Below, piece after piece: positions 1 to 64,000 of a DNA stretch of 64,000 nt. The notes beneath the pieces are model-generated. The model saw only the letters and a program-made list of their open reading frames with translations. It did no database searches and was not told the DNA's origin. This stretch comes from a virus, in IMG/VR virus record IMGVR_UViG_3300025161_000006, positions 18,060-82,059 of that record. One strand, 5' to 3'. Within the stretch, counting starts at the first letter, position 1, and each line of letters opens with the position of its first letter. A program made the translations under genes and the position numbers.

Positions 1-359
1 TCAATAAACACAGTGCACGTATGGTACCTGAAGATGCCACTCTGGAATGGCTCAATGCTCAGATTAAAGATGCTATTGATAATGATAGAGCAGGTATTCT
101 TGATACTATTCGTGACACTAATTATGATATGAAGCTCTTTATTGCCAGGGCTGTAAGGATTGGTGCTATTCAGAAGTATGGTGTTAACTCATACTCTATT
201 CCAGGTATGGGTGTTAAGTATACTCTTGCTGAGTTTGTTCCTTATATGAAGCAGCTGGAAGATACGACAGATGATATATATCTGAAGATTAAAGCACAGG
301 TAGATATGGCTTTAGGCAATAAGAAGGCACATACTACAACTACTAAAAAGAATGAATAA
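1..359 (+). CDS. C-terminal part of a conserved crAss-like virion-module protein (gene directly after the major capsid gene), truncated by the window edge
   Basis: Frame is open from position 3 with no stop before the ATG at 21. Position just upstream of the ring-protein gene fits crAss-like gene order. Confidence 0.55.
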   Translation, partial: NKHSARMVPEDATLEWLNAQIKDAIDNDRAGILDTIRDTNYDMKLFIARAVRIGAIQKYGVNSYSIPGMGVKYTLAEFVPYMKQLEDTTDDIYLKIKAQVDMALGNKKAHTTTTKKNE

Positions 360-1180
360 TGGCAGGAATGACTGCATCCCAGATGATGTATGAAGCTAAG
401 GTTATCTATGAAGCCTTAGCTTCAGCTGATGCTCGTGGATATACCAACAGAGAGTGGTCTACTTTGCTAACTCAGGCACAGGAAGATGTGGTACTTGAGA
501 TATGCACAGAAGGCATAGATAGAGATGAAGATAACAGAAGGAGTATAGCTAACTTGCTGCATAGCTTGAAAGTATCTAATGCAGGATATTCCACTGATGG
601 AACTGCTACAACATCAGCAGTTACACGTATAGCCACTTTTGGTGAATATCCTAATGCTTATCAGGTATCTATCATTGCAGCGTTAAATACTCCCCTAATA
701 ACAAATCATCTTATCACACTTAATGAAAGAGCAGAAGCTACATCATCTGGCATTACTTATGTTAACATACAGGTAGAACCTATTCAGTATGATTTCTACA
801 TGGCTAATAAGGATAATCCATTCAGAAAGCCAAGTAAAGAGTTATTCTGGAGATTAGAATATCCTGGCGGAGAGAACTTGACTGTACCAGGATATCCAAT
901 GAAAAGGATTATAATCACTAATGGATTTACTCTGTCTGCTTATTATATGGATTATCTGAGCAAGCCTGACCCAATCATTGTAGCTTCTTCTGACTATACA
1001 TCATCTATGTATATAGACGGTAAGCAATTATCTTTATATACAACCACATCGTTGGATTGTAAGCTGGACCCTATAGTACATAGAAGGATTGTTAAGAAAG
1101 CTGCTAAGTTAGCTTATGCTTATATGCAAGAACAACTTGGTTATCAGATACAAAATATTGAAGAACAAGATACTCAGTAG
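359..1180 (+). CDS. crAss-like tail ring / head-tail connector protein
   Basis: 273 aa. C-terminal PDPIIV...CKLDPIVHRRIVKKAAKLA and NPFRKP motifs resemble crAss ring proteins. Synteny agrees. Confidence 0.65.
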   Translation: MAGMTASQMMYEAKVIYEALASADARGYTNREWSTLLTQAQEDVVLEICTEGIDRDEDNRRSIANLLHSLKVSNAGYSTDGTATTSAVTRIATFGEYPNAYQVSIIAALNTPLITNHLITLNERAEATSSGITYVNIQVEPIQYDFYMANKDNPFRKPSKELFWRLEYPGGENLTVPGYPMKRIIITNGFTLSAYYMDYLSKPDPIIVASSDYTSSMYIDGKQLSLYTTTSLDCKLDPIVHRRIVKKAAKLAYAYMQEQLGYQIQNIEEQDTQ

Positions 1181-1195
1181 TAAAGCAAAGGTGCA

Positions 1196-1225
1196 TTGTT
1201 TTACTACTTAACTTTAGTATATTTG
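1196..1225 (+). promoter_or_regulatory. Bacteroidota sigmaA-type promoter (-33 TTG, -7 TATATTTG)
   Basis: TATATTTG at 1218-1225 matches TAnnTTTG, with TTG 19 nt upstream. Intergenic, ahead of the 523-aa gene. Confidence 0.65.
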
Positions 1226-1266
1226 CACTATAATTAAACCTATGTTTAACTCAAATAATTACAACA

Positions 1267-2838
1267 ATGGCAATTAACGAAAAAAATGCTACTTATGTGT
1301 TTGTAGCTAACTCTGATTTTACAGGAACTACGCTTGATGACCTTAAGGGTGTCAATAATAGTGGGAAAGTAGCTATTGTAGATGAGTCAGGAAGTGTTAA
1401 AACATCCAGTATAATTAGCGCTGATACTCTGGTAAGAGTTGCAGCTAATGTAAATGGTGTCCTGCATTTCTCTCCCTTCTTCAAACCTTCTCAAGCCACT
1501 ATTACATACCAGGCAGGGCAGGCTGCTCTACCACAGGTAACTCTTATAGGGCACAACGGTGGTTCTCTCAATGTGGGTATTGGCTCGATTGTTACAGGAA
1601 ATTATGTCCTGCGCATCTGGCTGAATAGCACACGTGGGGTGTATGGTACAATGCCTGTCATTAAGGATATTCTGTACTATGCAAACTCTTCTGTTGACAC
1701 TCAGGCAACAGTGGTTAAGAACATTGTAGATTCAGGTAATAGCATTTTGAAGAAAGGAGTGCTCTATCCTCAAATTGCTCTGGGTCGTACAGTTGATGGT
1801 GCTGGTGGTGCCAATACTATTAGTGCTATCTCCGGTATTAAGCTTGTCAAGCTCACCAAAGGTTCTACTACTGTGGGTGTATTCAATGTTAATTCATCTG
1901 GTGCTGTAGCTGCTACTGCCAGTGTGAGTGATGCAGCTATATTGACCATTCCTTCATATAATGGAAGGTCATTTACCTTCACTGCAAATGCTCTGGGTTC
2001 AGGTGCTGGACGTCATCTTATTTTCATTAATGATGAAACCATTAATGTGGCAGATGCTGGAGATGCCACGCAGAATGCTACAGCTATTGCTGCTGCTATT
2101 AATGCAGGTAGTAAGTATGCATCTGCAAGTTCTTCAACAAGTACTGTGACTATCACCCTGAAACCTAATGTATTTGCTGTAGTTCCTTCAGTTATTTACA
2201 CTGCAGATGATTCTACTTTCACAGCAATTGCAGTAAGTATTGCTTCAGGTGAGTCTAAAGCTACCAAAGCCATCATTAATGGTACTACTTCTTCAGCTGC
2301 AACCTTTGAACTTGACTTGCCCTGGGAAGGAGAGACCTGCTATGTAACTGTTGGTACAACTGAATCTTACTGTGCTGGCACTGTGAGTGTGAATGGTTCA
2401 GCCAACTGGGGTATTAAAGTATCAGGTTTGCCCAAGCCTATCTTTAATCCTGTCACTGATGAGCCTGATGTAGTTAATTTTGTAGCTACCCTGAATGGCC
2501 CTGGTATTTATGCTGCTTCATACAATGCTCAGAAGGGATTTGCTGGTATTGGAACATATCATCAGGTTGCTCAGGCTGAAGTATATTCTTCCTTCATGGA
2601 TGGATATATTGTCAACAGCTCAATGCCACCCACCAAATATCCCAACCTGGCTACAATCAATGCTACTAATGGACTTTACAATACCTTTGCTTTTGATGTG
2701 ACTACTCCAGGCTTTGTAGCACAGGGTGCTGGAATTAACGTAAAGAGCGGGTTTAGAGTGATGATAGCAGTTGATAGTGGACTGTTTGATTCGGGTGAAT
2801 CTGGTGCTGACATTAAGACTGTCTTTGGAATTTCCTAA
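1267..2838 (+). CDS. Structural protein, probable auxiliary capsid/decoration protein with an inserted Ala/Thr/Ser-rich beta domain
   Basis: 523 aa, rich in small residues. Has its own promoter and terminator (high copy number) and follows the ring-protein gene. Confidence 0.55.
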   Translation: MAINEKNATYVFVANSDFTGTTLDDLKGVNNSGKVAIVDESGSVKTSSIISADTLVRVAANVNGVLHFSPFFKPSQATITYQAGQAALPQVTLIGHNGGSLNVGIGSIVTGNYVLRIWLNSTRGVYGTMPVIKDILYYANSSVDTQATVVKNIVDSGNSILKKGVLYPQIALGRTVDGAGGANTISAISGIKLVKLTKGSTTVGVFNVNSSGAVAATASVSDAAILTIPSYNGRSFTFTANALGSGAGRHLIFINDETINVADAGDATQNATAIAAAINAGSKYASASSSTSTVTITLKPNVFAVVPSVIYTADDSTFTAIAVSIASGESKATKAIINGTTSSAATFELDLPWEGETCYVTVGTTESYCAGTVSVNGSANWGIKVSGLPKPIFNPVTDEPDVVNFVATLNGPGIYAASYNAQKGFAGIGTYHQVAQAEVYSSFMDGYIVNSSMPPTKYPNLATINATNGLYNTFAFDVTTPGFVAQGAGINVKSGFRVMIAVDSGLFDSGESGADIKTVFGIS

Positions 2839-2846
2839 TCTAAGTT

Positions 2847-2881
2847 AATAGGGGAAGCCCTCATGGGCTTCTCCTATTTTT
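2847..2881 (+). terminator. Rho-independent terminator
   Basis: AATAGGGGAAGCCC-TCAT-GGGCTTCTCCTATTTTT hairpin plus T-tract right after the stop at 2838. Confidence 0.85.
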
Positions 2882-2908
2882 ATCTATAACTAATTAAACA
2901 TTACTATC

Positions 2909-3430
2909 ATGAATATAGACAATATTCAGTTTGGTGATGGCATAGCAGTAAGGGGTAAAGCATGGCTTAGTAGGGCCATCAGGTACTTTATGAAGCAATA
3001 CAAACCAGGAGTTAAGGATTACAGTCATAATGCTGTAATCATCAATATGTGGGGAGAGAAGTGGGTTGCTGAGGCTCTTGCCTGGGGAGTAAGATTAAGA
3101 CCCTTTGCTTATACTGAATATGCCCATAGTACAAACTGGGTTATCTTAAGAGATAAGAGGGGGTTTACTGAAGAGCAGATTAAGCGTATGAGCTGGAAGT
3201 GTGCCAGTCTGGCAGGTGTAAGGTATCAATATGAAAATTTGCCTACATGGATAATCAGGATTTGGCTTAAACTGAACCTTTTCAAAAGGAGAAATGAGAA
3301 GTCAATATATTGTTCTGAGCTTCTTGCAATTGCAATAAATGAAGCACATCCTGGTACATTTAAAGCACCTAATGCTATGTCACCAGCTGACCATATTGAT
3401 AGTGAAGTGTATGATATAATAGAACAGTAA
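2909..3430 (+). CDS. Permuted papain-like NlpC/P60 (YiiX/YebB-like) hydrolase
   Basis: His motif YSHNAV precedes Cys motif IYCSEL, followed by a C-terminal SPAD. This is the permuted NlpC/P60 order. Confidence 0.8.
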   Translation: MNIDNIQFGDGIAVRGKAWLSRAIRYFMKQYKPGVKDYSHNAVIINMWGEKWVAEALAWGVRLRPFAYTEYAHSTNWVILRDKRGFTEEQIKRMSWKCASLAGVRYQYENLPTWIIRIWLKLNLFKRRNEKSIYCSELLAIAINEAHPGTFKAPNAMSPADHIDSEVYDIIEQ

Positions 3431-3433
3431 GTT

Positions 3434-3799
3434 ATGGAACAGTCGTTTTTAGAAGCACTAAGATTGGGAGCAATAGATATATTGCACTCTGTAAATACAA
3501 AATTTCTTGTATTGTTCATTGTTATTATGTTTTTATTTAATGAAGCTATCAATCATCCTGAACTATGTCAATGGTTAAATTGGCTTCAGAAAGTGCCTAC
3601 AAGTATTAGAGTATTTGTGTCTGGTATTTTACTTGCTATTATATTTGCATTATTAGAAGGCTATAGAGATGCTGACAATATAAGAAAGTTGTTCTATGCT
3701 ATAGTTGTTGGCATGGTGATATGGAAGTTAGGAGTTAGTTATTTGTTTGATGCAATTAAGCAATGGTGGAACAAACTATGGAGTAGGGTGATACAATGA
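3434..3799 (+). CDS. Membrane protein, holin candidate
   Basis: 121 aa, three hydrophobic segments, lysis-region context. Confidence 0.45.
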   Translation: MEQSFLEALRLGAIDILHSVNTKFLVLFIVIMFLFNEAINHPELCQWLNWLQKVPTSIRVFVSGILLAIIFALLEGYRDADNIRKLFYAIVVGMVIWKLGVSYLFDAIKQWWNKLWSRVIQ

Positions 3800-4230
3800 A
3801 AGATGTTGTTAAGATTATCATTGATTGGCTTAAGACAAGAAGTAAGAATACTCTGGTAACATTGACATTGATAACACCACTTGTGGTGTATATTTCAGTG
3901 CCATTGTTATTTAGAGTAAGATACAACACAAAGGATATTGAAGAGTTGAAGTCTAAGGTAGAGATAATAAGTAAGCAACTTGATAATCTATATACTAGTG
4001 TAACACTTTACAAAGTATCACATTTAACCTCTGTAGTGAACTATGTAGATAATGCAATTACAATAGCACAAACTGAAGTTCTACTTGAGGTTAAGACTGA
4101 ACTTGAACGTATTGCTGATAAGTCAAATACTAATAATTGTAATGTGCAATCTGAGCTTGATAGGTGGGAGAGGGCAATAATCAGGAAGAACAGGATTGAT
4201 AGCACTAAGGTAAATATGAAAATGAAATAA
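3796..4230 (+). CDS. Membrane-anchored coiled-coil protein
   Basis: One N-terminal TM segment then a heptad-like region. ATGA overlap with the upstream gene. Confidence 0.5.
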   Translation: MKDVVKIIIDWLKTRSKNTLVTLTLITPLVVYISVPLLFRVRYNTKDIEELKSKVEIISKQLDNLYTSVTLYKVSHLTSVVNYVDNAITIAQTEVLLEVKTELERIADKSNTNNCNVQSELDRWERAIIRKNRIDSTKVNMKMK

Positions 4231-4248
4231 AGTTAGGAGGAGTGTGTT

Positions 4249-4614
4249 ATGAAACATAGAGTTATTATTAAATGGGCTATATTCTTGGTTGGATTTATCA
4301 TTGCTGCTGTAAATTATGTTAATGCAGGAGTATTTGAGCTAATCATAAAATCCGATGGTTATCAGCAACTTGCTGGTATTGGAGTAATGCCTGTAACAAG
4401 TAATGCTGGTACTATTGAAGATGGTATTTTAGCCTTAGGATTTATGCTCATCTATTCAGCATTGGGTGGCATAATTTCTGTGATGTCTGCTCAGATTTAT
4501 TTGTATATTTGTGAGGTCATAGGTATTAAACCTAACCTCTACAAATTCTTAATGGGAGAATCTGAAGATGAGCAGACTAACAATAAAAAGAGTAAAGATA
4601 AGAAGGCTAACTAA
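4249..4614 (+). CDS. Membrane protein (2 TM, charged C-tail), holin candidate
   Basis: Two hydrophobic helices and a highly charged C-terminus. Confidence 0.45.
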   Translation: MKHRVIIKWAIFLVGFIIAAVNYVNAGVFELIIKSDGYQQLAGIGVMPVTSNAGTIEDGILALGFMLIYSALGGIISVMSAQIYLYICEVIGIKPNLYKFLMGESEDEQTNNKKSKDKKAN

Positions 4615-4774
4615 GATTTTTATATTAGCTTTTGTACTTGGTAGCGCAGCGCAGATGTTCAAACCCTTACATATGGGGTGGTTATGTCAGATACTTAACT
4701 GGGTTGCTTTGATAGGAATCACAGTATCTGTTATAAGTGAGGTTGTAATTATAACCAGAAATAAAAAAGAGTAA
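4568..4774 (+). CDS. Small membrane protein
   Basis: 68 aa, basic N-terminus plus two hydrophobic segments. Fills the gap between neighbours. Confidence 0.4.
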   Translation: MSRLTIKRVKIRRLTKIFILAFVLGSAAQMFKPLHMGWLCQILNWVALIGITVSVISEVVIITRNKKE

Positions 4775-4775
4775 A

Positions 4776-5261
4776 ATGTTATGGCTGTATTTAATATTCC
4801 TGGCAAGTGTAATACTTAAAGCTTCAGGAGATGCACTTAAAGACGGTGCTAAGTTTGCAATTAGTACAGATACAAGATATAAGCTGTCTGCTACAGGACA
4901 TTTACTTATAGCTATCTGCATAGGATTACTTGTATTTGCTACTCTAATGCCATCACTTGGGATAGATGCTCTAAAGTATCATAATCTCATCTGGTGGCTT
5001 CTATTTTATGTGCTAATACATTTCTCTCTCTTTAATCCTGTATATAACATAACAAGGATGCTTATGCCGGGAAGTACTATAACATCTATCTATTACTCTG
5101 GAAATACATCAGCATTTGACAAGTTTGAGAATAGTCTGACAGAGAGGCTTAGAATACATCCAATGTACATATTCTGGATAAGAGTAGTAGGGAATTTCTC
5201 TCACGTTATGCTTGTTGTACAGATGTTTAACTCACAAACTATACTATTATGCCAGTACTAA
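4776..5261 (+). CDS. Multi-pass membrane protein
   Basis: 161 aa, 3-4 hydrophobic segments, directly upstream of the endolysin. Confidence 0.55.
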   Translation: MLWLYLIFLASVILKASGDALKDGAKFAISTDTRYKLSATGHLLIAICIGLLVFATLMPSLGIDALKYHNLIWWLLFYVLIHFSLFNPVYNITRMLMPGSTITSIYYSGNTSAFDKFENSLTERLRIHPMYIFWIRVVGNFSHVMLVVQMFNSQTILLCQY

Positions 5262-5710
5262 GTTCTGCATCAAAGCAAAAGCTTGCTCAATGTCACGAGG
5301 ACTTGCAGGCACTATTTAACACAGTAATACAGTATTATGACTTTACCATAGTGTATGGTCATAGACCTGTAGAAGAACAATTTCAACTATTCAAGTATGG
5401 GAGAAAGCTTGTTAATGGTGTGTGGGTAGTAGATGATAAGAGTAAGATTGTAACATATTGTGATGGCAAGACAAAGCTCAGCAATCATAACTACTATCCT
5501 TCCAGAGCTATTGATGTGGCTCCTTACCCTATTGACTGGACTGATGACCTATCATTTGCATACTTTGCAGGTAAGGTAATGGAGCTATATAGAGTATTAA
5601 AGAAAGAAGGAGTTATCAAGTCTAACATCAGGTGGGGAGGTGATTGGAATATTAATAGTAAGACAAAGGATGAGAGACTTGTTGATTTACCACATTTTGA
5701 AATTTATTAA
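5249..5710 (+). CDS. Endolysin, peptidase M15 family (L-Ala-D-Glu peptidase-like)
   Basis: GHR...SNHNYYPSRAIDV...WGGDW...DLPHFE zinc-peptidase motifs. Confidence 0.9.
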   Translation: MPVLSSASKQKLAQCHEDLQALFNTVIQYYDFTIVYGHRPVEEQFQLFKYGRKLVNGVWVVDDKSKIVTYCDGKTKLSNHNYYPSRAIDVAPYPIDWTDDLSFAYFAGKVMELYRVLKKEGVIKSNIRWGGDWNINSKTKDERLVDLPHFEIY

Positions 5711-5721
5711 ATTCAATCATT

Positions 5722-6297
5722 ATGGCAGTATTACAATTTTCAGCTCAGGAAAACACAGGATTAACCGCAATATCTTTTACAGATTTGAGTGCTTGGGGTA
5801 CTTCACCACTACCTGCAAGAAATAACCTTAGTGGCGCTGTATCTATAGTTATTGACGTATATTTACTTGATGGTACGCATGTAACAAGCCCTACAATAGA
5901 TGTGACTACCCAGGTAGCAAATAATACACTTACAAACTATCAGATTTTAGCATCAGCTATTAACTCTACATGGACTACTCTTTCACAAGGTGTATATTAC
6001 ATAAAGTTCTCTTATTCTACTTATATGACTGGTGGGATGGTGTATGTTATTCCAACAATAGCCAATAAGATTAACTCCCTTGCTACTGAGTTACCTACAC
6101 TTTATGATAAAGTAATTCATAAGGTAAGTCCTTATGATATAAATGAAGCTGCTGAGAAAATGGTTATTTACTATTTGTGGAAGGCCATGCTTTACTCGCA
6201 ACAAGCACTTGCTTATACCGGAGCATTGCCTAATCCTGTAGAGCAACAGAATGTATTAAGGTATATCAATACATACTTAGAATCTAAAAATTATTAA
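5722..6297 (+). CDS. Structural protein (possible tail hub)
   Basis: 191 aa, beta-rich N-half and helical C-half, upstream of the second ring gene. Confidence 0.4.
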   Translation: MAVLQFSAQENTGLTAISFTDLSAWGTSPLPARNNLSGAVSIVIDVYLLDGTHVTSPTIDVTTQVANNTLTNYQILASAINSTWTTLSQGVYYIKFSYSTYMTGGMVYVIPTIANKINSLATELPTLYDKVIHKVSPYDINEAAEKMVIYYLWKAMLYSQQALAYTGALPNPVEQQNVLRYINTYLESKNY

Positions 6298-6299
6298 TT

Positions 6300-6593
6300 A
6301 TGGATTTACTAAGTTACTTTCCTAATATTGACAGAGATAAAGTTACAACTACAGTAGCAGCAGATAGTACTATGTATACTATGATAGCTACTGAAGTACC
6401 TACCTTTGCGAGTAAGACAGCTACTATGTTGTCATTTGCGTCATATCTGCACGACGTTACAGCTACAAAGTTAAACTTTGTATGTACTATGCAGATGATT
6501 GATGCTCTAATAGACTATTACACAAGTAGTAGTATATCAGAGGACAGTGCTAGAGAACTTAAAGATAAACTACAACTAATACTTGAACTATGA
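6300..6593 (+). CDS. Hypothetical protein (possible small tail hub subunit)
   Basis: 97-aa ORF, tightly packed. Confidence 0.4.
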   Translation: MDLLSYFPNIDRDKVTTTVAADSTMYTMIATEVPTFASKTATMLSFASYLHDVTATKLNFVCTMQMIDALIDYYTSSSISEDSARELKDKLQLILEL

Positions 6594-6916
6594 TAAAAAC
6601 TTATGACATAGTATCCTTCCTGCTAATACTGGCATTAGTAGCTTTGCTTGGTGATAGTATGCATGAAACTTGTCTTGAGAAAAAAGCTCATGCTGTCACC
6701 AAGCAAAAACTTGAAAGAGCCCTGGACACTATCACACTCTATGATGGGCAGATGTTGCTCATGTACAAGAAGTTACAAAGTAAAACTATCGAGTTAGTCA
6801 GTTTAAAGAGAGAATTAACCACATTAAAAAAGCATCAATATGTACAGGATACTATTAATCTTAGCCTTGATGATAGTACCGCTTTCAGGCAAATCACAGA
6901 GAGATACAATCATTAA
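6590..6916 (+). CDS. Spanin-like inner-membrane coiled-coil protein
   Basis: N-terminal TM plus coiled coil, overlaps the next gene. Confidence 0.45.
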   Translation: MIKTYDIVSFLLILALVALLGDSMHETCLEKKAHAVTKQKLERALDTITLYDGQMLLMYKKLQSKTIELVSLKRELTTLKKHQYVQDTINLSLDDSTAFRQITERYNH

Positions 6917-7250
6917 GGTAAATAACCATGTATGGTATTGCTTTGACGGGCAGACTATTGTGCAGATAAATGCAGATTTACATCGTAAGGATTATTGCCT
7001 GCAGAGAGAAGTATTACTAAATCAGCAGGTTATACTATATGATAGTCTGCTTAATGATTGCACAAGGTTACAGGCTCTTACTGCTGCAAAGAATATAGAA
7101 CTATCAAATCAAGTTGACACCCTGAATGTCGCAATTAATACATTAATAAGAGACAGCCTTATGCAAGTAAAGCAATATAAGTCTAAGGCTACAATATATA
7201 AGCTCACTTCAGCAGGATTATTTGTGTTACTTGTAATATCAATACTATGA
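6840..7250 (+). CDS. Spanin-like secreted coiled-coil protein with C-terminal TM
   Basis: Signal peptide ending GKS|Q, coiled coil and a hydrophobic C-terminus. No lipobox. Confidence 0.45.
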   Translation: MYRILLILALMIVPLSGKSQRDTIIKVNNHVWYCFDGQTIVQINADLHRKDYCLQREVLLNQQVILYDSLLNDCTRLQALTAAKNIELSNQVDTLNVAINTLIRDSLMQVKQYKSKATIYKLTSAGLFVLLVISIL

Positions 7251-7984
7251 AGACTAACATTTCACTCAATGAAATAGCATATGGATTCAGGGAGTTATAT
7301 AGAGCCAAGTTTAAAGATACAGACTCTCCGGACATAAGACTTGTTAAATACTGGGTGCAGGAAGTAAGAGCTAAGCTTATCAAACAAAAAGTTGATAAGC
7401 TTGGTATGTTTCAGATAGATGAGGTATTTGTACAGTCAATACCATCTACTCTGGAAAGAGTAAATAGTAGTCAGGTGAGCTTTGCTGGGCTTACTCTTGG
7501 TACTATAGACCCTGATATTTATCTCTACAGGACAGTGCGCAATATACCACAGGTTATAGAGAAGCAAGGTACTGCTGGTGTATTTACAAGGATAGGGCCA
7601 GAAAGAGGCTCACTTGGATATCTTATATTACCTTATGGACAGTGGCTTACTACAGGTTATGGAGCTTTCAACAGGCAATTTGTGTATGCTACCTACTTAG
7701 ATAGAAGAGTATATCTAAAGTCAGGTAATCCTTCTAACCTTGGCTCAATCACAGCAATAGAGGTACGTGGAGTATTTCAGAATCCTGTAGAAGCTGCTCT
7801 GATTGCTGACCCTACTTACACAGATGATGATGATTATCCCATCAGTCAAGCTATGGTAGATGACATTTATACTATACTCATGTCTAAAGAGTTCAAAGCT
7901 ACCTATGCTCAATTTGAAGATAAGACAGCTAACGCATCCAATGACCTTAGTGATGCTGGTACAAGAACTATTAAACAACAGTAG
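7247..7984 (+). CDS. crAss-like tail ring protein
   Basis: 245 aa, VRGVFQNP...DDDYPIS motif, upstream of the IHF-like and tubular genes. Confidence 0.6.
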   Translation: MKTNISLNEIAYGFRELYRAKFKDTDSPDIRLVKYWVQEVRAKLIKQKVDKLGMFQIDEVFVQSIPSTLERVNSSQVSFAGLTLGTIDPDIYLYRTVRNIPQVIEKQGTAGVFTRIGPERGSLGYLILPYGQWLTTGYGAFNRQFVYATYLDRRVYLKSGNPSNLGSITAIEVRGVFQNPVEAALIADPTYTDDDDYPISQAMVDDIYTILMSKEFKATYAQFEDKTANASNDLSDAGTRTIKQQ

Positions 7985-7986
7985 TT

Positions 7987-8517
7987 ATGCCTAAGTTTAA
8001 CTATGCTCCCGAGATAAAGATTAAAGACCTGTATAAGTATTACAAGGAGGTAACTAACAATCCTGTATCAGCGTCCTTGTATGGTAAAATACTATTTGAT
8101 TTCTTTGCAAAGAAGATGGATTATATACTTCATGAAGGGGGCATATTTCACATACCAGCAGGTATGGGTATGATATGCGTAACTAAGAATAAGTTTAATA
8201 TTAAACTTGATGACCAGGGCAATGTGATGAAGGAGAGGCTACTGGTAGATTGGAAGAAAACCTGGGAATTATGGGGTAAGCAATATCCTGGCAAAAGTTT
8301 GGAAGAGATTAAGAAGATAAAACACAAAAAAGTTGTATATTTGCTTAATGAACATACTGACAGTTATGTATGTGCTATAAGATGGGTAAAGGGTCATGCT
8401 TTTCTTAGAAATAAACTAGCATACTCATTCTTACCTATGAGAAGGCACAAAAGGAATTTAGCTAAAATAATAAAGTCTAAACCATCTGTAATGCTTAAAT
8501 ATTATGAAATCAGGTAA
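7987..8517 (+). CDS. crAss-type IHF/HU-like DNA-binding protein
   Basis: Basic 176 aa. FHIPAGMG, VDWKKTWELW, LNEHTD and FLPMRRHKRNLAK are typical of the crAss IHF-like family. Confidence 0.7.
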   Translation: MPKFNYAPEIKIKDLYKYYKEVTNNPVSASLYGKILFDFFAKKMDYILHEGGIFHIPAGMGMICVTKNKFNIKLDDQGNVMKERLLVDWKKTWELWGKQYPGKSLEEIKKIKHKKVVYLLNEHTDSYVCAIRWVKGHAFLRNKLAYSFLPMRRHKRNLAKIIKSKPSVMLKYYEIR

Positions 8518-8803
8518 AGTAAAACAAGTGTCAAGTGAAGATACTAGAGTGTCATACTCAGTAAGAAAAGGAGATAAGTCTGCTGATATAACCATTGAAA
8601 ATATAGAGAATGGTTATCTTGTTACTGTCTCAGAGTGGGATGATAAGAAGATGCGTAGCAATACCAAGAAGTTTTTCTCAAAGGAAGACCCGTCAAGTAA
8701 GATTGATGGGCTTAAATCTATTGAAGAGATAAATATAGATAGTATGAAATCTGTATTTAATAGTCCTATTGTTAATGCTCTGGAGAAGAGTACTAAAAAA
8801 TAA
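8504..8803 (+). CDS. Hypothetical protein
   Basis: 99-aa ORF in the operon. Confidence 0.55.
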   Translation: MKSGKVKQVSSEDTRVSYSVRKGDKSADITIENIENGYLVTVSEWDDKKMRSNTKKFFSKEDPSSKIDGLKSIEEINIDSMKSVFNSPIVNALEKSTKK

Positions 8804-8808
8804 AGAGT

Positions 8809-9600
8809 ATGTTAAATGGTAAGTATGTAGAAGTAAGTAGAATACTTGAGAATGTATCAAGAGACTTTGGGTTTCAACCACAAATACAGGATGTAGTTGA
8901 GTGGGTATGGACTATTGTCGGGTTGATTGGACTACCTGACAGTTTATATGATGATGCTGCTATTGTTGAGATAGAAAACTACAGGGGAGTATTGCCTGCT
9001 AACTTTTATGAACTTGCAGGAGAGGGAGCAGTCAGGGATTACTATTCTAAAGAGCCTCTTGTATATATGACCAATACAGCTAACTTACTTGATGCTAATG
9101 AGTCTGCTGGAACTGTTGTATATTCAGAACGTCTTGGTATACACAAAGATGAGAATGGTGTTGAGGATGATGTAGTACTTGTTAACCTTGTAAATGCATC
9201 ATCCAACGAAACTAACTCTTACAAGATAACTGGAGATTATATATACACAGGATTTAAAGAAGGCAAGATAGAGATGCAATATAAGGCATTTCCTGCCGAT
9301 GCAAATGGGCTGCCTCTTGTACCTGAAGACCCCCAGTATATACGTGCTGTTACAGACTATATAGGTGAGAGGATGGCATTCAGGGCTATGCTAAGAGATG
9401 AAATTTCAGAGAGGAAATATATGCTAATTAAACAGCAATATGCTTTCTCTATAGGTGCTGCAAGGACTAAGGGACTTATGCCTTCTATTGATAAGATGGA
9501 AGCTCTGAAGAACAGGTCTTACAGACTAATTAATACTAATACAGAACATAGAGGTTCATTTAAGTATATGGGTGACCCGCAGTTATTAAGACGTATCTAA
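8809..9600 (+). CDS. Tail tubular protein (P22 gp4-like ring protein)
   Basis: GFKEGKIEMQYKAFPADANGLPLVP motif, directly upstream of the stabilization protein. Confidence 0.75.
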   Translation: MLNGKYVEVSRILENVSRDFGFQPQIQDVVEWVWTIVGLIGLPDSLYDDAAIVEIENYRGVLPANFYELAGEGAVRDYYSKEPLVYMTNTANLLDANESAGTVVYSERLGIHKDENGVEDDVVLVNLVNASSNETNSYKITGDYIYTGFKEGKIEMQYKAFPADANGLPLVPEDPQYIRAVTDYIGERMAFRAMLRDEISERKYMLIKQQYAFSIGAARTKGLMPSIDKMEALKNRSYRLINTNTEHRGSFKYMGDPQLLRRI

Positions 9601-9601
9601 T

Positions 9602-12600
9602 ATGAGTACTCCTGTTGTTAATACTTTCAGTGGCGGAATGACTAAAGACTTGTCATTTAACAAGTTTCCAAATGATAAGTATTTTGATGCTTTAAATCTT
9701 CGTGTGTTAACTGATAAAGAAGGAGGTACAATATCACTTGTTTCTGCTAAAGGTAATCAGATTGTCACATCCTTCTATGGTCAGCTATTTGGCTATTGTT
9801 CTATACGTGATAACCTGTACTTATTTTATGAAAGTGATGATATTGGATATATAGTCAAAGTAGATATGTCCAATTATCATTTCACTACTATATATTCTAG
9901 TTCTGACCTATTGGGAGGTAGTGGATATGTTAGTGCTGTTGGAGTGTATGAATCTGAGAATATACAGAAGATATATTGGTCTGATGGGAGTAATCCGTTG
10001 AGGATGATTAATGTAGTAGCGGATAACTCAGGAAAAGTGCCTGATGATTTTAATATCTTACCTGCTGCTCCTATGAAACCCCCTTATATAACAGGCATAA
10101 CTACAGGTAATCTTAAGACCTGTATGATACAGTATGCATATAGATTGTATGTAGAACATGGCCAGCAAACTGCATTTTCTCCCGTAGGAAATATTGTACA
10201 TATCACAGCAAGTCCTGATACTAATACAGAGAGCTACTATACAGGCTCAGATGTAGATACATACACAGCCAAAGGCACAGTAGTCAAAGTGTATCTATAT
10301 AGTATGCAATTCAACAGGATTGAACTTGTAGCTATCCAATATGAAAGGCAAGAAGAGACCCCTACTATTCGTATAGTTGAAGATAGAGCTATATCACCTA
10401 ATAGTTATTTGACACTTACATTTAGAGATATAGGGCAGAGCTTCGGTACATATAGTACTGAAGAATTTATGATATTAGCAGACTCTTCATTTACTTGTGG
10501 TACTTTGAAAGTAAAAGATAACATTCTTTTTGCTGCTAACATAACTAATGAATCTGAACCATCGTTTAATTTTGATGCAAGAGCGTATAGTTTTGACCAT
10601 CTTCAATATCTGTACTTATGGAGTTCTGATGGAAATGAATTAATTACAGGACATGTAGGTGGTTCTTATTATCACTATAAAAACTCTACAGGCACTCCAT
10701 TTGATAGAAGCCATACAAATTATACCCTATATGCTACCTACACATCTCTATCACAAATACCTGCAAACTTTGATTGTGTAAACACATTTAACAATATTAC
10801 CAGAGATAGTATAGATGCTACATGGTCTCAGTTTCAAATGGATGGCACTACCTTTGGAGCTGAAGGGCCTAACATTAAAATTAGTATAGATGTTAACTCC
10901 AAACCCATAGGTAATTACGATAGCACATCTAAGGTGATATCTCCTGTAGATTCAGATACATCATTTAGGCAAAGCTATGCTAATCCACTCTGGCAGTCTT
11001 ACAGGTCATTTCAACCAGGAGAGATATACAGGCTTGGACTGGTAATATACAGCAATAATAGACCATCTCCTGTCAAGTGGATTTGTGATATAAGAATACC
11101 CGAAGAATCACAAATAGGTCCACTATTTACAGTAAGTAATGGTATTATCTATGCTAAGGTAGTATCTATGGGTGTATTTCTCAGAAACTTACCACTAGGA
11201 GGTTCTGCAGCACAGGTTGTTATGGTAAAGAGAGATATACAGAATTCTACTATACTTGCTATGGGTGCTATGTATCCTACACTGATAAGAAATGATATAC
11301 CAGGTGCAGCTAATAAAGTGCAGTATGCACCTATGATTACAATGCCTACCAATGTAAGTACATCTATTGTTAAGTTTGTTGCTCCAGAGATAGTGTATGG
11401 AACATTCACTCCAGCTAATGGAGACTTCTTCAGATTTAAATCATATTTTAGTGGACATCAGTACTATACAATCACTTATGATTCTACACTACGTGGTTAC
11501 TTAATACGAAATGGTGCTACAAGTATACTTAATCAATCTTATCGTATTGATATAACTCCTACTGCACTTACCTTTATGACTCAACCTGAGTCTGGTGATT
11601 ATACATCATATAATGTAGGTAGTGGTATTACTAATCTTGGTGTAATGGATACAGGTTCTGCGAGAACTCTTGCAGGCAGTGGTATAGCTGCTGCTTTATC
11701 ATCAGCTGATGATAGTGCTCTTAGAACATTATGTAATGCTATTAATGACTATACAAATGTTTTATTTTGCTCTTACAGAAGGCCACTGACTAATCAATAT
11801 GGTGGTAACTCTTATACAGCACGTCAGTTTAATATATATACTCCTGTACCTTTCACAGGCATTGCTATAAACCTTGCTTTCTGGGGTATATCAGACCCAG
11901 CTCCGCAGTATAACACTACAAGTGCTTATACACAGTCTGGATTTATAACTATATATGGAGATACTTTTGCTGGTATGTTTGACTATCTGAATGGTTCATA
12001 TGATACTAGTCTATCTGTAAGCAATAGAATCATGTATGTTCATCTATTTCCTACATATAGCAGAATAAATCTGGCTCTTACCTCAGGAGATATATTTACA
12101 AGGTCAACAGACCCACTTGCTTATGCAGTGAAAGAAAAAGCAGGAGCTCAGGATGCTGGTGGTGATTTAATCTACACACAGAATAGAGATTACTATGTAT
12201 ATAATACAGTATTCTCTCAGATGCCTTCTTACCCTTATTTCTTCCCACAGCGAGATATTAGTAAGAGCTATAGATATGATTCAAGGATTAAGTTCTCACT
12301 TAAGAAGGTTGCAGGAGAACTAAAGGATTCATGGTGTAACTTTAGACCAGGTAATTACAAGGACCTTGATTCTATGTATGGTGCTATTAATGCTATGCTA
12401 ATATTCAAGGGAAGATTAATAATCTTTCAGACTAGTGCTGTAGCTACAGGTGCTGTTGATGATAGGCAAATGGTATCTCAAGATTCAACATTTGGGTCTG
12501 TAACAATAGGTGTTGCACAGCCATTACAATGGATAAACTATATAACTACAGAGTATGGATGCAAGCATCCTTATCAGGCAATAGCTACAGATAATGCTAT

Positions 12601-13360
12601 ATACTGGATAGATAAAAGAACAAAAGAGTTATTAACACTTGCTGGAGATACAGGAGTATTATCACTGTCTAAATCTCTGGGTATGCAGAGCTGGTTTGAA
12701 AGTATAAATCCAGATTATACTATGTTAGCATATGACAAGAAGCTTAAGGAAGTGTATATATTCGATAATAATGTAATTACTCCAACTACTGCAAAATCTT
12801 TAGTATTCTCTGAGTATATAAAGGCTTTCTCAGGATTCTTAACTATGTACACAAGTACCTTGTTTATACAACATCAGGAAAGATTGCTCTCTACAATTCA
12901 GTATAATATGTGTAATGGGCGTTCTGGTGCTCCTGATGAGCAGATTGGGTTGATATCCTGGAATACAGGCAGCTATCATAGTTTCTATGATTATATCAGA
13001 CCTGCAACACTTGACATAATACTATGTCCTGCTAATACTAACTCATTTAGGATGGATGTCACAGAGTTCTCTACTGAAGTACTTAATGACAGCTCTGTTC
13101 CCTATCATAATATGACATGGACTACTATGAATGTGACTAACTCCTATCAGAATACAGGTACAATAACATTTGTGCCTGAGAACAACATTATCAAGAGATT
13201 TAAACTATGGAGATTTAATATGTTCAGAGATGCAACTACAGACTCTCCAAGCATTAAAGATAGCTATGGCAGGATGCATCTTGAATTTACCCCTCCAGAT
13301 GTTGGATGGTCTATTAAGTGTAATGATATACAATCATTAGTAACATTAAGAAGACAATAA
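9602..13360 (+). CDS. Tail stabilization / muzzle protein (P22 gp10-like)
   Basis: 1252 aa. N-terminal NTFSGGMTKD...YFDALNLR, KIYWSDG, QYGGNSY and YGAIN motifs of the crAss stabilization family. Confidence 0.8.
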   Translation: MSTPVVNTFSGGMTKDLSFNKFPNDKYFDALNLRVLTDKEGGTISLVSAKGNQIVTSFYGQLFGYCSIRDNLYLFYESDDIGYIVKVDMSNYHFTTIYSSSDLLGGSGYVSAVGVYESENIQKIYWSDGSNPLRMINVVADNSGKVPDDFNILPAAPMKPPYITGITTGNLKTCMIQYAYRLYVEHGQQTAFSPVGNIVHITASPDTNTESYYTGSDVDTYTAKGTVVKVYLYSMQFNRIELVAIQYERQEETPTIRIVEDRAISPNSYLTLTFRDIGQSFGTYSTEEFMILADSSFTCGTLKVKDNILFAANITNESEPSFNFDARAYSFDHLQYLYLWSSDGNELITGHVGGSYYHYKNSTGTPFDRSHTNYTLYATYTSLSQIPANFDCVNTFNNITRDSIDATWSQFQMDGTTFGAEGPNIKISIDVNSKPIGNYDSTSKVISPVDSDTSFRQSYANPLWQSYRSFQPGEIYRLGLVIYSNNRPSPVKWICDIRIPEESQIGPLFTVSNGIIYAKVVSMGVFLRNLPLGGSAAQVVMVKRDIQNSTILAMGAMYPTLIRNDIPGAANKVQYAPMITMPTNVSTSIVKFVAPEIVYGTFTPANGDFFRFKSYFSGHQYYTITYDSTLRGYLIRNGATSILNQSYRIDITPTALTFMTQPESGDYTSYNVGSGITNLGVMDTGSARTLAGSGIAAALSSADDSALRTLCNAINDYTNVLFCSYRRPLTNQYGGNSYTARQFNIYTPVPFTGIAINLAFWGISDPAPQYNTTSAYTQSGFITIYGDTFAGMFDYLNGSYDTSLSVSNRIMYVHLFPTYSRINLALTSGDIFTRSTDPLAYAVKEKAGAQDAGGDLIYTQNRDYYVYNTVFSQMPSYPYFFPQRDISKSYRYDSRIKFSLKKVAGELKDSWCNFRPGNYKDLDSMYGAINAMLIFKGRLIIFQTSAVATGAVDDRQMVSQDSTFGSVTIGVAQPLQWINYITTEYGCKHPYQAIATDNAIYWIDKRTKELLTLAGDTGVLSLSKSLGMQSWFESINPDYTMLAYDKKLKEVYIFDNNVITPTTAKSLVFSEYIKAFSGFLTMYTSTLFIQHQERLLSTIQYNMCNGRSGAPDEQIGLISWNTGSYHSFYDYIRPATLDIILCPANTNSFRMDVTEFSTEVLNDSSVPYHNMTWTTMNVTNSYQNTGTITFVPENNIIKRFKLWRFNMFRDATTDSPSIKDSYGRMHLEFTPPDVGWSIKCNDIQSLVTLRRQ

Positions 13361-13373
13361 GGAAAAATTTTAT

Positions 13374-13381
13374 TAATTTTG
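13374..13381 (+). promoter_or_regulatory. Bacteroidota -7 promoter element TAATTTTG
   Basis: TAnnTTTG match in the 37-nt gap, 16 nt before the ATG at 13398. Confidence 0.5.
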
Positions 13382-13397
13382 ACAAAACTTTCATATT

Positions 13398-15809
13398 ATG
13401 GCTACTCCAAAACTTATTCAATATAAAGGTCAGACACATGATGGTCCTGATGGAGGAATACCTGTTGATTCATATGGTAATCCCGCCGCTGTAACAAATA
13501 ATTCCGTGGCTGCACAGGTTGAACAACCTGAAGTAGGGTATAAGAAACCTGATGGCTCTACCTATGTATTCTCTGATAAGCTCAAAATGCCCGGTACTAG
13601 TAAGAGCTTTGCAGATATTGCTAATAACATAAAGAGTAAATATAAGCTCAGACTTGGTAAGAACCAGGAAAGATTTAATGCTATTGACTCTGCAGCTATG
13701 CAGAAACAACTTGATGAGCTTGCCCTGATACAAGAAACAGTTAAAGGTAATACTACCCTTGTTAATGATTATCAAGGTAATACAGCTAATCAGGCCATGC
13801 AGCAGCCTTCTCAAGAAGATATAGCAGCTACTCAAATGCAGGGTGCTATGCCTGAACAATATGACCTGGGTGGGTGGTTTAAGGACCATAAAGCAGGCAT
13901 ACTTGGTGGATTAGCCACTCTTGGTGGTGTAGCTGCAATGTTTGTACCTGGAGGGCAGCTTATTGCTCCTACCCTTATTAGTGGTGGACTTGGTGGTATA
14001 ACTGCAGATGTACAGGGTTCTACAAATAGAGCAATTACTGAAGAACAAGCTAAGAATCAAGAAATTCAAAATAGAATGTCTATGATTGACAAGAGAATAC
14101 AAACACAGGCAGCTCCTGTGTATAATCCTATTATGGCTCTTGGTGGAGACCTGGCTGAGTTTGATACAGAAGAAGATGCTATCAAGCATGGATATATACC
14201 CTGGGGTAAAACTGGTATTTATATTAAGCCTTCACGTAGAGGTACATTCACTGCTGCAGCAAAAAGAGCTGGCATGGGTGTGCAGGCTTTTGCAAGGCAT
14301 GTACTTGCTAATAAGGATAGATATTCTTCAGCTATGGTGAAGAAGGCTAACTTTGCACGTAATGCAGCTAAGTGGAAACATGAGTTAGGAGGTCCAATAC
14401 AGGCTAGTGGTATTATGCAACATCTTGCTGACGGTGGTAAGATAGCTACAGTAGGTGGAAAGGAGGAGCCTGGTAAACTTCCTAAATATACAGACTTAGT
14501 TAAGCTATATGGTCCTAACCTTGAGAGAATGCCTGAGAATGAAAAAGAAGAATATGTCAGGATGTTAGGTAGTATAGTTGGTACTCAAGATAGTGACACA
14601 CACATGTCTCTTCCAATACGTGAAGGTACTACTAATGTGCTGTTTACTGAACAACGAGCTACCCAACCATATACACAAGCTCCTACTGCTGGGTTAGACC
14701 TGATAGGTATTGACCCAAATACAGGCAAAGCTATTACAACTGCAAGGCAAGCTCCTGTTGCAACACAAGAATATGCTAATGCTCTGTACGAAATGGTAAC
14801 AGCAGGTATACTTCCTATAGAGTATATTGCTTCTCCAGAGAAGCGCTATGCTGTTGATAAATATCTTGCTCGTAATAATATGAATGTTGATGAAGCTGGT
14901 AATGTTACTTATGGTCCTGATGATAAGGGTACTTACACAAATACATTAAGATATGTAATGTCATTTCCACAGAACCTTGCTACTTTAAGAAAATATGTAG
15001 AAGCTACAGGTGAAGGATATGACTTGCTGAGAGACCTGGAAAGTAGAACACGTGCTGCTGATGAGGCCAATAAGGCAAGGAATTATATTGAAACTGACAG
15101 GATATTGAATAATTATCCTATACCATTTTATAGTAAAGGAGGTAAAATACCCAAGCTTGAGCCTGAAGATGCATCTACAAGTTCTACAATTCCTACTGAT
15201 ATAGCTCATGCATGGACTAATCCCTGGCCTACTATAGCAGCTTCAGCATTAAACTTTGGATTAGCACTTGCCTCTCCCTCTGTGAGAGGGGCTGGTAGGA
15301 TACCTTATAGAAGGTATGCTCCTGCTGAAGTAAACCTTGGCAATCTCAAGAGAGATATTATTAGCTCAGGTAATGATGCAGCAAGAGCAGCACAGCTCTC
15401 TTATGCAGGACTTGACCCGGCTCTTCAGACAGCTGCAACTATAGCAGCTAATGAAGCTGCACGTAGAGCTACTATTAGTGGATTAACACAAGCAGCTACT
15501 CAGGAAGGAATATTTAATGCCCAGGCAAGAAATGCTGCAGCTCAGTTCAATACACAGCTTGCTGCACAGACAGACTTGTATAATGAGATGTTGAAAAAGC
15601 AAGCACTTGAGCAGAAGTATGGCTTATATAGTAAAGCTGCTCAACCATGGATGCAGAGAGCTCAAGATTTGGCTCTTATGGAGAATGATATTATTGCCGC
15701 TAACATGAGGGCACCAGACTATTATATGGCTGAGCAAGATGCTGGCAATGGACCTTTGTATAGAATGTTCCATAGACCTGTGTACTATAGAAAGTATAAA
15801 GGCAATTAA
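13398..15809 (+). CDS. Virion cargo/ejection protein
   Basis: 803 aa. GQTHDGPDGGIP N-terminal motif, Gly-rich hydrophobic hairpin, GIYIKP...ANFARNAAKWKH module and Ala/Gln-rich coiled C-terminus. Confidence 0.7.
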   Translation: MATPKLIQYKGQTHDGPDGGIPVDSYGNPAAVTNNSVAAQVEQPEVGYKKPDGSTYVFSDKLKMPGTSKSFADIANNIKSKYKLRLGKNQERFNAIDSAAMQKQLDELALIQETVKGNTTLVNDYQGNTANQAMQQPSQEDIAATQMQGAMPEQYDLGGWFKDHKAGILGGLATLGGVAAMFVPGGQLIAPTLISGGLGGITADVQGSTNRAITEEQAKNQEIQNRMSMIDKRIQTQAAPVYNPIMALGGDLAEFDTEEDAIKHGYIPWGKTGIYIKPSRRGTFTAAAKRAGMGVQAFARHVLANKDRYSSAMVKKANFARNAAKWKHELGGPIQASGIMQHLADGGKIATVGGKEEPGKLPKYTDLVKLYGPNLERMPENEKEEYVRMLGSIVGTQDSDTHMSLPIREGTTNVLFTEQRATQPYTQAPTAGLDLIGIDPNTGKAITTARQAPVATQEYANALYEMVTAGILPIEYIASPEKRYAVDKYLARNNMNVDEAGNVTYGPDDKGTYTNTLRYVMSFPQNLATLRKYVEATGEGYDLLRDLESRTRAADEANKARNYIETDRILNNYPIPFYSKGGKIPKLEPEDASTSSTIPTDIAHAWTNPWPTIAASALNFGLALASPSVRGAGRIPYRRYAPAEVNLGNLKRDIISSGNDAARAAQLSYAGLDPALQTAATIAANEAARRATISGLTQAATQEGIFNAQARNAAAQFNTQLAAQTDLYNEMLKKQALEQKYGLYSKAAQPWMQRAQDLALMENDIIAANMRAPDYYMAEQDAGNGPLYRMFHRPVYYRKYKGN

Positions 15810-15822
15810 TATACTATAACAT

Positions 15823-17757
15823 ATGAGAGGATATAATCCATACTTACTTAACCGGGGGTATTCAAATCAAGCTTCTGCAGATGTAGGTGTAGAAGTGCCT
15901 GCGCTCTATAACCCTGCTTTTGGTGATAAGATTACTGAGGCTATAGCTTACAATCAGGAGCGTGCTGATAAAATAAATCAGGCTATTGCTGAGATGAAAG
16001 CTAAACAAGCTCAGGAAGTAGCAGTGTCACAATTAGATGAAGCAGTAAGGCAAAAAGCTATTGATGATATTAATCAGCAATACAATGCCCTCATGGAGAA
16101 GCATGCTAATGACCCTTCAGCTGCTTATACTGACCTTGTTAAGTTAGTGGGTAATGCATGGAACAGTCCTTTCTGGATGGCTAACAGATATAAAGCTAAG
16201 CAACTTGAGACAGAGCAATCTCTGGCACAGCAAGGATATTTGGTCTTTAAGTCTATTAAAGATATACCTATTGCTGACCCAACCACAGGCAGGATAAAAT
16301 CATTTGAAGAGTTAACTCCTCATATTGAAAAAGCTAATGACTGGGCTGCCAGGCAAACTCAGATTGTGGATGATGTGCTAAAGACTGAAAGTTTTGATGG
16401 TCCTCTACCAACTCCTGAGGAGATACAAAAACAAATTAAGGCTGGAGTACCGTGGGTAAGTATACTCAAGACATCTGGTATATTCACTTCACAGGTAGCT
16501 AAGAAGTTGGAAGGTATGATAAAAGAATATAAGGCAACAGCTCCTGAACACTATGACCAGCAAAAGCGTTGGTACATGAAAGAGTATAAGGAGTTACATC
16601 CTGATGCTTCAGATAATGAAGCTGCAGATGCTGCAGATGATAGGATATCTAAAGAAGTTGCTGTTAAAGCAATGAATAGGGTATGGACAGCTACAGATAG
16701 GCAGGTACTTACTATACCAAGTGGATTTGGTTCTACTAATAATGAGCCATATAAGCCACCTCTTGTACCAGGGCCAACAGTAGTTCTGAACTACCCACTC
16801 TCTTCATTATCCAAGGCGACTGCTTTGAAAGATGCAGTTAAAGTAGCAAAAGGTGATGATATAGAAACTAAAGAAGCTGCACGTCATGTCATTGGACTTA
16901 CTCTTGCAGACCTTAAAGACGATGCTGATGTTAAACCATTCATTGCCTATGATAGTAAAGGTAATATAGATACTGATAAAACACTGTATAACTTATATGG
17001 CTCGGCAGCATCTCAATTTGAACCTAACACTAAGAGTCAGGAAGGTGAAATAAAATTAACAGAGGCAACTACTGGCCCAGCTGCTGTGGAAGGACTACCC
17101 TCACAAGAAACAAAGAAGGCAATAAAGAAAATAGATGATGCACTTACACAAAAAGCACAGTTTTTCAAGCGTCCTATGAATTTCCAGGTATATATGTTAC
17201 ATCCTGCCATATCAGATAATGCAAATAACATTATTAACACTTATGTCAGAAACTCAATAGATACTCATAAGGTAGAAATAGTTGGTACTGCTGATAAAGA
17301 TTCAGAAAAGCTTATGAATCCCAAGAATAGAGAAAAGCTGCTCGTACTGGGTACTAAAGATAAGCCAACTGCTGAAGATTTAGGTAATGCACGTATAGTA
17401 GGATTTACTGGAGACTACTCAACAGGTATAATCTATTATGCTAAGACAGATAATAATACTTACTTGTTAAGAACCCCAGATGCAGCTATTAATGGTGTAT
17501 CAGCTAATATGCTTGGAGATGAAGCTAGTACAATATATCTTGCAAACCGTGCATATGAGCAGTTGAAAACAAATGCAAAAGACCCACAAGCTAAATATTT
17601 AAGCGTAGATGCTCTCTTTGGTGATGAACATTCAAAGAATGCTCTTAACATATTACTTGCACAGACAGGTGTTAAGCTCGATGCTAATGATAATGCAGAG
17701 ACTTTATTCGGAAAGATTAAAGGTGTTGAAGTAGTAAATGCATTTAATACAAAATAA
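15823..17757 (+). CDS. Virion cargo/ejection protein
   Basis: 644 aa, helical N-half, lies between cargo genes. Confidence 0.6.
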   Translation: MRGYNPYLLNRGYSNQASADVGVEVPALYNPAFGDKITEAIAYNQERADKINQAIAEMKAKQAQEVAVSQLDEAVRQKAIDDINQQYNALMEKHANDPSAAYTDLVKLVGNAWNSPFWMANRYKAKQLETEQSLAQQGYLVFKSIKDIPIADPTTGRIKSFEELTPHIEKANDWAARQTQIVDDVLKTESFDGPLPTPEEIQKQIKAGVPWVSILKTSGIFTSQVAKKLEGMIKEYKATAPEHYDQQKRWYMKEYKELHPDASDNEAADAADDRISKEVAVKAMNRVWTATDRQVLTIPSGFGSTNNEPYKPPLVPGPTVVLNYPLSSLSKATALKDAVKVAKGDDIETKEAARHVIGLTLADLKDDADVKPFIAYDSKGNIDTDKTLYNLYGSAASQFEPNTKSQEGEIKLTEATTGPAAVEGLPSQETKKAIKKIDDALTQKAQFFKRPMNFQVYMLHPAISDNANNIINTYVRNSIDTHKVEIVGTADKDSEKLMNPKNREKLLVLGTKDKPTAEDLGNARIVGFTGDYSTGIIYYAKTDNNTYLLRTPDAAINGVSANMLGDEASTIYLANRAYEQLKTNAKDPQAKYLSVDALFGDEHSKNALNILLAQTGVKLDANDNAETLFGKIKGVEVVNAFNTK

Positions 17758-17764
17758 TTCTACT

Positions 17765-20700
17765 ATGAGAAAATTTTCTATTGACAAGAATGTTTTAACT
17801 GAAAATTATGCTAACCCCACTTCTATTACACCCGAAGAAGCTGCTAAACAACCTATACTAAGTACACCTGGCCAAATAGGTTATACTTATGAGCAACTAA
17901 AAAGGTATATACCAGGACTTGTATCTCCCTATGATTTTCAAGAACAGCTTGGTGTTTATCAGCCAGCATCAAGTAAAGTACTCAATGGTCTTGGTAAGAT
18001 GGGTATTACAGCTGCAGCTACCTTCAGTGATGCTTTTATTGGCACTGCAGTAGGACTTGTCAATATGATTGGTGGTGGTAGCTTTACAGATAATCCTTAT
18101 AGTAGAGCTGTTAATGACCTTCTCGCTAAATCAGAAGAGTGGCTTCCTAACTATAGAACACATGCAGAAGAGAATATGAACTTATTACAGAAGTTAGGTA
18201 CTGCTAACTTCTGGGCTGATTCTATCATTAAGAACACAGGCTTTGCACTTGGTATGCTTGGTGCTGCTATGGTAGGTAATGAACTTGCCTTCTCCAAGAT
18301 ATTTGGTGCATCCAAGTTAGAAGGTCAGATAATGAGAGCTCTTGGTGCTTATGGCGATGATGCTGTCAAAGGCATTAAGGCTCTTGATGGTACTATACTT
18401 CAATCATCAGATGACGTACTGAAAGCACTGTATACAAATAATCTTGACCTTGCTAATCTGTCCAATGAGGTTATCCAGAATGCTAAAATGCTCAAGATAA
18501 AGAGTGGACTTCAGGCAGTTACATCGGCAGCCTGGGGTGCTCAAGGTGAAGCAAGGTTTGAAAGTATTAATACACGAGATGAAACATATCAAAATTTAAT
18601 AAGAGATGAGCTAATAAAGACGCAGCAGCAAAATCCTTATAGGCTTATCACTGAAAATGATATTCCTGAAGAGAGAAAGCAGGAGTTTAAAAAGCAAGCT
18701 GCTGCTGCAGGTAATATTGACTTCGCCTTAAACATGCCACTGCTTACTGCTGGTGAGCTTATACAGTTTAGTAAGGTTCTTGGCAGAGGATATAAGTTCG
18801 AGAAGAGAGCTTTTAACCTGCTGCAAGATAAAGTAGCTCTTGATGAGACAGGTAAGATGGTTATCCAGGCACCTAAGGGATTCTGGCAAAAGGCTGCACG
18901 TGCTGCACTTGTTACAGGTAAGGTGCTTGAAAGGCCCTATCTTGAAGGTCAGGAAGAGCAGCTTCAGTTTGCTATACAGGAAGGTTCAGAAGATTATGTA
19001 GCAAGAAGGAATGACCCTAACAGTCAAGGGTGGTTAACAGATGGATTTAAAGCTACAGTTGAAGGGTTATCTAAAGCCTATGGTACTCAGGAGGGGTGGG
19101 AGAACTTCCTCGCCGGATTTATCACCTCTATGATACCTATGCCTACCTTTGGAGCTAAAGGAGCTCCTAAGTTTATGTCTCCTATGGTAGAAAGCATCAA
19201 GGAGTTAAAGGAAGGTAGAGCTGCTGTACAGTCTGCTGTTAATTCCTTTAATAAGATGTACAACACTTATGAACCTCTTATTAAAGGTATTACAGCAATA
19301 CGTAGTTATGAACAAGATAAGTCCAAAGCTTTAGAGAATGATGATGTATTCTCATATGAATCAGCTAACTCAATGCAGCTTACAGAGCTTGTAATGGCAC
19401 TGCATGAGCTTGGTAGGCTTGACATATTAAAAGAGAAGATTGCACAAGCACGTGAGCTAAGTGGTGATGATATTATTAAGATGCTCACTATAACCAAGGA
19501 TGCGCAAGGCAATCCTCTTCCTCAGGAAAAGTGGATTAATCCTTATGAAAATACAGACCCTGATGAAGTTAAGCAGATATACAATCAAAGACTTGATAAG
19601 CTACAAGCTCAGATAGATGCTATTGCTAAGATTAAGGAAGGAGTAGAAACACAATTTGGTAAATATACCAGCGCTGAAGGTAGGGTGGCGCTCATTCATG
19701 ACCTTGCCTATGCTGAGAACCTTGACAGTAGAATAAAGAGTATGTCTGCTGACCTTCAGAGGCTTGGTGTTGTAGATAGTGAAAAGCTTGCTGCACTACT
19801 TGAAGAAAGAGCTAAGCTTGGCCTGGATATTGCAGGTGCTACTACACGTGCTGACATATCTAAACTGGATGAGCTTAACAAGAAGATAATTGATGGTATT
19901 GTAGCCTTTGAAGGTGAGAATGCAAGACCAGAGCTTGAGGCTATGGCTAAAGCAAATCCTCAAGCTCTCATTGAAAGAGCAAGAGCTTCTATTCAGGAAG
20001 AACCTACACGTAGAGCTGGTCTTAGATTGATACATACCTCTATACTTGAGAAAACAAATACCAAGAGAGAAGAAATAGTAAAAGAAAAAGCAGCTCTTAA
20101 TGAGAATAAAGAAATAGCTGAAGAAGAAAAGACTGCTAAGAATGCAGAGCTTGACAAGCAACTTGAGATATATGATAAGGTACTTAAGACTAGTCAGGAT
20201 AGACTTAGTGAACTTCTTGGTAATAACTATGATTGGATAGCAGATGAACTTAAAGCTCTTGAAGAAGAAAATGCCAGATACACTAAAGCTAAGGAAGAAC
20301 TTGATGCACTTGTAAAGCAACAGAATGCTCTTGTAGAGAAGATTGCAGAAGTACAGACAAATAAACTTGCTACTCTTGGTCCTGTATATGGACTATCTAA
20401 AGAAGAGTATATCAACAGATTAGTTGCTCTGCATGATGCTCAGGAGCAGCTTAATGCCAATGTAGCTGCCAGGATGAAAGAAGCTCCTCATCTTTCTGAG
20501 GATATATTCAAGCTTGTTACTGATATAAGTAGAGCCCAGAATGCTAAGCTCAGGGCACTTAACAATTATATGAACAATGTTAAAGCTATACATGATAACC
20601 CTGAAGCTTTTCAGAAGAGATTAGATAAGTTATTTGACCATCTTAACAACAGAGCTGTAGAGTCAAGAATTGCCACTCTTAAGGAAGCTACAGACCTTGC

Positions 20701-23700
20701 GAATGGTAGAATGGCTTTTGTTGATAATGCTAGTAAAGAAGTTCTTGTTGCAGAGAAGACGGGGGATAAAGCCTACACTTTATATGGACGTAATGCAGCG
20801 AGTGGTGAGTTTAGTATTAACAAAGGTACTTATGATATAGATAAGGATTTTATTGAGAGATATACACCACTGTATGAGCTGCAGGTTAAGAAAGTTACTG
20901 ATGATAACAGGTTAAATCCTGAAGATGTCAATGGTACAAGTGATGCGGGTAGTCTATCTGACATGGCTCCTATAACAAGTACAAGAAAGTACAATAGGGT
21001 ATCTTTTAGAATACCTTACTTTAGGCCTGGAGTACTATTCGTAACTACAGATGCTTATTATCTAAGAGAACAGACTGATAAAGGTGATGGCATTCCTGCA
21101 ACTGCTGCAGATGTAAAGAAAGCTATTGATAGTGCTTCTACACCCCAGCAGAAGGCTAATATCAGGTATGACCGTTTTAACTCACGTAATAATGTCCTTA
21201 GTGGAAGATTCAAAGTTAAGGTAAGAGAGCTAACTGCTGAACAAGTAGGAGCACCTGGTACATTTGAAGGTGTAGGTAAGTTTGCTTTTATTGTAGATAT
21301 AGATGGTGACTATGTAGATATGGATGGTAAGAAAATACCTGAGTCTGAAGCTCTTGAAAATGGTATTTACACATCCATAAGATTACCTCAACATGCTATA
21401 GAGACTGTGTCAATGGAGCATCCTGAAGACTCCAGCAAGACTGTTGATATGTATGTTATTGTGGATAAGAATAACAGGCAACTCACACTACCTATAGCTG
21501 ATAAGAAAGCTCTTCAGGAAGAAATAAATAACTATGAGAGATTCTACAATAAGATAAAGGATGGAGATATACTTCCCATAACTGCAAAGTTTCAGGGCAA
21601 GGAAGTAGGTGGTGAGAATAGACCTACCGGTGAGGTATTATCCAACATGTCTGAGGCTACACATAAGGTTACAGTAGTTACTAAGGGGTTTGTTGAAGCT
21701 GGTAATACACGTTATACTGCACCTAATGGATTTGTATTTGTAGTGGATGAAAATAATAATGTAATACAGCTTCAGCCAAGGACACTCACTGAAGATGAAG
21801 TAAATTCTATACTTGAAATTGCTGAATACATTGCTGAAGAAGGTATTGATGATGCAGGTAATCTTATAGCTTCTAAGTTGGAGGGTGACTCTGAAGCAGA
21901 GGGTACAACTACAACACAGAAGAGCCCTGAAGAAGCTGAACTTGAAGCTGCTATGAGTGAGGCTGTTAAGAAAATCTCTCAGGGTGCTAAAGCAAAAGTT
22001 CCTCTGTTTGAAGCTATAGCAAGTCTTGTATATACACCTACAAGAAGTAATCTCAGTGATGCTGCTTATAATAAGATGCGCTCTGAGATGAGCGATATGA
22101 TAAGCTCTTATTCAGATAAGTATAATAATGCTAAGACAGATGAAGAGAAGCAAGCTGTAGTATTAGAGGTACGTAATAAACTTACTGAAATCATAGATAA
22201 GTTTGTACCCAGGACAAATAATGAAGATAGAATTTACTTTGTAGGAGCTTTATCTGATGAATCATTACCTCTTGGGCTATCCAATCTGGTAAACATAGGT
22301 GGTAACTTCTATGAGCTTCGTGATGCTGATGGTAAGTTAAATGAAGATACAAGAAAAGCTCTTAAGGAAGCTCTGGCTAACAGGATGATGCAGATAAGTA
22401 CTACACTTGTTAACTCACACAAACCTATCAATGTCCTGCAGTCAGCTAAACGTGATATGGCTAATCATACCATCACGTTGAAGACTAAAGAAGAAAAGGA
22501 TAGATTTGAGTTTGTAAAGAAGAATACTACTACTGATGCTGTTGTAGGAAGTACAGAAATACCAACAAGATTAGGACAGAGCTTACGTATAGGTGATAGT
22601 AGTGCTTATGAGCAGAAGAGACCTTCTTCAGATGAAGAAGACCTGGGTGAAGGTACACCACTTGATTCTATTCTTGGTGGTAAGAAAGCACAGGAGCAAG
22701 CCACACCAAAAGGCAAAGCTTCTGCCAGGGGTAAGAAAGTAAATTATACCAAAGGACCCAGAGGCAAGAGATACTACTTTGAACCTATCAAGAAGGGTAA
22801 TAAGGTAATAGGATATAAACGTCGTGTAGCTTCTACTAAGGAAGAGATAGCTCTGGCTAACAAACAGGCTAAGCAAAACTTTGTTCGGGTAGAAGATAGT
22901 AAAGGTAGAATACGTAAAGTAAATGGTAGTATATTATTCCAGCTTGATACTGGTGCTACTAAAAGTACTCAGCATGGCACTACTACTAAGAGTACAGAGG
23001 GGAAGAGTAACCTGGAGGCTTTACGTGAAGCTATGGGTATTAAAAAAGATGTTAAGATTAAACCTCAGAAGCCAACTGGACGAGCTAAAGAATTACTTGA
23101 AGCATTTGAAAAAGTCGAATTAGTAGATGATGGTACTATCGAAGGTGGTGTTAAAGGTACTGAAGAAGCATTAAAGAAATTAGCTGAGGCACAAAAACAG
23201 CAATCTCAAGGCACACCTGAGCAGAAACCCACTGAGAGTAAAGAAACTCCTAAGACTCCTCCTCGGGTTGATACTAACAAACTGCCTGAAGAAGAGGCAC
23301 CCTACAGATTGGCTAGTGAGCTACCTGAATATGAGAAAGAAGATATTGAGAAAGCAAGAGCGTGGGTACAAAGTAAATTTGGTAACTCTATAACATTTGA
23401 AGTGGTAGACCGTCTTATCAATGGTAAGGCGTGGGGTATGTTCTATGATGCTTGTATCTTCTTGTATAAGCATGCAGAAGTGGGTACAGCCTATCATGAA
23501 GCATTCCATGCTGTAAAGAGGATGTATCTCTCTGATAGAGAATGGAGAGATATTGCTAATGAGTTTAGGGCAAGACCAGAAAATAAAGGTAAGACATTCA
23601 CAGATAGTCAAATTGAAGAAGCTCTTGCTGAAGAGTTTAGAAACTATGTACTTTCTGATGGTAAACTTGAGATACGCTCACCAAAGAAGCATAGCTTCTT

Positions 23701-26700
23701 CTCCAGACTGCTTGACCTTATCAAAAGGCTCTTTGGTATGGATAAGTCTTCTATCAAAGAACTGTATGATAAAGTACTCAGCGGGTACTACAAAGATATG
23801 AGGCCTATTAGAAGTGGTGTGGCTGAGCTTAAATCTCAGAATGCAACACCTGGTGATATATATGCAAATAAGCCTGCTTACAGAGAGATACAGAGTACTA
23901 AATACTCTGCATCTATGGAAGGTGCTCTACTGGAAGGCATGGCATATCATTTCTCTGCAGCCTTATTTACTTCAAGTAAAGAAGCAGATGTGATTCAAAA
24001 GCTCTTCTCTAAGGTAGGTGTATCTGGGGAAGTGGTTGAAGATGCTATGAATTATTGCAAGGACGCTCTTACAAAAACAAGAGATAATCTTATACGCATT
24101 GCACAACAGACAACAGATGCCACAGAGAGAGAAGGATTTCTTGAGAGAGCAAAGGTACTTGATGAATACCTTAATAACTGGAATTATACTATAGAAAGGT
24201 TCTCTCTGTATCTCAAGCGTTTTGGTATTAGCCTTAACATTAGAGAGCGTACTGCTGCAGAAGCTGCTATTGATACAGAGATGAATGAAGATGCTGCTAG
24301 TGAAAATGAAACTAATGTTGAGAATGTTGATAGAGAGCTTGAAGATAGTGGCAAGTCCACAGATTATATCTATAAGTCTCTCACTGTATCTTCAAAGAAG
24401 ACAGCCAGTCGTGTTGTTAAGATGCTCATAGCTACTCTTGCTGAAGTAAGTGAGAAGGGTGCTATCATACGTAATGAACTTGGACTACCAAAGCTTGTTG
24501 GTTATGGACGGGCTTTTAATGTTATGTCAAATGTCCTGGCTAACACGACAAATGTCAGGTCATTCCTTGACAAACTAAATACCCTATCTAATAGACCCGG
24601 ATTTACATGGGTTAAGTACTTTATCAACAGAATTAAAGCACAGCACATTGTAGAAGCAGGTAATCAAGATATATCAATAAGGCAACTATCTACGTTCTTT
24701 GCTGCTGCGCAAACATTCTGTAAATATAAACATACAGGTAATATCATACTTGTTGATGAAGCTGGTAAGGACACTATTGTAAATGCTAACAGGTTATCCA
24801 GTGAAAGAAGAGTACTTATTGAATGGATGGCCCGGGCAAGCAAAGATGCTGCTTCTAAAGATAATAAGTTCCTTGTCATTGATAATGGGGTTATTAAGTA
24901 CAATGCCAAAGCATTACTCTCCAAGTATAGTCATGGTAAGTTTAATGCTGATGATGCCTTAAGTTTTCTCAATGATATAGGTGTATACCTTAGTGATATG
25001 CCTGAAGACAGAGAGATGCGTGAAGCTATCATTAAGAAGGCTCAGTCTATTTATGAGGCTGTTGTAAAGCACATGGATGATAAGGGATTATCTGCAGAAG
25101 CTCATATCTATGCAGATGTTAACAAGGGAGATAATTCTATTCAGAGCATCATCAGAGCAGAGATGTCACTTCTTGGTGGTATAGATGATATTGAGAATAG
25201 CTATAGAGATGTTAATGGTAGAAACATATATGCTATCAACCTATATGGATATACTACCTTCATGCTGGAGGACATAAAATCTATTATTGCAGAAGCACGC
25301 AAGGAAAATAAAAGTGTTGAAGAGATAAGAGGGCTATTGATACAGAAATACCCTCAGCTGGGTGAGGAGTATGCAAAGCATTCTTTATTACTTGATAAGC
25401 TCATCAATGGAGAAAATGTAGAGATGCATCTCATCAGTGGTCTTAATCCTGGTGAATATGCTGATACAGTGCCTGCTACCAAGATGAAAGGACCTGATAG
25501 AGTACGCCTTGAATTTAACAATCATAAGAAGGGTGTTTACTCTATGAGTCAGCCTGCAGATAACTCTGTGAAGAGAGTATTTACCTTTGGGCAGTTCTTT
25601 ACCAAAGAAGAGGTACGTACTAACAAGCACATTAATGCCTTTGTGTGGTATCTAAGAGATGAAATAGCTCTTAGAGCTGCACATAGCAAGGCTGGGGAAA
25701 ATTACACAAAGGTAAAAAACAACCTTTACAGGGGTGTAATGATTGACTTTGTAAGGAAGTACCTGGCTACAGATGAGCAGAGAGCTCAATTTGATAAAGA
25801 GCTTAAGGAAGCTATTGATAATGGTAGCAAAGAAGCTATCAACTCAATGCTGGCAGGTATGATTGATAGTATCACTCAATCTATAGCTGCAGGTATTAAG
25901 GCAGAGAGTGATTCTATGACAAAGTTACTGCTTTATAATAATCTTGTACAATCTGATGATAGTACAGGTACTACACTTTACTCTTCATCTGCACTTGACT
26001 TTGACTCAACTAAAGCACTCACCAAAGATGAGCTTGATGCTGAAGTGATGCATTATACTGTTAACCAGATGGTGTCCAAGATGGAGCAGATGAAGCTCTT
26101 CCTTGGAGATATGCTGTATAGCAAAGATTTGCTTGAGAAGTATAAACGTAATAATGCTGCTATCTCTCCTAAGAAGATATGCTTTGCTGAGACTAAGGAT
26201 TCTCCTGTTGAAAGAGTAACACAGACAGTAGTACAGGGTGCTGATAATGGGCATTTACTCTATGATGAAAGAACTGGTCGTAAGATACTAAGGACTCTTG
26301 TTGTAGAAGACCCTGTTGTCAAGTCAGACCTGTATGATGCTTATGCTGAGGTTATAGATGACCCTAAACCTTATAAGGAAATTACTGAAACAGATGGATT
26401 CTGCTTTATCACTATGGATGAGTGGAGAAGGATGTTACTTCGTGTAGGCGAATGGACTGAAGCTCATGAGCTGCTCTATCATTATGAGATGCAGCAGTAT
26501 CTGGGCAACCTGGTTAAGCAAGGTAAATTTGCTAAAGATGATTTCTATAGATTATTTGGACATAATGAATATGGTAAAGTATATTATGTAGGCAAAGAAG
26601 TAAAAGCAAAAGATATTAAGCTGAAGGTTAACTCACTTAAGGCACAGTACTATGGACCTATAGTTGGTGGTGGTAGTGCTATGACAATGTATAAAGCCTC

Positions 26701-29700
26701 ATTCTTCCCTATGCTCCCTTCAGCCTTCATGGATAAAAATGGCAAGATTACAAAGACTTCCATGGCTAAAGTGTACTACGCTGCAATGCTCAATGGTATA
26801 GGAATAGTAGGATTTCAATCAGCTAATAAGGGATTAACATCTATAGCTAATCCTAATAATAAGCTATACACTGGTGACAGGCAGTTAAACATTGCATTTG
26901 ACAAGCCTGAAGAGCTGGCAGATAATATGTCATTTCAGGATACTTACTATGAACATTGGGGTATACAGCAAGATACGGGCTTTGACAGGCATAATGAGAA
27001 TGTACTTGGTACTCAGATGATGAAGATTATACGCTCTTATATCTATTCTGAAGGTAAGCCTGTTAATGAGAAACAAGCAAGAAGATTAAGAGGGCTTGAT
27101 GAGCTTAATGCCAGAAGATTACAGTATGGTGTAAAGAATCTTATTAATACACTTGGGCTTACCTATGATAGCCAGCGTGATGTTTATATTATTGATGCAG
27201 AATCTCTTGATAGTATTAAAACAAGACTTATAAATGTTGCTGCTGCAAGGGATGTACCTGAGAATATCATAGAGGCTATTAATAACTTGAGCCCTTCTTA
27301 TGGAGCAGAGTTGATTGTTGATAGAAAGACTATGGAAAAGCTCCTTACTTCTATTGCTAAGAATATGACTATCAGCAGGAAAGTAAGAGGCTCAGCTCCT
27401 TATCAAGTACCATCAACACTCTTTGAACCTGATGAGTTTGTAAAGACTAAGACTAAGGAAGGTAACAAGGAATACTTAACATCCAACTTCCTTAAGACTT
27501 ATAGGAATGAGAATGGTGCCATCACTAAGATGCAGGTTTATCTTCCTTCTTATCTTGAAGGAGTGATTAATCCCAAGAATGTGGATGCATCCCTGCTTCA
27601 ACTTATAGGATACAGAATCCCAACACAAGCACTTGCTTCTATTGAAGCTATTGAAGTTGCAGGATTCTTGCCTGCACATTATGGAGATGTGATTGTACTG
27701 CCTACTGAAGTAGTTGCTAAGACTAACAGTGACTATGATATTGATAAGATGAACCTTATCATACCAAGGTACTATACAGTTAACAAACAACTTGCTGATG
27801 GAAGAATAGTAACAGAGCATCATGTTATTAAGGGTACAAAGATTGCTTATGATAGTTATGTAGCTGATGTAGAAGCTCATAATATTGTAAGTGAGAATAG
27901 ACAGGCTATAATGAGTTTTGATGAGTGGATGGAGCAGTCTATTGAGAATGATATGATAAATACTATATCTTCTATACTCACTGACCCATCTAACTTCAAA
28001 CATCTTATAGAACCTGTAGGTCCTGGTAATTTAAGTAAGTTACGCAGTGACCTTGACCTGCTCACACAAGGTATCTTTAGAGAGAACTTTGCTACTGATG
28101 AGGAATATGAAGCTGCAAGAAAGCAGGCTTTACAGAGAGAAAGTTCCTATGGGTTTGACTCATTCATAAGTCCTACTTTTAATGTTAGATTTGAAGAAGA
28201 AGCTATAGAAGGTAAGGAATCTATTGGTATAGTAGCTCTTGCATTAACATTTAAGATTATTTCAGCGGAGCATGAAGTGTCAGTAGCTCCACAAATAGAA
28301 GTTTCAAATCCCTATACCAGAGAGACCAGGACAGTAGCTACTTACATAAGGCTTCTTCACAATACAAATGAGAAGGGGGAGATATCTTTATCTAAGCAGA
28401 CAGATGTAGAAGGTAAGTCTATTAACAATACACTAAGTAAGTATGCATCTCTAACTGTAGATAATATCAAGACTATGGACTTGAAGAGACTTGATGTTAC
28501 TACAGCAACCTTACCTGTAATAGAATATCTTGTTATGGCTGGTGTACCTGTAGAGACTATCCATCTGTTCCTAAAACAACCTGCTATACAGAGGTTCTTA
28601 CAGTTACAAGAATATTATGAGTCAGCTACAGCTGTATCTCAGGATGATGATGCTAATGTAAGTATGATACATAGCATGGTTGAGGAAGAGTTTGCTGTTG
28701 AGAATATGAGTGCTTATGATATACCTTCTACAGTTGATGCAAAAACTCTTGAAGATGCTATCAAGAAGTTTATACTTAACAAAGGTAGTCTCTCTGCTGA
28801 AGCAAAAGCTTTTCAGATTGCTATGCTAAGAGATTACAGACATTATATGAGTGTAGCAAAAGGACTTTCAAGCGCAGTACAGGCTGTTCAGTATGATACT
28901 CAATCTGTAGGTAGCTCTATTGGTAGAATCATTTATATGCTTACTCTCAAAGAAAGAGCACTTGAACAGGGTATTATCCAGGGATTTGATAAGATACTTG
29001 GATATGCTGGGGAGCATTCTTTTGTGAAACCTTACAGAGAAACTCTTGAAGAAGTACTGAAGATATATCATCCTTACTTTATACAGCTTTACAATGAGCC
29101 CTTCTATGAATCTCTAACCGACTTAGCTCGCAAGCTTACATCAAGTGGAACATACTATAGTAAGGATGAAGTAATAAGAATACTTGATAACTATGCATCA
29201 GAGTTTATTACTTATCTGATGATGACACGTGAAGTATCCATTAATGGAACGAAGATAAATAAGCCTGTTAGTGAGATGACTGATGCCTTATTTACAGGTG
29301 AAGATGCTGTAGGTGCAAGAATAGCAAGAATAAAGGACATTATCAGGCGTGGAGATATGGGTGAACAATTTGATAATGCAGAAGAGTATGCTCTGTATAA
29401 TAACTACAGTGATAATGCTTTCATACGTAGTATCAGTGCTATCTATGATAGTGAGACTAATATGTGGGGTGTAGTCTCATTTAATAATAAACTTGAAGCT
29501 ATAGAATCTGATGATGTTACTAAGGGCTGGCAAGAACTCTTTGATGCAGGAGACCCTCTTGCTACAGAGCTGGTCTTACTTGCTATACATCAGACAGGCA
29601 TAAAGGATGTACCAGGCTCATTAATTAAGTTCATGCCTGCCAATATATATGCAGATATGATTAGTTCAGTACTAAGGACAGCTGATGTAACAATAGACCA

Positions 29701-30754
29701 CAGTGAGATACAATCTTTCCAGAATCAGTTTATACTGAATAATGCACGTAGTAGAGTACTCATGCCTACTATAGTTCCTGGAAAGAGAAGACCTGCTGGG
29801 TTTGTTAATACATACATGCATCCTTATGCTAAGGAGAAGGTGCTGAAAAAAGAGTTTCTTGCTAAACATGGTAAGTTAAGTGCTAAAGCTTTAAGTACTA
29901 AGATTAGAGAAGCTCTTGCTCGTGGAGAAAAGCCTTACTCAGCTAAATTTAATATCTATGATACTACTACAGGGCAGAGAGTAGAAGGATTTAGAGGATT
30001 CTTTAATCCCAGTACCAGGATGTCTGTTGTTGACTATAGGAGAGGGGTATTTGAATATTCTCAAAAACCAACTGAAAATATGGTTAAGAAAGAATCTCCT
30101 GTAGACAAGATATTAACAGAAGATGCACAATCTGATGTAGCAACAGATAATCGTGCTTTTGTAATATATACAGTTCCTTCTACACAGTATAAGGATAGAA
30201 CAAGAGTTAATGCAGCTAAGACAGACATTACTCTGAGATTTGCTGTAGACTTTACAACTGCTGATGAAAAAGCTACTCTTAATGCTATTAGAGAGTTCAG
30301 GAAAAAGTATGCTGATATAAATCTACTAGATAACAAACTTACTGTTACTAAAGAAGATATATCAAGAGTAGCTAATGAAATACGCAGGTTAGGCAAGCCT
30401 GAAGTAACAATTAATATTGCTGGTAATGCTCATGATACATTAAGTGCTAAGGATATATCACAAGCTGCAATAGATAAGTATATGGAAGAATTTATTTACA
30501 GATTAAGAAATGAACTTGGCACTGAAGTAGCTATTCAGGCTATATATAGTGGTGGACAAACTGGTGCAGATGAAGCTGGTACAAAGGCAGCCTTGAAAGC
30601 TCAGATTCCTGCACGTATATATGCTACAGAAGATTTAAGGACTAAAAAAGGTTCTGGTATAACAGCCTTTACAGATAGATTCAAGGATGTTAAGATTGAT
30701 GACGAGGATGAATCTAATGATAGTCAAGTACCTTTCTGCATCATAGGATTGTAA
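17765..30754 (+). CDS. Giant virion-packaged RNA polymerase fusion protein (membrane/ejection region, zincin, two-barrel RNAP, SLOG-like domain)
   Basis: HEAFH at 23495-23509, TDG and YRIPTQ motifs, catalytic DYDID at 27731-27745, SGGQTGAD at 30548-30571. Likely start MRKFS at 17765 (ORF open from 17738). Confidence 0.85.
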   Translation: MRKFSIDKNVLTENYANPTSITPEEAAKQPILSTPGQIGYTYEQLKRYIPGLVSPYDFQEQLGVYQPASSKVLNGLGKMGITAAATFSDAFIGTAVGLVNMIGGGSFTDNPYSRAVNDLLAKSEEWLPNYRTHAEENMNLLQKLGTANFWADSIIKNTGFALGMLGAAMVGNELAFSKIFGASKLEGQIMRALGAYGDDAVKGIKALDGTILQSSDDVLKALYTNNLDLANLSNEVIQNAKMLKIKSGLQAVTSAAWGAQGEARFESINTRDETYQNLIRDELIKTQQQNPYRLITENDIPEERKQEFKKQAAAAGNIDFALNMPLLTAGELIQFSKVLGRGYKFEKRAFNLLQDKVALDETGKMVIQAPKGFWQKAARAALVTGKVLERPYLEGQEEQLQFAIQEGSEDYVARRNDPNSQGWLTDGFKATVEGLSKAYGTQEGWENFLAGFITSMIPMPTFGAKGAPKFMSPMVESIKELKEGRAAVQSAVNSFNKMYNTYEPLIKGITAIRSYEQDKSKALENDDVFSYESANSMQLTELVMALHELGRLDILKEKIAQARELSGDDIIKMLTITKDAQGNPLPQEKWINPYENTDPDEVKQIYNQRLDKLQAQIDAIAKIKEGVETQFGKYTSAEGRVALIHDLAYAENLDSRIKSMSADLQRLGVVDSEKLAALLEERAKLGLDIAGATTRADISKLDELNKKIIDGIVAFEGENARPELEAMAKANPQALIERARASIQEEPTRRAGLRLIHTSILEKTNTKREEIVKEKAALNENKEIAEEEKTAKNAELDKQLEIYDKVLKTSQDRLSELLGNNYDWIADELKALEEENARYTKAKEELDALVKQQNALVEKIAEVQTNKLATLGPVYGLSKEEYINRLVALHDAQEQLNANVAARMKEAPHLSEDIFKLVTDISRAQNAKLRALNNYMNNVKAIHDNPEAFQKRLDKLFDHLNNRAVESRIATLKEATDLANGRMAFVDNASKEVLVAEKTGDKAYTLYGRNAASGEFSINKGTYDIDKDFIERYTPLYELQVKKVTDDNRLNPEDVNGTSDAGSLSDMAPITSTRKYNRVSFRIPYFRPGVLFVTTDAYYLREQTDKGDGIPATAADVKKAIDSASTPQQKANIRYDRFNSRNNVLSGRFKVKVRELTAEQVGAPGTFEGVGKFAFIVDIDGDYVDMDGKKIPESEALENGIYTSIRLPQHAIETVSMEHPEDSSKTVDMYVIVDKNNRQLTLPIADKKALQEEINNYERFYNKIKDGDILPITAKFQGKEVGGENRPTGEVLSNMSEATHKVTVVTKGFVEAGNTRYTAPNGFVFVVDENNNVIQLQPRTLTEDEVNSILEIAEYIAEEGIDDAGNLIASKLEGDSEAEGTTTTQKSPEEAELEAAMSEAVKKISQGAKAKVPLFEAIASLVYTPTRSNLSDAAYNKMRSEMSDMISSYSDKYNNAKTDEEKQAVVLEVRNKLTEIIDKFVPRTNNEDRIYFVGALSDESLPLGLSNLVNIGGNFYELRDADGKLNEDTRKALKEALANRMMQISTTLVNSHKPINVLQSAKRDMANHTITLKTKEEKDRFEFVKKNTTTDAVVGSTEIPTRLGQSLRIGDSSAYEQKRPSSDEEDLGEGTPLDSILGGKKAQEQATPKGKASARGKKVNYTKGPRGKRYYFEPIKKGNKVIGYKRRVASTKEEIALANKQAKQNFVRVEDSKGRIRKVNGSILFQLDTGATKSTQHGTTTKSTEGKSNLEALREAMGIKKDVKIKPQKPTGRAKELLEAFEKVELVDDGTIEGGVKGTEEALKKLAEAQKQQSQGTPEQKPTESKETPKTPPRVDTNKLPEEEAPYRLASELPEYEKEDIEKARAWVQSKFGNSITFEVVDRLINGKAWGMFYDACIFLYKHAEVGTAYHEAFHAVKRMYLSDREWRDIANEFRARPENKGKTFTDSQIEEALAEEFRNYVLSDGKLEIRSPKKHSFFSRLLDLIKRLFGMDKSSIKELYDKVLSGYYKDMRPIRSGVAELKSQNATPGDIYANKPAYREIQSTKYSASMEGALLEGMAYHFSAALFTSSKEADVIQKLFSKVGVSGEVVEDAMNYCKDALTKTRDNLIRIAQQTTDATEREGFLERAKVLDEYLNNWNYTIERFSLYLKRFGISLNIRERTAAEAAIDTEMNEDAASENETNVENVDRELEDSGKSTDYIYKSLTVSSKKTASRVVKMLIATLAEVSEKGAIIRNELGLPKLVGYGRAFNVMSNVLANTTNVRSFLDKLNTLSNRPGFTWVKYFINRIKAQHIVEAGNQDISIRQLSTFFAAAQTFCKYKHTGNIILVDEAGKDTIVNANRLSSERRVLIEWMARASKDAASKDNKFLVIDNGVIKYNAKALLSKYSHGKFNADDALSFLNDIGVYLSDMPEDREMREAIIKKAQSIYEAVVKHMDDKGLSAEAHIYADVNKGDNSIQSIIRAEMSLLGGIDDIENSYRDVNGRNIYAINLYGYTTFMLEDIKSIIAEARKENKSVEEIRGLLIQKYPQLGEEYAKHSLLLDKLINGENVEMHLISGLNPGEYADTVPATKMKGPDRVRLEFNNHKKGVYSMSQPADNSVKRVFTFGQFFTKEEVRTNKHINAFVWYLRDEIALRAAHSKAGENYTKVKNNLYRGVMIDFVRKYLATDEQRAQFDKELKEAIDNGSKEAINSMLAGMIDSITQSIAAGIKAESDSMTKLLLYNNLVQSDDSTGTTLYSSSALDFDSTKALTKDELDAEVMHYTVNQMVSKMEQMKLFLGDMLYSKDLLEKYKRNNAAISPKKICFAETKDSPVERVTQTVVQGADNGHLLYDERTGRKILRTLVVEDPVVKSDLYDAYAEVIDDPKPYKEITETDGFCFITMDEWRRMLLRVGEWTEAHELLYHYEMQQYLGNLVKQGKFAKDDFYRLFGHNEYGKVYYVGKEVKAKDIKLKVNSLKAQYYGPIVGGGSAMTMYKASFFPMLPSAFMDKNGKITKTSMAKVYYAAMLNGIGIVGFQSANKGLTSIANPNNKLYTGDRQLNIAFDKPEELADNMSFQDTYYEHWGIQQDTGFDRHNENVLGTQMMKIIRSYIYSEGKPVNEKQARRLRGLDELNARRLQYGVKNLINTLGLTYDSQRDVYIIDAESLDSIKTRLINVAAARDVPENIIEAINNLSPSYGAELIVDRKTMEKLLTSIAKNMTISRKVRGSAPYQVPSTLFEPDEFVKTKTKEGNKEYLTSNFLKTYRNENGAITKMQVYLPSYLEGVINPKNVDASLLQLIGYRIPTQALASIEAIEVAGFLPAHYGDVIVLPTEVVAKTNSDYDIDKMNLIIPRYYTVNKQLADGRIVTEHHVIKGTKIAYDSYVADVEAHNIVSENRQAIMSFDEWMEQSIENDMINTISSILTDPSNFKHLIEPVGPGNLSKLRSDLDLLTQGIFRENFATDEEYEAARKQALQRESSYGFDSFISPTFNVRFEEEAIEGKESIGIVALALTFKIISAEHEVSVAPQIEVSNPYTRETRTVATYIRLLHNTNEKGEISLSKQTDVEGKSINNTLSKYASLTVDNIKTMDLKRLDVTTATLPVIEYLVMAGVPVETIHLFLKQPAIQRFLQLQEYYESATAVSQDDDANVSMIHSMVEEEFAVENMSAYDIPSTVDAKTLEDAIKKFILNKGSLSAEAKAFQIAMLRDYRHYMSVAKGLSSAVQAVQYDTQSVGSSIGRIIYMLTLKERALEQGIIQGFDKILGYAGEHSFVKPYRETLEEVLKIYHPYFIQLYNEPFYESLTDLARKLTSSGTYYSKDEVIRILDNYASEFITYLMMTREVSINGTKINKPVSEMTDALFTGEDAVGARIARIKDIIRRGDMGEQFDNAEEYALYNNYSDNAFIRSISAIYDSETNMWGVVSFNNKLEAIESDDVTKGWQELFDAGDPLATELVLLAIHQTGIKDVPGSLIKFMPANIYADMISSVLRTADVTIDHSEIQSFQNQFILNNARSRVLMPTIVPGKRRPAGFVNTYMHPYAKEKVLKKEFLAKHGKLSAKALSTKIREALARGEKPYSAKFNIYDTTTGQRVEGFRGFFNPSTRMSVVDYRRGVFEYSQKPTENMVKKESPVDKILTEDAQSDVATDNRAFVIYTVPSTQYKDRTRVNAAKTDITLRFAVDFTTADEKATLNAIREFRKKYADINLLDNKLTVTKEDISRVANEIRRLGKPEVTINIAGNAHDTLSAKDISQAAIDKYMEEFIYRLRNELGTEVAIQAIYSGGQTGADEAGTKAALKAQIPARIYATEDLRTKKGSGITAFTDRFKDVKIDDEDESNDSQVPFCIIGL

Positions 30755-30779
30755 TATATGGTGGTAACATATAAAGTTT

Positions 30780-30787
30780 TATCTTTG
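30780..30787 (+). promoter_or_regulatory. Bacteroidota -7 promoter element TATCTTTG
   Basis: TAnnTTTG match in the intergenic gap, 18 nt before the ATG at 30806. Confidence 0.55.
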
Positions 30788-30805
30788 TAATATAAACTCA
30801 TTCAT

Positions 30806-33800
30806 ATGGCAACAAGCTGTCAATTTAGAGGTAGTGAAGCATCAACTAAAGCATGGTTCAGGACAAGAGGCTTGATAGATAAGTATTTAAACATTCTTGA
30901 CCTTCCGGGGTTTAGAAGAGAAAATACTAAGTGGAGTAACTATGCTAAGACTAAGTTTAATATAGAAGGCAGACTTTTCTATGAGGAGAACAATGGCACC
31001 AAGGCTGTACCTAATAAGGAAATGTTTGAGAAGATAGATAAAGCTAAGAAAGATAATGGTACATATTACAGTATACAAAGTACAGCACAGGAGCCTGTAG
31101 TTATTGCCAAGTCCTCAGATATAGAAAAGCAGATGGCAGACTTACTCAAAGCTCTTGGTATATCTACTGAAGTTGTTGACAACATCACTGATGCAGCTGG
31201 TAATAAGATACATGCACTTGCTAAGATTGATATTTTCAAACAAGTGCTTCAGGTTGTTCATGGAGAAATAAGCCCTCAGGTTATCTCTGAAGAAGCTGCT
31301 CATGTGTTCTTTAAGTTATTGCCAGAGAATCATCCTCTGCGTAAAAGTGCTATGGAGAGAGTTACTCAAACTCAGATGTATGCACAGATTAAGCAGCAAT
31401 ATGCTGAGGCATATAATCATGATGAGCAAAAGATAAGGGAAGAAGCTGTAGGGCATCTTATTGCTCAGGAAGTAGTTAAGCTGTATAACAAGACAGTTGA
31501 AACTGCATCTACAAAATCCTGGATACAGAAGTTATTTGAAGCTATAACTTCATTTCTTAAAAATAGGTTTGCTCACTTGCCATCATCATCCTTTGATGAT
31601 ATTATGGCTCCATACAGAGAAATAGCTCGTAAGATGGTTAATAAGGATATAGATGAGCTAAGAACCATTGATGAAGTAAAAGGGCAGTATAGTCATCCTG
31701 ATGAGTTCTACTTCTATAATCTAAGTCCAGAGGTAAAAAAACACCGGGAGGCTTTAATTACAGCTATTAAGAATCCACCTGTTACTATACGTTCAAGGCG
31801 TGATGAAAATGGTAAGGTCATTGAAGAGTATGTTAAGGCTGATGGTACAGTAGTTAAGCATAGGGTTACTGACTATGTTAAGGCAATGTACAGGCGTGTG
31901 TTTGGTGATGAGCCTGCTACACTTGAAACAAGAATACAAGCTGCCAGAGGTACGTATATTCATGCTATCAAGCAGATAACTATGCAGATGCTCATAGAGG
32001 GCAGGACAATAGCACCTAACAACAGGACTGTGCTTAATGAAATAGCTGAGAAGGCAAGATTACAGGCACTTGAGAAAGGTGATGTAGCTGATATAGCAAG
32101 TAAGATTGGTGATACACTATTTGAGCTGGGTAATGATAAGGCAACACACTATTCATCTCTAGGTGTTCTTGTTGAATCTACCAAGCAAGTATACAGTACA
32201 ATACAGAGAAACCAAGAGAGGATAAATAAGTTAACAGGAGATAAGGAAGGTAAGGCAACTATTATTCCTGAAGCTGTAGTATATGATGAAGCAAAGGACC
32301 TTGCAGGTACAATAGACTTGCTTGTAGTATATAGTAATGGTGTGATAGGAAGATATGAATACAAGACAATAGATTTTACAGGTAAAGGATATATCTCTGA
32401 CCTTAAGGTAAGAGGTTATGAAATACAGACATCCTGGTATTCACGTATACTTGTTGAAGCATATGGAGCTACAGACTTTGCAGAATCTGTAGTTATACCT
32501 ACTGGCGTATGGAATATTCGTGGTACTAATAGAGTACTCAGAGTAAGTGAGGTTCTTAGTGAGGCAGAGGCTAAGGATAAACCATATCTTGAGCATATAC
32601 CTATTAAGAGCTTCACTATGGATGAGGATGTGAATGAAAGTTTGAAGAAGCTATATGCTCAGCAAGATTTACTTCAGGCTAAGTTAAAAGTAGACCCTTA
32701 TGGCCCACAAGCTGATACTATCAAGGTCAAACTGCGCAGGATAGAAGATGCTATCAAGAAGATAGCTCTGTATAATGACTTCAACTATATTGTCACTATG
32801 GTCAACGATATATCTAAAGACTATAGTACAAGAAGAAAACTTGGTAAAGGTTCACCCAGAGCTATTGACGAGGAATACCTTAATGATATACTCACTGAGT
32901 TGAATGTATATAAAGATATTCTGTCTAATGTGCTTTACAGGTCTAAGTCTATCAAGCTCACAGCAGCTGAAGAATCTAAGATGAATGAAGCTATAGGGCA
33001 GATAGAAGGACTACTTTATGCTGTTAATGGTAGTATGATTGACCTGGTTAATGCTTCTACACGTGAAGGAGGAGATATAAGGAGACCTGGTAGAGCTATT
33101 AGTGCTCTTGGTAGAATATTTAAGAGCCTTAGTGAAATAGACCATCCTGCTTTTAAAAAGCTTAATGAGATTATGCGTAATGTATCTACACAGGCATTTA
33201 ATGATACACAGAAGGTAATAGAAGAAATTACAAAGAAGAGAGAAGCTCTTAAGCAATGGGCTGAAGCTAATGGTATGTCTCTTATGGATGCTTACAGGAA
33301 GTTAATAACAATAAGGACACTTCCTGATGGTACCAGGGAAAAGCAACTTATTACAAAGTATAGTGCTAAGTACTGGCAAGACCTGGCTAAGGCACGTAGA
33401 GAAAAGAGACTACAGTGGATGCTTGCTAATACTAAGTTAGAGACACGTAATGGCAGAATTTATTATAATGAAGCTACAGAGAAAGTATTTAAGGATAAGA
33501 GGCAGAAGTATATTGAGATGCTTGAGTCCAGATATCCTGGTGAATCTGGTGCACAGACAAGAAAGTTATTACTGGATAAGTGGGATGCTAAATATAATGT
33601 AACAACACATCCAGATACAGCTGTATTCAATCCTAAGAACTGGCTTATCAACCCTAAAGAATCTGAAGAGTACTTATCGGATGAGTGGAAGTATATAAGA
33701 AACAACCAGCCTCTTATGGATTTCTATAATATGCTTGTTAAGTATAACAGGCAGTTCGCTGCAATGACATCAAGAGATATAAGCATCACCTTCATACCTA

Positions 33801-35632
33801 ATGTTGTCAATGATATGATTAGCAGGATTGGGCAGAATGGTATTGCATCACTTGGTTCTATGAAGATGAACATACTTGATTCTCTTGCAGTACAGCAGTC
33901 AGATACTATTCGGGGTAATATTGACCCAGATACAGGTAAACCAATTGCTGCTATACCACTGCTGTACACTACTAACATAGACCCTGATAGTAAGAGTGAT
34001 GACCTTGCTACTAATCTTATACTCTTTGCTAAGAGTGCATACTCTTATAAATATCTTTCTGAGACAGAAAATCTGGTGAAGAGCATAAGAGCTATTATCT
34101 CAGGGCCAAGATATGCAACTAATGTGGCGGATAATAAAGGTAGGCCGTTAAGAAATGAATCTGGTAAGTTACTTGAGATGAGTGGTATGCCTGCTGATGA
34201 CCTTGCTTTATTTGATAAGTTTGTAAATGCTCTATGGTATGGACAGAATGTACAGGGAGACTTTACAGCTAATGTACTTGGTAAAGAAATATCTCTTGCT
34301 AAGACCATTGGGTTCTTGCAGAAGTTTATAACCTTTAAAGCACTTGGTCTGAACCTATTTAACTCTCTGGGTAATGACCTTGGTGAAGTAGGCAATGCCT
34401 GGATGGTAGCTTCTGAAGGAAGGTACTTCAATAAAGGTGATATTAAGTCTGCTATTAAAGACATAACTGAAGGTAATGCTGACTTTGTTGAAGCAGCTGA
34501 GAGGATATTCAATCCCCATACTCATAATGTAATTGGTGAGCAGGTTAATAAGATAGCTGCTACATCTATTGAGAGAGCTTTAACAATGGATAATGCTCTT
34601 ATACTTATGAAAGAGCCTGGTAAGATGCTTAATAGAGTTGTGATGATGGCAATGCTTAACCATTATGGAGTAGATGCTGATGGTAATATTGACAGGCTTG
34701 ATAAGATAAGGAAGACTAATCCTAATGCACAGTCATTAAGGGCTATGTTAATACGTGATGCCGATGGAAATATAACTCTTAAGGGTGTTAGTGAAGCAGA
34801 GATTATGAGGTTTAGACATAGAATACAGAAAGTAATCAATTATACACGTGGTGAAACTGCTGAACATGACATTAGAGCTATCAATACAACCATAGCTGGT
34901 AGGTTACTTATGCACTTTAAGAATTGGATTCCTGGACTTTATATGTCCCGATTTGGAGATTTAAGATTTGACGAAACACTTAATGATTTTGATGCAGGTA
35001 GGATGAATATAACCTATCATCAGATAATAGATGGCGGATTAAAGAATGCTGTAGCAGAGGTAAAAAATTTATTGGGGGAGGTAATTACGGGAGGATACCT
35101 TTTTGGAGGTATTAACAAGATGAATATGGCAATTGCCGAAGCAAATTACAGGAAGTACATGGCTGAGCATCCAGAGTTAAGTAGGGAATCATTTACTCTT
35201 GAAGATTATAAGGAACTTGTAAGGTCTAAACTTAAGGGTGCTGTCACAGAGCTAAGGATGATACTGGCATTTATTGCTCTTGTGCTTGGTGCTAAAGCTG
35301 CTATACCTGACGATGAAGAAGATGAACTGTTAAGTAGCCTATCAAGAAGCAGCTATTTACTTGCCAACAGAACATCTCTTGAGTTCTTATTCTTCTATTC
35401 ACCTAAGGCTATGAGTCAGCTTATAACCAGCCCCTTTACTATGTATGGTCTTGTTACAGATGTTGGTAATATGGCTTCTAACTTTGTATCAGAGACATAT
35501 AAAGCTCTTACAGGTACAGAAGACCCTTCAGATAGGTCACCCTTTGGGTACTATTTTGTAACAAGGTTTATACCTGGTGGTAGCTCTGTAACCAAAGCTC
35601 TTGACATCTATAACTCATTCAGAACTAAATAA
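30806..35632 (+). CDS. Large virion cargo protein with a degenerate zincin-like region and a PD-(D/E)XK nuclease-like domain
   Basis: 1608 aa. EEAAH...REEA, and RGTYIH...AGTIDLL...YEYKT. Hydrophobic C-terminal segments. Confidence 0.7.
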   Translation: MATSCQFRGSEASTKAWFRTRGLIDKYLNILDLPGFRRENTKWSNYAKTKFNIEGRLFYEENNGTKAVPNKEMFEKIDKAKKDNGTYYSIQSTAQEPVVIAKSSDIEKQMADLLKALGISTEVVDNITDAAGNKIHALAKIDIFKQVLQVVHGEISPQVISEEAAHVFFKLLPENHPLRKSAMERVTQTQMYAQIKQQYAEAYNHDEQKIREEAVGHLIAQEVVKLYNKTVETASTKSWIQKLFEAITSFLKNRFAHLPSSSFDDIMAPYREIARKMVNKDIDELRTIDEVKGQYSHPDEFYFYNLSPEVKKHREALITAIKNPPVTIRSRRDENGKVIEEYVKADGTVVKHRVTDYVKAMYRRVFGDEPATLETRIQAARGTYIHAIKQITMQMLIEGRTIAPNNRTVLNEIAEKARLQALEKGDVADIASKIGDTLFELGNDKATHYSSLGVLVESTKQVYSTIQRNQERINKLTGDKEGKATIIPEAVVYDEAKDLAGTIDLLVVYSNGVIGRYEYKTIDFTGKGYISDLKVRGYEIQTSWYSRILVEAYGATDFAESVVIPTGVWNIRGTNRVLRVSEVLSEAEAKDKPYLEHIPIKSFTMDEDVNESLKKLYAQQDLLQAKLKVDPYGPQADTIKVKLRRIEDAIKKIALYNDFNYIVTMVNDISKDYSTRRKLGKGSPRAIDEEYLNDILTELNVYKDILSNVLYRSKSIKLTAAEESKMNEAIGQIEGLLYAVNGSMIDLVNASTREGGDIRRPGRAISALGRIFKSLSEIDHPAFKKLNEIMRNVSTQAFNDTQKVIEEITKKREALKQWAEANGMSLMDAYRKLITIRTLPDGTREKQLITKYSAKYWQDLAKARREKRLQWMLANTKLETRNGRIYYNEATEKVFKDKRQKYIEMLESRYPGESGAQTRKLLLDKWDAKYNVTTHPDTAVFNPKNWLINPKESEEYLSDEWKYIRNNQPLMDFYNMLVKYNRQFAAMTSRDISITFIPNVVNDMISRIGQNGIASLGSMKMNILDSLAVQQSDTIRGNIDPDTGKPIAAIPLLYTTNIDPDSKSDDLATNLILFAKSAYSYKYLSETENLVKSIRAIISGPRYATNVADNKGRPLRNESGKLLEMSGMPADDLALFDKFVNALWYGQNVQGDFTANVLGKEISLAKTIGFLQKFITFKALGLNLFNSLGNDLGEVGNAWMVASEGRYFNKGDIKSAIKDITEGNADFVEAAERIFNPHTHNVIGEQVNKIAATSIERALTMDNALILMKEPGKMLNRVVMMAMLNHYGVDADGNIDRLDKIRKTNPNAQSLRAMLIRDADGNITLKGVSEAEIMRFRHRIQKVINYTRGETAEHDIRAINTTIAGRLLMHFKNWIPGLYMSRFGDLRFDETLNDFDAGRMNITYHQIIDGGLKNAVAEVKNLLGEVITGGYLFGGINKMNMAIAEANYRKYMAEHPELSRESFTLEDYKELVRSKLKGAVTELRMILAFIALVLGAKAAIPDDEEDELLSSLSRSSYLLANRTSLEFLFFYSPKAMSQLITSPFTMYGLVTDVGNMASNFVSETYKALTGTEDPSDRSPFGYYFVTRFIPGGSSVTKALDIYNSFRTK

Positions 35633-35669
35633 GTGGAAGGGTGTAATTACAATGTAATTACACCCCCAC
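35633..35669. terminator. Inverted repeat at the convergence of the two transcription units, probable bidirectional terminator
   Basis: GGGTGTAATTACA-A-TGTAATTACACCC, a 13-bp perfect IR between convergent stops. Confidence 0.65.
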
Positions 35670-35673
35670 GTTA

Positions 35674-35922
35674 TTATACAAGTTCTATGTGTGGATATCT
35701 ACTCTTAATATAACGTGCTATTGTTTTAGCAGCTCTCTTCTTATTACTACAATAAAATACAGTGTTCAAAGGGTCACCAACAACTTTGTAGGGTTTCTTA
35801 CGTGCATCTCTCTTCTTAACAATAGCAAGCCATTTCATAGCAATTTCTCTGGCTACTCTATCTTCTTTAAATAGCAGAGCATAAGTTGTTAAAGGTTTGG
35901 GTTCATTACTTGCGTACATCAT
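35674..35922 (-). CDS. Hypothetical basic protein
   Basis: 82-aa ORF, overlaps the upstream gene. Confidence 0.55.
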   Translation of the reverse strand: MMYASNEPKPLTTYALLFKEDRVAREIAMKWLAIVKKRDARKKPYKVVGDPLNTVFYCSNKKRAAKTIARYIKSRYPHIELV

Positions 35923-36196
35923 AAGCAGTTAAATTTTTAACATGTTCAACTTCTTCTTTTGTATATACACCATAGGTTAGATAAATCCACGAGACAAGCA
36001 TTTCTGCTTCTTTATCAGTTAATCCTTTCTCTTTAGCATATTTCAAGCATTCATTAAACACCTGTTCTCTCTTCTCCTTAGTTGTAAGAAATATCTTCTT
36101 AAACTTTGGCACATTGTAATAAATAATAGGAAAGTGATTAATCTCTCCCTGCTTACTAACGAACATTCTTGTTAGTTCTTTTTCTATCTCTGTCAT
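35906..36196 (-). CDS. Hypothetical protein
   Basis: 96-aa ORF. Confidence 0.6.
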   Translation of the reverse strand: MTEIEKELTRMFVSKQGEINHFPIIYYNVPKFKKIFLTTKEKREQVFNECLKYAKEKGLTDKEAEMLVSWIYLTYGVYTKEEVEHVKNLTAYDVRK

Positions 36197-36214
36197 AGCT
36201 TTCTGTTTTAGCTG

Positions 36215-36904
36215 TTACCACCTTATTTCTTTCTTATTACAAGCAGATAAATACTTATTACATGCTCTGAAATGTCCGCACCCTTTGAATGGAGTACTTG
36301 TCTTATCATATCCAAGGGGTGATGGATGAGATGCTTTCAGGCATATATGACCTGGATTTATAATCATAGGAGCCATACTCTGTGCATAGTTACCCCATAA
36401 CATCCAAACAAGTATAGGTTTAGTATTGAGTGCTTTTGTAACTATTCTAGTAAATGGCTCCCATAGTTTAGTATGTGTACCGGGTTTGTTGCGTACAACT
36501 GTATGAGCTACATTTAATAGTAGTACACCCTGTTGTACCCATGAAGTAAGGGATATATCTTTACAAGCATCTTCACCATATTCAGCTCTAACCTCAGCGA
36601 TAATATTCACAAGGCTTGGACTAATAGTTTTAGTTGTAGGGTTATTACCAAAAGCATGTCCCATGAATACTTCAGGCTGTGGATAAGGGTCTTGACCTAT
36701 AATAACCACGTTGGTTTTATAGAATGACAAATCTCTGAATATTTTGAGTATCAGTGAAGACCCTAATGGTGGTTCTACAGGTAAGTACGCTCTTTCTGAA
36801 AGTACCTTTCTGCTAATAGAAGCAAGTATTAACCACACATTAGGGTCTGCTGATTCTAATGCCTCACACCAATCTTCAGAGAAATACTTTTTAAGTTCAT
36901 TCAT
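36215..36904 (-). CDS. ung: Uracil-DNA glycosylase, family 1
   Basis: GQDPYP, SPSLVNI, QGVLLLN, LWG and HPSPL motifs. Confidence 0.95.
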   Translation of the reverse strand: MNELKKYFSEDWCEALESADPNVWLILASISRKVLSERAYLPVEPPLGSSLILKIFRDLSFYKTNVVIIGQDPYPQPEVFMGHAFGNNPTTKTISPSLVNIIAEVRAEYGEDACKDISLTSWVQQGVLLLNVAHTVVRNKPGTHTKLWEPFTRIVTKALNTKPILVWMLWGNYAQSMAPMIINPGHICLKASHPSPLGYDKTSTPFKGCGHFRACNKYLSACNKKEIRW

Positions 36905-37680
36905 ACTTCTGAGTCTATAAGTTCATTCTCAATCACGGGCTTACTATCAAGTTCCATATCAGGACTAAGGTCAACTCCAAGAAATTTACTAAGTTCTTTA
37001 CGTAGTTCTTCGCTCTTATGAAGTACACTATTTACTTTTTTCTTGAGTTCCTTGTCTGTATAATATAGACCAGCCATGTACTTAAGTTGGTCAGATACTT
37101 TAGAGTACTGGCCATTAAGTACCGCATCAACGTCACTAAGATGCTTATCAGGTATAGCGTAATAATAGCCAGTATGATAGGAATCAAGCTCAACACAACC
37201 AATATAGAAAGGATGAGCTTTGAGAAGTCTTTCAGTAAGTAAGTAAGTTTCATGGCTTGAAAATAAATATTTTAATACTAATAAGTTTTTATACTCGCGA
37301 TGTATGTATGCATTAATGAGATACCAATGGTACAACATTGCAGCATCCGTATATTGTGGTGCATATAAAAGAGGTGTAAGATACTGAGTTACTTTATTTC
37401 TTTCTGATACAATAAGAATGTAAGAATGTTCTTCTTTCTTAACTATAGAGCTTATTCTATAAGGTATTATGTAAGGTATAGCATGTCTTGTATCAAATAC
37501 TACTTCTATAACACCACCCCTTGTTATGAGAGGATTATTACCAATGTACAATTTTTCAATAGCATCTTCTTTGTCTCTTCCTTCTGTAATTAGTGGCGAG
37601 GATATAATTACTCTTGTTGCATTAAGTACTACAGCATTTACTCCTTTAACATCTGTCTCACCACTACTTGTTACTCTCAT
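36901..37680 (-). CDS. Hypothetical protein
   Basis: 259-aa ORF, ATGA-coupled to ung. Confidence 0.65.
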   Translation of the reverse strand: MRVTSSGETDVKGVNAVVLNATRVIISSPLITEGRDKEDAIEKLYIGNNPLITRGGVIEVVFDTRHAIPYIIPYRISSIVKKEEHSYILIVSERNKVTQYLTPLLYAPQYTDAAMLYHWYLINAYIHREYKNLLVLKYLFSSHETYLLTERLLKAHPFYIGCVELDSYHTGYYYAIPDKHLSDVDAVLNGQYSKVSDQLKYMAGLYYTDKELKKKVNSVLHKSEELRKELSKFLGVDLSPDMELDSKPVIENELIDSEV

Positions 37681-37716
37681 AATCTCCTTGCTTTAGTGGT
37701 TAATACTAAGCTTCTT

Positions 37717-37887
37717 TTACAATACTTCACGTTGTAAATCTCTCATTAAATCATCAAGTTTTCCTATTAGCTCATTCTTTATACTTTCAGCTTTTGTGTA
37801 TTTTCCATTGGCATATAAATTTTGCATATATTCTATATCTTCGATAAACTTAGCTAAATTTATCGAAACTTCGACAGCTACTTTCAT
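37717..37887 (-). CDS. Small hypothetical protein (56 aa, not in the ORF track)
   Basis: MKVAVEVSINLAKFIEDIEYMQNLYANGKYTKAESIKNELIGKLDDLMRDLQREVL* fills the intergenic gap. Confidence 0.55.
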   Translation of the reverse strand: MKVAVEVSINLAKFIEDIEYMQNLYANGKYTKAESIKNELIGKLDDLMRDLQREVL

Positions 37888-37917
37888 GTACTTCTATATT
37901 TAAAATATTTATACTTA

Positions 37918-38169
37918 CTATTGGTCAAACTTCATTTGTTTGTAACATATTGTACATATGATTTTACCATCAACCACATCTATCTCTCGTGGTATAAAGC
38001 ACTGGCAATATTCTTCTTTTGGCATGCTCTCCAAAACTTTATACACCATCTGCTTTAACTTCTCTTTGAGAAGCTCAAAGTCACTATAACCCATTTTCCC
38101 TTCTGCTGATTGTACCATAAACTCTTGAGCAGTCTGCTCAACTAATTTATTTATATCTTTTTCTTCCAT
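37918..38169 (-). CDS. Hypothetical protein with a C-terminal zinc ribbon
   Basis: CQC...CTIC. N-terminus weakly resembles the 40274 and 40581 paralogs. Confidence 0.6.
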   Translation of the reverse strand: MEEKDINKLVEQTAQEFMVQSAEGKMGYSDFELLKEKLKQMVYKVLESMPKEEYCQCFIPREIDVVDGKIICTICYKQMKFDQ

Positions 38170-38193
38170 AGTTTTAATAGTTTAATGTTATAC

Positions 38194-38631
38194 TTAATCA
38201 CACTTTTTATATTTATAAATAACTTGTTCGAATAACTTCAGTTTAGCAATATCATTCTCAAGTTCTTTAATTTTAGATAGTACTGATTCAAGTGTGTCCT
38301 TTCTTCTTTTCAATAGTTTTCTATATGCTGGAGTCTTTGATGCCTCAAGAGTTGTGTAAAATTCCTTATCACTATGCCAGAAATATTGCGGGTAATCCGG
38401 GTTATCATTAAGCATTGCAACATATCTAAACATTTCTTTATTATCTGCCTGGGTCACAAGTAATCTACATGGCTCATGGTCTCTACAATTTCGGCATTCT
38501 ATATCATATAATATACAACCCTTATCATCTATAACATTACGAACAACATATCGAAATGTACCACCCTTCAGTAGGTCATATCCATACAATGTGTCACCGA
38601 CTTTTAGCTTTATTCTTTTTTCTTTATTCAT
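38194..38631 (-). CDS. Hypothetical protein, paralog family D (SH3/KOW-like N-terminus plus coiled coil)
   Basis: LKVGDTLYGY, CRNCRDHEPC. Paralog of 38628-39104. Confidence 0.65.
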   Translation of the reverse strand: MNKEKRIKLKVGDTLYGYDLLKGGTFRYVVRNVIDDKGCILYDIECRNCRDHEPCRLLVTQADNKEMFRYVAMLNDNPDYPQYFWHSDKEFYTTLEASKTPAYRKLLKRRKDTLESVLSKIKELENDIAKLKLFEQVIYKYKKCD

Positions 38632-39104
38632 AAGCTACCAGATTTAGTGGGTTCTTGACAATCTTTTATGAGCATATTTAACTTATTTATATCTTCCTCA
38701 AGCTCTTCAGCTTGCTTTTTCAACAACTCAAGTTTTTCTCCCTTGTGTCTTAGCATATGATTATATGCTGCAATTTTTGCATCTATAATAGTTAAGTAAT
38801 ATTTCTCATCTTCATGCCAGATATACTTACGTCCATCCTCATCCTCATCCTCATCCTCATCCTCATCGTCTAAGTCTATGTTAATTATTGTAGCATATTG
38901 AAATTTTTTCTCGTCATCAATTTGAGATATAAGTATCCTGCAATATTCTTCAGGGTCAGAATTTGTATATTCTATTTCATAGAGAATAGCATTTCCATAG
39001 TCTCTAATACCACAAACAGTATAAGTAGATATGTCATTCTTTATTGGTGAATACCCATACAGTATGTCACCAATTTTAAGTTTTATTATTTTTTCTGTAT
39101 CCAT
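38628..39104 (-). CDS. Hypothetical protein, paralog family D, with a poly-ED insertion
   Basis: LKIGDILYGY. Colinear with 38194-38631. Confidence 0.65.
   Translation of the reverse strand: MDTEKIIKLKIGDILYGYSPIKNDISTYTVCGIRDYGNAILYEIEYTNSDPEEYCRILISQIDDEKKFQYATIINIDLDDEDEDEDEDEDGRKYIWHEDEKYYLTIIDAKIAAYNHMLRHKGEKLELLKKQAEELEEDINKLNMLIKDCQEPTKSGSL
38834..38863. repeat. (CATCCT)5 in-frame hexanucleotide microsatellite
   Basis: Five perfect copies encoding EDEDEDEDED on the - strand. Confidence 0.9.
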
Positions 39105-39115
39105 AACTTAATTTT

Positions 39116-39367
39116 TTAAAGGTTATCATTTTCTATGACATCTAAAGAACCACTTAAATCTTTACCAACTATTTTATAGTCCCCCATTGCAATACTCATA
39201 TACAACATATTAAGTATATAATTACTGTTAGGAACAATCTGGTAAATATTCCCATTACTTAAATGAATAAGAATAGTTATCCCTTTAATTTCATTTTTAA
39301 AATTTTCAGAATCATTATTACCATCAGACTTCTCACTGGAAGTAACTTCCTTTTGTGCTTTACTCAT
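39116..39367 (-). CDS. Hypothetical protein
   Basis: Likely start MSKAQK at 39367 (ATGA overlap with the upstream stop). ORF open to 39433. Confidence 0.55.
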   Translation of the reverse strand: MSKAQKEVTSSEKSDGNNDSENFKNEIKGITILIHLSNGNIYQIVPNSNYILNMLYMSIAMGDYKIVGKDLSGSLDVIENDNL

Positions 39368-39783
39368 AATAATTTGATTTTTTTTGGTTTGTATATTCTT
39401 AATTTGGGGTAACGTTGTAAAAGATGTTCCCAATTAAGTTTTTCCAACATTTCTGCATTACAATATTTTATAAGTCTGGGATGATTACTCAGCAGCGTAT
39501 TCCAGTGATAATTATCCAATTTGTTCCAATCACAATACTTTGCGTATTGTGACTGATAAGATAATAAAACTGACCATTCATAACCATCTATTTCATCCCA
39601 ATTACAATGCTTTGCAAATTGTGTATATCCATGCCTAAGTCTCCACAACCTAAAATTAAGTGGGCATTTTTCAAAAACCTCCTGCAATGTTTTACAGGAA
39701 TAGTTAAATTTTATACCTTTCTTGCAAGCTCCATTGACTTCCCACTCTTTATGTAGCTCTTCGAGTGTATTAAAGGTTTTCAT
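39364..39783 (-). CDS. Trp/Cys 24-aa repeat protein, paralog B2
   Basis: Three CxWxxLxxxxWxxLLxxxP repeats. Paralog of 40878-41363. Confidence 0.7.
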   Translation of the reverse strand: MKTFNTLEELHKEWEVNGACKKGIKFNYSCKTLQEVFEKCPLNFRLWRLRHGYTQFAKHCNWDEIDGYEWSVLLSYQSQYAKYCDWNKLDNYHWNTLLSNHPRLIKYCNAEMLEKLNWEHLLQRYPKLRIYKPKKIKLL

Positions 39784-39810
39784 AATTCACTTTTTAATTT
39801 AACTTTTTAT

Positions 39811-40236
39811 TTAAAAATCTTTTGGTACATATTTCTCCCATTTATCCTTATGCTCGGAACAATACAGTACTAAAAATTTTAAATATCTCCAGTTAAATTT
39901 ATCAGGGTCAAACCACTTATCAAAATCATTATTAATATGATGCTTCTTACCAAATATGATTTTATCAGTCCTCCATTTATTTCCATCAGGGTCTTTAATT
40001 ACCTTAGCATCTTCTGGTATAGTTACCTCTCTAATCCATGTACCATAATCCAAAAATTTTACTAAGTTTTCATAGTCTGTGAAATAAAATCCACCAGGAA
40101 CGCATGAAGCGGTAGAGTCGTCATTAAATTCTTCTTCAAGAATGTTTAACCCATCCTCGTATGGGTAACCATGATGAATTTCATCTTTATTGGTTACCTT
40201 GTAGTAGATTTTAGTATAATCAAATTCTTCGTTCAT
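39811..40236 (-). CDS. Hypothetical protein, paralog A2 (conserved N-domain plus one WFDP repeat)
   Basis: Near-identical N-domain to 41374-41967 (FNDDSTASCVPGGFYFTDYENL). Confidence 0.75.
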   Translation of the reverse strand: MNEEFDYTKIYYKVTNKDEIHHGYPYEDGLNILEEEFNDDSTASCVPGGFYFTDYENLVKFLDYGTWIREVTIPEDAKVIKDPDGNKWRTDKIIFGKKHHINNDFDKWFDPDKFNWRYLKFLVLYCSEHKDKWEKYVPKDF

Positions 40237-40273
40237 ATTTTTTTTATTTTAAATTCGTACATAGTTTTAAGTT

Positions 40274-40567
40274 TTAAATATTATTTTTAAGCCAATTAAA
40301 CGCCCATTTAATCCCAGCTTTTAAGCCATCGTAATAATCCTCACTTTCATAGCCATAAGGTATGAGCTCATTTATTTGTTCTTCTACTTCAGCATCAGTT
40401 GGTAATTTCTTAATAATGCTTTCTATTACTTCATCAGCCATAGCAATTAAGGCATTAACGACGTCTTTCCTATCAAAATCAACTCCAAAGGTAGCTGGTG
40501 TATCTTTAGCAGTTATAAATTCAGAACACATTTGTTCTGCAAGCTGTTCGATTTTTTCCTGTGTCAT
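40274..40567 (-). CDS. Hypothetical protein, paralog C2
   Basis: TFG...DVVNALIAM...LP...LIP shared with 40581-40865. Confidence 0.65.
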   Translation of the reverse strand: MTQEKIEQLAEQMCSEFITAKDTPATFGVDFDRKDVVNALIAMADEVIESIIKKLPTDAEVEEQINELIPYGYESEDYYDGLKAGIKWAFNWLKNNI

Positions 40568-40580
40568 AGTTTTAAATTTC

Positions 40581-40865
40581 TTAAAGATTATCTGTAATTA
40601 AATCAAGCAAAGTTTGCATACCTAATCTAATGCCCTCTCGCAAATCCTCATTCTCACCCCCACTTAAATCAACCCATGGTATTAAGCGCTCCAACTCATC
40701 CTGGTCTGGAAGTGATTGCTTCACTTTTTCCATTGTTTCATAATGCATAGCAAGTAAAGCATCAATAATGTCTTCTTTTTCAACACTAATACCAAATGTT
40801 ACCCTAATACCAATATGCTCATAATATACTTGCATCGCAAGATTATCTATTTCTTGTGTTTTCAT
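40581..40865 (-). CDS. Hypothetical protein, paralog C1
   Basis: TFG...DIIDALLAM...LP...LIP. Confidence 0.65.
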   Translation of the reverse strand: MKTQEIDNLAMQVYYEHIGIRVTFGISVEKEDIIDALLAMHYETMEKVKQSLPDQDELERLIPWVDLSGGENEDLREGIRLGMQTLLDLITDNL

Positions 40866-40877
40866 AGTTATGCGAAT

Positions 40878-41363
40878 TTACTTTTTAAGTTTTTTATAGA
40901 AGTTCTTCAATGCAGGTTGATGCTTGACCAAAAATTTCCAATCTTTTTTACGCAATATAGTGAATTTATAATATTCAACAAATTGCGGTCTTTCAAGCAA
41001 TAATACAATCCAATCAAATCTATCTAATTTCTCCCAATTACAAATATTTGCAAATTGTGGTTGATGGGATACCAGATAAACCCAATTATATCCCTCAAGT
41101 TTATCCCATTGACACAGTTCAGCATATTTAGGCTGATGTGATAAAAGACTTGCCCAATCTATTCCACTTAATTTATCCCATGGACAATGTTCTTCAAACT
41201 GAACATAACCTCTGGAAAGTCTCCATAATCTTAATTTGAGTGGACACCTTTCAAATACTTCCTGTAAATTCTTACAATAATGATTGAATTCCTTACCTTC
41301 TTCACAAGACTCATTTATTTCCCACTCTTTATGGAGTTCTTCAAGTGTATTAAAGGTTTTCAT
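40878..41363 (-). CDS. Trp/Cys 24-aa repeat protein, paralog B1
   Basis: Four repeats. N-terminus MKTFNTLEELHKEWE identical to B2. Confidence 0.7.
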   Translation of the reverse strand: MKTFNTLEELHKEWEINESCEEGKEFNHYCKNLQEVFERCPLKLRLWRLSRGYVQFEEHCPWDKLSGIDWASLLSHQPKYAELCQWDKLEGYNWVYLVSHQPQFANICNWEKLDRFDWIVLLLERPQFVEYYKFTILRKKDWKFLVKHQPALKNFYKKLKK

Positions 41364-41373
41364 AATTCACTTT

Positions 41374-41967
41374 TTAATTTAACTTTTTATTTAAAATCTT
41401 TAAAGCATATTTTCGCCATTTATTTTTATGCTCGGAACAATATTCTTCTAAATATTCTGCATATTCCCAATTAAATTTTTCAGGGTCAAACCATTTGTCA
41501 AAATGTTGTGGACAATACACAACTAAATAATATGAATATTCCCAATTAAACTTTTCAGGGTCAAACCACTTATCAAAATATTTTGAACAATACATAGCTA
41601 AATAATGTAAATATTTCCAACTATATTTTTTAGGATTGAACCATTTGTCAAAATCATTTTTAATATGATATTTTTTACCCAATATAATTTTATCTGTCCT
41701 CCATTTATCACCTTCAGGGTCTTTTACCACTCTTGCATCTTCTGGTATTGTTATTTCTCTAATCCAAGTACCATAATCGAAAAATTTGGGCAAATTTTCA
41801 TAATCGGTAAAATAAAAACCACCAGGAACACAAGAAGCAGTTGAATCATCATTAAATTTTTGTTTAAGAATGTTTAACCCATCCTTGTACCGGTAACCAT
41901 TATGAATTTCATTCTTTTTAGTTACTTTGTAATAAGTTTTACTGTAGTCAAATTTTTCTTGTGCCAT
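41374..41967 (-). CDS. Hypothetical protein, paralog A1 (conserved N-domain plus three 25-aa WFDPEKFNW repeats)
   Basis: 197 aa with internal tandem repeats. Confidence 0.75.
   Translation of the reverse strand: MAQEKFDYSKTYYKVTKKNEIHNGYRYKDGLNILKQKFNDDSTASCVPGGFYFTDYENLPKFFDYGTWIREITIPEDARVVKDPEGDKWRTDKIILGKKYHIKNDFDKWFNPKKYSWKYLHYLAMYCSKYFDKWFDPEKFNWEYSYYLVVYCPQHFDKWFDPEKFNWEYAEYLEEYCSEHKNKWRKYALKILNKKLN
41430..41656. repeat. 75-bp coding tandem repeat, about 3 copies
   Basis: ATATT(C/T)CCAA recurs at 41461, 41536 and 41611. Confidence 0.85.
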
Positions 41968-42004
41968 AATTTAATTTTTTAAAGTTTATCCTTAATGGCA
42001 TTAC

Positions 42005-42238
42005 TTATTTATCCCAATTTCCAAATTCAATATAATCAGACCATGGTTCAGGAATTTCCATTATTTCATTGTTCCTAACAAAAAAGTTTTTGCTTGTAAA
42101 ATTATTTTCACAATTAATGTAAACTCCTTTTATTTTGGAGCTTTTCAATCTTGCTAATGAGTATATAACTATTTCTAAATCAGTCCCATACTCTTTTACC
42201 CAATTTTCCAAAAACGTTTGAAAAGTAGTTGTTTCCAT
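42005..42238 (-). CDS. Hypothetical protein
   Basis: 77-aa ORF with an ACT-ATG start context. Confidence 0.55.
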   Translation of the reverse strand: METTTFQTFLENWVKEYGTDLEIVIYSLARLKSSKIKGVYINCENNFTSKNFFVRNNEIMEIPEPWSDYIEFGNWDK

Positions 42239-42274
42239 AGTATCTTATATTTAATGTTATTGGTACTATTTTAA

Positions 42275-42628
42275 TTATAATTTTTTAACCAATGAATACG
42301 AATATTTATACTCCATAAACACTTCAAACCCATTACTAAAATATAGATTTACTGCTTTATAATTAGCTTTTTCAACCATTAAGGTAATAATGCTTAATTT
42401 TAACTTGTTTTTTACATAATCAAATATTTTATTGAGTAATTGTTTTCCATAACCTTTTCCTTGAAAGGGTTCAAATACTTCCAGATTACAAACTGATACG
42501 TAATTTTCATCAAAAAATTCATCTGGCAATTCAATGCTAAGTTCAGCTCTTGCAATCCAAGTACCATCTTCAAACAGTTTAAGTGAATGGTTTTTATTTG
42601 CAAGCTTATAAGCTTTAAGTGTTTTCAT
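42275..42628 (-). CDS. GNAT-family acetyltransferase
   Basis: LEV...FQGKGYGKQLL acetyl-CoA motif A, and N..AVNLY...GF. Confidence 0.9.
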   Translation of the reverse strand: MKTLKAYKLANKNHSLKLFEDGTWIARAELSIELPDEFFDENYVSVCNLEVFEPFQGKGYGKQLLNKIFDYVKNKLKLSIITLMVEKANYKAVNLYFSNGFEVFMEYKYSYSLVKKL

Positions 42629-42648
42629 ACTATACAGTATACATAGTA

Positions 42649-42957
42649 TTAAGGTAATATGTTTAGATAGTGAGTAACAAAGAAGTCATAAGCAGATAGC
42701 CCTGACTTCCTTACTTTCTCGTTGAATGTATTTACCATCTCTACTATGATAGCTTTGTTCTTTCTCATAATAGTAAATATCCTTGGGTCTTCACAGTTGT
42801 CAAGATAACATACATAGATAGTTTCGGACTTTGTTATGAAAGGCCAGGTTAAATTTTCATACTTATCTTTATGAGTAGAAATCTCCTCCTTTAGGATATT
42901 ATAGATTTCCTCATAAGGTGTTGGGGTAGTTACTTTAGGTAAATCTTTTGTGTTCAT
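42649..42957 (-). CDS. Hypothetical protein
   Basis: 102-aa ORF. Confidence 0.55.
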   Translation of the reverse strand: MNTKDLPKVTTPTPYEEIYNILKEEISTHKDKYENLTWPFITKSETIYVCYLDNCEDPRIFTIMRKNKAIIVEMVNTFNEKVRKSGLSAYDFFVTHYLNILP

Positions 42958-42968
42958 ATTTTAACTTT

Positions 42969-43238
42969 TTAAGGACGTTCATTATATGCATTTATTTGAG
43001 CCTTATCAATCTTTTTTGGTAGCTCTTCAGAATAGGCATTGCCAATATTAATATGTTTTCCTTCATAAAATAAAAGGGTATATACATCCATTATATCAGC
43101 AGGAATATGAAAATAATCTCCCCCGAAGCAATAAACAAAGGTAGCCTCGTTATTTTGTTGCTCAAGGAATGTAACTTTATCTGTGTCAATAATAAAAGTT
43201 TTTTTGCTAAACTGCGAATAAATTTCAATTTTCTTCAT
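42969..43238 (-). CDS. Hypothetical protein
   Basis: 89-aa ORF. Confidence 0.55.
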   Translation of the reverse strand: MKKIEIYSQFSKKTFIIDTDKVTFLEQQNNEATFVYCFGGDYFHIPADIMDVYTLLFYEGKHINIGNAYSEELPKKIDKAQINAYNERP

Positions 43239-43255
43239 GATTGAACTGTTTTAGA

Positions 43256-43558
43256 TTATACATTAAATATGTTAGATGCCTCATAACCAGCTTTGCTTAG
43301 TATATCTTTTATTATATTATCAGCATATTCCTTTTTTAATTGTTTTAAAATTTCACTTCCAATTAAAGAATCTGAAGAAAACGTATTCTTAAGCGAAAAA
43401 TCAAATTCTTGGCCATTTTCTTTTGTTCCTTTAATGCGTATATGCCGTAAGTGATAAGGTAGAATTTCTATGAATTTCTTTATTAATTCATAAAGCTCTT
43501 GCTTAGCTTGGTAGGTAGCAAGCGCATCAATAGCCTCATTTAATCTGTTGGTTTCCAT
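43256..43558 (-). CDS. Hypothetical protein
   Basis: 100-aa ORF. Confidence 0.55.
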   Translation of the reverse strand: METNRLNEAIDALATYQAKQELYELIKKFIEILPYHLRHIRIKGTKENGQEFDFSLKNTFSSDSLIGSEILKQLKKEYADNIIKDILSKAGYEASNIFNV

Positions 43559-43622
43559 AGTTGTAAATTTTTAAGATTAATAACCTAATTTATCTGGGGT
43601 TGTAATTAACCATTTTTATATA

Positions 43623-43946
43623 CTATCTCCAGGATTCTGGGCAGATAACAATTACAGTAGCCCCTTCACGTTCTAATACATACTTATGTCCAGGTTGTCC
43701 TTTTAAATCATTAAAGTAACATTCACTTATATAAGCATGTTCAATTTCAGGTAATTCATTTTGGCAATCTTCTACTTCTTTCTTATCTACTACCTCAAAA
43801 TCAGTTGGAAGTACTAATTTACTTCCTAAAGGTGTTATTACAGGTAATCCTTCTTGATTCCCCCAATGACAAGATATTAGAAGACTAGACTCTGGATATA
43901 TAACTATGCCAGAACTTTTATTGGTAACATCATATAGTCTTTTCAT
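43623..43946 (-). CDS. Hypothetical protein
   Basis: 107-aa ORF. Confidence 0.55.
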   Translation of the reverse strand: MKRLYDVTNKSSGIVIYPESSLLISCHWGNQEGLPVITPLGSKLVLPTDFEVVDKKEVEDCQNELPEIEHAYISECYFNDLKGQPGHKYVLEREGATVIVICPESWR

Positions 43947-43957
43947 AAGGTAAAGAT

Positions 43958-44188
43958 TTAAAGAGATTTAAGAATACTCTTTAGCTCATCTTCTATATTT
44001 TCAAAAGATAAGGCTAAAATACATGAGGCAAAAGCTAATGTTTCACCTGAATATCTCTTACATAATTCTCTGTAAGCTTCTGATTTTTTGTCACAGGAGA
44101 ATACCAACTCTGCACAAAGGTCAATAATCTCATCCTTTGTTTCTTTAGGAATATCTAAGGCTTCCCAAAGTGTTTTTTCTTTTTCTAT
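43958..44188 (-). CDS. 76-codon ORF with an ATA start (or start-lost pseudogene), paralog of 63344-63589
   Basis: IEKEKTLWEALDIPKETKDEIIDLCAELVFSCDKKSEAYRELCKRYS... with no ATG and an in-frame TAA 6 codons upstream. Confidence 0.55.
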   Translation of the reverse strand: MEKEKTLWEALDIPKETKDEIIDLCAELVFSCDKKSEAYRELCKRYSGETLAFASCILALSFENIEDELKSILKSL

Positions 44189-44213
44189 AGTAATATATTT
44201 TAGTTATTTTTAT

Positions 44214-45137
44214 TTAAGGTAGCATTGCAACATATCTTAATACAGTCTTGTCAGGTGTAATATCATTATCTCTGTAATGAACCATATATCTGTCAGATGT
44301 ATTATTAAGTTCAGTACTCCACCTATATCCTGTTACTGGATTATAGATGATGTCAAGAATTTTAGCCAGTAATGTCTTTCCGCACAATCCTAATATTACA
44401 GCATTACCCACATCCATTTTGATATATATCCACTGTAATATCTTCTTACCTATACTATTAGGAAGTACATGTAATTGCCAGGCTGCTATGTGACGTGCAT
44501 AAGCAGGGAATAACAACTTAGCCCATTTATTGTAGGTTTTTTTGCCACAGAAAGATTCATCAAGACGGCTTAACATATATAGTTCTTCTCTGTCTAACCT
44601 GAATATTACCCTTACTGCATAGTTCCATAGCATAGTAAAGAACATCTGGGGTATCATAATAAGATAATAGATGAAGTTCCATATCCTACTTGATAATATT
44701 ATCCTTGCTGATTTAGAAAATAACTCTTCTGAGTTTTTAACTACATCTCTTAGCACAATATTTTCCCATATCCACATATCAATAGTTCTGTTAAATTTAT
44801 CAGATACTGCCCACTTCCTAAACCTTATAAATAGTCTTGCGTAAATTTTAAATGCTGGGTCATCTATTTCACGGTATGCTTTACTCATTGCCATCACCCA
44901 GTAAATAGTATGGTCTCTTGAAGTATCATAGTGGTCTTGACAGGTTGGATGTCTATATAGGCGCATAGTTTTTTCTGCAACATTAAATGTTGCAGTATGC
45001 AGAAGTGAATGAGCATATTCAGGTTTACCTGTAGCCATATACATTAGAGCTAATGTGCCTATGCTATCTCCCTTACCTTCATCTACAGTATTAGATGAGT
45101 CAAGGATAAAACCATAATTGTCAATATATCTTGCCAT
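44214..45137 (-). CDS. Hypothetical helical enzyme-like protein (GDS / RHP / SRDH motifs)
   Basis: Likely start MARYIDN at 45137 (the ORF extension to 45182 overlaps a terminator). Confidence 0.6.
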   Translation of the reverse strand: MARYIDNYGFILDSSNTVDEGKGDSIGTLALMYMATGKPEYAHSLLHTATFNVAEKTMRLYRHPTCQDHYDTSRDHTIYWVMAMSKAYREIDDPAFKIYARLFIRFRKWAVSDKFNRTIDMWIWENIVLRDVVKNSEELFSKSARIILSSRIWNFIYYLIMIPQMFFTMLWNYAVRVIFRLDREELYMLSRLDESFCGKKTYNKWAKLLFPAYARHIAAWQLHVLPNSIGKKILQWIYIKMDVGNAVILGLCGKTLLAKILDIIYNPVTGYRWSTELNNTSDRYMVHYRDNDITPDKTVLRYVAMLP

Positions 45138-45159
45138 ATACTCTCTTATTTGGGTTAAA

Positions 45160-45197
45160 CATAAACAAAGGAGAGAGCACATGGCCCTCTCCTATGG
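45160..45197 (-). terminator. Probable Rho-independent terminator
   Basis: - strand AGGAGAGGGC-CATGT-GCTCTCTCCT followed by TTGTTT, just after the stop at 45198. Confidence 0.6.
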
Positions 45198-45377
45198 TTA
45201 ATAAAGTGCATACTCCTTACTTTTTAATACTGCATATACAGTCTCAATGTAATAAGGAGGAAGATTGTATCTTTTCATACACAAATCCATATATTTGCGT
45301 GCTGCAGGTAACTGTTCCTTTCTGGTGCAATCGTTAATTACACGCAGGAGCTTAATTACAATATCATTCAATGTCAT
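45198..45377 (-). CDS. Small hypothetical protein (59 aa, not in the ORF track)
   Basis: MTLNDIVIKLLRVINDCTRKEQLPAARKYMDLCMKRYNLPPYYIETVYAVLKSKEYALY*. Overlaps the upstream gene end and is followed by a terminator. Confidence 0.65.
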   Translation of the reverse strand: MTLNDIVIKLLRVINDCTRKEQLPAARKYMDLCMKRYNLPPYYIETVYAVLKSKEYALY

Positions 45378-45825
45378 GGCTGTAATGAGTTATAACTATG
45401 GCAAAAGCTTCTGATTTAAGTATTTGCTGTACAGACCATCTCTTGCCTACCCAGAAGTGGCGTGTAAATGCTGCTTTATCCAGCAAAAAAGCCTGATATA
45501 GTTCATATGTATTGGACAGGTCAAGGTCCGGTGGATATACTGCTCTGGTAATAACTATGTCATCAACAGTCTTATCATTATCTGCCACTAACCTCCAGAA
45601 GTCTCTCATACAATCATCCAAGCCTACAAGTGAACTCTTATACAGAGCAATGTATACATCTTGAGCATTCTCAGTCCATTCCTCAGGATTATTTAATCTT
45701 ATAAAGCTACCCCAATGCGGGTCATCATCTTGTGGTACAGCTTGTGATGGGGAAAAGCCACGAATTTGAGAAAATACAGTTAAAGAAGTTAATGCAAATA
45801 GCATTAAAAGAAATAATCTTTTCAT
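45364..45825 (-). CDS. Secreted/periplasmic protein
   Basis: Signal peptide MKRLFLLMLFALTSLTVFS|Q. Confidence 0.65.
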   Translation of the reverse strand: MKRLFLLMLFALTSLTVFSQIRGFSPSQAVPQDDDPHWGSFIRLNNPEEWTENAQDVYIALYKSSLVGLDDCMRDFWRLVADNDKTVDDIVITRAVYPPDLDLSNTYELYQAFLLDKAAFTRHFWVGKRWSVQQILKSEAFAIVITHYSHDIE

Positions 45826-45855
45826 AATACAAAACTTTAAATTGTTAATACTTGG

Positions 45856-46857
45856 TTATTCAAGGTCTTCTGGACTTATGAACACCTCATCATTTATTGA
45901 GTTAGGTGCAGAAGTCCAATCATTTGTTTTAATCCTTCTAATAGCTTCAGCAAGCAATGACTTGATAGACTTGCCTTCTTTAGCATCATAATAGAATATA
46001 GTATGAGCAAGCTTTGGTGGAAGATAATATGCTGTAACATTTCTTCTTCCTGTCTTCTCTATTGCTATGAAAGCAGAAGTACGTATCATTGGTTTTGAGC
46101 TATCTGAAGATAAGTGCTTGGTTAGAAGGTACTCATAGAAAGCCAGTTGATAATGTAGACTATACTTCTTGATGCTGGTTATAAAATCACCTGTATAAGT
46201 CTTTATATCAACCACACGATATGAACCGTCCTTGTACTTAATGACCATATCCAGCAATCCCTTGATTGGATATTTATCATAAGTCTCTTCACAGACATAC
46301 TCTCCTACAAGGGGCACTTGATACTCAATAGATTCTACATCTTTGAATATCTCTGACCCGGTCTTGAAAGATTCATATGCTTCAAGTAACTGCATGGCTT
46401 TCTCATGGTCATCTCTTGTGATGATGACTCTATCTGTTGACTCGGCAATGTACTTTACATCAATATAAGATTTTGCCTTAGCAACAGCATTAAGTATAGT
46501 AGCAGCCTTCCATGATGGATTAAACCCAACCCTATCCCTTGCTGTAAAGATGAGAGTTTCTTCATCCAGACCAGAGTCTTTATTCTCAATCTTCAACCTT
46601 ACAATCTCATCAGCAAAGTCTTTCATACCTGGTGTTAGCCTCGGCAAGTCCACAATGATAAATCTATCTTCTACCTCTTCAGGACTTGTGATAAGAGCAT
46701 CTACATAAGACCCAAAGTCAAGTGCCTGACTCTTTCTCTCCTCTTTGTTAGTTAACATCTCATATACTCCATAGGGGTCCTTTGCTAATTGTATTAGCAT
46801 GCTTGCATTGATACCCTCAATTTTGGAGTATTCTTCATACTTACTACTCTTACTCAT
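45856..46857 (-). CDS. PD-(D/E)XK exonuclease (RecE/Exo VIII-like)
   Basis: NASML, FGSYVD, KGLLD...VVDIKT and YQLAFY motifs. Confidence 0.85.
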   Translation of the reverse strand: MSKSSKYEEYSKIEGINASMLIQLAKDPYGVYEMLTNKEERKSQALDFGSYVDALITSPEEVEDRFIIVDLPRLTPGMKDFADEIVRLKIENKDSGLDEETLIFTARDRVGFNPSWKAATILNAVAKAKSYIDVKYIAESTDRVIITRDDHEKAMQLLEAYESFKTGSEIFKDVESIEYQVPLVGEYVCEETYDKYPIKGLLDMVIKYKDGSYRVVDIKTYTGDFITSIKKYSLHYQLAFYEYLLTKHLSSDSSKPMIRTSAFIAIEKTGRRNVTAYYLPPKLAHTIFYYDAKEGKSIKSLLAEAIRRIKTNDWTSAPNSINDEVFISPEDLE

Positions 46858-47749
46858 TGGTTGTTTGCTTTAAATTATTACCTATTGTTATTACTTCAGT
46901 TGCAATTTTCTCAAGTACTTCAGGACGAATTACATGAAGTAGCTTATCAGCCAGTCCATCCACACGTTCAACAAGTATGCAGGAGTCATTACCACTTGTA
47001 GCAAGTTTCTTATTCATAACTTTTGCTGAGTAAATTAAGTTTCCTACTACATTCCGCATAAGCCTATTAATGTACTTACCATACTTAAGGAAGAACGTGT
47101 CAACATAGATGATGTTAGAGTATTGCATAGATAATGTAAAATGGTTGCTGTACTGATGCTTTGCTACGTATGCTTTTAACAATATAAAAGGCATTATTAT
47201 CCTTGGGATATAAATCTTCTTATCATCCACAATGAGATAATCAAATGCATTATTAATAATGATGGGAGCACTTTGAGTTCCTGCCATATACATAGCACCA
47301 CATGCTGTTACTGCTACCTCTCCTAATGTTAAAGGGCTGTGAAGTGGAAAGATAGCACGCTGCTCAGGTTTAACTGAAACTGCTAATCTGGGATAACTTA
47401 ATCTGGTAACCTCACTAGATGTAGTAGCCCATTCGTATGGTCCTGGTAATATGATAGCTTCCCAATTAGTAATCTTTATTGTACTATCTGAATAATAACA
47501 GATGCTATACCTCTTTGGTAGTTGACTGGTTAATATATAAAACATAGGATACCTTGGATGGCCTTCTCTGTCATAATCAACAAGTACACTACCATTAAGA
47601 CCTGATATCATAGGAACCTCAGCTTTGTCCGAGGCTCTAGTTACGCGCTCTGTGCTGACAATAACCCGTGCTCTACTATTCATTTTGTCAATATCAACCA
47701 TTTTATCATCCTCATAAGGCGCTCTGATTATCTTGGGTGCTGTTATCAT
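46850..47749 (-). CDS. Hypothetical protein coupled to the E1 gene
   Basis: 299 aa, overlaps both neighbours. Confidence 0.6.
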   Translation of the reverse strand: MITAPKIIRAPYEDDKMVDIDKMNSRARVIVSTERVTRASDKAEVPMISGLNGSVLVDYDREGHPRYPMFYILTSQLPKRYSICYYSDSTIKITNWEAIILPGPYEWATTSSEVTRLSYPRLAVSVKPEQRAIFPLHSPLTLGEVAVTACGAMYMAGTQSAPIIINNAFDYLIVDDKKIYIPRIIMPFILLKAYVAKHQYSNHFTLSMQYSNIIYVDTFFLKYGKYINRLMRNVVGNLIYSAKVMNKKLATSGNDSCILVERVDGLADKLLHVIRPEVLEKIATEVITIGNNLKQTTNE

Positions 47750-48488
47750 GGGTAAAATCCTCCAATGTTAATAGTTTACGTGTAAACATCATACCCTGTT
47801 CAGAATAATATACAGGTACTACATAGTCACTGCCGTGTTTATATGCTATGAAAGCAGTTATTCCATGCACAATCTTTGCAGCTATATTAGCTGCAAAGTG
47901 TGTAGTAGACTTGAATGAACATGGCAAGTCCATACCTTCACCTTCAGCAAATAGACTTCCTTTATAGAATTCTATAATTCTATCATATACATCTGCAGGT
48001 ACAGAATTTGGTCCTGATACAAAGTAAATCTCAAAAGACTCTGCAGTTAGTCTTGCATCTATGAGCATCCCAATCTCTTCTGTATGAGTCATGTTTCTCC
48101 ATGTATCATACAGAGTTTGCCTGGATGTAATGCTGTCTGTAGCTGCAATGACTATATCATAATCACCTACATGATAATCACGTTCAATCCAATTAGCACG
48201 TGATTCTACAACTATATTTGAAGGAGCATATAGTGCAATAGCTCTACCTATTGCATTTACCTTGAGGCTCCCCACATCTCTTATTGAATATAGCTGTCCT
48301 GCCAGATTCAAAGGTGATACATAATCAAAGTCTACAAGCATTATTCTGTCGAATATGCCTGTTCTTGCAAGAAAGAGAGCTGTCCATGAGCCTATGCTAC
48401 CAACACCTACTATAGCTGCACTTAGTTTATCCTGGGATGACTTTGCCCAGGGTGCAGCGCTAAATCTAAATGTATGCTGTTGTTCCAT
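47712..48488 (-). CDS. ThiF/MoeB/E1-like adenylating enzyme
   Basis: GVGSIG, DFDYVSPLNLAGQ, K, TDSITSR and DARL motifs. Single Cys190 (LPCSFKST) and no Zn CxxC pairs. Confidence 0.92.
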   Translation of the reverse strand: MEQQHTFRFSAAPWAKSSQDKLSAAIVGVGSIGSWTALFLARTGIFDRIMLVDFDYVSPLNLAGQLYSIRDVGSLKVNAIGRAIALYAPSNIVVESRANWIERDYHVGDYDIVIAATDSITSRQTLYDTWRNMTHTEEIGMLIDARLTAESFEIYFVSGPNSVPADVYDRIIEFYKGSLFAEGEGMDLPCSFKSTTHFAANIAAKIVHGITAFIAYKHGSDYVVPVYYSEQGMMFTRKLLTLEDFTHDNSTQDNQSAL

Positions 48489-48499
48489 ATGAAAGTAGT

Positions 48500-49402
48500 T
48501 TAATAATCAAATCCTCGTCCATATAAGTCTCTCCATACAGAGTCTTCATGGGTAAGACCCGTTGCTTTATTTATTTTCGAGCCTTTTGTAGTATACTCTT
48601 TCACTGGCTCAGGCTGCCAATGATAAGCAGGGTTATAACCTGTATTATAAGAAGGATACTTGGGTTTGCTGTTTGTTGTAGCCATGACAGAGAGAGCTTC
48701 TGTGAAAGCATTTTCTTCAGGTTCTTCCATTTCTACATTAACATCAAATGTCTCTATTCCTATTGTTTCCTCAGTAGATTCTTCTGTAGCAATAGTTTTT
48801 CTTAGTGGTTCTCCTGTGATAGGATTCTTACACTCAGCATAACCTGTTTTTCTTATCACTACACTCTCTTTAACTGGAATAGCTATCTTAGCTACTACGT
48901 CAAGATTATTGTTTACAATGACAGACAGGTATGTTTCATACACGTCAACATTATTAATAAGTTCAGTTGTATCTGTAGTACTGAAGAATACAGCCATGGT
49001 GTTATGAGAATGTATCAATCCATACTTGCACTCTTGCAAGTGTTCGTATTTATCGTACAGTTCAATAAGCTCTTTCTCCAGTGTTGCAGATACAGCTGCT
49101 CCTGTGCCTGTAGCAATAGGGATAAGCTCAACAGCAGTCATAAGAATCTCTACTTTACCTTTGGTTGGTGAAGATACTTCTGACTTGTAGAATAATAGTC
49201 CCTGCCACTCAATATTATAGTTAGTAAGGCACATAAGTTGTATCTTACTTACAATATCACTTGGTATGAAGAGTTTTGCTCTAATGTATTCAAGTTCTTT
49301 AGTGAATAAGTTTTCACCCTGGTACCTAGCTTCTACTTTTGCTTCGTACCCTGCGTACTTTTTTGTGTTCATAGTAGCCGTTTTTTTCTTTTGTTTTTTC
49401 AT
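48500..49402 (-). CDS. JAB/MPN+ metalloprotease (deubiquitinase-like)
   Basis: EWQG...HSHNTMAVFFSTTD is the E...HxH-x7-S-x2-D motif. Start may be MNTKKY at 49372. Confidence 0.9.
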   Translation of the reverse strand: MKKQKKKTATMNTKKYAGYEAKVEARYQGENLFTKELEYIRAKLFIPSDIVSKIQLMCLTNYNIEWQGLLFYKSEVSSPTKGKVEILMTAVELIPIATGTGAAVSATLEKELIELYDKYEHLQECKYGLIHSHNTMAVFFSTTDTTELINNVDVYETYLSVIVNNNLDVVAKIAIPVKESVVIRKTGYAECKNPITGEPLRKTIATEESTEETIGIETFDVNVEMEEPEENAFTEALSVMATTNSKPKYPSYNTGYNPAYHWQPEPVKEYTTKGSKINKATGLTHEDSVWRDLYGRGFDY

Positions 49403-50444
49403 AATACTGACTGTTTACGTAACTTACTGGTACTGATATATCTTCTGCTGAAATGTTTATACATGAAGCTATTTGGTCAAATTCTGCCACCACAGGTTTA
49501 GTACCTATAACATTGAATACAGCATCTTCTGGTGCTTCCATATCTATGGTTACATCTATAGTAGTGTCTTTAAACTCTATGGTAGTATCTGATAGTGACT
49601 CTATTGTATAAATACACTCCTTCCGTATACTTTCTATATCATTAGACGACAGGTTGGATATTATCTTATTTAACTGTTTACCTGTATAAGTATCTTCTAA
49701 CCTGCCAACAACATGATAGTAATCTCCAACACCTGGTATAGACAGTTCAAATATGTGTTCTTTTTGTACAGGCTTATTATTATATGCTTGCATGAACTTA
49801 CTAAGAGAGTCTGTAACAAATTGTGAGTAAAGTCTATACACCCCAACAGTATTTTGTGTCCTTATTATTGGATATAAGTTGATAGCAAGACTTTCAATCT
49901 TTGACTGCAACGAGTCTACTAATATATTTTCTATTGTAGCATTAAACTTTTCTTTCTCATGTGGTATATACAACCAATTATAGAATTTTCTTAGTATATC
50001 TCTAACCACAGTTCCCTGACACATGAGCCCTGCATTACGTCTAATAGTAGATACATGAGGATGTATAAACAAAGCACCATCACTTACTTCATAGTACTTA
50101 AATCTGGACCTATTTATGCTTATTGTAATATCACGTATGTTAAGTGCAGCAACATATTTCTCGAGGCTTGAGTAAAGAAACACAATAGGCATATGTATAG
50201 TTACAAACATGTCATGCAGTGTATAGGTAGCAGTAGTTTCGACATCTATCATTTCAACAGAAGGGAAATATACTATAATATCTATGACACCAGAACCTCT
50301 GTGAGTATGGATATCAACTCTTTCCTCACCAAAGATGTCATAAAATACTTTCCGGGTCATATCAGTAAGTATATCCATTATTCTATCTACCATTTCATCC
50401 TTAGTAAGTAACTCAGGCTGAGGAGTATTGTTTGTCTGTTCCAT
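49326..50444 (-). CDS. Divergent E2 (UBC-like) protein
   Basis: FIHPHVS...LMCQG (His128, Cys142) resembles the E2 HPN...C signature. Lies between the Ubl and JAB genes. Confidence 0.65.
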   Translation of the reverse strand: MEQTNNTPQPELLTKDEMVDRIMDILTDMTRKVFYDIFGEERVDIHTHRGSGVIDIIVYFPSVEMIDVETTATYTLHDMFVTIHMPIVFLYSSLEKYVAALNIRDITISINRSRFKYYEVSDGALFIHPHVSTIRRNAGLMCQGTVVRDILRKFYNWLYIPHEKEKFNATIENILVDSLQSKIESLAINLYPIIRTQNTVGVYRLYSQFVTDSLSKFMQAYNNKPVQKEHIFELSIPGVGDYYHVVGRLEDTYTGKQLNKIISNLSSNDIESIRKECIYTIESLSDTTIEFKDTTIDVTIDMEAPEDAVFNVIGTKPVVAEFDQIASCINISAEDISVPVSYVNSQYYEKTKEKNGYYEHKKVRRVRSKSRS

Positions 50445-50465
50445 TGTTAATGAATTTAAGGTTAG

Positions 50466-50500
50466 ATAAGAAAAGGGGGTATATTTCTATACCCCCTTTC
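50466..50500 (-). terminator. Rho-independent terminator after the Ubl gene
   Basis: - strand AAAGGGGGTATA-GAAA-TATACCCCCTTT then TCTT. 12-bp stem with a GNRA loop. Confidence 0.8.
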
Positions 50501-50512
50501 AGATGACAGAAA

Positions 50513-50767
50513 CTATTTAATCCCCGAATCAACTTTCTTTGGACTCATGTAGATTTTAATCTCAGCTTCATTGCTAAGAGGACTCGATGGACCAAGTTCT
50601 CTAATACCATGAGAATCCTTCAGAAAGAATGTGACCTTGCTGGCCAGTTCATCATCCAGAATATCATTTTCTTTCAGCTGATTGAGAAATCCTGCAAGAG
50701 TAGCTGCTTCAGTCTGTACCATCTGTGTACTTAAGTTGGTCGTGTTGACCAGTTTTACTGTTACCAT
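50513..50767 (-). CDS. Ubiquitin-like (beta-grasp) small protein
   Basis: 84 aa with a beta-beta-alpha-beta...beta pattern (VTVKLV, TQMVQT, TLAGFLNQL, IKIYMSP). C-tail KKVDSG-IK. Operon context agrees. Confidence 0.7.
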   Translation of the reverse strand: MVTVKLVNTTNLSTQMVQTEAATLAGFLNQLKENDILDDELASKVTFFLKDSHGIRELGPSSPLSNEAEIKIYMSPKKVDSGIK

Positions 50768-51210
50768 AGTTTGTTTGTTTTTGGTTTTACAATATTATCT
50801 TTTAACAAAATTGCAATGTATACTCCCGGGTTTTCTTTTGATATAGTACTATACATACCATTTATTTCATAAGGCATGGGCAGCATCTCCTCTACATTAT
50901 CATCCTCTATCCATCCATTCCTTACTATAAGGTCTTGTACAGTCTGTACCATATTCACCCAGTCATACTTTTGTTTTGTCTTTCTTGCGAAATGTATTCT
51001 AATTACAATAGGTTTCTCCAGAGAGATTGCTGTCTCTCTGAATTGTGCAATAAGACTTTCATCATCCCATAAATGTTTTGTAGCCTTCAGATAAGTAGCT
51101 AAAGCTTTAGATGGAAAACTAGATGCTCTCCTGTTCTTGGATATTATCCTGCTATTCTTACCTGATGGAACACTTCCGGGGATAAAACATGAGAATAATA
51201 CATCATTCAT
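50761..51210 (-). CDS. RusA-like Holliday junction resolvase
   Basis: VPSGKN, YDWVN...QD...IEDDN motifs. Confidence 0.8.
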   Translation of the reverse strand: MNDVLFSCFIPGSVPSGKNSRIISKNRRASSFPSKALATYLKATKHLWDDESLIAQFRETAISLEKPIVIRIHFARKTKQKYDWVNMVQTVQDLIVRNGWIEDDNVEEMLPMPYEINGMYSTISKENPGVYIAILLKDNIVKPKTNKLW

Positions 51211-52210
51211 ATACTTGATTTATTAAGTGATTGACTATATTCTTAGCAAAGTTAAATCCCATTCCCTTGATGCAGTCAGATATATCCTTAAGTTCCAATG
51301 CTATAGGCAATGCAATGTATGGTATGCTATACATATTGCTAAACTTCTTCGCATTCTCAAGTCCTGTTGTATCATTATCCCAGAAGATTAGCAATCTTTT
51401 GAACCTTTGCATTTGCTTATGCATATACTTCTCAGGTAGCCATGTAGTTTCACTCACTGTAGCAATAGCCACATATCCAAGTTCATAAAGGCACATTACA
51501 TCTTTGAGAGATTTAGTCACAATCAGTAAGTCACCTGACTTAGGAAGCACTCCTTCACCCTGTACTACATCTCCTCCATTGCTGAACCATTTATATTCAG
51601 ACTTTGGCTGATATATCTTTCTTCTGAATATGTCCTCATCCCAGTAATATTCATAGCTGTAAGCAAGCTTATCAGCTTTATGCATCTTGCCATTTATCCA
51701 GAAGTGGGTAATAGGTTTAACACCAAATAACTTTAGTGTGTTGATAGGTATTCTGTAATTTCCATACCAATAGTCATAGTCATCCTTATTAAATTCCCTA
51801 CTCTTTATCTGTATGACTGTGGTATTTCTATACTTAATACTACCAGACCCATTACCATTAAGATATATACTGGGATTTATAACTCTCTTTGAATACTCAG
51901 GAAAGCTATGTATTAATCCCAGGGAGAAATCTTCATTAATCTTCTCCAGAGCCTGGCTATATGTAAGGTTAAATTTGGCCATCACATAGCCAATAGCTCT
52001 GAAGGATTCTCCTGTGCCAAAGTCCTTATATAAAGGTCTTCCGCCAATATCTGATATAACACAGCTGGGGTTCTTATCTTCTCTAAACTCACTATGAAAT
52101 TTTCTGTTTAGCTGTTTAAAAGGCTCACAGTATTTAGCGAATATATCATATTCACTAATGTGCAAAAGAACTTGTTCATAGGTGAGCTCTCCATTGAAAC
52201 CCCACTCCAT
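51203..52210 (-). CDS. DnaG-like primase (crAss type)
   Basis: SEFREDKNPS, YKDFG, TOPRIM TKSLKD / WDND / KDISD. Confidence 0.88.
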   Translation of the reverse strand: MEWGFNGELTYEQVLLHISEYDIFAKYCEPFKQLNRKFHSEFREDKNPSCVISDIGGRPLYKDFGTGESFRAIGYVMAKFNLTYSQALEKINEDFSLGLIHSFPEYSKRVINPSIYLNGNGSGSIKYRNTTVIQIKSREFNKDDYDYWYGNYRIPINTLKLFGVKPITHFWINGKMHKADKLAYSYEYYWDEDIFRRKIYQPKSEYKWFSNGGDVVQGEGVLPKSGDLLIVTKSLKDVMCLYELGYVAIATVSETTWLPEKYMHKQMQRFKRLLIFWDNDTTGLENAKKFSNMYSIPYIALPIALELKDISDCIKGMGFNFAKNIVNHLINQVYE

Positions 52211-52222
52211 ACTATTCAGATT

Positions 52223-52807
52223 TTAGAATGCAGCATTATCAAGTTCCTCTTTAGAGATATCAGGTTTAGTGTCTTCATCAGGTTCTGCTCCTTCTACAAC
52301 ATCAAACCTGGGATTGATTGCCAGGATGGACTGCTCAGGAGGTACTGTTGCAAGTTCAAAGATGGGTGAATAAGATGGTAAGGTAGGATAACCATTTGCA
52401 TTGAGTACAACTTTAATCCTGAGCTCTTTCTTATCCCAGCCAGGGGTCTTCTTGATGTCAGTGATAATCTTATTACAGAATTCTTCAAAGGTTTTAACAC
52501 CTGTAATCTTATAATCTTCACCAAGGAATTTGGTAGTAAGATTTTTAGCAACAGCATTAATTTTCCTTTGAGCTGCTTCAAGAGCTTTCTCATCTTTAAT
52601 CCTCTCATCAATCTTAGGTTCATAGTACCTACGTGATGCTGTAGCATTATTAGCATCTCTTACTTCAATCTCAAGATAAGCATTAGCTCCATCTTTGGCA
52701 GGCACAAAGCGTATATCTTTGATAAACCTGCCTGTGCTAATAGCTGTCTTAGGAGTTACCTTAATGAAACTTTTACCTTCGCTTGTTTTATCATCAAAAC
52801 CGTACAT
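52223..52807 (-). CDS. Probable single-stranded DNA-binding protein
   Basis: Between the Sak4-like ATPase and primase, with an acidic tail ending in F. Confidence 0.55.
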   Translation of the reverse strand: MYGFDDKTSEGKSFIKVTPKTAISTGRFIKDIRFVPAKDGANAYLEIEVRDANNATASRRYYEPKIDERIKDEKALEAAQRKINAVAKNLTTKFLGEDYKITGVKTFEEFCNKIITDIKKTPGWDKKELRIKVVLNANGYPTLPSYSPIFELATVPPEQSILAINPRFDVVEGAEPDEDTKPDISKEELDNAAF

Positions 52808-52838
52808 AGTAATTTATTTTAGTGATTTAACATTTAAT

Positions 52839-53120
52839 TTATTTAACATTCTCAGTATCAGCGTTATAAATGTCATCCGTACTTTTGTAAGGACTTTCTA
52901 CATTAGCAGTTGAAGTAGGTTCTTCAGGATTTGGTACATCAAATACAAATTCAGCATTTCTCTTGCTTGGAAACACACCTTTAAGAACTCCAGACCTTTT
53001 CAAGGCAGCCATATCTGATGCGCTAAGTCCCAATGCCTTAGCTACTTCTTTCCTAGTATAGCCTTCTTCACGAATGAGCCTGATAATTTCAGACACTCTA
53101 ATTTGTTTTTTTTCGCTCAT
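52839..53120 (-). CDS. HTH DNA-binding protein
   Basis: GYTRKEVAKALGLS. Confidence 0.7.
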   Translation of the reverse strand: MSEKKQIRVSEIIRLIREEGYTRKEVAKALGLSASDMAALKRSGVLKGVFPSKRNAEFVFDVPNPEEPTSTANVESPYKSTDDIYNADTENVK

Positions 53121-53139
53121 AGTTGTTTTAATTTATGTA

Positions 53140-53868
53140 TTATTTAATGTTGTAATATTCACGCATAGTCTTATCTACCAGAGATAAACTATTAGGTATT
53201 CTAAAGTTATCAAACATCAAAAGAGCAGTCTTACCTGTTGACCTGTTAGCTTGAGTTTCAAAGTAATACTTATGTTCTCCATCACTACCTCTATCTACTG
53301 CTGTGAAGAGAACATTAGTCATCTTACTTTCCAGCTTAATTCTTTCAAGTTTTCGTCCATTTGTCAACAAGCATTTAGACTCATTACCATCAACATCAGT
53401 GTATAAAGTTACATGTCCTACAAAGTATACAATCACATCAGGGCGCATCTCATGATTGACAAAGCTTATGAGAGTATATATATCTCTTGCCAGGTCCATC
53501 CACTTATCATAAGTGGCTTTTTTAAACTCAAGCATTTCCTTGTCATTCATAATAGCATTCACAGTGTCAATCACCACAGATTTAATTTTCTCACCCTTAT
53601 GTACTTTCTCAAGTATAGCCAGTACCACATCTGAGTCAGACGTTAGTATCTGGCTTTTACCTACAGGAAATATAGGTCTTGGGAATGAGGGTGGCTTCTT
53701 GTCACAGTTTATCCACAATGTTGTCTCAGGGTCCATACCTTTATATTCTGACATGTCCCATTGACCATCAGGTAATTTCTTTGGTGCATAAGTGCCGTCA
53801 GGATTTATAGCCAGACAGGTGCTCTTTCCTGTACCGCTTATACCCAAAATTCCAACTGAAATACCCAT
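53140..53868 (-). CDS. AAA_24 / Sak4-like ATPase
   Basis: Walker A GISGTGKST, Walker B VVIDT. Confidence 0.88.
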   Translation of the reverse strand: MGISVGILGISGTGKSTCLAINPDGTYAPKKLPDGQWDMSEYKGMDPETTLWINCDKKPPSFPRPIFPVGKSQILTSDSDVVLAILEKVHKGEKIKSVVIDTVNAIMNDKEMLEFKKATYDKWMDLARDIYTLISFVNHEMRPDVIVYFVGHVTLYTDVDGNESKCLLTNGRKLERIKLESKMTNVLFTAVDRGSDGEHKYYFETQANRSTGKTALLMFDNFRIPNSLSLVDKTMREYYNIK

Positions 53869-53880
53869 GTTACCTCCTAT

Positions 53881-55008
53881 TTATTTAGTTATTACTATTC
53901 TCTTTTCAATCTTTTGATAAACCTCATCAGTCATTTGTTCAGCTGGAGGAAGTTCTTTAAAATAGTTCACTGCCCCATCAAAGTATAGAGATGTCTCGCA
54001 AGGCTCTCCATTCCTGTCAAATTCAACAGCAAGTCTTCTGTAGCTATCTTTAAGTCTGGTAATATCATAGTTCAGGTATCTACGTATCTTATGTCTAAAT
54101 GGAGAGTATAGAGTAAGCATAATATCAACATCTTTTGAAGTGGCTTTATAATCAGCAAGACCATCTGCTGATGGTTCAAGTCTATCCATTTTGATAGATT
54201 CATTAGACTCTTTAGTTAGAGCTTGCTGCTGTACAATAACAGGTATACCACCCCATAGATTTCTTACTCTAATCATATACTCTGATGAGAACTTCTCAAT
54301 AGTTTCATATAGTGTAGCTTTCTTTTCACTTCTTAATAAATTCACATTATCAATGATGATGATAGTAAATAAATCCTTATCATCTGGTATATATCTATCA
54401 ATAGTATCTATCTGCTTCTTCTCACCACTATCTTCAGTTATCCATACTTTCTTATACTCATAGTGGCCTCTCTGTTCAAAATAAGAACGCAGATATTTAT
54501 ATATACCGAAAGGATTTCTTATATCATCAATAAATTCAACAACAGATTCAAACTTTTCAAACCAGGGCTTATCTTCTTCTATAAGTCGCAGCATATCATC
54601 AGGTAAGATATCTGTACTATACAAGCTTTCAAGTCTTCTTACTGTATATCTTATATTATGCTTCATATACATCCTGTGAACTATAGCTTGTTTCATCTTT
54701 AACTCTTTACTCATCTCAAGGGAGAAGTAAAGAATCTTAACCTTGATATTAGTTTGATGAGTGAGCACAAACTCAACAGGAGAAAGCATAAACATAAAAT
54801 CAGTAATCTGACTTTTACCTGCCTTCTGATTTGCTGTGACAAGGTAGTAAGTACCCTTCTGTATGCCTGGCACAAAGTTACTAAACCTGGGGAAAGGGAA
54901 GGGTATAGTTATATCATATCCCTGTTCTCTCAGGATTTTATTCTCTCTGATTTTCTCTACCACTCTGGTAAAGACAGAGCTCTCACGCTGTGTTTCTTGT
55001 GAAGTCAT
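53881..55008 (-). CDS. DnaB-like replicative helicase
   Basis: ANQKAGKS, FSLEM, IIIDN, VQQQ. Confidence 0.88.
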   Translation of the reverse strand: MTSQETQRESSVFTRVVEKIRENKILREQGYDITIPFPFPRFSNFVPGIQKGTYYLVTANQKAGKSQITDFMFMLSPVEFVLTHQTNIKVKILYFSLEMSKELKMKQAIVHRMYMKHNIRYTVRRLESLYSTDILPDDMLRLIEEDKPWFEKFESVVEFIDDIRNPFGIYKYLRSYFEQRGHYEYKKVWITEDSGEKKQIDTIDRYIPDDKDLFTIIIIDNVNLLRSEKKATLYETIEKFSSEYMIRVRNLWGGIPVIVQQQALTKESNESIKMDRLEPSADGLADYKATSKDVDIMLTLYSPFRHKIRRYLNYDITRLKDSYRRLAVEFDRNGEPCETSLYFDGAVNYFKELPPAEQMTDEVYQKIEKRIVITK

Positions 55009-55561
55009 CTTCTGTAGGGTCTTCTGTTAGATACTTAGATGCATCAATCTCCCACCTTTTCTGATTGATATAAGTTTCTATGTTGTTCATATACTTAATA
55101 TCACCAGATTCCACACGAGCTCTAAGCACTTTCATAACAAACTCATGGTCTTTAGCTTTCTTGACTTTGGCAATATACTTATCCCTTGCTCTCTTGTAGT
55201 TCTCAGAGTTCTTAGTAGCTGCCCTGAGCATCCTACCATCAGGTGTTTTGATTGGAAAAGCTTCAAAGAACTCATCAAACTGCCTTTCAAGCACTTCTCT
55301 TCCCTCGAACATATCTATTGCATCTTGTCTTAATACAAAGTCAAGACTTTCTCCTCCTATGATTTTGATGTATCCCTCTCTCTCAAGAGTCTTTAGCATG
55401 ATGGAGTCAGTTACACATTTAAGAGCTACTTTTGGCCCATGGTAGTATGCTATTAGCAGGGTAACATACTCCTGTAATAGCATACCACGAGCCTGGTATT
55501 TTAAGTAGTCTTGTATGTCTAGTTCTACCTTAGCCATGATTGTGTTTTTGCGGTTAGACAT
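54983..55561 (-). CDS. Replication initiator / helicase-loader-like protein
   Basis: wHTH-like N-part, FDEFFEAFP...YINQKRWE, adjacent to the helicase. Confidence 0.6.
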   Translation of the reverse strand: MSNRKNTIMAKVELDIQDYLKYQARGMLLQEYVTLLIAYYHGPKVALKCVTDSIMLKTLEREGYIKIIGGESLDFVLRQDAIDMFEGREVLERQFDEFFEAFPIKTPDGRMLRAATKNSENYKRARDKYIAKVKKAKDHEFVMKVLRARVESGDIKYMNNIETYINQKRWEIDASKYLTEDPTEDDFTRNTA

Positions 55562-56054
55562 TATACTTGTCCAATATAGAGTTCACTTCTTTTCTTGTAA
55601 AGTAATCAATGTTTTTACGGTAATAATACATAACTCTTTTGTAATATGCGGGCTTAGTTCCCATACCATTCCATATAATACAAGCTTTGCGTATTGACAG
55701 CTCTTTATTCTTTGATAGCATTACTATACGAAATATATTAACAGATAGTGTGCTATCAAATCTGTCATTAAGCGCAAAGATAATAGAGTCCTGTATGTGG
55801 TTTACTTCCTTAATCATAACAGGTCTGATATGAAGTACACCACCAGAGTTCTCACAGGCAAGGTAGCTATCATGCTTACCAAGACTTTCTGTCATTACAA
55901 ATGAGTATGTCATGGCATGTAGATGTGCATTATACATTGCCTGGGTAAGTTCTCTATCAACTTGCTTATAGATGGTAATATTCTCATGCAGTACAGGAGA
56001 ATATCCAATACTGCAGGGAACTAACATCAATATAATTAAAATCAAATGTTTCAT
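55554..56054 (-). CDS. Secreted lysozyme-like / lytic transglycosylase
   Basis: Signal peptide, MTES (catalytic E), GVLHI, WNG. Confidence 0.7.
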   Translation of the reverse strand: MKHLILIILMLVPCSIGYSPVLHENITIYKQVDRELTQAMYNAHLHAMTYSFVMTESLGKHDSYLACENSGGVLHIRPVMIKEVNHIQDSIIFALNDRFDSTLSVNIFRIVMLSKNKELSIRKACIIWNGMGTKPAYYKRVMYYYRKNIDYFTRKEVNSILDKYNV

Positions 56055-56076
56055 AATCTAAAGTATTAGGTTAAAC

Positions 56077-56268
56077 TTAAGGTGTATCATACCCCATCTG
56101 TTTAATCTTCATACTCTCATAGTCTTCAATATCCTCTAATCCAGGGTCTTGCTGAAGATAAAACTGTGGGTCATCCTCTGGACTAAATCCAAGAGAATAA
56201 AGTTCAGCCTGCTCGTCGAGTAATGCATCGAGCAGCTCATCAGATGAAATCATATCAGGTGTGTTCAT
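56077..56268 (-). CDS. Small acidic protein
   Basis: 63 aa, Asp/Glu-rich, ATGA-coupled. Confidence 0.55.
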   Translation of the reverse strand: MNTPDMISSDELLDALLDEQAELYSLGFSPEDDPQFYLQQDPGLEDIEDYESMKIKQMGYDTP

Positions 56269-57164
56269 TCTTTTTTGTTTTTGTTATTTTTACCTGTCCA
56301 AAATTCCAATATGTTATTACAAGATTCACGCTTTTTACTTGTACTTGATATAGCAGCTTTATTAGTCACTGCATCATAGTACATAGTAAACTCTCCATCA
56401 TCACCCATATAGAAAGGAGTATCCTTTACATCAATATTCAACTGCTCAATAGCAAGATTATCAAATGCAACAACATCAATGTTAAAGGTATAAATAGGTG
56501 ATTCAAAGAAGTGCATAGCTTCTTCACATATCACATTAAAATCTCCCAGCGAGTTATAGTATGTCACTCCTCTTCCCTTTCTCTTATATCCAAGTATTAC
56601 AATCTTAAGAGGATAAGGAGCTGTGATGCTTAAGTTAAACACATTCTGCCAGTCTGTGATACCAAGCACTGTGTGTATTACTACATTGGGAGATATTCTC
56701 ATCAAGGTAACAATATCAGACAGATAAGGATATTCAGTAAGAGATACTCCAATACCATGTATCAACTGTTCATTAACAAGTTGTTTGAGTACATCAAGAT
56801 TCTCAGAGATATGTATAGCATTGATAGTAATGTTACATATGAATCCCTTCTCTTTAGCAAACTTTAAGAACTCAACAAGCTGAGGATATTCAAATGGATT
56901 ACCTCCCCCTATGGCCAGCTCAATACCAGCAGGCAGCCCTTCCAGTGCTTCCTTTAACTTGTTAAAGTCAGCATGCTTACCATCAACAAGAGAGCCTTCA
57001 TGGCAGAACTCACATTCAGCATTACATCTGTTGGTAATCTTAAGGTCAATAGATTCAGGGAATGCAACATGCTCACCTCTACCCATATTCTTTCTTATCT
57101 TTGTACCTGTGTCATAAATAGTGATATGATAATCTCCATTTTGGTAATTGGCAAGTTTATTCAT
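56265..57164 (-). CDS. Radical SAM protein
   Basis: CNAECEFC (CxxxCxxC), GGGNP, TMYYDAV. Confidence 0.92.
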   Translation of the reverse strand: MNKLANYQNGDYHITIYDTGTKIRKNMGRGEHVAFPESIDLKITNRCNAECEFCHEGSLVDGKHADFNKLKEALEGLPAGIELAIGGGNPFEYPQLVEFLKFAKEKGFICNITINAIHISENLDVLKQLVNEQLIHGIGVSLTEYPYLSDIVTLMRISPNVVIHTVLGITDWQNVFNLSITAPYPLKIVILGYKRKGRGVTYYNSLGDFNVICEEAMHFFESPIYTFNIDVVAFDNLAIEQLNIDVKDTPFYMGDDGEFTMYYDAVTNKAAISSTSKKRESCNNILEFWTGKNNKNKKE

Positions 57165-57166
57165 GG

Positions 57167-57715
57167 TTAATTACCTTTAACAAATATTACAGTTTCATTA
57201 GTATCTTTATATTTTTCTATGCTGCTATCTATATCATCATAGTCATCATTGTCATTGCTGGTAATGATATAGCCAACTCTAAGATATCTTTCCAGCAGCT
57301 TGTCATTTGTAGTGATAGCCTCCAGAAATTCCAGTGCTTCAAGGCTATGGTCCACAACACCAAAAGGACCTTCATATGTGTCTTCCTCTGGATTGTACAG
57401 ACGTTCTTTTACTTCTTCACCAAATGTAACCTTTATACCAAACGTACTTTCCAGCTTATCTATAAAGTTTTCAACTGCTTTAATTTTTTCATTATCAGTA
57501 TGATGATACATGCTATCCCATAGAATAATGAGAACATACTGTATCTTTGCCCCTATGGACGTTGAAGTACTGTGTTCCCAGCCAAAGTAGGCAGTATCAT
57601 CAATGTGTACTTCCTTTGGAAGTTCTTTTGTGCTTACTATTGCAGGTATGACAATAGCATGCACACTTGAGCTGTTTGTTTCAAACAGTCTGGCTCTTAA
57701 TGCTATGTGTTTCAT
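57167..57715 (-). CDS. Conserved phage protein (FETNSSSxH family)
   Basis: RLFETNSSSVHAI, FGWE, VDH, SNDN. Confidence 0.75.
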   Translation of the reverse strand: MKHIALRARLFETNSSSVHAIVIPAIVSTKELPKEVHIDDTAYFGWEHSTSTSIGAKIQYVLIILWDSMYHHTDNEKIKAVENFIDKLESTFGIKVTFGEEVKERLYNPEEDTYEGPFGVVDHSLEALEFLEAITTNDKLLERYLRVGYIITSNDNDDYDDIDSSIEKYKDTNETVIFVKGN

Positions 57716-58223
57716 GGTTTTGTAAATTTAGTTGAATAAACTCTTCTACTTCTTTCATTACATAATTAACAATAACAGGGTTAATAAGAATATCAACACC
57801 ACTTTTAAGCGCATTATCTACCATCTTTATACTGTGTATGACAGTAGCATGGTGTTTACCAAATAAAAACCCAAGAGCTTTATAAGTTATACTTAGATTC
57901 ATATTATATGTTTTATACTTATCAGTTAATGTCTTTACTATATAGAACACTATCTGTCTTGGTATAGCAATTTTTCTGCTTCTACTCGACTTATAAAGTT
58001 CTTTTGGTCTTAACCCATATTGCTTACATACAAGCGTTGTAGTCACATTAATAACATCAGTTACCTTGATAGTTGGTAGTGATGCTAACATCTCATTTAC
58101 AGTAATGCACTCCCGTACGGTAGAACTTACCTTTTGTATCAGAGCATCAATCCTAACATCAGCTATATCAAAGCTGTAAGAGTATACTGGCCTATCTGTA
58201 ACTATAAATACTTCTGCTTTCAT
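57681..58223 (-). CDS. DnaA C-terminal (domain IV)-like HTH protein
   Basis: SRSRKIAIPRQIVFY...LGFLFGKHHATVIHS. Confidence 0.8.
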   Translation of the reverse strand: MKAEVFIVTDRPVYSYSFDIADVRIDALIQKVSSTVRECITVNEMLASLPTIKVTDVINVTTTLVCKQYGLRPKELYKSSRSRKIAIPRQIVFYIVKTLTDKYKTYNMNLSITYKALGFLFGKHHATVIHSIKMVDNALKSGVDILINPVIVNYVMKEVEEFIQLNLQNHETHSIKSQTV

Positions 58224-58438
58224 AACCTGTTGTTTTTATACATTCTTTCCAGCATAATCAGCTTTTCTTCTTCTTCTCTATCCAGCATAAACACTTCTTC
58301 AACGTCATCAACAGTGTAGGTAGTATGGTACTTAGAGTTTATTATCTTTACAAGCTCTTCTGTAGTACTAACAGAAGAGCACTCTTGCTGTACTAATCTG
58401 ATTAATACAGCAAGAGCTTTAAGCCCTTCTATATTCAT
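58220..58438 (-). CDS. Hypothetical protein
   Basis: 72-aa ORF, ATGA-coupled. Confidence 0.55.
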   Translation of the reverse strand: MNIEGLKALAVLIRLVQQECSSVSTTEELVKIINSKYHTTYTVDDVEEVFMLDREEEEKLIMLERMYKNNRL

Positions 58439-58446
58439 ATATGTTT

Positions 58447-58680
58447 TTATAGTTCTCTGAAAATGTAAATAAGAAACCCATCCGTGGGTTCAGATGATAA
58501 GTACTTGAACCCTCTTCTTTCTATCTCTGCAATCTCACCACCACCAAGGGGTTCATTGTAAGGTACTTCCAGCTTGTAAAATTTAAACTCTTTGCAGTAT
58601 CTTAAACTATTGATACGCGAGTTTACTGAGTCTTCAATGTAATCCATAGTATAGTCAATTTCAGGTTCCATATACCACAA
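58447..58680 (-). CDS. Hypothetical protein
   Basis: 77-aa ORF. Confidence 0.55.
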   Translation of the reverse strand: MWYMEPEIDYTMDYIEDSVNSRINSLRYCKEFKFYKLEVPYNEPLGGGEIAEIERRGFKYLSSEPTDGFLIYIFREL

Positions 58681-58700
58681 AGTTAATAATTAAATCGAAA

Positions 58701-59942
58701 TTACAAAATCTGTTGTAACTCATTAAGGCTCTCTACCTTAACAATATCAACCTTTGCAGGGTCAATACTGTCAGCATTAAACACTGCATTAAGCAGCCAA
58801 TTTTCTGACTGAGTCTCTTGAGGTACAACATAGATGATAGTAGCTACTTCATGTACAGGCAATCTATCAGTTCTCCCTGCCTTCTGACTTGCCTGCACTT
58901 CAGAGCCATTGAAACTTTCCATGATGGCAAACCTTGGACTTTTAAGGTTTACTCCCATAGCAAGAGAAGAACAGCTTGCCAATACTTTAATCCTATCTTC
59001 ATTAAAATCCTGTATTCTCTTGATATTTACATCCTTAGGATTCTTAGAGTGTACTGTAGGTACACCTATTCTTTCTGCCTGGCTTATTAACTCAGAGAAT
59101 ACAAGGGTTTTAGCTGTAGGATATTTCTCTTCTATCATACGCAGTATTTGTCTTGTGTAGTGCAGTGAAGATGTAAGAGAGTTAAGAAATTCTCTTCTTG
59201 CTTTAACTGCATATACATAAGCATAAGCCTTCTTTCTTGCTTCTGCGGGAGCTTCAGGATTGTTAATAAGAGTAAAGGCTGTTCCAAGCACATCAAATCC
59301 ATTTGTAAAGGGCAACATGTCAGCCTTAGCTTCATTAACCTTGTCTGTAAGGTATTCATATTGCCTTAACTCCCCTGTACTCCATGATTTCTTTGCAGTG
59401 GTTACTTTGACAAATACATTGTTAGATAGTGCATAAGAGAAAATAATATACCTTCTCTTATTGATAATCCCATCAATAGCAGCGTCAATATACTTATACA
59501 CAATAGGGCAATATCTGGCATACATAGCAGCTTTATCTGGCTTGCTATTATCTGGTGTACCCGTAAGTCCTATGATAGGTATGCCAAGACGGCTCATATT
59601 CTCTATCAAAGTACCATATTCAGGAGTCATAGCAGTATGAATCTCATCAACAATGAGCATATCATATTGAGACAGTTCTGCAGGAGTCCACTTGTATGCA
59701 GTTTGTATATTACAGATTGTAAATCTTGTGTCAGTGCGCACTTTAGATAGCTCATCATTCCACTCTTTAGCAATAGCAGTACGTGGCGATACAACCAGAA
59801 CATTCTTTTTCTGAGCTTTTGAAGCTGCAAGAATGCCTACTCTGGTCTTGCCAAAGCCTGTATTTGCTACAATAGTTCCATTAAATCCAAATTTAGCAAG
59901 CCTGTTGACAGCCTCTTGTTGAAGTTCTTCACGAGTTTTCAT
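58701..59942 (-). CDS. Superfamily 2 (DExH) helicase
   Basis: TGFGKT, DEIH, LTGT, MGVN, QKAGRTDR. Likely start MKTREE at 59942. Confidence 0.9.
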   Translation of the reverse strand: MKTREELQQEAVNRLAKFGFNGTIVANTGFGKTRVGILAASKAQKKNVLVVSPRTAIAKEWNDELSKVRTDTRFTICNIQTAYKWTPAELSQYDMLIVDEIHTAMTPEYGTLIENMSRLGIPIIGLTGTPDNSKPDKAAMYARYCPIVYKYIDAAIDGIINKRRYIIFSYALSNNVFVKVTTAKKSWSTGELRQYEYLTDKVNEAKADMLPFTNGFDVLGTAFTLINNPEAPAEARKKAYAYVYAVKARREFLNSLTSSLHYTRQILRMIEEKYPTAKTLVFSELISQAERIGVPTVHSKNPKDVNIKRIQDFNEDRIKVLASCSSLAMGVNLKSPRFAIMESFNGSEVQASQKAGRTDRLPVHEVATIIYVVPQETQSENWLLNAVFNADSIDPAKVDIVKVESLNELQQIL

Positions 59943-59961
59943 ATTGGGACAAATGTTATAA

Positions 59962-60150
59962 CTAAACTCTATTAAGCCAATCACCTAGTAATTTAAAATC
60001 ACATTCTGATAATTTGTCTACTCCATCCATAGACCACATTTTTCTAAATTCTTCAGGGTCAAACCATTCAATTTTATTCTCATTTTCTTCAGGATTAATC
60101 CTTTCATTTTTATTCTCATCTTCATTGATGCTGTTAATTTCGCTTTTCAT
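59962..60150 (-). CDS. Small AT-rich hypothetical protein or gene remnant
   Basis: Likely start MKSEINS at 60150. Contains WFDPEEF. Confidence 0.4.
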   Translation of the reverse strand: MKSEINSINEDENKNERINPEENENKIEWFDPEEFRKMWSMDGVDKLSECDFKLLGDWLNRV

Positions 60151-60206
60151 AGTAGTAAATTTAATTGATTTTAAATTAAATTTTTCTATAACAACGGGAA
60201 TTGATT

Positions 60207-62117
60207 TTACTTCTCCCAATAGTTAGAAATTTTAATGTCTACCTTAACAGGTATAGATGTAATAACTTCCTTTGCTGCACTTATCATAATCTCCTGTAAT
60301 CTATCTGCCCATAGCTGAGCATAGTCTTCTCTTACCTCGTATTGAAGTTCATCATACACGCTCATTATCAGATGTGCTGGTATATTATGTTCTTCTATAT
60401 ACCTATCGGCAAGAATAATAGCACGCTTTAATATATCAGCACTACTACCCTGTACAGGAGTATTCTTGGATTCTCTTTCTATAGATGAGAGATTAATATG
60501 GTCTTGCTTAGTTAAAGACTTGCTTGTCTTATACTTAGCATACTCTTCTCTCCAATCAGAGAACCATCTTATCCTTCCATAGGGTTGTGATGTTCTGATA
60601 AATCCTCTTAGCTTACCCAATTCTCCTATGTAGTCAAGGAATTGCTTTACTCTTGGTACTAAGGAGAAGAAAGTATTGATGAATCTATCAGCATCATCTA
60701 CAGGGATATTCAGGATAGTAGCAATTTTATGCTTGGAAGCACCATAGACTAGTGCAAAGTCTATAGTCTTCTGAGCATCCCTGTATGTGATAGAAGGATT
60801 AAAGGGCAAAGGCTTTCTTACATCTATGATAGGAATGTTGAAGGTCATAGCACATAACTTGGAATGTAAGTCTTCTTCCTTGTTAAATACTTCAAGCCAC
60901 AGAGGGTCTTGACTAAACTGTGCTATTAGTCTTAACTCAATGTTAGAAAAGTCACCACCAACAATCTTATACCCTGGAGCAGCTATAAAGCAACTTCTTA
61001 TTACCTTGCCTAGTTCTCCTTTCCTTGGAATATTGTTGATATTAGGATTCTCAGTACTTATTCTTCCTGCAGCAAGTATTTGCCATATGTTTGTATGTAC
61101 ACGCTGAGTAACAGGATTTATATATTCAAGAAAGGACTTGCCAAAAGAGCTGTTTAGCTTACCCCATTCACTATATTGAAGTAACTTAGGAATAATAGGG
61201 TGCTTGCTCTGTAGCAATCTTAACTCATTACTATCTGTGGAAGTAACATTTATTCCTAACATCTTGAGTAACTCAAGCTTCTGCTTAGAGGAACTCCAAT
61301 TTATAGTTACTTTTCTCTCAGCTACATTTGAGGAAAATAAATCAAGTTGCTGTGCTGGTTTTATAAACTTATTAAGCTTGGGATTTACTTTTGCCTGCTC
61401 TATGACTATATCATCCAGCCCTTTCTCTATTGAACTTACCTTATCCTGTATAGTCTTAATCACTTCATTCCATCGTGGTATATCTATTAATACACCATGA
61501 TATTCCATCTTTGCATAGGCAATAGTAACTTCATTTTCAAGTTCAAGAATCCTATCAAGCTTGAAGTTCTTTATCAGTAAAAGCTGCTTATCTCTTATAT
61601 CATGCAAGAATCTTACATCATAAGCAGCATAGAGAATAGTAGATTCTACTAATCCCTTGAATCTCATCTTGCCTCTTTCTTCTTTACTCAGGTCTATATC
61701 AAGATAGTTCTTACATAAAGCTTTGAGACTTAGCTCTCTACTATCTTTATCATAACCTGTAGTAAGAATACACTCAGCAAGAAACGTATCATATACTTTA
61801 CGTATATGTATATTATGGTGTAACAGAAATCTCAAATCAAATTTAGCGTTATGGAATATAAAGGTCTTATCTTTATCTTCCAACAGAGGTTTGAACTCCT
61901 CCAATTTTACTGAAGCATAATCAATTACGTATTGATTTTCAGGTGTACCCAATTGTATAGTTTGAAGTATACCTGTGTATGGGTCCATTGATGTAGTTTC
62001 AGTATCTACTGCTATCAATGGATAAGTACTTAGATAGTCTATACACTGCTGTACTGTGCATAGGGTTATCTTATCACTATCTAAGTCAGCTCGTTGATTA
62101 GTTATTAAATATACCAT
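60207..62117 (-). CDS. polA: DNA polymerase family A with 3'-5' exonuclease
   Basis: DTET, HNAKFD, YAAYD. Motif A DFSNIELR, motif B RDAQKTIDFALVYG, motif C VYDE. Confidence 0.95.
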   Translation of the reverse strand: MVYLITNQRADLDSDKITLCTVQQCIDYLSTYPLIAVDTETTSMDPYTGILQTIQLGTPENQYVIDYASVKLEEFKPLLEDKDKTFIFHNAKFDLRFLLHHNIHIRKVYDTFLAECILTTGYDKDSRELSLKALCKNYLDIDLSKEERGKMRFKGLVESTILYAAYDVRFLHDIRDKQLLLIKNFKLDRILELENEVTIAYAKMEYHGVLIDIPRWNEVIKTIQDKVSSIEKGLDDIVIEQAKVNPKLNKFIKPAQQLDLFSSNVAERKVTINWSSSKQKLELLKMLGINVTSTDSNELRLLQSKHPIIPKLLQYSEWGKLNSSFGKSFLEYINPVTQRVHTNIWQILAAGRISTENPNINNIPRKGELGKVIRSCFIAAPGYKIVGGDFSNIELRLIAQFSQDPLWLEVFNKEEDLHSKLCAMTFNIPIIDVRKPLPFNPSITYRDAQKTIDFALVYGASKHKIATILNIPVDDADRFINTFFSLVPRVKQFLDYIGELGKLRGFIRTSQPYGRIRWFSDWREEYAKYKTSKSLTKQDHINLSSIERESKNTPVQGSSADILKRAIILADRYIEEHNIPAHLIMSVYDELQYEVREDYAQLWADRLQEIMISAAKEVITSIPVKVDIKISNYWEK

Positions 62118-62134
62118 ATAGTTTAGATATTAAG

Positions 62135-62165
62135 TAAGGGAGGGCACTTATGTGCCACTCCCTTA
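62135..62165 (-). terminator. Hairpin, probable terminator
   Basis: TAAGGGAG-GGCAC-TTAT-GTGCC-A-CTCCCTTA immediately downstream of the 62174 stop. Confidence 0.6.
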
Positions 62166-62173
62166 AGTTGCTT

Positions 62174-62644
62174 CTAACGAGTAAAGTCAGTCTTTACAGC
62201 AGCTGCTTTGGCAGGCTGTGCAGTAGTAGTGCTACTGGGGTCATTACTGAGGAAGTCATCATCTTCAACAGACCCTTCAGGCACTACAATGACACGCCGA
62301 TAGATTGGCTCACCATTGTGAGTCATAATGGCCCCAGTGGTAGGATTAATCTTGGCATCCTGCCCTTCATAGAAGGGTTGAGTAGATTCCTTGACAATCA
62401 GTTTAACTGGAGTAACCTTTTCAGAGAAGTCATCTCCTTCTTTGAGATTGTACTTCCTGATAAGGTTTTCCAGGTCTTTGACTCTACCACGCACACCTGC
62501 CACCCTCTTATCCTGAGTGAGAAATCCCGAATCATTCAGCTTCATGCCTTCATAACGAAGCGGGATAATCCCAAATTCAGGATTGTTCGGAGATACAGCA
62601 ATCAGACTGTCATGTCCCTGAGCTTTGAAAATTACAGCTTTCAT
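62174..62644 (-). CDS. Conserved phage protein, candidate ssDNA-binding protein
   Basis: KINPTTG...GEPIYR, flexible tail, own terminator and a 5' pseudoknot. Function inferred only. Confidence 0.55.
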   Translation of the reverse strand: MKAVIFKAQGHDSLIAVSPNNPEFGIIPLRYEGMKLNDSGFLTQDKRVAGVRGRVKDLENLIRKYNLKEGDDFSEKVTPVKLIVKESTQPFYEGQDAKINPTTGAIMTHNGEPIYRRVIVVPEGSVEDDDFLSNDPSSTTTAQPAKAAAVKTDFTR

Positions 62645-62677
62645 AGTACTAGAGTTTAAAAGATTATATAAAAATAT

Positions 62678-62714
62678 GCAGGTCTTTATTTATAGACGCG
62701 ACCTGCTTTACGTC
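62678..62714 (-). promoter_or_regulatory. H-type mRNA pseudoknot (5-bp + 7-bp stems) in a 5' leader
   Basis: GACGU-aaa-GCAGGUC-GCGUC-uauaaauaaa-GACCUGC, 33 nt before the AUG. Confidence 0.65.
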
Positions 62715-62721
62715 ATATATC

Positions 62722-62892
62722 TTAATGGCCTTTCTTAAGCTTCTTAAGAAGAGCCTTTTCTTCAGGGGTCTTTATAAACACCTCCCTATCTATTTCTATC
62801 TTAGGAGGTCTTATGCCTGCTCGTACCATCATATCATCATCCATGGTATCTACAGGCTTATATAACGACCCACCACATATATTTTTTCTCAT
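62722..62892 (-). CDS. Small hypothetical protein (56 aa, not in the ORF track)
   Basis: MRKNICGGSLYKPVDTMDDDMMVRAGIRPPKIEIDREVFIKTPEEKALLKKLKKGH*. Confidence 0.55.
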   Translation of the reverse strand: MRKNICGGSLYKPVDTMDDDMMVRAGIRPPKIEIDREVFIKTPEEKALLKKLKKGH

Positions 62893-62910
62893 GGCTATAA
62901 AATTTTAGGA

Positions 62911-63342
62911 TTAAGCGTATTGTAACAGCACTCTCATCACAGGCAACTCTGATGCTTCAAACTCTATGGGAGTTCCTGCGAGGAACTCTTCCTTGAAGTT
63001 ATTAACTATCAGGGGCATTCTGTGATGATACTTACTTACCTGCCAATTAGCTGGTATAGTTATTAAGGCAAACTCATTTTGCCTGCTATATATACCACCA
63101 AGCAGTAGATTAGAGTCAGGTAAGGAGAATCTCACCTTACCTTCATAGAAGCTATCTACCTCCAGGATACACCTATTGGAAGATATGGGTCTCCAGATAT
63201 TGCCAAGTTTTTCAAACCTGGCATTATAAATTCTTCCATTGTCAAACCCAAACTTCATAGTGATAGGTCCATTGGGAGTATATACAGTGGTGAGAGTACC
63301 TGGTACAACAGGTACTCCCCCCTTAGAAGTTCTTCCGCACAT
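62911..63342 (-). CDS. SRAP (YedK/HMCES-like) abasic-site processing protein
   Basis: N-terminal MCGR, YNARFE, FYE, HHRMPLI. Confidence 0.9.
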   Translation of the reverse strand: MCGRTSKGGVPVVPGTLTTVYTPNGPITMKFGFDNGRIYNARFEKLGNIWRPISSNRCILEVDSFYEGKVRFSLPDSNLLLGGIYSRQNEFALITIPANWQVSKYHHRMPLIVNNFKEEFLAGTPIEFEASELPVMRVLLQYA

Positions 63343-63343
63343 G

Positions 63344-63589
63344 TTACATCAAATCTTCTGCGTCGAACTTAGTACTGATAATCCCATATTGAAAAGCTGT
63401 ATATATAGCTTCATATGTGGTCAGCTTTTCTGCCAGAGCCTTGAGTATCTGGGACTTTATAGGACAGTTAAACATTAAATCAGCTAGCAGCCCAGCGAGC
63501 TCAGCATTTTTCTCTTTTGATATACCCATTGACTCAGTTAAAGAGTCAGTGTCGGGTAAATTCTGTTTTTTAGATTCCATAGATTCCAT
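63344..63589 (-). CDS. Hypothetical protein
   Basis: 81 aa, similar to the ATA-start ORF at 43958-44188. Confidence 0.6.
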   Translation of the reverse strand: MESMESKKQNLPDTDSLTESMGISKEKNAELAGLLADLMFNCPIKSQILKALAEKLTTYEAIYTAFQYGIISTKFDAEDLM

Positions 63590-63632
63590 AATTACAAGTT
63601 TTTAAAGGTTATTAATTAAGGACAACTAGGAA

Positions 63633-63857
63633 TCAAGCTTTAATGACAGTATGTATGTCATCTTCAGTGTATCCAGGGTACATAGTTACCCACATACCCC
63701 TGCATGTATGCAGGAAGGAATCATCTTTATCACACTGATACTTAGTACCAATGTGCTTACCTTCCTTGTTCAGATAGAATTCAACTGCAAGTACTTCCCC
63801 TGGTCTGGAGAATCTTGCAAATTCTTTTTTAAAAAATTCCATATCTACATTATTCAT
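63633..63857 (-). CDS. Hypothetical protein
   Basis: 74-aa ORF. Confidence 0.55.
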   Translation of the reverse strand: MNNVDMEFFKKEFARFSRPGEVLAVEFYLNKEGKHIGTKYQCDKDDSFLHTCRGMWVTMYPGYTEDDIHTVIKA

Positions 63858-63867
63858 AGGTATTATA

Positions 63868-63933
63868 CTAACCAGATTTTGTTATAACAGCCTGATAGGT
63901 AATCTGGTTAGATTTATATAACCTATCAGGCTG
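63868..63933 (-). promoter_or_regulatory. Interleaved inverted repeats, H-type pseudoknot (13 bp + 11 bp)
   Basis: 63888-63900 pairs with 63921-63933, and 63868-63878 pairs with 63901-63911, both perfect. Confidence 0.7.
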
Positions 63934-63947
63934 AAAATTTAGGTATA

Positions 63948-64000
63948 TTACTTAGGCATATCACCAATTTCATCCAGGTATTCTGATGCCTCAGAAGATA
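63948..64000 (-). CDS. C-terminal end of a gene truncated by the window edge
   Basis: ...SSEASEYLDEIGDMPK*. Confidence 0.4.
   Translation of the reverse strand, partial: SSEASEYLDEIGDMPK

Follow-up and report, generated by a model that had tools for sequence, protein, structure and literature searches.

The window analyzed here is a 64,000-nt stretch of an 82-kb crAss-like phage genome that is 99% complete (CheckV). At positions 46850-50767 it carries five tightly packed minus-strand genes, flanked upstream by RusA-like and primase genes and downstream by an exonuclease gene (Table 1). The five co-oriented genes, together with every motif that the original prediction had named in them, were all found at the coordinates it gave.

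Table 1. Genes and features of the ubiquitin-like (Ubl) block and its flanks, in window positions.
Feature	Position	Strand	Description
PD-(D/E)XK exonuclease gene	45856-46857		Downstream flank
Y299	46850..47749	-	299 aa; fifth gene, translationally coupled; overlaps E1 stop by 38 nt
E1_258	47712..48488	-	Single-domain ThiF/MoeB-type adenylating enzyme; GxGxxG loop; one Cys, C190, at crossover-loop position
JAB300	48500..49402	-	JAB/MPN+ metallopeptidase; E65 and H131-S-H133-x7-S141-x2-D144
X372	49326..50444	-	372 aa; H128-P-H130-V...C142-x-G144; candidate E2-like carrier
Terminator-like hairpin	50464..50500	-	Directly after Ubl stop codon
Ubl84	50513..50767	-	84 aa; ends ...KKVDSG-IK; domain stops at S81-G82, then 2-residue tail IK
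RusA-like gene	50761-51210		Upstream flank
Primase gene	51203-52210		Upstream flank

Searches of IMG/VR returned 403 pattern matches, 322 of them with an E1 relative, from which the best 80 loci were retained; occurrence was counted in the 71 of these 80 with at least 4.2 kb of upstream DNA. The gene order is identical in 69 of the 71, bearing out the synteny across crAss-like phages that the original prediction had marked for checking. The JAB gene is present in 71/71, the X family in 70/71 and the Ubl family in 69/71, and a primase gene accompanies the block in 62/71. The two loci outside the pattern are L006 and L003, the latter a near-twin of the window with copies that group with those of the window itself. 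In a comparison with a 90%-identical relative, pN/pS stays below 1 for every one of the five genes; against L003, Ubl, JAB and E1 have ratios of 0.19-0.26 (0.19 for Ubl84 itself). This recurrent gene order, combined with pN/pS below 1 in all five genes, argues that the block is more than a chance arrangement, and the data support synteny of the E1, JAB and Ubl genes as a fixed feature of crAss-like phages.

E1_258 is a ThiF-type E1, an assignment well supported by sequence comparison and by conservation across its family. It matches the ThiF models of Pfam (1e-19) and NCBIfam (2e-19), its best sequence matches are ThiF, MoeB and TcdA, and the PADLOC Cap2 'E1-E2' models cover no more of it than its adenylation part. 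Profile alignment with hhalign gave 97.3% against E. coli ThiF, 97.4% against MoeB and 98.7-98.8% over ~200 columns against PRTRC ThiF, placing C190 on ThiF C184 and on the Cys of the P-S-C-S motif in PRTRC ThiF. ThiF C184 is the residue that forms the ThiS acyl-disulfide. As originally described, C190 is the lone cysteine, and it is invariant among 67 family sequences (alignment A8), along with R8, F9, W14, G28, G30, I32, S34, D55, N61, G64, Q65, K76, D118, R123, D144, R146 and Y175. The claim of an intact ATP site holds for G-x-G-x-x-G, D55, K76 and D118, all of which are invariant, but not for the canonical N-x-x-R-Q motif, whose Arg is replaced across the phage E1 family by an invariant Gly (Gly64). 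Because of this substitution, the ATP chemistry of the phage enzyme may differ.

Homologs of JAB300 are the JAB genes in cr106_1 (E 2e-21) and FpV4 (E 3e-24), and the protein matches phrog_16107 (2.2e-12). Its matches to Prok-JAB (E 0.06), PRTRC_A (E 0.19) and, across the HxH...S..D strip, AMSH-like sst2 (E 0.61) are weak. The metallopeptidase motif was correctly called as intact: its residues are each retained in at least 69 of 72 family members (E65 69/72, H131 69/72, H133 71/72, S141 72/72, D144 72/72). We predict that JAB300 matures the Ubl and possibly also strips it from targets.

No model in Pfam, NCBIfam or PHROG matches the window's copy of Ubl84. It does match the HMM of a phage family that occupies the equivalent gene position (16.4 bits, E 3.4e-6 in a search against 8 sequences), in an alignment that runs end to end and includes the terminal SG; 48 of the 66 members of this family belong to the unannotated phrog_15560. 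The family domain spans ~80 aa and closes on Ser-Gly (Gly in 65/66, Ser in 63/66; alignment A6). None of the 66 members stops at the Gly itself: each continues into a tail of 1-207 aa (median 136), longer than 60 aa in 55/66. Since the S-G domain end is always followed by at least one residue, the Ubl is an obligate precursor in need of trimming, and membership of Ubl84 in such a precursor family is well supported by sequence. In cr106_1 an HNH endonuclease gene sits between the Ubl and its tail domain, showing that the two are separable modules. The β-grasp fold originally ascribed to Ubl84 fared less well. Against Prok_Ub (0.1%) and ThiS/MoaD (1.5%, E 0.034) the family profile gave nothing significant, yet the ThiS/MoaD alignment is collinear over 68 columns, and what fits is a crude secondary-structure pattern averaged over the family alignment, strand-strand-helix-strand-(helix)-strand. 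Ubl84 may adopt a β-grasp fold.

The 68-nt gap between the Ubl and X genes, the only sizeable one within the block, holds a terminator-like hairpin: its stem is rich in GC, its loop reads GAAA and a U-rich tail follows. RNA folding of 50435-50525 on the minus strand gave -23.5 kcal/mol (z -2.14), with 4 of 200 shuffles as stable. Among 53 distinct Ubl-to-X junctions of relatives with gaps of 40-400 nt, z falls below -2 in 51 (median -4.3), and a hairpin with U-rich tail is found in 48; a simpler hairpin test found one at 57/61 junctions. A consensus terminator scan did not report the site.

X372, whose gene overlaps the start of the JAB gene by 77 nt, also belongs to a family occupying the equivalent position in relatives. 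It scores 16.4 bits over the whole protein against the family HMM, with a best domain of 11.6 bits (residues 17-187) that includes the H-x-H...C strip; phrog_15310, which is unannotated, takes in 56 of the 68 family members. H130, C142, G144 and P192 are invariant in all 68 sequences, and N67, R112, Y126, H128, S129, E186, S187 and G190 are at least 90% conserved (alignment A7). By contrast, the C-terminal half evolves rapidly, and pN/pS for X372 against L003 is 0.57. H-P-H-V...G-L-M-C-Q-G is similar both to the UBC active-site strip (PROSITE PS00183) and to ...G-N-V-C-M-G in Prok-E2_D. The His-to-Cys spacing in X372, 12-14 residues and more variable in relatives, is longer than that of classical E2s, and ~55 residues separate the F-P motif from H-x-H.

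None of the searches linked X372, originally expected to show a UBC fold, to an E2. The E2 models of Pfam, NCBIfam and PADLOC matched neither it nor its family, nor did a PDB profile search, and an exhaustive phmmer search recovered its own cluster alone. With hhalign the family reached 0.3-0.4% probability against Prok-E2_D and 0.3% against one Cap2 E2 domain. Six-frame searches of the genome with Prok-E2_D and Prok-E2_A gave no match; nor did UQ_con, but its control was silent in every genome, which makes that search uninformative. A UBC fold is thus conjectural, and X372 is best described as a candidate E2-like carrier of a new His/Cys family.

The fifth gene is conserved in position and poorly conserved in sequence. 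Across 76 loci the start of the gene following E1 (+1) lies within a range of -92 to +49 nt relative to the E1 stop. These genes fall into several BLAST clusters in relatives; hhalign ties three of them together (87.5%, 97.9%) and ties Y299 to none, and four aligned clusters (Y8, Y13, Y16, Y17) contain no invariant Cys or His. Y299 matched nothing in Pfam, NCBIfam, PHROG or PADLOC, and a search among 5.8 billion proteins returned its own cluster alone. Its pN/pS against L003 is 0.48; higher ratios in X and Y than in Ubl, JAB and E1 would fit a role of X and Y in specificity.

These genes, their motifs and family-wide conservation, the synteny and the homology of E1 and JAB lead us, with guarded confidence, to regard the block as probably a phage-encoded Ubl activation and conjugation system fixed in the crAss-like replication module. 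We infer both its chemistry and its targets as follows. JAB would cut the Ubl84 precursor after Gly82, taking off the tail of 2 residues (in relatives, 1-207), and the ThiF-type E1, which like ThiF, MoeB and UBA5 is probably homodimeric, would adenylate the freed Gly and load the Ubl onto Cys190. In the least certain step, the Ubl would be handed to Cys142 of X372. It could then be joined to lysines in proteins of the phage or the host, with the rapidly evolving C-terminal half of X372 and the variable Y299 selecting the targets, and JAB might reverse the mark. The hairpin after the Ubl gene may hold Ubl levels above those of its enzymes.

The block does not belong to Bil, Bub, PRTRC or Cap2/Cap3. 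PRTRC loci (Iyer et al.) are also five-gene sets that combine a JAB with a small standalone Gly-ending Ubl and a small E1 of one domain, and homology between the phage E1 and PRTRC ThiF extends over ~200 columns, Cys-Ser motif included. In 9 of 12 Bacteroidota PRTRC loci compared, the order Ubl (72 aa), unknown (~390), E2 (~240) and E1 (~265) is much like the phage 84/372/300/258. However, the phage Ubl, X and JAB reach no PRTRC model, and the E1 scores 31.4 bits against a cut-off of 144.75. The PRTRC Ubl ends exactly at ...T-K-G, whereas the phage Ubl is always tailed; the gene before E1 encodes an E2 in PRTRC and JAB in the phage; PRTRC ThiF retains the N-x-x-R-Q Arg where the phage E1 has Gly; and PRTRC loci lie on plasmids and conjugative elements, not phages.

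As summarized in PMC11601596, Bil (BilABCD) matches in its Ubl, E2, JAB and E1 parts and their order and has no E3, the E2 being proposed to select targets directly. Bil is a host defense, however, while the present block is phage-encoded, with an E1 of one 258-aa ThiF-size domain and an E2 fold in X that is only a candidate. In type I Bub (BubAB, BubCD, BubE; formerly 6E.1; Ye et al. 2024, PMC11601596), JAB cuts the Ubl precursor directly after a conserved Gly, and there is a minimal homodimer-type E1 and a fifth conserved gene. There, however, Ubl is fused to E2 and JAB to E1, and E1 and E2 lack Cys, using Tyr and Ser oxyesters, whereas the phage genes are all separate and Cys190 and Cys142 invariant. 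DUF6527 was matched by neither Y299 nor any other window protein in the Pfam scan. The one phage-encoded pair of Ubl and JAB on record before, TAPI (Ub-like) and TAPK (JAB and NlpC/P60) of lambda/T1, is described by Iyer et al. 2006; there too a conserved Gly closes the Ubl domain of TAPI, and beyond it come a linker and a C-terminal domain that JAB is predicted to remove. That pair has no E1 and a tail-assembly context, in contrast to the E1-containing crAss block among replication genes.

The absence of an E2 signature in X by any search leaves room for tagging by E1 alone, with Ubl, JAB and E1 forming a minimal system like archaeal SAMP/UbaA/JAMM and X372 and Y299 being targets, adaptors or unrelated, merely linked replication-module proteins. 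The three well-supported parts would be enough, as they suffice in SAMPylation-type systems; published abstracts mention SAMP1 and HvJAMM1. We consider this rather unlikely: X is about as fixed as JAB (70/71 of the loci counted among the best 80), overlaps the JAB start and keeps its invariant His/Cys/Gly strip in 68/68 members, as would suit an enzyme or carrier better than a passive target. Distinctly unlikely is a sulfur carrier, in which JAB-trimmed, E1-adenylated Ubl would become a thiocarboxylate and give sulfur to a nucleotide, cofactor or DNA/tRNA modification by X372 as a His/Cys enzyme. QbsD trims QbsE in this way. The block shares with ThiS-ThiF/MoaD-MoeB a ThiF-family E1 (Pfam), the C190/C184 correspondence and a small Ubl with a C-terminal Gly, and JAB, ThiS/MoaD and E1 sulfur-assimilation clusters are described by Iyer et al. 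2006. Against it, HMMs run in six frames over the entire 82-kb genome detected neither ThiG nor MoaE, and no rhodanese, PP-loop ATPase, Aminotran_5 or cysteine desulfurase, extending the originally noted lack of sulfur-pathway partners in the window; ThiS/MoaD (PF02597) was covered by the Pfam scan of the eight listed proteins. The host could still supply sulfur. Moreover, all 25 Bacteroidota ThiS/MoaD printed in full have a free GG end, whereas the phage Ubl has a single Gly after Ser plus a tail, its long tails resemble ubiquitin-type precursors, and the block adds JAB and two further conserved genes.

Fast evolution of X and Y, like that of arms-race proteins, would suit counter-defense without conjugation, in which phage proteins disturb host Ubl immunity (Bil, type II CBASS, Bub), for instance through JAB stripping host Ubl from phage proteins or Ubl/E1 decoys titrating host enzymes. 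According to PMC11601596, host Bil tags a phage tail protein and the CBASS JAB Cap3 reverses conjugation. This seems highly improbable, as a decoy needs no jointly conserved adenylation residues, E1 Cys and obligate C-terminal processing, and the block is near-universal, lying with replication genes in 62/71 loci, whereas most anti-defense genes are patchy.

For the conjugation system that we favor, the complete E1, E2, JAB and Ubl operon first proposed is a reasonable hypothesis: the E1, the JAB, the S-G-plus-tail precursor and the synteny stand, while the β-grasp and UBC folds were unmatched in profile searches. The roles first suggested for it, regulating the replisome or subverting host defenses, are speculation. 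Our literature searches found no paper on this crAss-like cassette, in agreement with the earlier statement that no characterized phage-encoded pathway is known. Work on comparable Ubl kits has until now been confined to cells and to the anti-phage defense of bacteria; here, a crAss-like phage appears to carry its own precursor Ubl, trimming protease, E1 and candidate carrier amid its DNA-replication genes.

The source virus record is 82,059 bp long and 99% complete according to CheckV, and the window encodes an ORF of 4,338 aa, as is typical for genes of the virion RNA polymerase in crAss-like phages. The closest named relatives of the window's E1 protein belong to the Crassvirales, namely cr106_1 (Steigviridae), Bacteroides intestinalis phages and Flavobacterium phage FpV4. 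The original prediction described an operon between RusA/primase and an exonuclease, made up of genes for a ubiquitin-like protein (Ubl84), a candidate E2-like protein (X372), a JAB protease (JAB300), an E1 and a fifth protein (Y299; numbers give lengths in aa). All five genes, and each motif listed for them, were found at the locus, and the gene coordinates agree with this placement.

Genes of the ubiquitin-like block and its neighbors in transcription order, all on the minus strand
Feature	Position	Strand	Remark
Primase	51203-52210	-	
RusA-like resolvase	50761-51210	-	
Ubl84	50513-50767	-	
Gap between Ubl84 and X372		-	68 nt
X372	49326-50444	-	
JAB300	48500-49402	-	77-nt overlap with X372
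E1	47712-48488	-	starts 11 nt past JAB300
Y299	46850-47749	-	38-nt overlap with E1
PD-(D/E)XK exonuclease	45856-46857	-	8-nt overlap with Y299

The X372 stop codon falls 77 nt within the annotated JAB300 ORF (49326-49402); residue 11 of JAB300 is its second in-frame Met, and a start there would leave 47 nt of overlap. Window positions 38001-44000, which lie downstream of the replication block, carry short minus-strand ORFs at a GC content of 0.29-0.31, compared with about 0.36-0.39 elsewhere.

E1 is the only protein of the block that database searches recognized outright (ThiF at 1e-19 in Pfam and 2e-19 in NCBIfam). Ubl84, X372 and Y299 had no matches in Pfam, NCBIfam, PHROGs or PADLOC, and two protein collections, with 5.8 billion and 1.84 billion entries, returned nothing beyond their own clusters, at 83% identity or above. 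Likewise, X372 had no tblastn match in 50,697 phage records, and the entire block had no blastn match among phages. As families, X (largely phrog_15310), Ubl (largely phrog_15560), JAB and E1 are catalogued in PHROGs without function, accounting for four of the block's five; Y299 matched none of the PHROGs.

Scanning IMG/VR with the E1 alignment yielded 322 relatives, of which the best 80 loci were retained. One of these (L004) contains no complete E1 ORF and eight were dropped for having too little upstream DNA, leaving 71 loci whose upstream DNA spans 4.2 kb or more. When neighboring ORFs were clustered by BLAST, a single family occupied each of the three positions preceding E1 (JAB at -1, X at -2 and Ubl at -3), with several families at +1. 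The synteny that the original prediction had proposed to check across crAss-like relatives is thus borne out: JAB is present at 71/71 loci, X at 70/71 and Ubl at 69/71, with the primase at 62/71. The two exceptions are L006 and the window's 90%-identical twin, L003, whose copies group with the window's own. Ubl84 and X372 each match their respective syntenic-family HMM at 16.4 bits, specifically among the eight window proteins tested. Relative to the twin, pN/pS is 0.19 for Ubl and JAB, 0.26 for E1, 0.48 for Y and 0.57 for X. Many relatives have longer proteins: their E1 ORFs reach 290-440 aa (for example L029:6494-7705), with roughly 50-180 aa added at the N terminus, and their JAB proteins measure 350-600 aa, compared with 258 and 300 aa here; the window's block is one of the most pared-down versions.

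The same E1 alignment identified 17 loci in bacterial and archaeal genome bins. All five that we examined are the same phage module within MAG contigs, and therefore provide no bridge to bacterial systems. In a 373,651-bp contig from a Puia sp. MAG (L087), the crAss-type replication block is present in full, running from primase through Ubl, X, JAB and E1 to the exonuclease; in a 639,747-bp contig from a Bacilli MAG (L091), Ubl, X, JAB and E1 are the only parts of the block that were recognized. Either crAss-like elements have integrated here or the assemblies are chimeric. Plasmid tblastn matches were limited to ordinary ThiF/MoeB, a YcaO-TfuA cluster and a type II CBASS.

E1 is assigned by homology. 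The window protein scores 71.1 bits against PF00899 (cut-off 28.1), and its family aligns with E. coli ThiF over residues 2-192 (hhalign 97.3%), with MoeB (97.4%) and with the ThiF proteins of PRTRC loci (98.7-98.8%). The lone Cys190 noted originally is invariant (67/67) and coincides with C184 of E. coli ThiF and with the Cys of the PRTRC P-S-C-S motif, placing a Cys at the crossover-loop position where a thioester or acyl-disulfide forms in such enzymes. The ATP site, originally described as intact, is so only in part. The Gly-rich loop, D55, K76 and D118 are invariant among the 67 aligned sequences (A8), but the N-x-x-R-Q motif reads N61-L-A-G64-Q65 in the window, and G64 is itself found in 67/67 phage E1s. 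This Arg binds phosphate and is kept by E. coli ThiF, MoeB and PRTRC ThiF; an invariant N-terminal R8-F9...W14 motif may offset its replacement by Gly.

JAB300 retains the JAMM motif E...H-x-H-x7-S-x2-D, as first reported, with E65, H131, H133, S141 and D144 each present in 69-72 of the 72 family members. Its profile matches are weak (Prok-JAB at E 0.06, below the Pfam cut-off, and PRTRC_A at E 0.19), and the AMSH-like protease sst2 aligns with it at E 0.61 across the H-x-H...S..D strip.

A substrate for such a protease is suggested by the Ubl family, whose N-terminal domain of about 80 residues closes with K-x-K-S-G (A6, 66 sequences; terminal Gly in 65/66, preceding Ser in 63/66). No member ends at this Gly. 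Each instead continues into a tail, 1-207 aa long (median 136), with 10 members having 10 aa or fewer and 55 having more than 60 aa; in Ubl84, the tail is the dipeptide IK. This pattern points to obligate C-terminal processing, in which a predicted cleavage would expose the Gly. In cr106_1, an HNH endonuclease gene separates a 92-aa Ubl ending in K-S-G-K-F from a 130-aa ORF that clusters with tail-bearing Ubl-family proteins (L001, 1734-3937; the same stretch lies at 2734-3937 in L029), indicating that Ubl and tail are separable modules. The arrangement suggests that a homing-endonuclease gene inserted into a Ubl precursor gene and divided it at the predicted cleavage site. At the level of fold, a crude propensity profile of the family (strand-strand-helix-strand-(helix)-strand) is compatible with beta-grasp. 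The family aligns collinearly with 29 Bacteroidota ThiS/MoaD proteins plus E. coli ThiS over 68 columns at an hhalign probability of 1.5%, and with Prok_Ub at 0.1%.

An E1 of ThiF size and a small Ubl might instead serve as a sulfur-carrier pair. ThiS/MoaD pathways combine a free C-terminal GG with ThiG/MoaE and a sulfur donor, however, and the phage block has none of these. Rhodanese, Aminotran_5, PP-loop ATPase, ThiG and MoaE were all absent from the 82-kb genome in searches whose controls were positive in 11-14 of 14 genomes, extending genome-wide the earlier remark that ThiG, MoaE and tRNA-thiolation genes are missing. Moreover, the phage Ubl carries a tail after its S-G, whereas ThiS and MoaD end in GG in all 25 sequences inspected at full length. 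Sulfur could come from host enzymes, but these observations lower the probability of a sulfur-carrier role. Each of the known systems tested differs from the phage block in at least one defining feature.

Bil has the same parts list as the phage block, and so does PRTRC (Iyer et al. 2006, row 6d). The Bil E1, as described in PMC11601596, comprises tandem domains plus a Cys domain, whereas the phage E1 is a single domain of 258 aa (ThiF has 251 aa); being one ThiF-size adenylation domain, it is not a Bil-type E1. Type I Bub, according to the same source, consists of Ubl-E2 and JAB-E1 fusions with Cys-less E1 and E2 and a DUF6527 protease. The phage genes are separate, C190 and C142 (of X) are invariant, and no window protein matches DUF6527. 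Bub is nevertheless closest to the phage Ubl in precursor processing: for BubAB and BubCD, Ye et al. showed cleavage directly after the conserved Gly (PMC11601596). Obligate C-terminal processing of a Ubl was also predicted by Iyer et al. 2006 for lambda TAPI/TAPK, the sole phage Ubl and JAB pair described earlier. Type II CBASS has an E2-E1 fusion adjoining a CD-NTase, while the phage E1 has no N-terminal E2 domain, and Cap2 models match only its adenylation part.

By E1 homology, gene sizes and gene order, PRTRC is the closest system. Even so, the block falls short of the NCBIfam PRTRC cut-offs (TIGR03735-03738; 31.4 against 144.75 bits for E1, 11.3 against 101.8 for JAB), Ubl84 and X372 do not match these models, and when the phage families were compared by hhalign with the PRTRC proteins of 11 Bacteroidota loci, E1 against ThiF was the single significant pair. 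Nine of 12 Bacteroidota PRTRC loci (L105-L116) hold a conserved 380-408-aa protein between the Prok_Ub and Prok-E2_D genes. It matches no Pfam or NCBIfam model, and is probably the 'novel alpha-helical protein' of Iyer et al. 2006. A literature search on PRTRC and ubiquitin returned nothing relevant.

Whether the block supplies its own E2 turns on X372. Conservation in this family is confined to the N-terminal ~190 residues, where H130, C142, G144 and P192 are invariant (A7; H130 and C142 in 68/68) and N67, R112, Y126, H128, S129, E186, S187 and G190 are nearly so (H128 in at least 90%). The invariant Cys with a His shortly upstream lies in the strip H-P-H-V-x7-G-L-M-C-Q-G, which resembles the UBC active-site strip. 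It is also like G-N-V-C-M-G of Prok-E2_D and H-Q-Y...G-A-L-C-L-E of a Cap2. The HPHV...C142 element behind the original E2 assignment therefore stands, but E2 family membership was not recovered: Pfam and NCBIfam searches with all 68 members brought up no E2 family even at a threshold of E 1, PADLOC gave no match and a profile search of the PDB was empty. Comparison with Prok-E2_D or a Cap2 E2 domain gave hhalign probabilities of at most 0.4%. A forced long alignment of the X N-terminal domain with Prok-E2_D paired the Cys-x-Gly strips, a pairing we do not count because its probability is only 0.4%. ESM Atlas contains no X372 model, and feature matches at 0.84 were at noise level; its model of the cr106_1 relative is poor (pLDDT 0.36), with structural matches to unnamed clusters at TM 0.44 or below. 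The likeness to E2 carriers is thus at the motif level only, and we regard X372 as a candidate E2 with a likelihood a little under one half.

We also considered X as a permuted papain-like/LRAT-type enzyme. This was dropped, as a single member of 68 matched YiiX at a chance-level E of 0.075, and the 12-residue His-Cys spacing does not fit that fold.

Y299 was likewise rejected as the E2. Four aligned clusters of +1 genes lack an invariant Cys or His, and nine representatives had no Pfam match. At all 76 loci with a +1 gene, its start lies within -92 to +49 nt of the E1 stop codon. These genes fall into several BLAST clusters, three of which are joined by hhalign, with Y299 joined to none; the place of Y299 is conserved, and its sequence is not.

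A hairpin with a GC-rich stem, GAAA loop and U-rich tail follows the Ubl stop codon. Across 53 distinct Ubl-to-X junctions (gaps of 40-400 nt), z was below -2 in 51 (median -4.3), and hairpin and U-rich tail occur together in 48. Because the remaining block junctions overlap or almost abut, Ubl may be expressed above its enzymes, or may close an upstream transcription unit. A sigma-70 promoter scan gave no excess over shuffled sequence, with 22 sites where 28.5 were expected.

Together, these data indicate that the module is real and strongly conserved in phages, with the Ubl precursor, JAB and E1 well supported. A literature search combining crAss-like phages with ThiF, ubiquitin or MPN brought up no publication about the cassette; it did not extend to subscription articles or supplements, and some of the genes may be named in the annotation tables of papers on crAss-like phages. 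More tentatively, and at a likelihood we set clearly short of even, crAss-like phages, among them cultured phages of the gut and of fish pathogens, may run their own complete Ubl tagging cascade. JAB would trim the precursor Ubl, a minimal E1 would activate it on Cys190, and an E2-like family not recognized before (phrog_15310) would receive it. Which host or phage proteins it reaches during replication would then be set by rapidly evolving specificity parts, namely Y and the C-terminal half of X.

The block adjoins the primase in a phage group that is among the most abundant in the human gut and in environmental Bacteroidota. It offers biochemists a compact set of E1, JAB and Ubl, each with its own gene, and it adds a candidate new carrier family. 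FpV4-type Flavobacterium phages and Bacteroides intestinalis phages, both among the E1 matches, carry the same block, and these cultured relatives thus provide a tractable route to its targets. Prokaryotic ubiquitin-type conjugation has so far been demonstrated only as an anti-phage weapon of the host, in Bil, type II CBASS and Bub (PMC11601596); a conserved phage-borne kit would show the same chemistry on the phage side. If the cascade operates as proposed, it would be the first counterpart of these host systems in a virus of bacteria, and both sides of the phage-host conflict would use ubiquitin-type tagging.
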